From IMG/VR virus record IMGVR_UViG_2529292906_000017: a DNA stretch of 18,305 bases; one strand, 5' to 3'. The translations under genes were made by a program, and so were the position numbers. Numbering within the stretch: the stretch's first letter is position 1; the number at the start of each line of letters is the position of its first letter. The notes under the pieces are model-generated. The model was not told where the DNA came from. It was given only the letters and a program-made list of their open reading frames with translations, and did not search any database. The DNA comes from a virus. Taxonomy: Duplodnaviria > Heunggongvirae > Uroviricota > Caudoviricetes. Of this stretch, positions 1-18,305 are shown one piece after another.

Positions 1-1284
1 TTACAGACTTCTGGAAGGTTGCGCAGCTCTTACAACACGCGGTTGATCTTCCGCAGCGTCTTCCAGCGCACTTAAATCACGGTCTTTCACCTCTGGCATT
101 TTCAGCGCAGAGATTAAACCAATCACTGAATATGCCATGATCATAATGGCGATCGGATACCAGGATTCCGTCATGGTGCAGAAAATACCCGCCAGGATAG
201 GACCAAAACCGGAAGCGATAAGACCACCAATTTCTTTAGAAATAGCCATCCGGGTAAAGCGGTTTTTACAGCCGAACATTTCTGCCATGGTAATGTTTTC
301 CAGAGCAAATAATCCCAGCACCGCACAGTTATGAATCACAATCAGTGCAACCATAATGGTGCTCGGGGCATAGCTTTTATCTACAATGATAGAAAGCATT
401 GGCCATGCCAGCACAATCGCGGAGGTATTCATAATAATATACGGGATCCGGCGACCAATTTTATCGGATAACCAACCAAGGAACGGAATGGTCATAAAGC
501 CGAGAATCGAACTGATCATCAATGCATCTGTTGGAATTGCTTTGTTAAACAATAACGTCTGCACTAAATAGCCTGCAAGGAAAGTCTGAATTAACCCGGA
601 GTTACCCGCCTGACCAAAACGCAGCCCTGTTGCCAGCCAGAAGGATTTGCTCTGGAACATGCTACCAGCAGGTGCAGGTTTTGCTGTCGGTTGGTTACTG
701 TCGTTAACCTTCTCAAAGACCGGGCTTTCTTTCAGATTCATACGCAACCAGATAGCAAAGACCATCACGACAACACTCGCCAGGAACGGTATACGCCATC
801 CCCACGCCAGCAGTTCCTCTTTACTGAGAATGAAGAACATAAAGGCCCAGATTGCCGTTGCGCTCAAGGTTCCGCAGTTAGTTCCCATAGCCACAAATGA
901 GGAGATAATTCCGCGCTTACCTTTTGGCGCATATTCCGCCAGCATCGTACCGGCACCGGAAATTTCCGCACCTGCACCCAACCCCTGAATAATACGCAAC
1001 GTCACCAGCAAGATGGGTGCAAAAACACCAATCTGTGCATAGGTCGGTAACACACCAATTAAGGTGGTACAGATCCCCATCATGGTGATGGTAATAAAGA
1101 GCACTTTTTTACGCCCTATTCTGTCGCCCATTTTGCCGAAAATAAATGCTCCGACAATACGCGCCACATAACCTGCACCGTAGGTTCCCATTGCCAGAAT
1201 TAACGCCATTGCCGTTGATGATTCAGGAAAAAATATTTCATGAAACACTAACGCTGCGCCGAGCGAATATAACTGGAAATCCAT
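1..1284 (-). CDS. ydfJ: MFS transporter (metabolite:H+ symporter family), probably 5'-truncated at the prophage junction
   Basis: 427-aa ORF with MFS motif GDRIGRKKVLF and multiple hydrophobic helices. The first Met aligns with the internal (E-W)-x-D-F position of MHS transporters and an in-frame stop lies 2 codons upstream, so about 25 N-terminal residues are missing. Confidence 0.8.
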   Translation of the reverse strand: MDFQLYSLGAALVFHEIFFPESSTAMALILAMGTYGAGYVARIVGAFIFGKMGDRIGRKKVLFITITMMGICTTLIGVLPTYAQIGVFAPILLVTLRIIQGLGAGAEISGAGTMLAEYAPKGKRGIISSFVAMGTNCGTLSATAIWAFMFFILSKEELLAWGWRIPFLASVVVMVFAIWLRMNLKESPVFEKVNDSNQPTAKPAPAGSMFQSKSFWLATGLRFGQAGNSGLIQTFLAGYLVQTLLFNKAIPTDALMISSILGFMTIPFLGWLSDKIGRRIPYIIMNTSAIVLAWPMLSIIVDKSYAPSTIMVALIVIHNCAVLGLFALENITMAEMFGCKNRFTRMAISKEIGGLIASGFGPILAGIFCTMTESWYPIAIMIMAYSVIGLISALKMPEVKDRDLSALEDAAEDQPRVVRAAQPSRSL

Positions 1285-1887
1285 AATTCACAGGTGTTTT
1301 TTCCCATCCTGTGGTTTCCTTGGCGTTTTCTAGGTTTTTTCAGATAGTTGCATTTTTTAAAAAGCATCCTAAGTTCGATCTCAGTGTCTATCTGGGGCCC
1401 ATTTCTGTCCCATATATGCCCCAAAAAAACTCCTCAACAGATAAGTAGTTTTTTCATGGAGTTACGCGTAAAATCAATAACGGCTGGAAATCATTCAATA
1501 CTCGCACTATCGAAAAATTTACCAGCCAACCGCAGCACGTTCTTGCATAAGGCGTGTCTGCGGTTTTTCAACTATTCAGATACATCACTCCCATCACATT
1601 CATTCCTCCACATCAAAGGCATATAGGCTATATCACCTTGATATTTTTCTTCTTCAGATAAAAACTGTTATCTATGTATACTTTTAAACCCAATCCGTGT
1701 AGAGTCTCTGCATAAGATAGTTTGCAGTTGCCACTTCAGCTTGCGCCATAAACCGCCTGATTTTTGCCGCCATCTGTTAGCATTCCTGTATACCTGAAAC
1801 GACAATGTTTATCTACGAACTTTAAGAACACCCAGGATAAAAATTGTCAACTATATCATATATAACACATTATTAATTCGAGGCTAT

Positions 1888-2001
1888 ATGAACAGCATAC
1901 TGATAATCACTTCGCTCCTTATCATATTCAGCATTTTTAGTCATGCTCTAATAAAATTAGGGATTGGCATATCCAATAACCCAGACAAAACCGATGTATA
2001 A
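1888..2001 (+). CDS. Candidate small hydrophobic protein (37 aa), unassigned
   Basis: ATG at 1888 preceded by GAGG about 8 nt upstream; translation [37 protein letters not shown] has one predicted TM helix. Not in the ORF track (under 60 aa). Could be chance in AT-rich DNA. Confidence 0.2.
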
Positions 2002-2069
2002 GTCAACATATCCTGAATCAGACATACAATATCGCAATGAAAATCAATAATATTTTAAGGAATATATTC

Positions 2070-2302
2070 ATGAAATCAAAAGACACCCTAAAGTGGTTCC
2101 CTGCGCAGCTTCCTGAAGTCAGAATTATCCTAGGGGATGCTGTAGTGGAAGTAGCAAAACAGGGAAGACCTATCAATACCAGAACATTGCTTGATTACAT
2201 TGAAGGAAACATAAAGAAAAATCATGGCTGGATAACAAAGAATTATTACAAACAGCGATATCAGTTCTTAAAGACAACCAAAATTTAAATGGTAAAATGT
2301 AA
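2070..2302 (+). pseudogene. ydfK: YdfK/YnaE-family cold-shock-induced protein with an apparent 1-bp contraction in an A run
   Basis: N-terminal part MKSKDTLKWFPAQLPEVRIILGDAVVEVAKQGRPINTRTLLDYIEGNIKK is in the frame of track ORF 2037..2288. A second open frame (KSWLDNKELLQTAISVLKDNQNLNGKM, stop 2300..2302) joins it only if the A5 run 2217..2221 were A6, giving 77 aa. Confidence 0.55.
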
Positions 2303-2618
2303 TATAATAAACTTACTTCTTTATCATTTTTCCACTTTAACAACATTTTGCTCCACTTTTCCACGACCAAACAACTTGAAATCTGGTTAAAATAACACGC
2401 AACACTATTCTTCTTCCTTGAGTCCGCCCGGAACTCGAAAAACAAACCGAGTTAAAGCCATTTTTCACAAAATCGATTTTGGGTCTCACCAAAGTTACGG
2501 GGTTGCATACGCATTCGTTTATTTTCGAACGTGTACATACAAATATGCACAAAAATAATCAAAATTATTTTCTGAGATGCATTATGATATGAACACCAAT
2601 TTCGTATAGAGTCTCACT

Positions 2619-3209
2619 ATGTCTCGAATTTTTGCTTACTGTCGGATATCAACGCTGGATCAGACCACCGAAAATCAACGCCGGGAAATCGAAAGTGCAG
2701 GTTTTAAAATCAAACCTCAGCAAATAATCGAAGAACACATTAGCGGCTCAGCAGCAACCAGTGAGCGTCCTGGTTTTAACCGGTTGCTTGCTCGCCTGAA
2801 ATGTGGTGATCAATTGATTGTGACAAAACTGGATCGCCTTGGTTGTAATGCAATGGATATCAGGAAAACAGTGGAACAACTGACCGAAACAGGTATCAGA
2901 GTGCATTGCTTAGCATTGCGGGGCATTGACCTGACCAGTCCAACAGGAAAAATGATGATGCACGTAATTTCAGCAGTCGCTGAATTTGAACGAGACCTTT
3001 TACTTGAACGCACTCATTCCGGGATAGTAAGAGCCCGCGGCGCAGGGAAACGTTTTGGTCGACCACCTGTGTTAAATGAAGAACAGAAACAGGTGGTATT
3101 CGAACGAATTAAGTCAGGTGTAAGTATAAGTGCCATTGCCCGGGAATTCAAAACCTCGCGGCAAACCATTTTAAGAGCCAAAGCAAAACTTCAGACACCT
3201 GACATATAA
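2619..3209 (+). CDS. pinQ: Serine recombinase / DNA invertase (Hin/Gin/Pin family)
   Basis: 196-aa ORF; N-terminus [20 protein letters not shown] carries the resolvase/invertase catalytic Ser motif and there is a C-terminal HTH ([20 protein letters not shown]). Symbol inferred from Qin-like context. Confidence 0.88.
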
Positions 3210-3306
3210 AAAATAATCTCGGTGTGAGATGCTTTACGTCTTCCAAGCCCCCTTCCTTGCCGTAAATGGAGAGATACATCTAATTATAGAATTTATATGT
3301 TTTACC

Positions 3307-3882
3307 CTACGGCAGTGCTGGCCATTCAATATCCGGTGCAGTTGATGTATCAACACGGTTCAGCAACACCCGATACTTTTTCCAGGCTTCCAGCAACAAG
3401 GTTTCTTCCTCCGTTGCGATCTCCAGATCCACAGCATCCTGAAGCGGCGCTATATGCTCACTGGCTATCTGCATCAGGCTGTTTTTTGTTTCTTCCGCCT
3501 CCCGGATCCGGAACAGTTTTTCTGCTTCCGTATCCTTCACCCAGGCTGTGCCGTTCCACTTCTGATATTCCCCTCCCGGCGATAACCAGGTAACATTTTC
3601 CGGTAACGGACCGAGTTCAGAAATAAATAACGCGTCGCCGGAAGCCACGTCATAAACCGTTTTACCCCGATGATCTTCAACGAGATGCCACGATGCCTCA
3701 TCACTGTTGAAAACAGCCACGAAGCCTGCCGGAATATCTGGCGGTGCAATATCGGTACTGTTTGCTGGCAGACCTGTATGAGGCGGAATATATGCGTCAC
3801 CTTCACCAATAAATTCATTAGTTCCGGCCAGCAGATTATAAATTTTTATGGTCCGTGGTTGTTCACTCATTCTGAATGCCAT
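3307..3882 (-). CDS. tfaQ: Tail fiber assembly protein (lambda Tfa-like)
   Basis: 191-aa ORF, near-identical over its length to lambda Tfa as recalled ([24 protein letters not shown]...). Start overlaps the stop of the upstream stf fragment. Confidence 0.85.
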
Positions 3883-4190
3883 TACGCAAGCCTCACAATA
3901 TAGTTAAATGCGATGTTTTTGACGGTGTTTTCCGCGTTACCAGCAGCGTTAACGGTGATGGTATGTCCATGTGAACCAATCGCAACGGAGTGCGTATGAG
4001 CACCAATACCGACAGTATGTGCGTGTGCACCTGCGCTTGCAGCAGTACCCGATACAGAGTGCGTATGAGCGCCTGCAGAAGAAGTGTTAACACTGTATTT
4101 AGAATAATCAGGTGATCCACTTCCCGGAGCACCACTGGAACCACCTGAAACAAATGTCATCGAATGGGTATGTGCACCGGCTGTCCCCAT
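3882..4190 (-). pseudogene. stfQ: C-terminal remnant of side tail fiber protein (Stf) with GAHTHS repeats
   Basis: 102-aa ORF with repeated GAHTHS motifs, ending [11 protein letters not shown] as in lambda Stf C-terminus. Only about 100 codons remain; the upstream part is replaced by a J fragment in another frame. Confidence 0.75.
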
Positions 4191-5437
4191 GCATTTACCG
4201 CCCGGACTGTCAGCCTGTAATTTCCCAGCGCCAGCTGCGTGAAGCGATATGTGGTTTCCGTCGTCCGGGCCGTGCTGACCAACCGCTCACTGCCGTCGTC
4301 CGCTGCCACGGTCAGGCGAAGCATAAAGCTCACCCCCTTCACCACCTTCGGCGTGTCCCAGCGCGCCAGCACCTGGTATTCCCCGCTGTCTGCGGTGACT
4401 TCTGCGGTCAGGTGCTGAACTGCTGGCGGCGTGACACCATTCACCGTGCCGCTCTGGTCACCGTCAAAGTGCGCCCCGTTATCCACGATGGCTTCTTTCT
4501 CCGGTACATGCTGCACGGCAGTGATGGCATACGTACCGTCATCGTTCTCACGGATACTCACACAGCGGAACAGGCGCTGACGCAGCGTCGGCAGCTTCAG
4601 CCCCCACACGCTGTACTCGGCAACGCCGTCAGGAACCCGGCTCACTTTCACCTTCACGCCGTCGGTGACGGACTGGACCTCCACGCTCACCGGATTACCC
4701 TGCCCGTCAACCAGGCTTATCAGCGTGGTGCCGGAGGATGGCAGCGTGATTTCACGGTCGAGCGTCAGTGTCCGCGTCTGGCTGTTCACCGCCAGCACGC
4801 GCCCGCCGATGCTGATCCCCGCATAGTCATCATCACAGATTTCAATGACATCACCTGGTACATGGCGAAGCCCTTCGGCACCCACGCTGAAGTCCACGGT
4901 CTGCGTTTCCAGCAGTTCCGTTTTAATCAGCCACAGCCCGGCTCGGTGCGCCTGCCCCCGCCTGGTACAGCCAAAGGCATCCATCTTCGTGACGTTACGA
5001 CCGTAACGGGCAATGGCCTGCGTGTCCTCCACAAGCTCTGTCGCCGTCTCCCAGCCGTTATCCGGGTCAATCCAGTTCACCTCAACGGCATTATGGCGGT
5101 CCTTCAGGGCGCTGAAGCTGTAGCGGAACGGCGCGCCATCATCCGGCATCACCACATTACTGCGGTTATAGGTCCACACCTTATCTGATGGTCGGTCCTG
5201 CACGAACGTCAGCGTCTGCCCGTTCCATACCGGCATACAGCGCATCGCCGAGCAGAAATCACTGAGAACATCCCACGCCTTACGCTGTGTGGTCAGCCAG
5301 GCATTACAGGTGATGCGCGGCTCCGTGCCGCCAAAACCGTCCGGCACCGACTGGTCGCAACACTGGCCGATGACATACAGCGCCCATTTATCCACATCTG
5401 CCGCACCAAGACGTTTACCCATGCCGTAGCGCGGGTG
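4157..5437 (-). pseudogene. Internal fragment of tail tip / host specificity protein J (lambda gpJ-like)
   Basis: Translation from HPRYGMGKRLGAADVDKWALYVIGQ to [11 protein letters not shown] matches lambda J mid-region closely. The first 29 residues of the 455-aa track ORF are an out-of-frame read of Nu1 DNA, and the C-terminus diverges 7 codons before the stop. Confidence 0.8.
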
Positions 5438-5672
5438 GCTGGAGATCTGTCTCGCTGGCCTGCCGCAGTTCTTCAACTTCCCGGCGCAGCTTTTCGTTCT
5501 CAATTTCAGCATCCCTTTCGGCATACCATTTTATGACGGCGGCAGAATCATAAAGCACCTCATTACCCTTGCCACCGCCTCGCAGAACGGGCATTCCCTG
5601 TTCCTGCCAGTTCTGAATGGTACGGATACTCGCACCGAAAATGTCAGCCAGCTGCTTTTTGTTGACTTCCAT
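5415..5672 (-). pseudogene. nohQ: Terminase small subunit Nu1, N-terminal DNA-binding fragment fused into J-derived sequence
   Basis: Translation MEVNKKQLADIFGASIRTIQNWQEQGMPVLRGGGKGNEVLYDSAAVIKWYAERDAEIENEKLRREVEELRQASETDLQP matches lambda Nu1 residues 1-79; homology ends at about 5436 and the frame then reads into J DNA. Confidence 0.8.
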
Positions 5673-5679
5673 TGTTCAT

Positions 5680-5880
5680 TCCACGGACAAAAACAGAGAA
5701 AGGAAACGACAAAGGCCAAAAAGCCCGCTTTCAGCACCTGTCGTTTCCTTTCTTTTCAGGGGGTATTTTAAATAAAAACATTAAGTTACGACGAAGAAGA
5801 ACGGAAACACCTTAAACCGGAAAATTTTCATAAATAGCGAAAACCCGCGAGGTCGCCGCCCCGTAACCTGTCGGATCACC
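5680..5880 (-). other. Lambda-type cos site (cosB, cosN at 5850..5861, cosQ-side flank)
   Basis: Reverse complement of 5673..5861 is GGGCGGCGACCTCGCGGGTTTTCGCTATTTATGAAAATTTTCCGG...GTCCGTGGAATGAACA, i.e. the lambda left end with about 5 substitutions and no indels as I recall it, directly upstream of the Nu1 start. Confidence 0.75.
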
Positions 5881-6060
5881 GGAAAGGACCCGTAAAGTGA
5901 TAATGATTATCATCTACATATCACAACGTGCGTGGAGGCCATCAAACCACGTCAAATAATCAATTATGACGCAGGTATCGTATTAATTGATCTGCATCAA
6001 CTTAACGTAAAAACAACTTCAGACAATACAAATCAGCGACACTGAATACGGGGCAACCTC

Positions 6061-6294
6061 ATGTCAACGAAGAACAGAACCCGCAGAACAACAACCCGCA
6101 ACATCCGCTTTCCTAACCAAATGATTGAACAAATTAACATCGCTCTTGAGCAAAAAGGGTCCGGGAATTTCTCAGCCTGGGTCATTGAAGCCTGCCGCCG
6201 GAGACTGTGCTCAGAAAAAAGAGTTTCTTCTGAAGCAAACAAAGAAAAGAGTGACATTACTGAATTGCTCAGAAAACAGGTCAGACCTGATTGA
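6061..6294 (+). CDS. ynfO: Small ribbon-helix-helix-like prophage protein (77 aa)
   Basis: 77-aa ORF MSTKNRTRRTTTRNIRFPNQMIEQINIALEQKGSGNFSAWVIEACRRRL; basic N-terminus plus beta-strand/helix pattern typical of Arc/CopG-type folds. Symbol from Qin gene order; fold assignment is inference. Confidence 0.6.
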   Translation: MSTKNRTRRTTTRNIRFPNQMIEQINIALEQKGSGNFSAWVIEACRRRLCSEKRVSSEANKEKSDITELLRKQVRPD

Positions 6295-6351
6295 AGCAAT
6301 TTAGATAATCGTGCAGACTACGCCCCCTCATATCACATGGAAGGTTTATCT

Positions 6352-6762
6352 ATGGATCAGGTAGTCATTTTTAAACAAATATTTGATAAAGTTCGAAACG
6401 ATTTAAACTATCAATGGTTTTATTCTGAGCTAAAACGTCACAATGTCTCACATTACATTTACTATTTAGCCACAGAGAATGTTCATATTGTATTAAAAAA
6501 TGATAATACAGTGTTATTAAAGGGCCTAAAAAACATTGTGTCTGTCAAATTTTCAAAGGATAGGCATCTTATAGAAACGACCTCTAATAAGCTGAAATCC
6601 AGAGAGATCACATTTCAGGAATACAGAAGAAACCTTGCTAAAGCAGGAGTTTTTCGGTGGGTTACAAATATCCACGAACAAAAAAGATATTACTATACCT
6701 TTGATAATTCATTACTATTTACTGAAAGCATCCAGAAAACTACACAGATCTTACCACGCTAA
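6352..6762 (+). CDS. ydfO: DUF1398-family prophage protein
   Basis: 136-aa product from the second Met ([30 protein letters not shown]...); the track ORF 6337..6762 adds 5 codons. Placement after ynfO and before gnsB matches Qin order. Confidence 0.7.
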
Positions 6763-6913
6763 ACCATAACGTCCGGCTTCTCTCACTCCTGAGCCGGACT
6801 GCATTGGTTTAATAAAAACCATCAACAATTGTGATTTAGATATTCGGAACCATTCAAATATAACAAAACCCCGTAAAAACGAGGTTTATGGATAAATTTT
6901 ATTATTGAATACA

Positions 6914-7086
6914 TCAGATTAAATTAATCTTGACATCATAGCTTTCAAGACCCGTCATTTTTTCCCGTGCGGTAAACTGAATACTGGTAACTTCTTTCCC
7001 GGTCTTTTTCTTAAGTTCAATAATTTTTTTGTTATATATTCAGAAATATCTGCTTCTGCTTTTGTTTTTAAGTTTTCAATATTCAT
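6914..7086 (-). pseudogene. gnsB: GnsA/GnsB-family protein with an apparent 1-bp contraction in a homopolymer
   Basis: From ATG at 7084..7086 the frame gives MNIENLKTKAEADISEYITKK and stops at 38 aa. A second frame reads IIELKKKTGKEVTSIQFTAREKMTGLESYDVKINLI to stop 6914..6916. They join into a 57-aa GnsB only if the T7 run 7024..7030 were T8. Confidence 0.65.
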
Positions 7087-7257
7087 CATTTCCTCTTTTA
7101 GTCTGTTATGACTTTCCAGTTACACAGTAAGTCGATTATATGGTGCAAACGTGTAAAAGATAAGATGAAACATCGCAATAATCAACATACGATAGTCTAA
7201 ATTTTACACAAACAGACAAAGAGAATTTTCCTGAATTATCAATGCAATAGCATCAAA

Positions 7258-7412
7258 TCAACTCAAGAGCCTTATTGCTGCTTCCAGAATTTCTTCTGAA
7301 GTAACATGTCGATCCGCGGCTACATAAATGACTTTATGATCTCCGGTCAGAGATGGAAACCCTGCGGCCATTACAGTAAGGTGTGTTTTTCGCCATTTGG
7401 ATATTCACGCAT
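7258..7412 (-). pseudogene. ynfN: YnfN-like cold-shock-induced small protein with an apparent 1-bp contraction in a homopolymer
   Basis: ATG at 7410..7412 gives MREYPNGEKHTLL then stop. With one extra A in the run 7386..7390 the frame reads MREYPNGEKTHLTVMAAGFPSLTGDHKVIYVAADRHVTSEEILEAAIRLLS (51 aa), stop 7258..7260. Confidence 0.5.
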
Positions 7413-7529
7413 GATGGTGTTAACTCCAGTCATCGCTGGCACTACCACTGCTGGTTCAGAGTTAAAAAAACTATGATTTTTTCATGATGTTACCGTAGTA
7501 TGTGAGTATCCATCGAATAGACACCAAGC

Positions 7530-7560
7530 AAAAAAGCTCCCGAAGGAGCCTTCATTTTCA
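7530..7560. terminator. Hairpin with flanking A and T runs (possible bidirectional terminator downstream of cspI)
   Basis: AAAAAAGCTCC-CGAA-GGAGCC followed by TTCATTTTCACTTTTTT; on the minus strand the stem is followed by TTTTTTGC. Confidence 0.4.
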
Positions 7561-7756
7561 CTTTTTTAAATCCAACGACAGACGGCTGGCATTTAAGTAT
7601 TGTGAAATATTATCAAATGTAATCATCATTGATTTACAAAAGATACATTTTGCCCCGAAAGGATTCATGTCAGAAACATCAAAAGATGATGTTCTATACT
7701 GGGAACCATGACAACACGGGCATCTAAAGTGAATATGGTTTGTAATATTGTCTACC

Positions 7757-7969
7757 TCAAAGCGCCACTACATGAACAGCGGCAGGACCTTTAGGTCCGT
7801 TCTCAATACCAAATTCAACTTCCTGATTCTCAGTTAATGTTTTGAAATCGTTGCTCTGAATTGCTGAGAAATGGACAAACACATCTTTGCTGCCATCTTT
7901 CGGCGTGATGAAACCAAAACCTTTTTCAGGGTTAAACCATTTCACTAAACCAGTCATTTTGTTAGACAT
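7757..7969 (-). CDS. cspI: CspA-family cold shock protein
   Basis: 70-aa [41 protein letters not shown] with RNP1/RNP2-like motifs (KGFGFI, VFVHF). Confidence 0.9.
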
Positions 7970-8330
7970 AATTATTACCTTTTGAAGAAATTAGCCCTTG
8001 GGCAGAATGGTCCGAAAAAAATATCAGAGAGAAAAACCAACAAGGAAATCTCAAGAGGTACAAATAATAAAATTATAACAATGACTGCTTCAGATAAATT
8101 TGTAACAAACCAGAACACCATTAACGCATGATTAACCACCCATAGCAAGGATTACTTTTGTAAAGAAAAACACAGCAATGAAAGAATAGCTTTATTTATT
8201 AATAAAACGTGTCATTCTGATTAAGACCTTTTATCTTACCCTTAAGATTTCAGGAATTTTGGCTCATGGAAGAGTCCTTTTTATTTAAATTTTACATTCC
8301 GCGATGTAAATGTTCCGATTTAATATTACC

Positions 8331-9353
<1,023 letters not shown>

Positions 9354-9357
<4 letters not shown>

Positions 9358-9665
9358 AGATATTTATGATGAGGACGCTCGTGCTTATTGGCAGGATTTT
9401 CAATCTTAAAGGAGTACTGATGCTGCAGATAAGACTCAACTTTTTCTGACAATTTTTCTGCTACTTCCAGGAAGACTTGCCGGACGCTCCTTCTGGCTGC
9501 TGCCTCATAAAACTCCAGCGCAGCTCCTTCAACACGGTCCATGGCGACATCCAGGTCAAAAATTTCACCGTCAAAGCGTTCTTTGTCCTGTAAGGCTACA
9601 GTTACCGTAACTTTATTCTCAAAATTACGGACTCCTTTCACAACCAGTTCATAGTCTTGAGTCAT
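9354..9665 (-). CDS. ydfR: DUF1327-family prophage protein located between holin and endolysin
   Basis: 103-aa ORF MTQDYELVVKGVRNFENKVTVTVALQDKERFDGEIF...; 4-bp overlap with the endolysin start. Function unknown. Confidence 0.7.
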
Positions 9666-9669
9666 TGGA

Positions 9670-9885
9670 TTACTCTCCTCTCGCAGCCTTACGCCTGTCT
9701 TCTTTAATCTTGAAATAAAGATTTGTCAGATACGTCAGCAGGCCAAAAACCAGGCTACCCAGCACACCGATTGCAGCCCACTGTGACGGAGTTACTTTAT
9801 CGAGTAACTGCAATGCCCAGAAACCAGCATTACCCGCCGATGTGCCATAGGCAACACCTGTTGTTAACTTATCCATTGATTTCAT
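9670..9885 (-). CDS. essQ: Class II holin (phage 21 S-like pinholin) with dual-start motif
   Basis: 71-aa product [71 protein letters not shown]; two TM helices, Met1/Met4 dual start, charged C-terminus. The track ORF 9670..9960 extends upstream. Confidence 0.85.
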
Positions 9886-10104
9886 ATCCTCACCCCGATG
9901 TACACGGATGGTGCAATATGTTTGAAAAGATCGGAGTCTACGGGGTAGTTTTGACAGCACACGTTGTTCTCAACGGCGCTAAAAAAACATACACATTAAA
10001 AATGTGGGTAATTATTTTGAAAGAAAGTCATATATAAAATAATAATACGAGAAATGTTTTCATATTTAGTGTACTGTATACGGCCATTTATACAGGAAAA
10101 GCCT

Positions 10105-10275
10105 ATGTCAGAACGTAAAAACTCAAAATCACGCCGTAATTATCTCGTTAAATGTTCCTGCCCAAACTGCACCCAAGAGTCAGAACACAGTTTTTCAAGA
10201 GTACAAAAAGGTGCCCTTTTGATCTGCCCTCATTGCAACAAAGTATTCCAGACAAATCTTAAAGCTGTAGCCTGA
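10105..10275 (+). CDS. Small zinc-ribbon-like protein (56 aa), unassigned
   Basis: ATG at 10105 preceded by AGGAAAAG; MSERKNSKSRRNYLVKCSCPNCTQESEHSFSRVQKGALLICPHCNKVFQTNLKAVA has CxxC...CxxC spacing. The track ORF starts upstream at 10054. Confidence 0.45.
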   Translation: MSERKNSKSRRNYLVKCSCPNCTQESEHSFSRVQKGALLICPHCNKVFQTNLKAVA

Positions 10276-10333
10276 TTGATTTTATTAGTAACAAGTATTT
10301 TTTATATTTTAATAATATATTTAAAGCAGATAA

Positions 10334-10362
10334 TAAAAAACCCGCCTGAGCGGGTTTGAGAT
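10334..10362. terminator. Rho-independent terminator-like hairpin (stronger on the minus strand)
   Basis: AAAAAA-CCCGC-CTGA-GCGGG-TTT; reverse complement gives stem plus T6. Confidence 0.45.
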
Positions 10363-10517
10363 TGTGGTGCTTTTTGTGGGAGTCATCCACTTACGCACTT
10401 TGTTTTGCCATGCCAGCAGTTAGCTTCTGCTGTAAAACTATTCATGCAGCAAACCTGCACTTCACCACAATGGTTAGCATACTTTTCCTGATTAAGATTT
10501 TGGGTAATGACTCCAAC

Positions 10518-10895
10518 TTATTGATAGTGTTTTATGTTCAGATAATGCCCGATGACTTTGTCATGCAGCTCCACCGATTTTGAGAACGACAGCGACTTCC
10601 GTCCCAGCCGTGCCAGGTGCTGCCTCAGATTCAGGTTATGCCGCTCAATTCGCTGCGTATATCGCTTGCTGATTACGTGCAGCTTTCCCTTCAGGCGGGA
10701 TTCATACAGCGGCCAGCCATCCGTCATCCATATCACCACGTCAAAGGGTGACAGCAGGCTCATAAGACGCCCCAGCGTCGCCATAGTGCGTTCACCGAAT
10801 ACGTGCGCAACAACCGTCTTCCGGAGCCTGTCATACGCGTAAAACAGCCAGCGCTGGCGCGATTTAGCCCCGACGTATCCCCACTGTTCGTCCAT
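10518..10895 (-). CDS. insB: IS1 InsB transposase domain (InsAB' C-terminal part)
   Basis: [65 protein letters not shown]... matches IS1 InsB. Confidence 0.8.
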
Positions 10896-10914
10896 TTCCG
10901 CGCAGACGATGACG

Positions 10915-11214
10915 TCACTGCCCGGCTGTATGCGCGAGGTTACCGACTGCGGCCTGAGTTTTTAAATGGCGGAAAATCGTGTTGAGGCCAACGCCCATAA
11001 TGCGGGCAGTTGCCCGGCATCCAACGCCATTCATGGCCATATCAATGATTTTCTGGTGCGTACCGGGCTGAGAGGCGGTGTAAGTGAACTGTAGTTGCCA
11101 TGTTTTACGGCAGTGAGAGCAGAGATAGCGCTGATGTCCGGCAGTGCTTTTGCCGTTACGCACCACGCCTTCAGTAGCGGAGCAGGAAGGACATCTGATG
11201 GAAATGGAAGCCAC
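10915..11214 (-). CDS. insA: IS1 InsA with altered C-terminus from a shortened A-run at the frameshift site
   Basis: [43 protein letters not shown]... is InsA (zinc finger plus HTH), but the ORF ends ...[18 protein letters not shown] (99 aa) instead of ...RHLKNSGRSR (91 aa) because TTTAAAAACTC has A5 where IS1 has A6C. Confidence 0.8.
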
Positions 11215-11413
11215 GCAAGCACCTTAAAATCACCATCATACACTAAATCAGTAAGTTGGCAGCATTACCAGATTTTGCCAAATATGCTAGCCATTGTTTC
11301 ATGTATTGGACCTCCTTACTTTTTATTAAAGAGATCCAATATTCACTACTCTGTCCGTATCTCTACTCAGGCATCAGCCTTCTTCGTTATCGTATACAGA
11401 CGAGCGATGAATT

Positions 11414-11629
11414 TTAATCAGTAATGATGACATTTGCTGCTGCAGGACCTTTAGCACCACTCTCTATAGAGAAGGTAACCTTTTGACCTTCAAATAAGGT
11501 TCGATAATTATCATTCTGAATCGCAGAAAAATGCACAAACACATCTTTACTACCATCAACAGGAGAAATAAAGCCGAAACCTTTATCAGCGTTAAACCAT
11601 TTTACTAAACCAGTCATTTTATTTGACAT
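11414..11629 (-). CDS. cspB: CspA-family cold shock protein
   Basis: 71-aa [41 protein letters not shown]..., paralogous to the ORF at 7757..7969. Confidence 0.9.
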
Positions 11630-11929
11630 TCTACATTCCTTAACTTGAGCCTTTCGGCATAAATGGTTTGCATAACAGAAACGACTTCGTACTTAATTGG
11701 AGAGACTCAAAGAAGGAATAAGTGAATAACACCTGAAATGAGAACTGCTTTAGTAAACTACTTCGTATATCGTCTGTTCTTCAAACCGACGCAATCATTA
11801 ACGCATAGTTGAACATATGAAGCAATGTTTATTTTAGACATCCAGCCATCTTCAACCCCATCAAAAAACTATAGCTTTCTTCAGGAACGTGTGTATAGTG
11901 CGCCAAGTTATCAGTATTAAGGAATTTTT

Positions 11930-12142
11930 TTGTCCCGTAAAATGACAGGAATTATCAAAACCTTTGACGGCAAAAGCGGCAAGGGTCTTATCACCCCATC
12001 CGATGGTCGTATCGATGTCCAGCTTCATGTTTCAGCGCTCAATCTCCGCGATGCAGAAGAAATTACCACCGGATTACGCGTGGAATTTTGCCGGATAAAT
12101 GGTCTGCGTGGCCCTTCAGCTGCCAATGTTTACCTTTCATGA
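11930..12142 (+). CDS. cspF: CspA-family cold shock protein paralog, apparent TTG start
   Basis: 70-aa ORF (M)[43 protein letters not shown]...; first codon at 11930 is TTG, with AAGGA upstream. Confidence 0.8.
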
Positions 12143-12196
12143 GCTATATTAAAGCTTTAATTTCAGGCCCCATCGGATCACACATGGAGAGTTTTT

Positions 12197-12286
12197 ATGA
12201 ATAACCCCGTCTGTCTTGATGACTGGTTGATTGGCTTTAAAAGCTTATGCTGTACTTTGGCCGTAATAGCTCTGCTAATAATATAA
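12197..12286 (+). CDS. Candidate small membrane peptide (29 aa), unassigned
   Basis: ATG at 12197 preceded by GGAGAG; [29 protein letters not shown] has a hydrophobic C-terminus. Very short; could be chance. Confidence 0.2.
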
Positions 12287-12440
12287 TAAGCAGACTCATT
12301 GTGTTTAGGGACATTGTACTGGAAGAAAACATTTTAAACATCAGGCAAATAACCAAGTCACCAGCTAAATAATAAGTTAACAGACATGAGTCCCGGGATG
12401 AGATTCAACATTACCATTGCCCCATTTAAAGCACAAAACC

Positions 12441-12464
12441 CGCTCATCAGCGGGTTTTCTACTT
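12441..12464 (-). terminator. Terminator hairpin about 100 nt downstream of the Q gene (tR'-like)
   Basis: AAACCCGCT-CATC-AGCGGGTTTT with T-rich tails on both strands. Confidence 0.5.
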
Positions 12465-12502
12465 TTTCTTAACGTCGGGTATACAAAGCCCATCGTTGAA
12501 AA

Positions 12503-12531
12503 ATTTTATCCATATTTTTTGAAAAATGCAA
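12503..12531 (-). promoter_or_regulatory. Putative Q-dependent late promoter (pR'-like)
   Basis: On the minus strand TTGCAT (12526..12531), a 17-nt spacer, then TAAAAT (12503..12508), immediately downstream of the Q stop and upstream of the terminator hairpin. Arrangement resembles lambdoid pR'-tR'. Confidence 0.35.
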
Positions 12532-12562
12532 ACATCATGTCGCCATCTTCAGCAAAAATCAT

Positions 12563-13315
12563 TTATCTCGTCACCTTCCTCAATTGCGCTTCCGCGTATG
12601 CTTCTTCCTGCCAGCACTTTGTTACCAGTTTACCAATGACGTCCGCATACCCCTTATACCACTGATAATCGGTCAGGTCTGGTACCAGCTTCTGGACATG
12701 ACGTCGTGCCAGCGTGGTCGGTAAACGACTAAACCGGTTTCCATTACAACGCCCACAAATCTTATATACCGGTACGCCATGAAACCGGGTTCTTTTTTCA
12801 TCCAGAACAATCCCTTTACCCTTACACCCTCTGCACGCTGTGCTGGCTTCGCCCTTACCATGGCAATGCTGACATAGTTCCTTCACCCATTCTTCCTTGA
12901 TTACAGATTCCCCGCGTCTGTAGTGTTTCACCACTTCGCGCAATACATTATAAAATCCCGTACCTGAACAATGCTCACAGCGAGCCTTACTTGCCGCAGA
13001 CCTGGAGTAATCAGCAAAGGCAAAACTCACGAGGTAAGGAATAATCTGTAACCGGATTTCTTCACTCAATTTGTTCAATGTCGGGTTATCCAGTGCCATC
13101 GCGTAATTTAGCAGGCCTTCAATCGCAAACTGAGGGTCCTGAACACCAACTTTTGCCAGAAATAAGGCCAACCCAAGTGGTGCTTTCGACTGCACCATCC
13201 CCTGCGCTGCCATTACATCCGTAATTGTTAAACAACCGGTGCCTGTCGCTGGAGCGTCATCGCTCAATTTTGGAGATTTTGGGGAGTAATATTTTGGTAA
13301 GGCTTCAAGGTTCAT
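12563..13315 (-). CDS. quuQ: Late-gene antiterminator Q (phage 82-type)
   Basis: 250 aa from MNLEALPKYY...; Cys-rich zinc-binding region CEHCSGTGF...CQHCHGKGE...CRGCKGKG...CGRCNGN. The track ORF 12563..13345 adds 10 upstream codons. Confidence 0.85.
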   Translation of the reverse strand: MNLEALPKYYSPKSPKLSDDAPATGTGCLTITDVMAAQGMVQSKAPLGLALFLAKVGVQDPQFAIEGLLNYAMALDNPTLNKLSEEIRLQIIPYLVSFAFADYSRSAASKARCEHCSGTGFYNVLREVVKHYRRGESVIKEEWVKELCQHCHGKGEASTACRGCKGKGIVLDEKRTRFHGVPVYKICGRCNGNRFSRLPTTLARRHVQKLVPDLTDYQWYKGYADVIGKLVTKCWQEEAYAEAQLRKVTR

Positions 13316-13328
13316 GCTCGTTCTCCAC

Positions 13329-14417
13329 TTACGCCAGTACGCCAATTGCCAGCGCGCGATCGATAAAACGAAATATCAGCTCCAGTTGGGAGCCATACTT
13401 ATCTTCAAATGCCACTGTATCCGTATGCAGCTCGTTGTGATGCTTTCTGCACAAAGGCAACACAAAGAGATCATGTGCTTTTGTTCCCATTCCGCCCTGC
13501 CCGTGACCAATCAGATGATGCGGATCGTCGGCTGGCATACCGCAGCAAGCACACGGCTGTGTCTTAACCCAACGTGTGTATTTCTCCTTAACCCAGCGGC
13601 GACGTTTAGGCAGCTTCATGAAAGATTCCGGAGACTCTGGATCAACGGTGATGCTTACCACCGTCTTTTCCTGTGGTGATTTTTGTTGCTGGTGGGCGTA
13701 AGGCAACGGTGCAAGATTTTTTGTGCGTTGTTTCAATATGCTGGTGGCGGTCTGCTCTCCCGGTACGATGTCGCTTTCGCGGTACACCGAGCAGATTTTT
13801 TCCGCTGGTAATCCCAGCGAACGACGCGATACAGCCTCAGGTAGTGCATCCACCACCTGATTGCAGACCGCCCACCAGGATAATTCAGCCAAAGATAATT
13901 CCCGCTCCTGCGTACCGCTTATTGCGTGACGGATGACGTCAATCACCCATGCTGTCAGATTTTGTTGAGCAAGCAGCTCCAGTGATTCCGATGTCTGGTC
14001 ACGCAGTTGGTTGTCGCAGTGCCAGCACAACACCATTGCGCCGGTACCATAACGGTGAATGACTGTTTCAGTGTGATGGTAATCGCCATTAGGCCACTGG
14101 CAGGATGTAACATGACGTAATAGCCAGTCGGACAATGCGCCAACGCCGCCAGCAGCACGAATCACCCGTTCGTTACTAAAAAACGGCAGCAATGTTTTGT
14201 CTTCCGCCAGCGGCTGGCGAACGGCAGGAACGACTCCGGATGGCAGATTACGCATGCTTTTTGGTTCCGGTTCCACCAGCACTCGAGGATTATGAAATAT
14301 CTGTATGGATTCACGGCCCGGCTTAAGGACCACCAGCCCAAGCTCAGGCACCAGAACAGGTCTAAGTAATACCCGCACGTTACCTCCAGATCCGTTGCTG
14401 GAAAGTGCGGGACGCAC
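13329..14417 (-). CDS. ydfU: DUF968-family prophage protein with Cys/His cluster
   Basis: 362-aa track ORF; C-terminal region TQPCACCGMPADDPHHLIGHGQGGMGTKAHDLFVLPLCRKHHNELH suggests a metal-binding (HNH-like) motif. True start uncertain (Met1 or Met55). Confidence 0.7.
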   Translation of the reverse strand: MRPALSSNGSGGNVRVLLRPVLVPELGLVVLKPGRESIQIFHNPRVLVEPEPKSMRNLPSGVVPAVRQPLAEDKTLLPFFSNERVIRAAGGVGALSDWLLRHVTSCQWPNGDYHHTETVIHRYGTGAMVLCWHCDNQLRDQTSESLELLAQQNLTAWVIDVIRHAISGTQERELSLAELSWWAVCNQVVDALPEAVSRRSLGLPAEKICSVYRESDIVPGEQTATSILKQRTKNLAPLPYAHQQQKSPQEKTVVSITVDPESPESFMKLPKRRRWVKEKYTRWVKTQPCACCGMPADDPHHLIGHGQGGMGTKAHDLFVLPLCRKHHNELHTDTVAFEDKYGSQLELIFRFIDRALAIGVLA

Positions 14418-14658
14418 GTGGTGGGCGTTCGGAATAAGGCAGCCTGACAGAGATTATCCAGTGCCGATAGTCGAGACTGAGAGCTTTCTTAACCTCGAAC
14501 CCGCGCCTGCGGTAAGAATGAATCAGCCATTCGGCCTGTTCTGCAGTGCATGGAGGGTGCTGGAACCATTCAGACTTGAATGCGTGAGAATACCGCCCGT
14601 GCGTGCAGGCAAGAACGGGCGAATTATCAGAATTGTAATATTTTGCGTTGCGTGCCAT
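14380..14658 (-). CDS. Hypothetical 92-aa protein overlapping the ydfU start, unassigned
   Basis: ATG preceded by GGAGAAAAC; MARNAKYYNSDNSPVLACTHGRYSHAFKSEWFQHPPCTAEQAEW... contains a C-x-H...H...C arrangement. Overlaps ydfU by 38 nt in a different frame. Confidence 0.4.
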   Translation of the reverse strand: MARNAKYYNSDNSPVLACTHGRYSHAFKSEWFQHPPCTAEQAEWLIHSYRRRGFEVKKALSLDYRHWIISVRLPYSERPPRASRTFQQRIWR

Positions 14659-14724
14659 CGGTTTTCTCCGGTGGCACGGTGTTACTCAGCGGGAGTTCAG
14701 CCCCGCGCAAGATTGTAGATGAGT

Positions 14725-14976
14725 TTATTCTCCTGAAAAAGCAGAAAAGCCAGCTTTTATTCCGATCTCTTTCAATGCCTGTAATGAAGTGACAAACTCA
14801 CCTTCGCGCAAGATAAATCCGTCCGTGACCCGAGCATCCACAAAATTAATTAACGCAGCCCCATTCTTTCGCAAACACATAATGCGGTAATGACTAACAA
14901 GATTTCCATTTTCAACGCACACAGCATAGAGGCCATCTTCACAAAAAATTTTACGCAGTTCTTCGATGTTCATCAT
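14725..14976 (-). CDS. rem: Rem-like 83-aa prophage protein
   Basis: 83-aa ORF MMNIEELRKIFCEDGLYAVCVENGNLVSHYRIMCLRKNGAALINFVDAR... between ydfU and hokD; symbol assigned from position and length only. Confidence 0.45.
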   Translation of the reverse strand: MMNIEELRKIFCEDGLYAVCVENGNLVSHYRIMCLRKNGAALINFVDARVTDGFILREGEFVTSLQALKEIGIKAGFSAFSGE

Positions 14977-15087
14977 CAGAATCCTTCCGGATAATTAGCT
15001 CTCCCCTTTAAGGGACCATCCCTCTTATCCCTGCGCGCTACTTAAGTATTTTTGATTCTATTCCGGCACCGTCCAGAACTTCAAACG

Positions 15088-15121
15088 CGTTGAAAATAAA
15101 AACAAAAACCCGCCGAAGCGG
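15088..15121 (-). terminator. Rho-independent terminator downstream of hokD
   Basis: Minus strand reads AACCCGC-TTCG-GCGGG followed by TTTTTGTTTTTATTTT; lies 70 nt past the hokD stop. Confidence 0.55.
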
Positions 15122-15192
15122 GTTAAGTGCGGGTGCGTTGAGGATGCCTGCCACATCAGAGGTGGCGAGGGATTTCTCCCCCGCCGGGTCTC

Positions 15193-15348
15193 TTACTCCT
15201 CAGGTTCGTAAGCTGTGAAGACAGCGACCTCCGTCTGGCCGGTTCGGATTCGTACCTCGCAGAGGTCTTTCCTCGTTACCAGTGCCGTCACTATGACGGT
15301 TAAACAGATGACGATCAGGGCGATTAACATCGCCTTTTGCTGCTTCAT
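15193..15348 (-). CDS. hokD: Hok-family type I toxin
   Basis: Reverse-complement translation MKQQKAMLIALIVICLTVIVTALVTRKDLCEVRIRTGQTEVAVFTAYEPEE (51 aa), GGAG upstream; not in the ORF track (under 60 aa). Confidence 0.85.
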   Translation of the reverse strand: MKQQKAMLIALIVICLTVIVTALVTRKDLCEVRIRTGQTEVAVFTAYEPEE

Positions 15349-15419
15349 AGCCTGCTTCTCCTGTCAACGCAAAGCAGAAGTGTCACCTTCGGTGCGAAAC
15401 AGAGATGTCATGCTTTGGT

Positions 15420-15707
15420 TCAGAGAATGCGTTTGACCGCCTCGCTATATACTTCCGAGCGTTCTCTTTTCCCAACAGAAATCACGAAAACGACAACTTT
15501 CTCGTCTATAACCTGGTATACAAGGCGATAGCCTGAAGACCGGAGCTTAATCTTGTAACAATCAGGCATACCACGGAGCTTGTTTGCTTCAATCCGGGGT
15601 GACTCAAGTACTTCAACCAGCTTCTTTTTCAACTGTTCACGTACCGTCGAGCCCAGCTTTCGCCATTCCTTTAGTGCCCGCTCGTCAAAATCCAGAAAAT
15701 ACGCCAT
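15420..15707 (-). CDS. relE: RelE mRNA interferase toxin (type II TA)
   Basis: 95-aa ORF MAYFLDFDERALKEWRKLGSTVREQLKKKLVEVLESPRIEANKLRGMPDCYKIKLRSSGYRLVYQVIDEKVVVFVISVGKRE. Confidence 0.9.
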   Translation of the reverse strand: MAYFLDFDERALKEWRKLGSTVREQLKKKLVEVLESPRIEANKLRGMPDCYKIKLRSSGYRLVYQVIDEKVVVFVISVGKRERSEVYSEAVKRIL

Positions 15708-15946
15708 CAGAGTTCATCCAGCGTCACACGTACTGGCTTAGGATTACGAAGCCGTTCTTTCACTATCTCCACAAGTTCAGCATCTTCATCACTCAGGAGT
15801 GTCTGTTTGAACGGCAAGCGTTCATTGTCAGCGATATACTCGAGCATGAGACGAAGCGCTTCAGAAGGAGTTACACCCATTTTTTCAAGCGCGGCGTAAG
15901 AACGCGCTTTAAGTTCATCGTCAATACGCAGGTTAATGCTACCCAT
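15707..15946 (-). CDS. relB: RelB antitoxin (ribbon-helix-helix)
   Basis: 79-aa ORF MGSINLRIDDELKARSYAALEKMGVTPSEALRLMLEYIADNERLPF...; 1-bp overlap with the relE start. Confidence 0.9.
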   Translation of the reverse strand: MGSINLRIDDELKARSYAALEKMGVTPSEALRLMLEYIADNERLPFKQTLLSDEDAELVEIVKERLRNPKPVRVTLDEL

Positions 15947-15957
15947 GTCTTACACCT

Positions 15958-15983
15958 CTTGTAATTACAAATGTCATTACAAG
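15958..15983 (-). promoter_or_regulatory. relBE operator (relO-like inverted repeat) at the relB promoter
   Basis: CTTGTAATTACAAATGTCATTACAAG contains inverted TTGTAAT/ATTACAA repeats immediately upstream of the relB SD (AGAGGTG). Confidence 0.6.
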
Positions 15984-16149
15984 TATCGCACTACAACATG
16001 CTTAGGGCAAGTCACGAAGGAAGTCAGAAAGTAGTCGTAAGAACGGTGATCACTGTCCGCTTTGTGCCAGGAGCAGCCATTGCTAAGTCCATCCTGTATT
16101 GTGCAGGTCAGCTCGTTTTTAAAGAGTCCGGCCATCATCTTACTGGTAC

Positions 16150-17037
16150 AGACACCATATACTTTGTGACGGTCTGAATCGCCACGGATAATCTAGACAC
16201 TTCCGAGCCGTTGATAATACTGGTTTTCATATTCTGTCGGTGACATCTGATCGCTGGAACCATGCCGACGCTTACTGTTATAAAACATTTCGATGTAATC
16301 AAAAATATCGCTGCGGGCTTCTTCCCGCGTTCCGTAGATCTTTTTCTTTATCCGTTCACGTTTCAACAACTGGAAAAAACTTTCTGCAACCGCATTATCA
16401 TGGCAGTTACCGCGACGGCTCATGCTACCCTCCAGGCCGTGTGATTTCAGGAACGACTGCCACTCATGGCTTGTGTACTGACTGCCCTGATCCGAATGAA
16501 CCAGCACCTTTTTTTCGGGATTACGCCGCCATACAGCCATCAGCAGTGCGTTCAGGACAATGTCCTTTGTCATCCGGGATTGCATGGACCAGCCGATAAT
16601 TTTGCGTGAGAACAGATCAACAACAACGGCAAGATACAGCCAGCCTTCGTGGGTCCTGATGTAGGTTATGTCCGTTACCCAACGCTCATCAGGAGCATCC
16701 GGATTGAACTGTCGCTGGAGCCTGTTGGGTGACACGATACTGGCCTCGCCTTTACGTGCCCGCGGGCTTCGGTATCCGACCTGAGCCTTTATTCCGACAC
16801 GTTTCATCAGTCTCCAGACTCTGTTTACTCCGCACTGTTGCCCGCTGTCACGCAGATCCAGATGGATTTTGCGATAACCATAGACGCATCCCGATTCCAG
16901 CCAGAACTGTTTAATCTGTCCTGTCAGTCTCAGGTCTGCCTGATGGCGTTGTGAATGCGGCTGCTGAAGCCAGGCGTAAAAACCACTGGGATGAACATCC
17001 AGCACCCGACAGAGCAGGCGAACAGGCCAGCAACAGG
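16150..17037 (-). mobile_element. IS600-like IS3-family element, truncated where the next IS begins; outer boundary approximate
   Basis: Contains a complete orfB; its reading frame continues open upstream to 17037, where the TGAACCGCCCCGG terminus of the next IS begins, so orfA and the other end lie outside the window. Confidence 0.7.
16193..17005 (-). CDS. IS3-family transposase OrfB (IS600-like), DDE integrase domain
   Basis: 270-aa ORF (GTG start) with ...WVTDITYIRTHEGWLYLAVVVDLFSRKIIGW...HSDQGSQYTS...CHDNAVAESFF, the DDE motif region of IS3-family transposases. Confidence 0.85.
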   Translation of the reverse strand: MLDVHPSGFYAWLQQPHSQRHQADLRLTGQIKQFWLESGCVYGYRKIHLDLRDSGQQCGVNRVWRLMKRVGIKAQVGYRSPRARKGEASIVSPNRLQRQFNPDAPDERWVTDITYIRTHEGWLYLAVVVDLFSRKIIGWSMQSRMTKDIVLNALLMAVWRRNPEKKVLVHSDQGSQYTSHEWQSFLKSHGLEGSMSRRGNCHDNAVAESFFQLLKRERIKKKIYGTREEARSDIFDYIEMFYNSKRRHGSSDQMSPTEYENQYYQRLGSV

Positions 17038-17091
17038 TGAACCGCCCCGGAAATCCTGGAGACTAAACTCCCTGAGAAAGAGGTAAACAGG

Positions 17092-17418
17092 ATGACTAAA
17101 AATACTCGTTTTTCCCCCGAAGTCCGTCAGCGGGCGATTCGTATGGTTCTGGAAAGTCAGGATGAATATGACTCACAGTGGGCGGCAATTTGTTCCATTG
17201 CCCCAAAGATTGGCTGTACGCCGGAGACTCTGCGTGTCTGGGTTCGCCAGCATGAGCGGGATACCGGGGGCGGTGATGGTGGGCTCACCACCGCTGAACG
17301 TCAGCGTCTGAAAGAGCTGGAACGTGAAAATCGTGAACTGCGCCGCAGTAACGATATCCTTCGCCAGGCTTCCGCTTATTTTGCGAAGGCGGAGTTCGAC
17401 CGCCTCTGGAAAAAATGA
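17092..17418 (+). CDS. IS3-family transposase OrfA (HTH plus leucine zipper)
   Basis: 108-aa [60 protein letters not shown]...[27 protein letters not shown]. Confidence 0.85.
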
Positions 17419-18305
17419 TGCCACTGCTGGATAAGCTGCGTGAGCAGTACGGGGTCGGACCGGTATGCAGCGAACTGCATATTGCCCCGTCAACGTATTA
17501 CCATTGTCAGCAACAGCGACATCATCCGGATAAACGCAGTGCCCGTGCGCAGCACGACGACTGGCTGAAGAGAGAGATACAGCGCGTATACGATGAAAAT
17601 CATCAGGTGTACGGTGTGCGTAAAGTCTGGCGTCAGTTGTTACGGGAAGGAATCAGGGTGGCCAGATGTACAGTGGCGCGCCTCATGGCGGTTATGGGAC
17701 TTGCCGGTGTTCTCCGGGGTAAAAAGGTCCGCACTACCGTCAGCCGGAAAACCGTTGCCACAGGTGACCGCGTAAACCGTCAGTTCGTGGCAGAACGTCC
17801 TGACCAGCTGTGGGTGGCTGATTTTACTTACGTCAGCACATGGCAGGGCTTCGTCTATGTGGCGTTTATCATTGATGTGTTTGCCGGATACATCGTGGGG
17901 TGGCGGGTCTCATCGTCTATGGAAACGACATTCGTGCTGGATGCGCTGGAGCAGGCGTTGTGGGCCCGTCGTCCGTCTGGCACCATCCATCACAGCGATA
18001 AAGGCTCTCAGTATGTGTCACTGGCCTATACGGAGCGACTAAAAGAAGCCGGATTACTGGCATCAACAGGGAGTACAGGCGACTCGTATGACAACGCGAT
18101 GGCTGAGAGCATCAATGGTCTTTACAAAGCGGAGGTAATACACCGTAAGAGCTGGAAAAACCGTGCAGAAGTGGAACTGGCCACACTAACGTGGGTGGAC
18201 TGGTATAACAATCGACGATTGCTGGGAAGGCTGGGCCATACTCCTCCGGCAGAAGCAGAAAAAGCTTATTATGCTTCCATCGGAAACGATGATCTGGCAG
18301 CCTGA
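17415..18305 (+). CDS. IS3-family transposase OrfB (IS629-like), DDE integrase domain
   Basis: 296-aa ORF with ...[31 protein letters not shown]...[10 protein letters not shown]...[16 protein letters not shown]. Confidence 0.85.

Follow-up and report, generated by a model that had tools for sequence, protein, structure and literature searches.

The two insertion sequences at the right end of the window (the whole 18,305-nucleotide stretch of DNA analysed here) most probably form an IS-associated deletion joint, at which the cryptic prophage Qin has lost about 5.5 kb, and not a current nested insertion of one element within the other. Two transposase units of the IS3 family meet at 17037/17038. 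The left-hand unit, element A, is a truncated remnant, whereas the right-hand unit, element B, is complete once it is followed past the end of the window. The features of the window are listed below with their coordinates and, where it applies, the strand.

4071-5435: replaced segment, the first exception to collinearity with K-12
10503-11269: IS1, the second exception to collinearity with K-12
right end: the IS pair (A and B), the third exception to collinearity with K-12
15420-15946: relE and relB, 100% identical to K-12
15971-16174, plus strand: 5′ fragment of ydfV (its first 204 bp), interrupted by element A and 100% identical to K-12
16175-17037, minus strand: element A, a dead ISEhe3-type remnant of the IS3 family that keeps the right-end 863 of 1229 bp
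16175-16212, minus strand: right terminal inverted repeat of A (TGAATCGCCACGGATAATCTAGACACTTCCGAGCCGTT), the same end as in the full copy of E. coli HS
16193-17037, minus strand: remnant of A orfB (DDE/rve transposase), with its stop codon at 16193-16195 and open to the junction
17038-18305, plus strand: element B, of IS629/IS1203 type and the IS3 family, the first 1268 of 1310 bp
17038-17062, plus strand: left terminal inverted repeat of B (TGAACCGCCCCGGAAATCCTGGAGA), read from the two ends of the element
17092-17418, plus strand: B orfA, 108 aa, helix-turn-helix (HTH), from the ORF list and a profile search
17373-17489, plus strand: ALIL pseudoknot of B, which stimulates −1 frameshifting where orfA and orfB overlap (Rfam RF01497)
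17415-18305, plus strand: B orfB, 296 aa, DDE/rve transposase (NF033516, 315.7 bits)

The window covers the ydfJ-to-ydfV part of Qin, a cryptic prophage, in an E. coli, and it is collinear with K-12 MG1655 1,631,002-1,646,100 at 98.5-99.9% identity, apart from the three exceptions listed. Positions 15000-16174 are 100% identical to K-12 1,644,926-1,646,100, and the match stops inside ydfV (1,645,897-1,646,202). The ydfV fragment, together with a TGA contributed by the terminus of A (16175-16177), makes up a chimeric ORF of 68 codons. Gene calls for this 68-aa product, part ydfV and part IS, exist on 16 draft contigs, of which the eight listed all end at the IS boundary, and the matches are, therefore, silent on what lies at the far side of the IS. 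The sequence-only reading had proposed a Shigella-like or non-K-12 E. coli background for this DNA, and the second of these was borne out by the contig AIFV01000014.1 of the assembly GCA_000249595.2 (see below), for which protein names point to DEC6 strains.

Element A starts at 16175, given that collinearity with ydfV ends at 16174 and a terminal inverted repeat beginning TGAATCGCCACGG starts at the next position. An IS3-family element abutting B had been recognized earlier, as found here, but its start had been placed at 16150. A full-length relative of 1229 bp is present in E. coli HS (locus L002:2011-3239), where it is bounded by 38-nt terminal inverted repeats that begin TGAATCGCCACGG and whose arms are 74% complementary. 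The window copy is 99.4% identical to positions 1-863 of the HS copy (counted from the right end) over 863 bp, an agreement that we regard as no chance pattern. The full-length relatives have overlapping ORFs, a −1 frameshift site and the 38-nt inverted repeats; in the transposase orientation, orfA occupies nt 64-342, an A7G slippery run is found at nt 303-310, and the orfB frame extends from nt 225 to nt 1211. Of these, the right repeat and the part of orfB that begins at nt 367 are present in the window. Nt 1-366 are missing, so that the window copy has no left inverted repeat, no orfA and no frameshift site, and A is now inert.

The breakpoint of A, after nt 366, lies 24 nt beyond the stop codon of orfA and 56 nt beyond the slippery site. 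It is thus near the orfA/orfB overlap and not in it, so that the earlier placement of the break at this overlap was right about the neighborhood of the frameshift region but wrong about the overlap itself. The orfB frame of A, on the other hand, is open right up to the 17038 junction just as had been described, because the minus-strand frame contains no stop codon from 16196 to 17041; the first possible start, a GTG at 17005, gives a 270-aa ORF. The transposase of A matches the NCBIfam profile NF033516 with 353.8 bits over profile positions 101-369 of 369, which places it in the IS3 family. The cut-off of this profile is 160 bits, and its three matches at the IS pair score 353.8, 43.5 and 315.7 bits.

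By ISfinder convention, elements that agree at the isoform level share roughly 90% or more of their nucleotides and 95% or more of their amino acids. In its full-length form, A has 88.8% nucleotide identity, and its OrfB 93% identity, to a copy in Shigella phage SfIV (KC814930) that carries the depositors' label ISEhe3, and we call A ISEhe3-type on these values, which are borderline between the same IS and a sister element. The label came to us from a phage collection, through SfIV. The SfIV element (1228 bp) resembles the full-length relatives of A (1229 bp) in its orfA/orfB layout, and it shares the terminal repeat with A, 53 of 56 positions being identical at the right end; the window copy differs in that it is merely the right-hand 863 bp. 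Cluster names and the PGAP and Bakta labels for A read either "IS3 family transposase" or, wrongly, "insF IS3", and no IS3 element of 1229 bp turned up in a literature search.

The first element had previously been read as IS600-like. IS600 and A are alike in that both belong to the IS3 family, with a two-ORF frameshifted transposase and the DDE (rve) transposase in orfB. However, A shows 39% amino acid identity over 275 residues to the product annotated as "IS600 ORF2" in pCP301 of Shigella flexneri, and blastn of A against both IS600 copies in 50 kb of pCP301 detected no similarity. The termini of A (TGAATCGCCACGG) also differ from those of IS600, and its full copies are 1229 bp long. This falls far short of near-identity; there is practically no likelihood that A is IS600 or a near relation of it, and the name ISEhe3-type replaces the earlier one.

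Element B starts at 17038 with the left terminus TGAACCGCC, and its two ends read TGAACCGCCCCGG...CCGGGGCGGTTCA. The sequence-only reading had taken the sequence at 17038 for an IS terminus, and it is indeed the true left terminus of a 1310-bp element of IS629/IS1203 type. The full 1310 bp was recovered from AIFV01000014.1 (locus L017, 5968-4659), in which the right end, ...CCCGGGGCGGTTCA, is reached 42 bp beyond the window. The left repeat TGAACCGCCCCGGAAATCCTGGAGA and the reverse complement of the right end (TGAACCGCCCCGGGTTTCCTGGAGA) match at 22 of 25 positions. The exact orfA protein of B is widespread in E. coli and Shigella. The orfB frame overlaps orfA by ATGA, and the last bases of the window are the orfB stop codon. 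The ALIL pseudoknot at the overlap scored 121.5 bits against Rfam RF01497 (gathering score 50; E = 1.7e-32), with a full-length match from 1 to 117.

Over 1310 bp, B shares 94.7-95.0% of its nucleotides with the copies in Shigella flexneri pCP301 that their authors labelled IS629, and we take an identity of 95% over this length to be no chance pattern. A copy labelled by PGAP "IS3-like element IS1203 family" is closer, with 99.2% identity. B shares with the IS629/IS1203/IS3411 group the length of 1310 bp, the termini, an orfA of 108 aa and an orfB of 296 aa, and it is nearer the IS1203-labelled copies than Shigella IS629, the names in this comparison being those of deposited labels and not of ISfinder references. 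Its length, its termini, its identity to named copies and the ALIL at the ATGA overlap put B in the IS629/IS1203 group, and the assignment of the second element as IS629-type, made earlier, stands. B looks intact: its two inverted repeats, orfA, orfB and the ALIL pseudoknot are all present, and as judged from these features it retains everything needed for transposition. Unlike 14 of the 20 other copies examined, this copy of B has no 3-bp target duplication.

The sequence past the window was obtained by looking up the product of the 270-aa ORF of A, which led to AIFV01000014.1. This draft contig of 12.8 kb is 100% identical to window positions 10193-18305 (8.1 kb), runs on for 4.7 kb past the window and is the single available sequence that continues beyond 18305. 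B ends at position 4659 of the contig, and from the next base onward the contig corresponds to K-12 1,651,591-1,656,247 with 99.9% identity. To the right of B are the interior of the intQ′ pseudogene and then rspB, rspA, ynfA, ynfB and speG. B is preceded by CAACAGG and followed by GTGTTTTC, so that the 3 bp at its two sides (AGG on the left and GTG on the right) do not form a duplication. The absence of the duplication speaks against B having arrived here by simple insertion, but not against its membership in the IS629/IS1203 group.

The two flanks map to K-12 1,646,100 and 1,651,591, and the 5,490 bp of Qin between these positions is absent from the contig. The missing DNA includes the 3′ end of ydfV, flxA, ydfW, ydfX, dicC, dicA, ydfA, ydfB and ydfC, and also dicF, dicB, ydfD, ydfE′, the IS2E remnant and the first 79 bp of intQ′. 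Flanks that are non-adjacent in K-12, the absence of the intervening DNA and the lack of a duplication are what characterizes an IS-associated deletion joint, and in this case all three are seen in one draft contig. Complete genomes of E. coli and plasmids were screened for the two junctions of B and for that between ydfV and A, and no record was found to carry the joins; the matches were two-piece only, at different insertion points. Exact-pattern scans of genome, metagenome and viral collections for the A/B, ydfV/A and B/intQ joins gave zero matches.

According to the sequence-only reading, the second element had inserted into the first, and extension past 18305 should uncover the right end of the second element, a 3-bp duplication and the other half of the first element. 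The IS629-type right end was found 42 bp on, but neither the duplication nor the missing half is there. In all 12.8 kb of the contig, the full-length A query found a match for its positions 1-863 only, and the remainder of A was not found in the 4.6 kb beyond B. That reading had itself named sequence beyond the window with no remainder of the first element as the observation that would speak against it, and this is what the contig holds: A 1-863, B and then intQ′.

Other copies of these elements show what a nest looks like. In the fetched loci, perfect 3-bp duplications border 14 of the 20 other full-length copies of B, including two in GCA_000249595.2 (the set came from a look-up of the 295-aa form of orfB; the 296-aa form gave unrelated loci only). 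True nests were also encountered. One has the order A(1-884), B, A(881-917), IS30, A(916-1229), with a GCG duplication (L014), and another has B inside IS30 inside A (L015). In plasmid pLKSZ04, B is inserted at A-746 and the rest of A follows; the nested A::B of the plasmid locus L001 has both A halves and a GTC duplication. These arrays (A::B, A::IS30 and A::IS30::B) are built from the same two or three elements, but the host element is still there in its two halves, together with the 3-bp duplication, whereas the window locus has one half and no duplication, and thus does not have the structure of a nest. A simple nested insertion in which the duplication and the rest of A lie just past the window would be in keeping with the way B inserts into A-type elements elsewhere (L014, L001) and with a junction near the frameshift region of A. 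Given that the DNA 42 bp past the window is intQ′ and not A, that there is no duplication and that no A sequence occurs in the following 4.6 kb, it is highly unlikely. It is contradicted by the contig, and could be rescued only if the contig were misassembled. An ancestral nested insertion is possible as a first step toward the present structure, as distinct from the structure itself.

One could envision such a misassembly as a repeat collapse, in which a B truly nested in A and a second B located in intQ, both real, were merged, and the remainder of A and the flxA-ydfE segment were left on another contig. If so, the nested insertion of the sequence-only reading would be correct after all. B, a repeat of 1310 bp, is present at least five times in GCA_000249595.2, and three of these five copies are without duplications, which could reflect either many real rearrangements or mis-joins through the repeat. 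Each of the eight listed draft contigs with the ydfV/A junction terminates at the boundary of the IS, which indicates that short reads do not span these repeats, and the join, which past 18305 is represented by one draft contig, is confirmed by no closed genome. Against this stand other copies of B in the same assembly that lie inside long contigs with correct duplications (TCT in L036 and CAG in L039). Furthermore, swapped joins would be expected to pair up, but the flanks of the three copies without duplications are unpaired (AGG, AGG and AAC on the left; CCC, GTG and CCC on the right). Comparable truncations of A beside other IS elements are, moreover, real in closed genomes, one example being the finished chromosome of S43, in which the order is ydfV, A::IS30, rspA. 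We consider an assembly artefact improbable.

How the deletion joint came about is a separate question, and among the routes we favor recombination between two copies of B over a one-ended deletion, while granting other routes a very small share of the probability. The two-copy route, which we put forward tentatively as the leading candidate, would begin with an ISEhe3-type element A inserted in ydfV of Qin. One copy of B would have become nested in A, duplicating AGG, and a second copy would have inserted in intQ, duplicating GTG, with both copies directly oriented. RecA-type homologous recombination between the two copies would then have eliminated the 5,490 bp of Qin along with the left 366 bp of A. 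The single B left behind would have its left flank from the copy in A and its right flank from the copy in intQ. In the present structure B links nt 863 of A, as numbered from the right end, directly with sequence from inside the intQ pseudogene. In the collections searched, no intact A in ydfV was found, nor B in intQ with a GTG duplication, nor B at A-863 with an AGG duplication, and exact-pattern scans of the genome, metagenome and viral collections for the hypothetical intermediate joins (B to AGG-A, and intQ-GTG to B) gave zero matches. Because no intermediate state was encountered, the route is one that we infer. A mosaic pattern in B, derived from two subtypes, was not found; however, B differs from its commonest relatives by one base, so that this test is uninformative on recombination. 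IS629 is known as a source of genomic deletions in E. coli O157, and many gene inactivations have also been attributed to it (PMC9943667). By analogy, the window locus may belong with the O157-type deletions, in that it has an IS629-type element at the joint, missing prophage DNA and non-matching flanks.

Alternatively, a single B, nested in A or located in intQ, might have given rise to an adjacent deletion from one of its termini, a possibility to which we assign less weight than to the two-copy route. The cause could conceivably be aberrant ("sloppy") strand transfer or breakage by the element's own transposase, followed by microhomology end-joining repair, as with IS629 and the IS-excision enhancer (IEE). 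The arrangement AGG, B, GTG fits a one-ended event, which would leave half of the initial duplication on one side of B and new sequence on the other. A second copy of B in the same genome also has a non-matching flank, where it cuts off an IS30 after 55 bp (L012). IEE-dependent events include deletions adjacent to IS629 that range from a few nucleotides to more than 40 kb (PMC9943667), and a model for them has been discussed (bioRxiv 10.1101/2023.06.07.543989). Those IEE-linked deletions, however, mostly go with loss of the IS, whereas B is kept intact here and the locus has no excision joint. In addition, the IS3 family's copy-out-paste-in mode of transposition regenerates the donor and does not by itself predict a flanking deletion in which the IS is retained (bioRxiv 10.1101/2023.06.07.543989), and for this reason the one-ended route is placed second to two-copy recombination.

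The locus should be annotated as a truncated ISEhe3-type remnant and an intact IS629/IS1203-type element at a 5.5-kb Qin deletion, and not as IS629 nested in IS600. The scar, a deletion in a cryptic prophage associated with an IS, is ordinary and of a known kind, and it poses no challenge to what is understood of IS biology. An absent 3-bp duplication serves as a quick diagnostic that separates a secondary IS rearrangement from a simple or nested insertion. Qin in this lineage is without the dicA/dicC immunity region, the dicB and dicF cell-division inhibitors and flxA, and it retains relBE and hokD.

Copies of the IS629/IS1203 type abut or interrupt A-type elements at no fewer than four positions (A-463, 746, 863 and 884). 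IS30 is found in A-type elements at the same point, 916/917, in both orientations and at unrelated chromosomal loci, and it is a possibility that an A::IS30 composite is mobilized as a unit, in trans. The ydfV-to-rspA event of S43 is independent of the deletion in the window. One hypothesis, which we regard as speculative, is that ISEhe3-type elements are recurrent landing pads for other insertion sequences. If this is true, then IS-in-IS nests would seed prophage and chromosomal deletions, of which the window locus and the ydfV-to-rspA event of S43 would be examples.

When the window was aligned to the Qin prophage of K-12 (MG1655 reference coordinates), two differences were found outside the ydfV region, each of which involves a feature listed here.

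4157-5524: 455-aa ORF overlapping a replaced segment (4071-5435), matching the middle of lambda TipJ
10503-11269: IS1 insertion between ynfU and cspB, insA and insB ORFs on the minus strand

The segment 4071-5435 has no alignment to K-12 Qin and stands in place of K-12 1,635,074-1,636,130 (the stfQ/nohA area). Because the 455-aa ORF matches the mid-part of the profile of the lambda tail-tip protein TipJ (positions 279-699 of 1163), it is a tail-gene fragment. The IS1 is absent from K-12, and the K-12 coordinates of its flanks share an 8-bp overlap (1,641,195-1,641,202), which is consistent with an IS1 target duplication.

The following features, in the window and at other loci, concern the ISEhe3-type element that cuts ydfV in the window and the IS629/IS1203-type element that follows it.

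Window 15971-16177: 68-codon chimeric ORF, the ydfV N-terminus with a TGA stop supplied by the terminal repeat of the ISEhe3-type element
L012 (GCA_000249595.2, AIFV01000023.1) 4551-6831: second scar in the genome that also carries the window locus, with ISEhe3-type positions 1-917 (counted from the right end), the last 55 bp of IS30, the IS629/IS1203-type element and a truncated AAA-ATPase gene, in that order
L025 (E. coli S43, NZ_CP010237.1) 7022-11183: ISEhe3-type element with IS30; ydfV is intact and ends roughly 200 bp before it, with rspA directly next on the other side

The name that public records give to the orfB of such elements, "transposase insF for insertion sequence IS3A/B/C/D/E/fA", misleads, because the element is of the ISEhe3 type and is not IS3.

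In the L012 scar, the IS629/IS1203-type element again lacks a 3-bp duplication, as it does in L041 of the same assembly. In L013, L014, L015, L019 and L025, IS30 splits the ISEhe3-type element at the identical point, which is position 916/917 and lies a short way upstream of the slippery run. The split recurs at unrelated chromosomal loci and with IS30 in both orientations, which suggests either that the site is an IS30 hot spot or that the composite has been mobilised. In the finished S43 genome, rspA directly follows the composite, and thus flxA through rspB are missing there; this arrangement is an event independent of that in the window, in the same neighbourhood.

The chimeric ORF is a gene call in several assemblies, on 16 draft contigs altogether, and in all eight places shown the contig breaks off at the IS boundary. 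Judging from this distribution, the junction between ydfV and the ISEhe3-type element is the mark of a lineage and not of one isolate alone.
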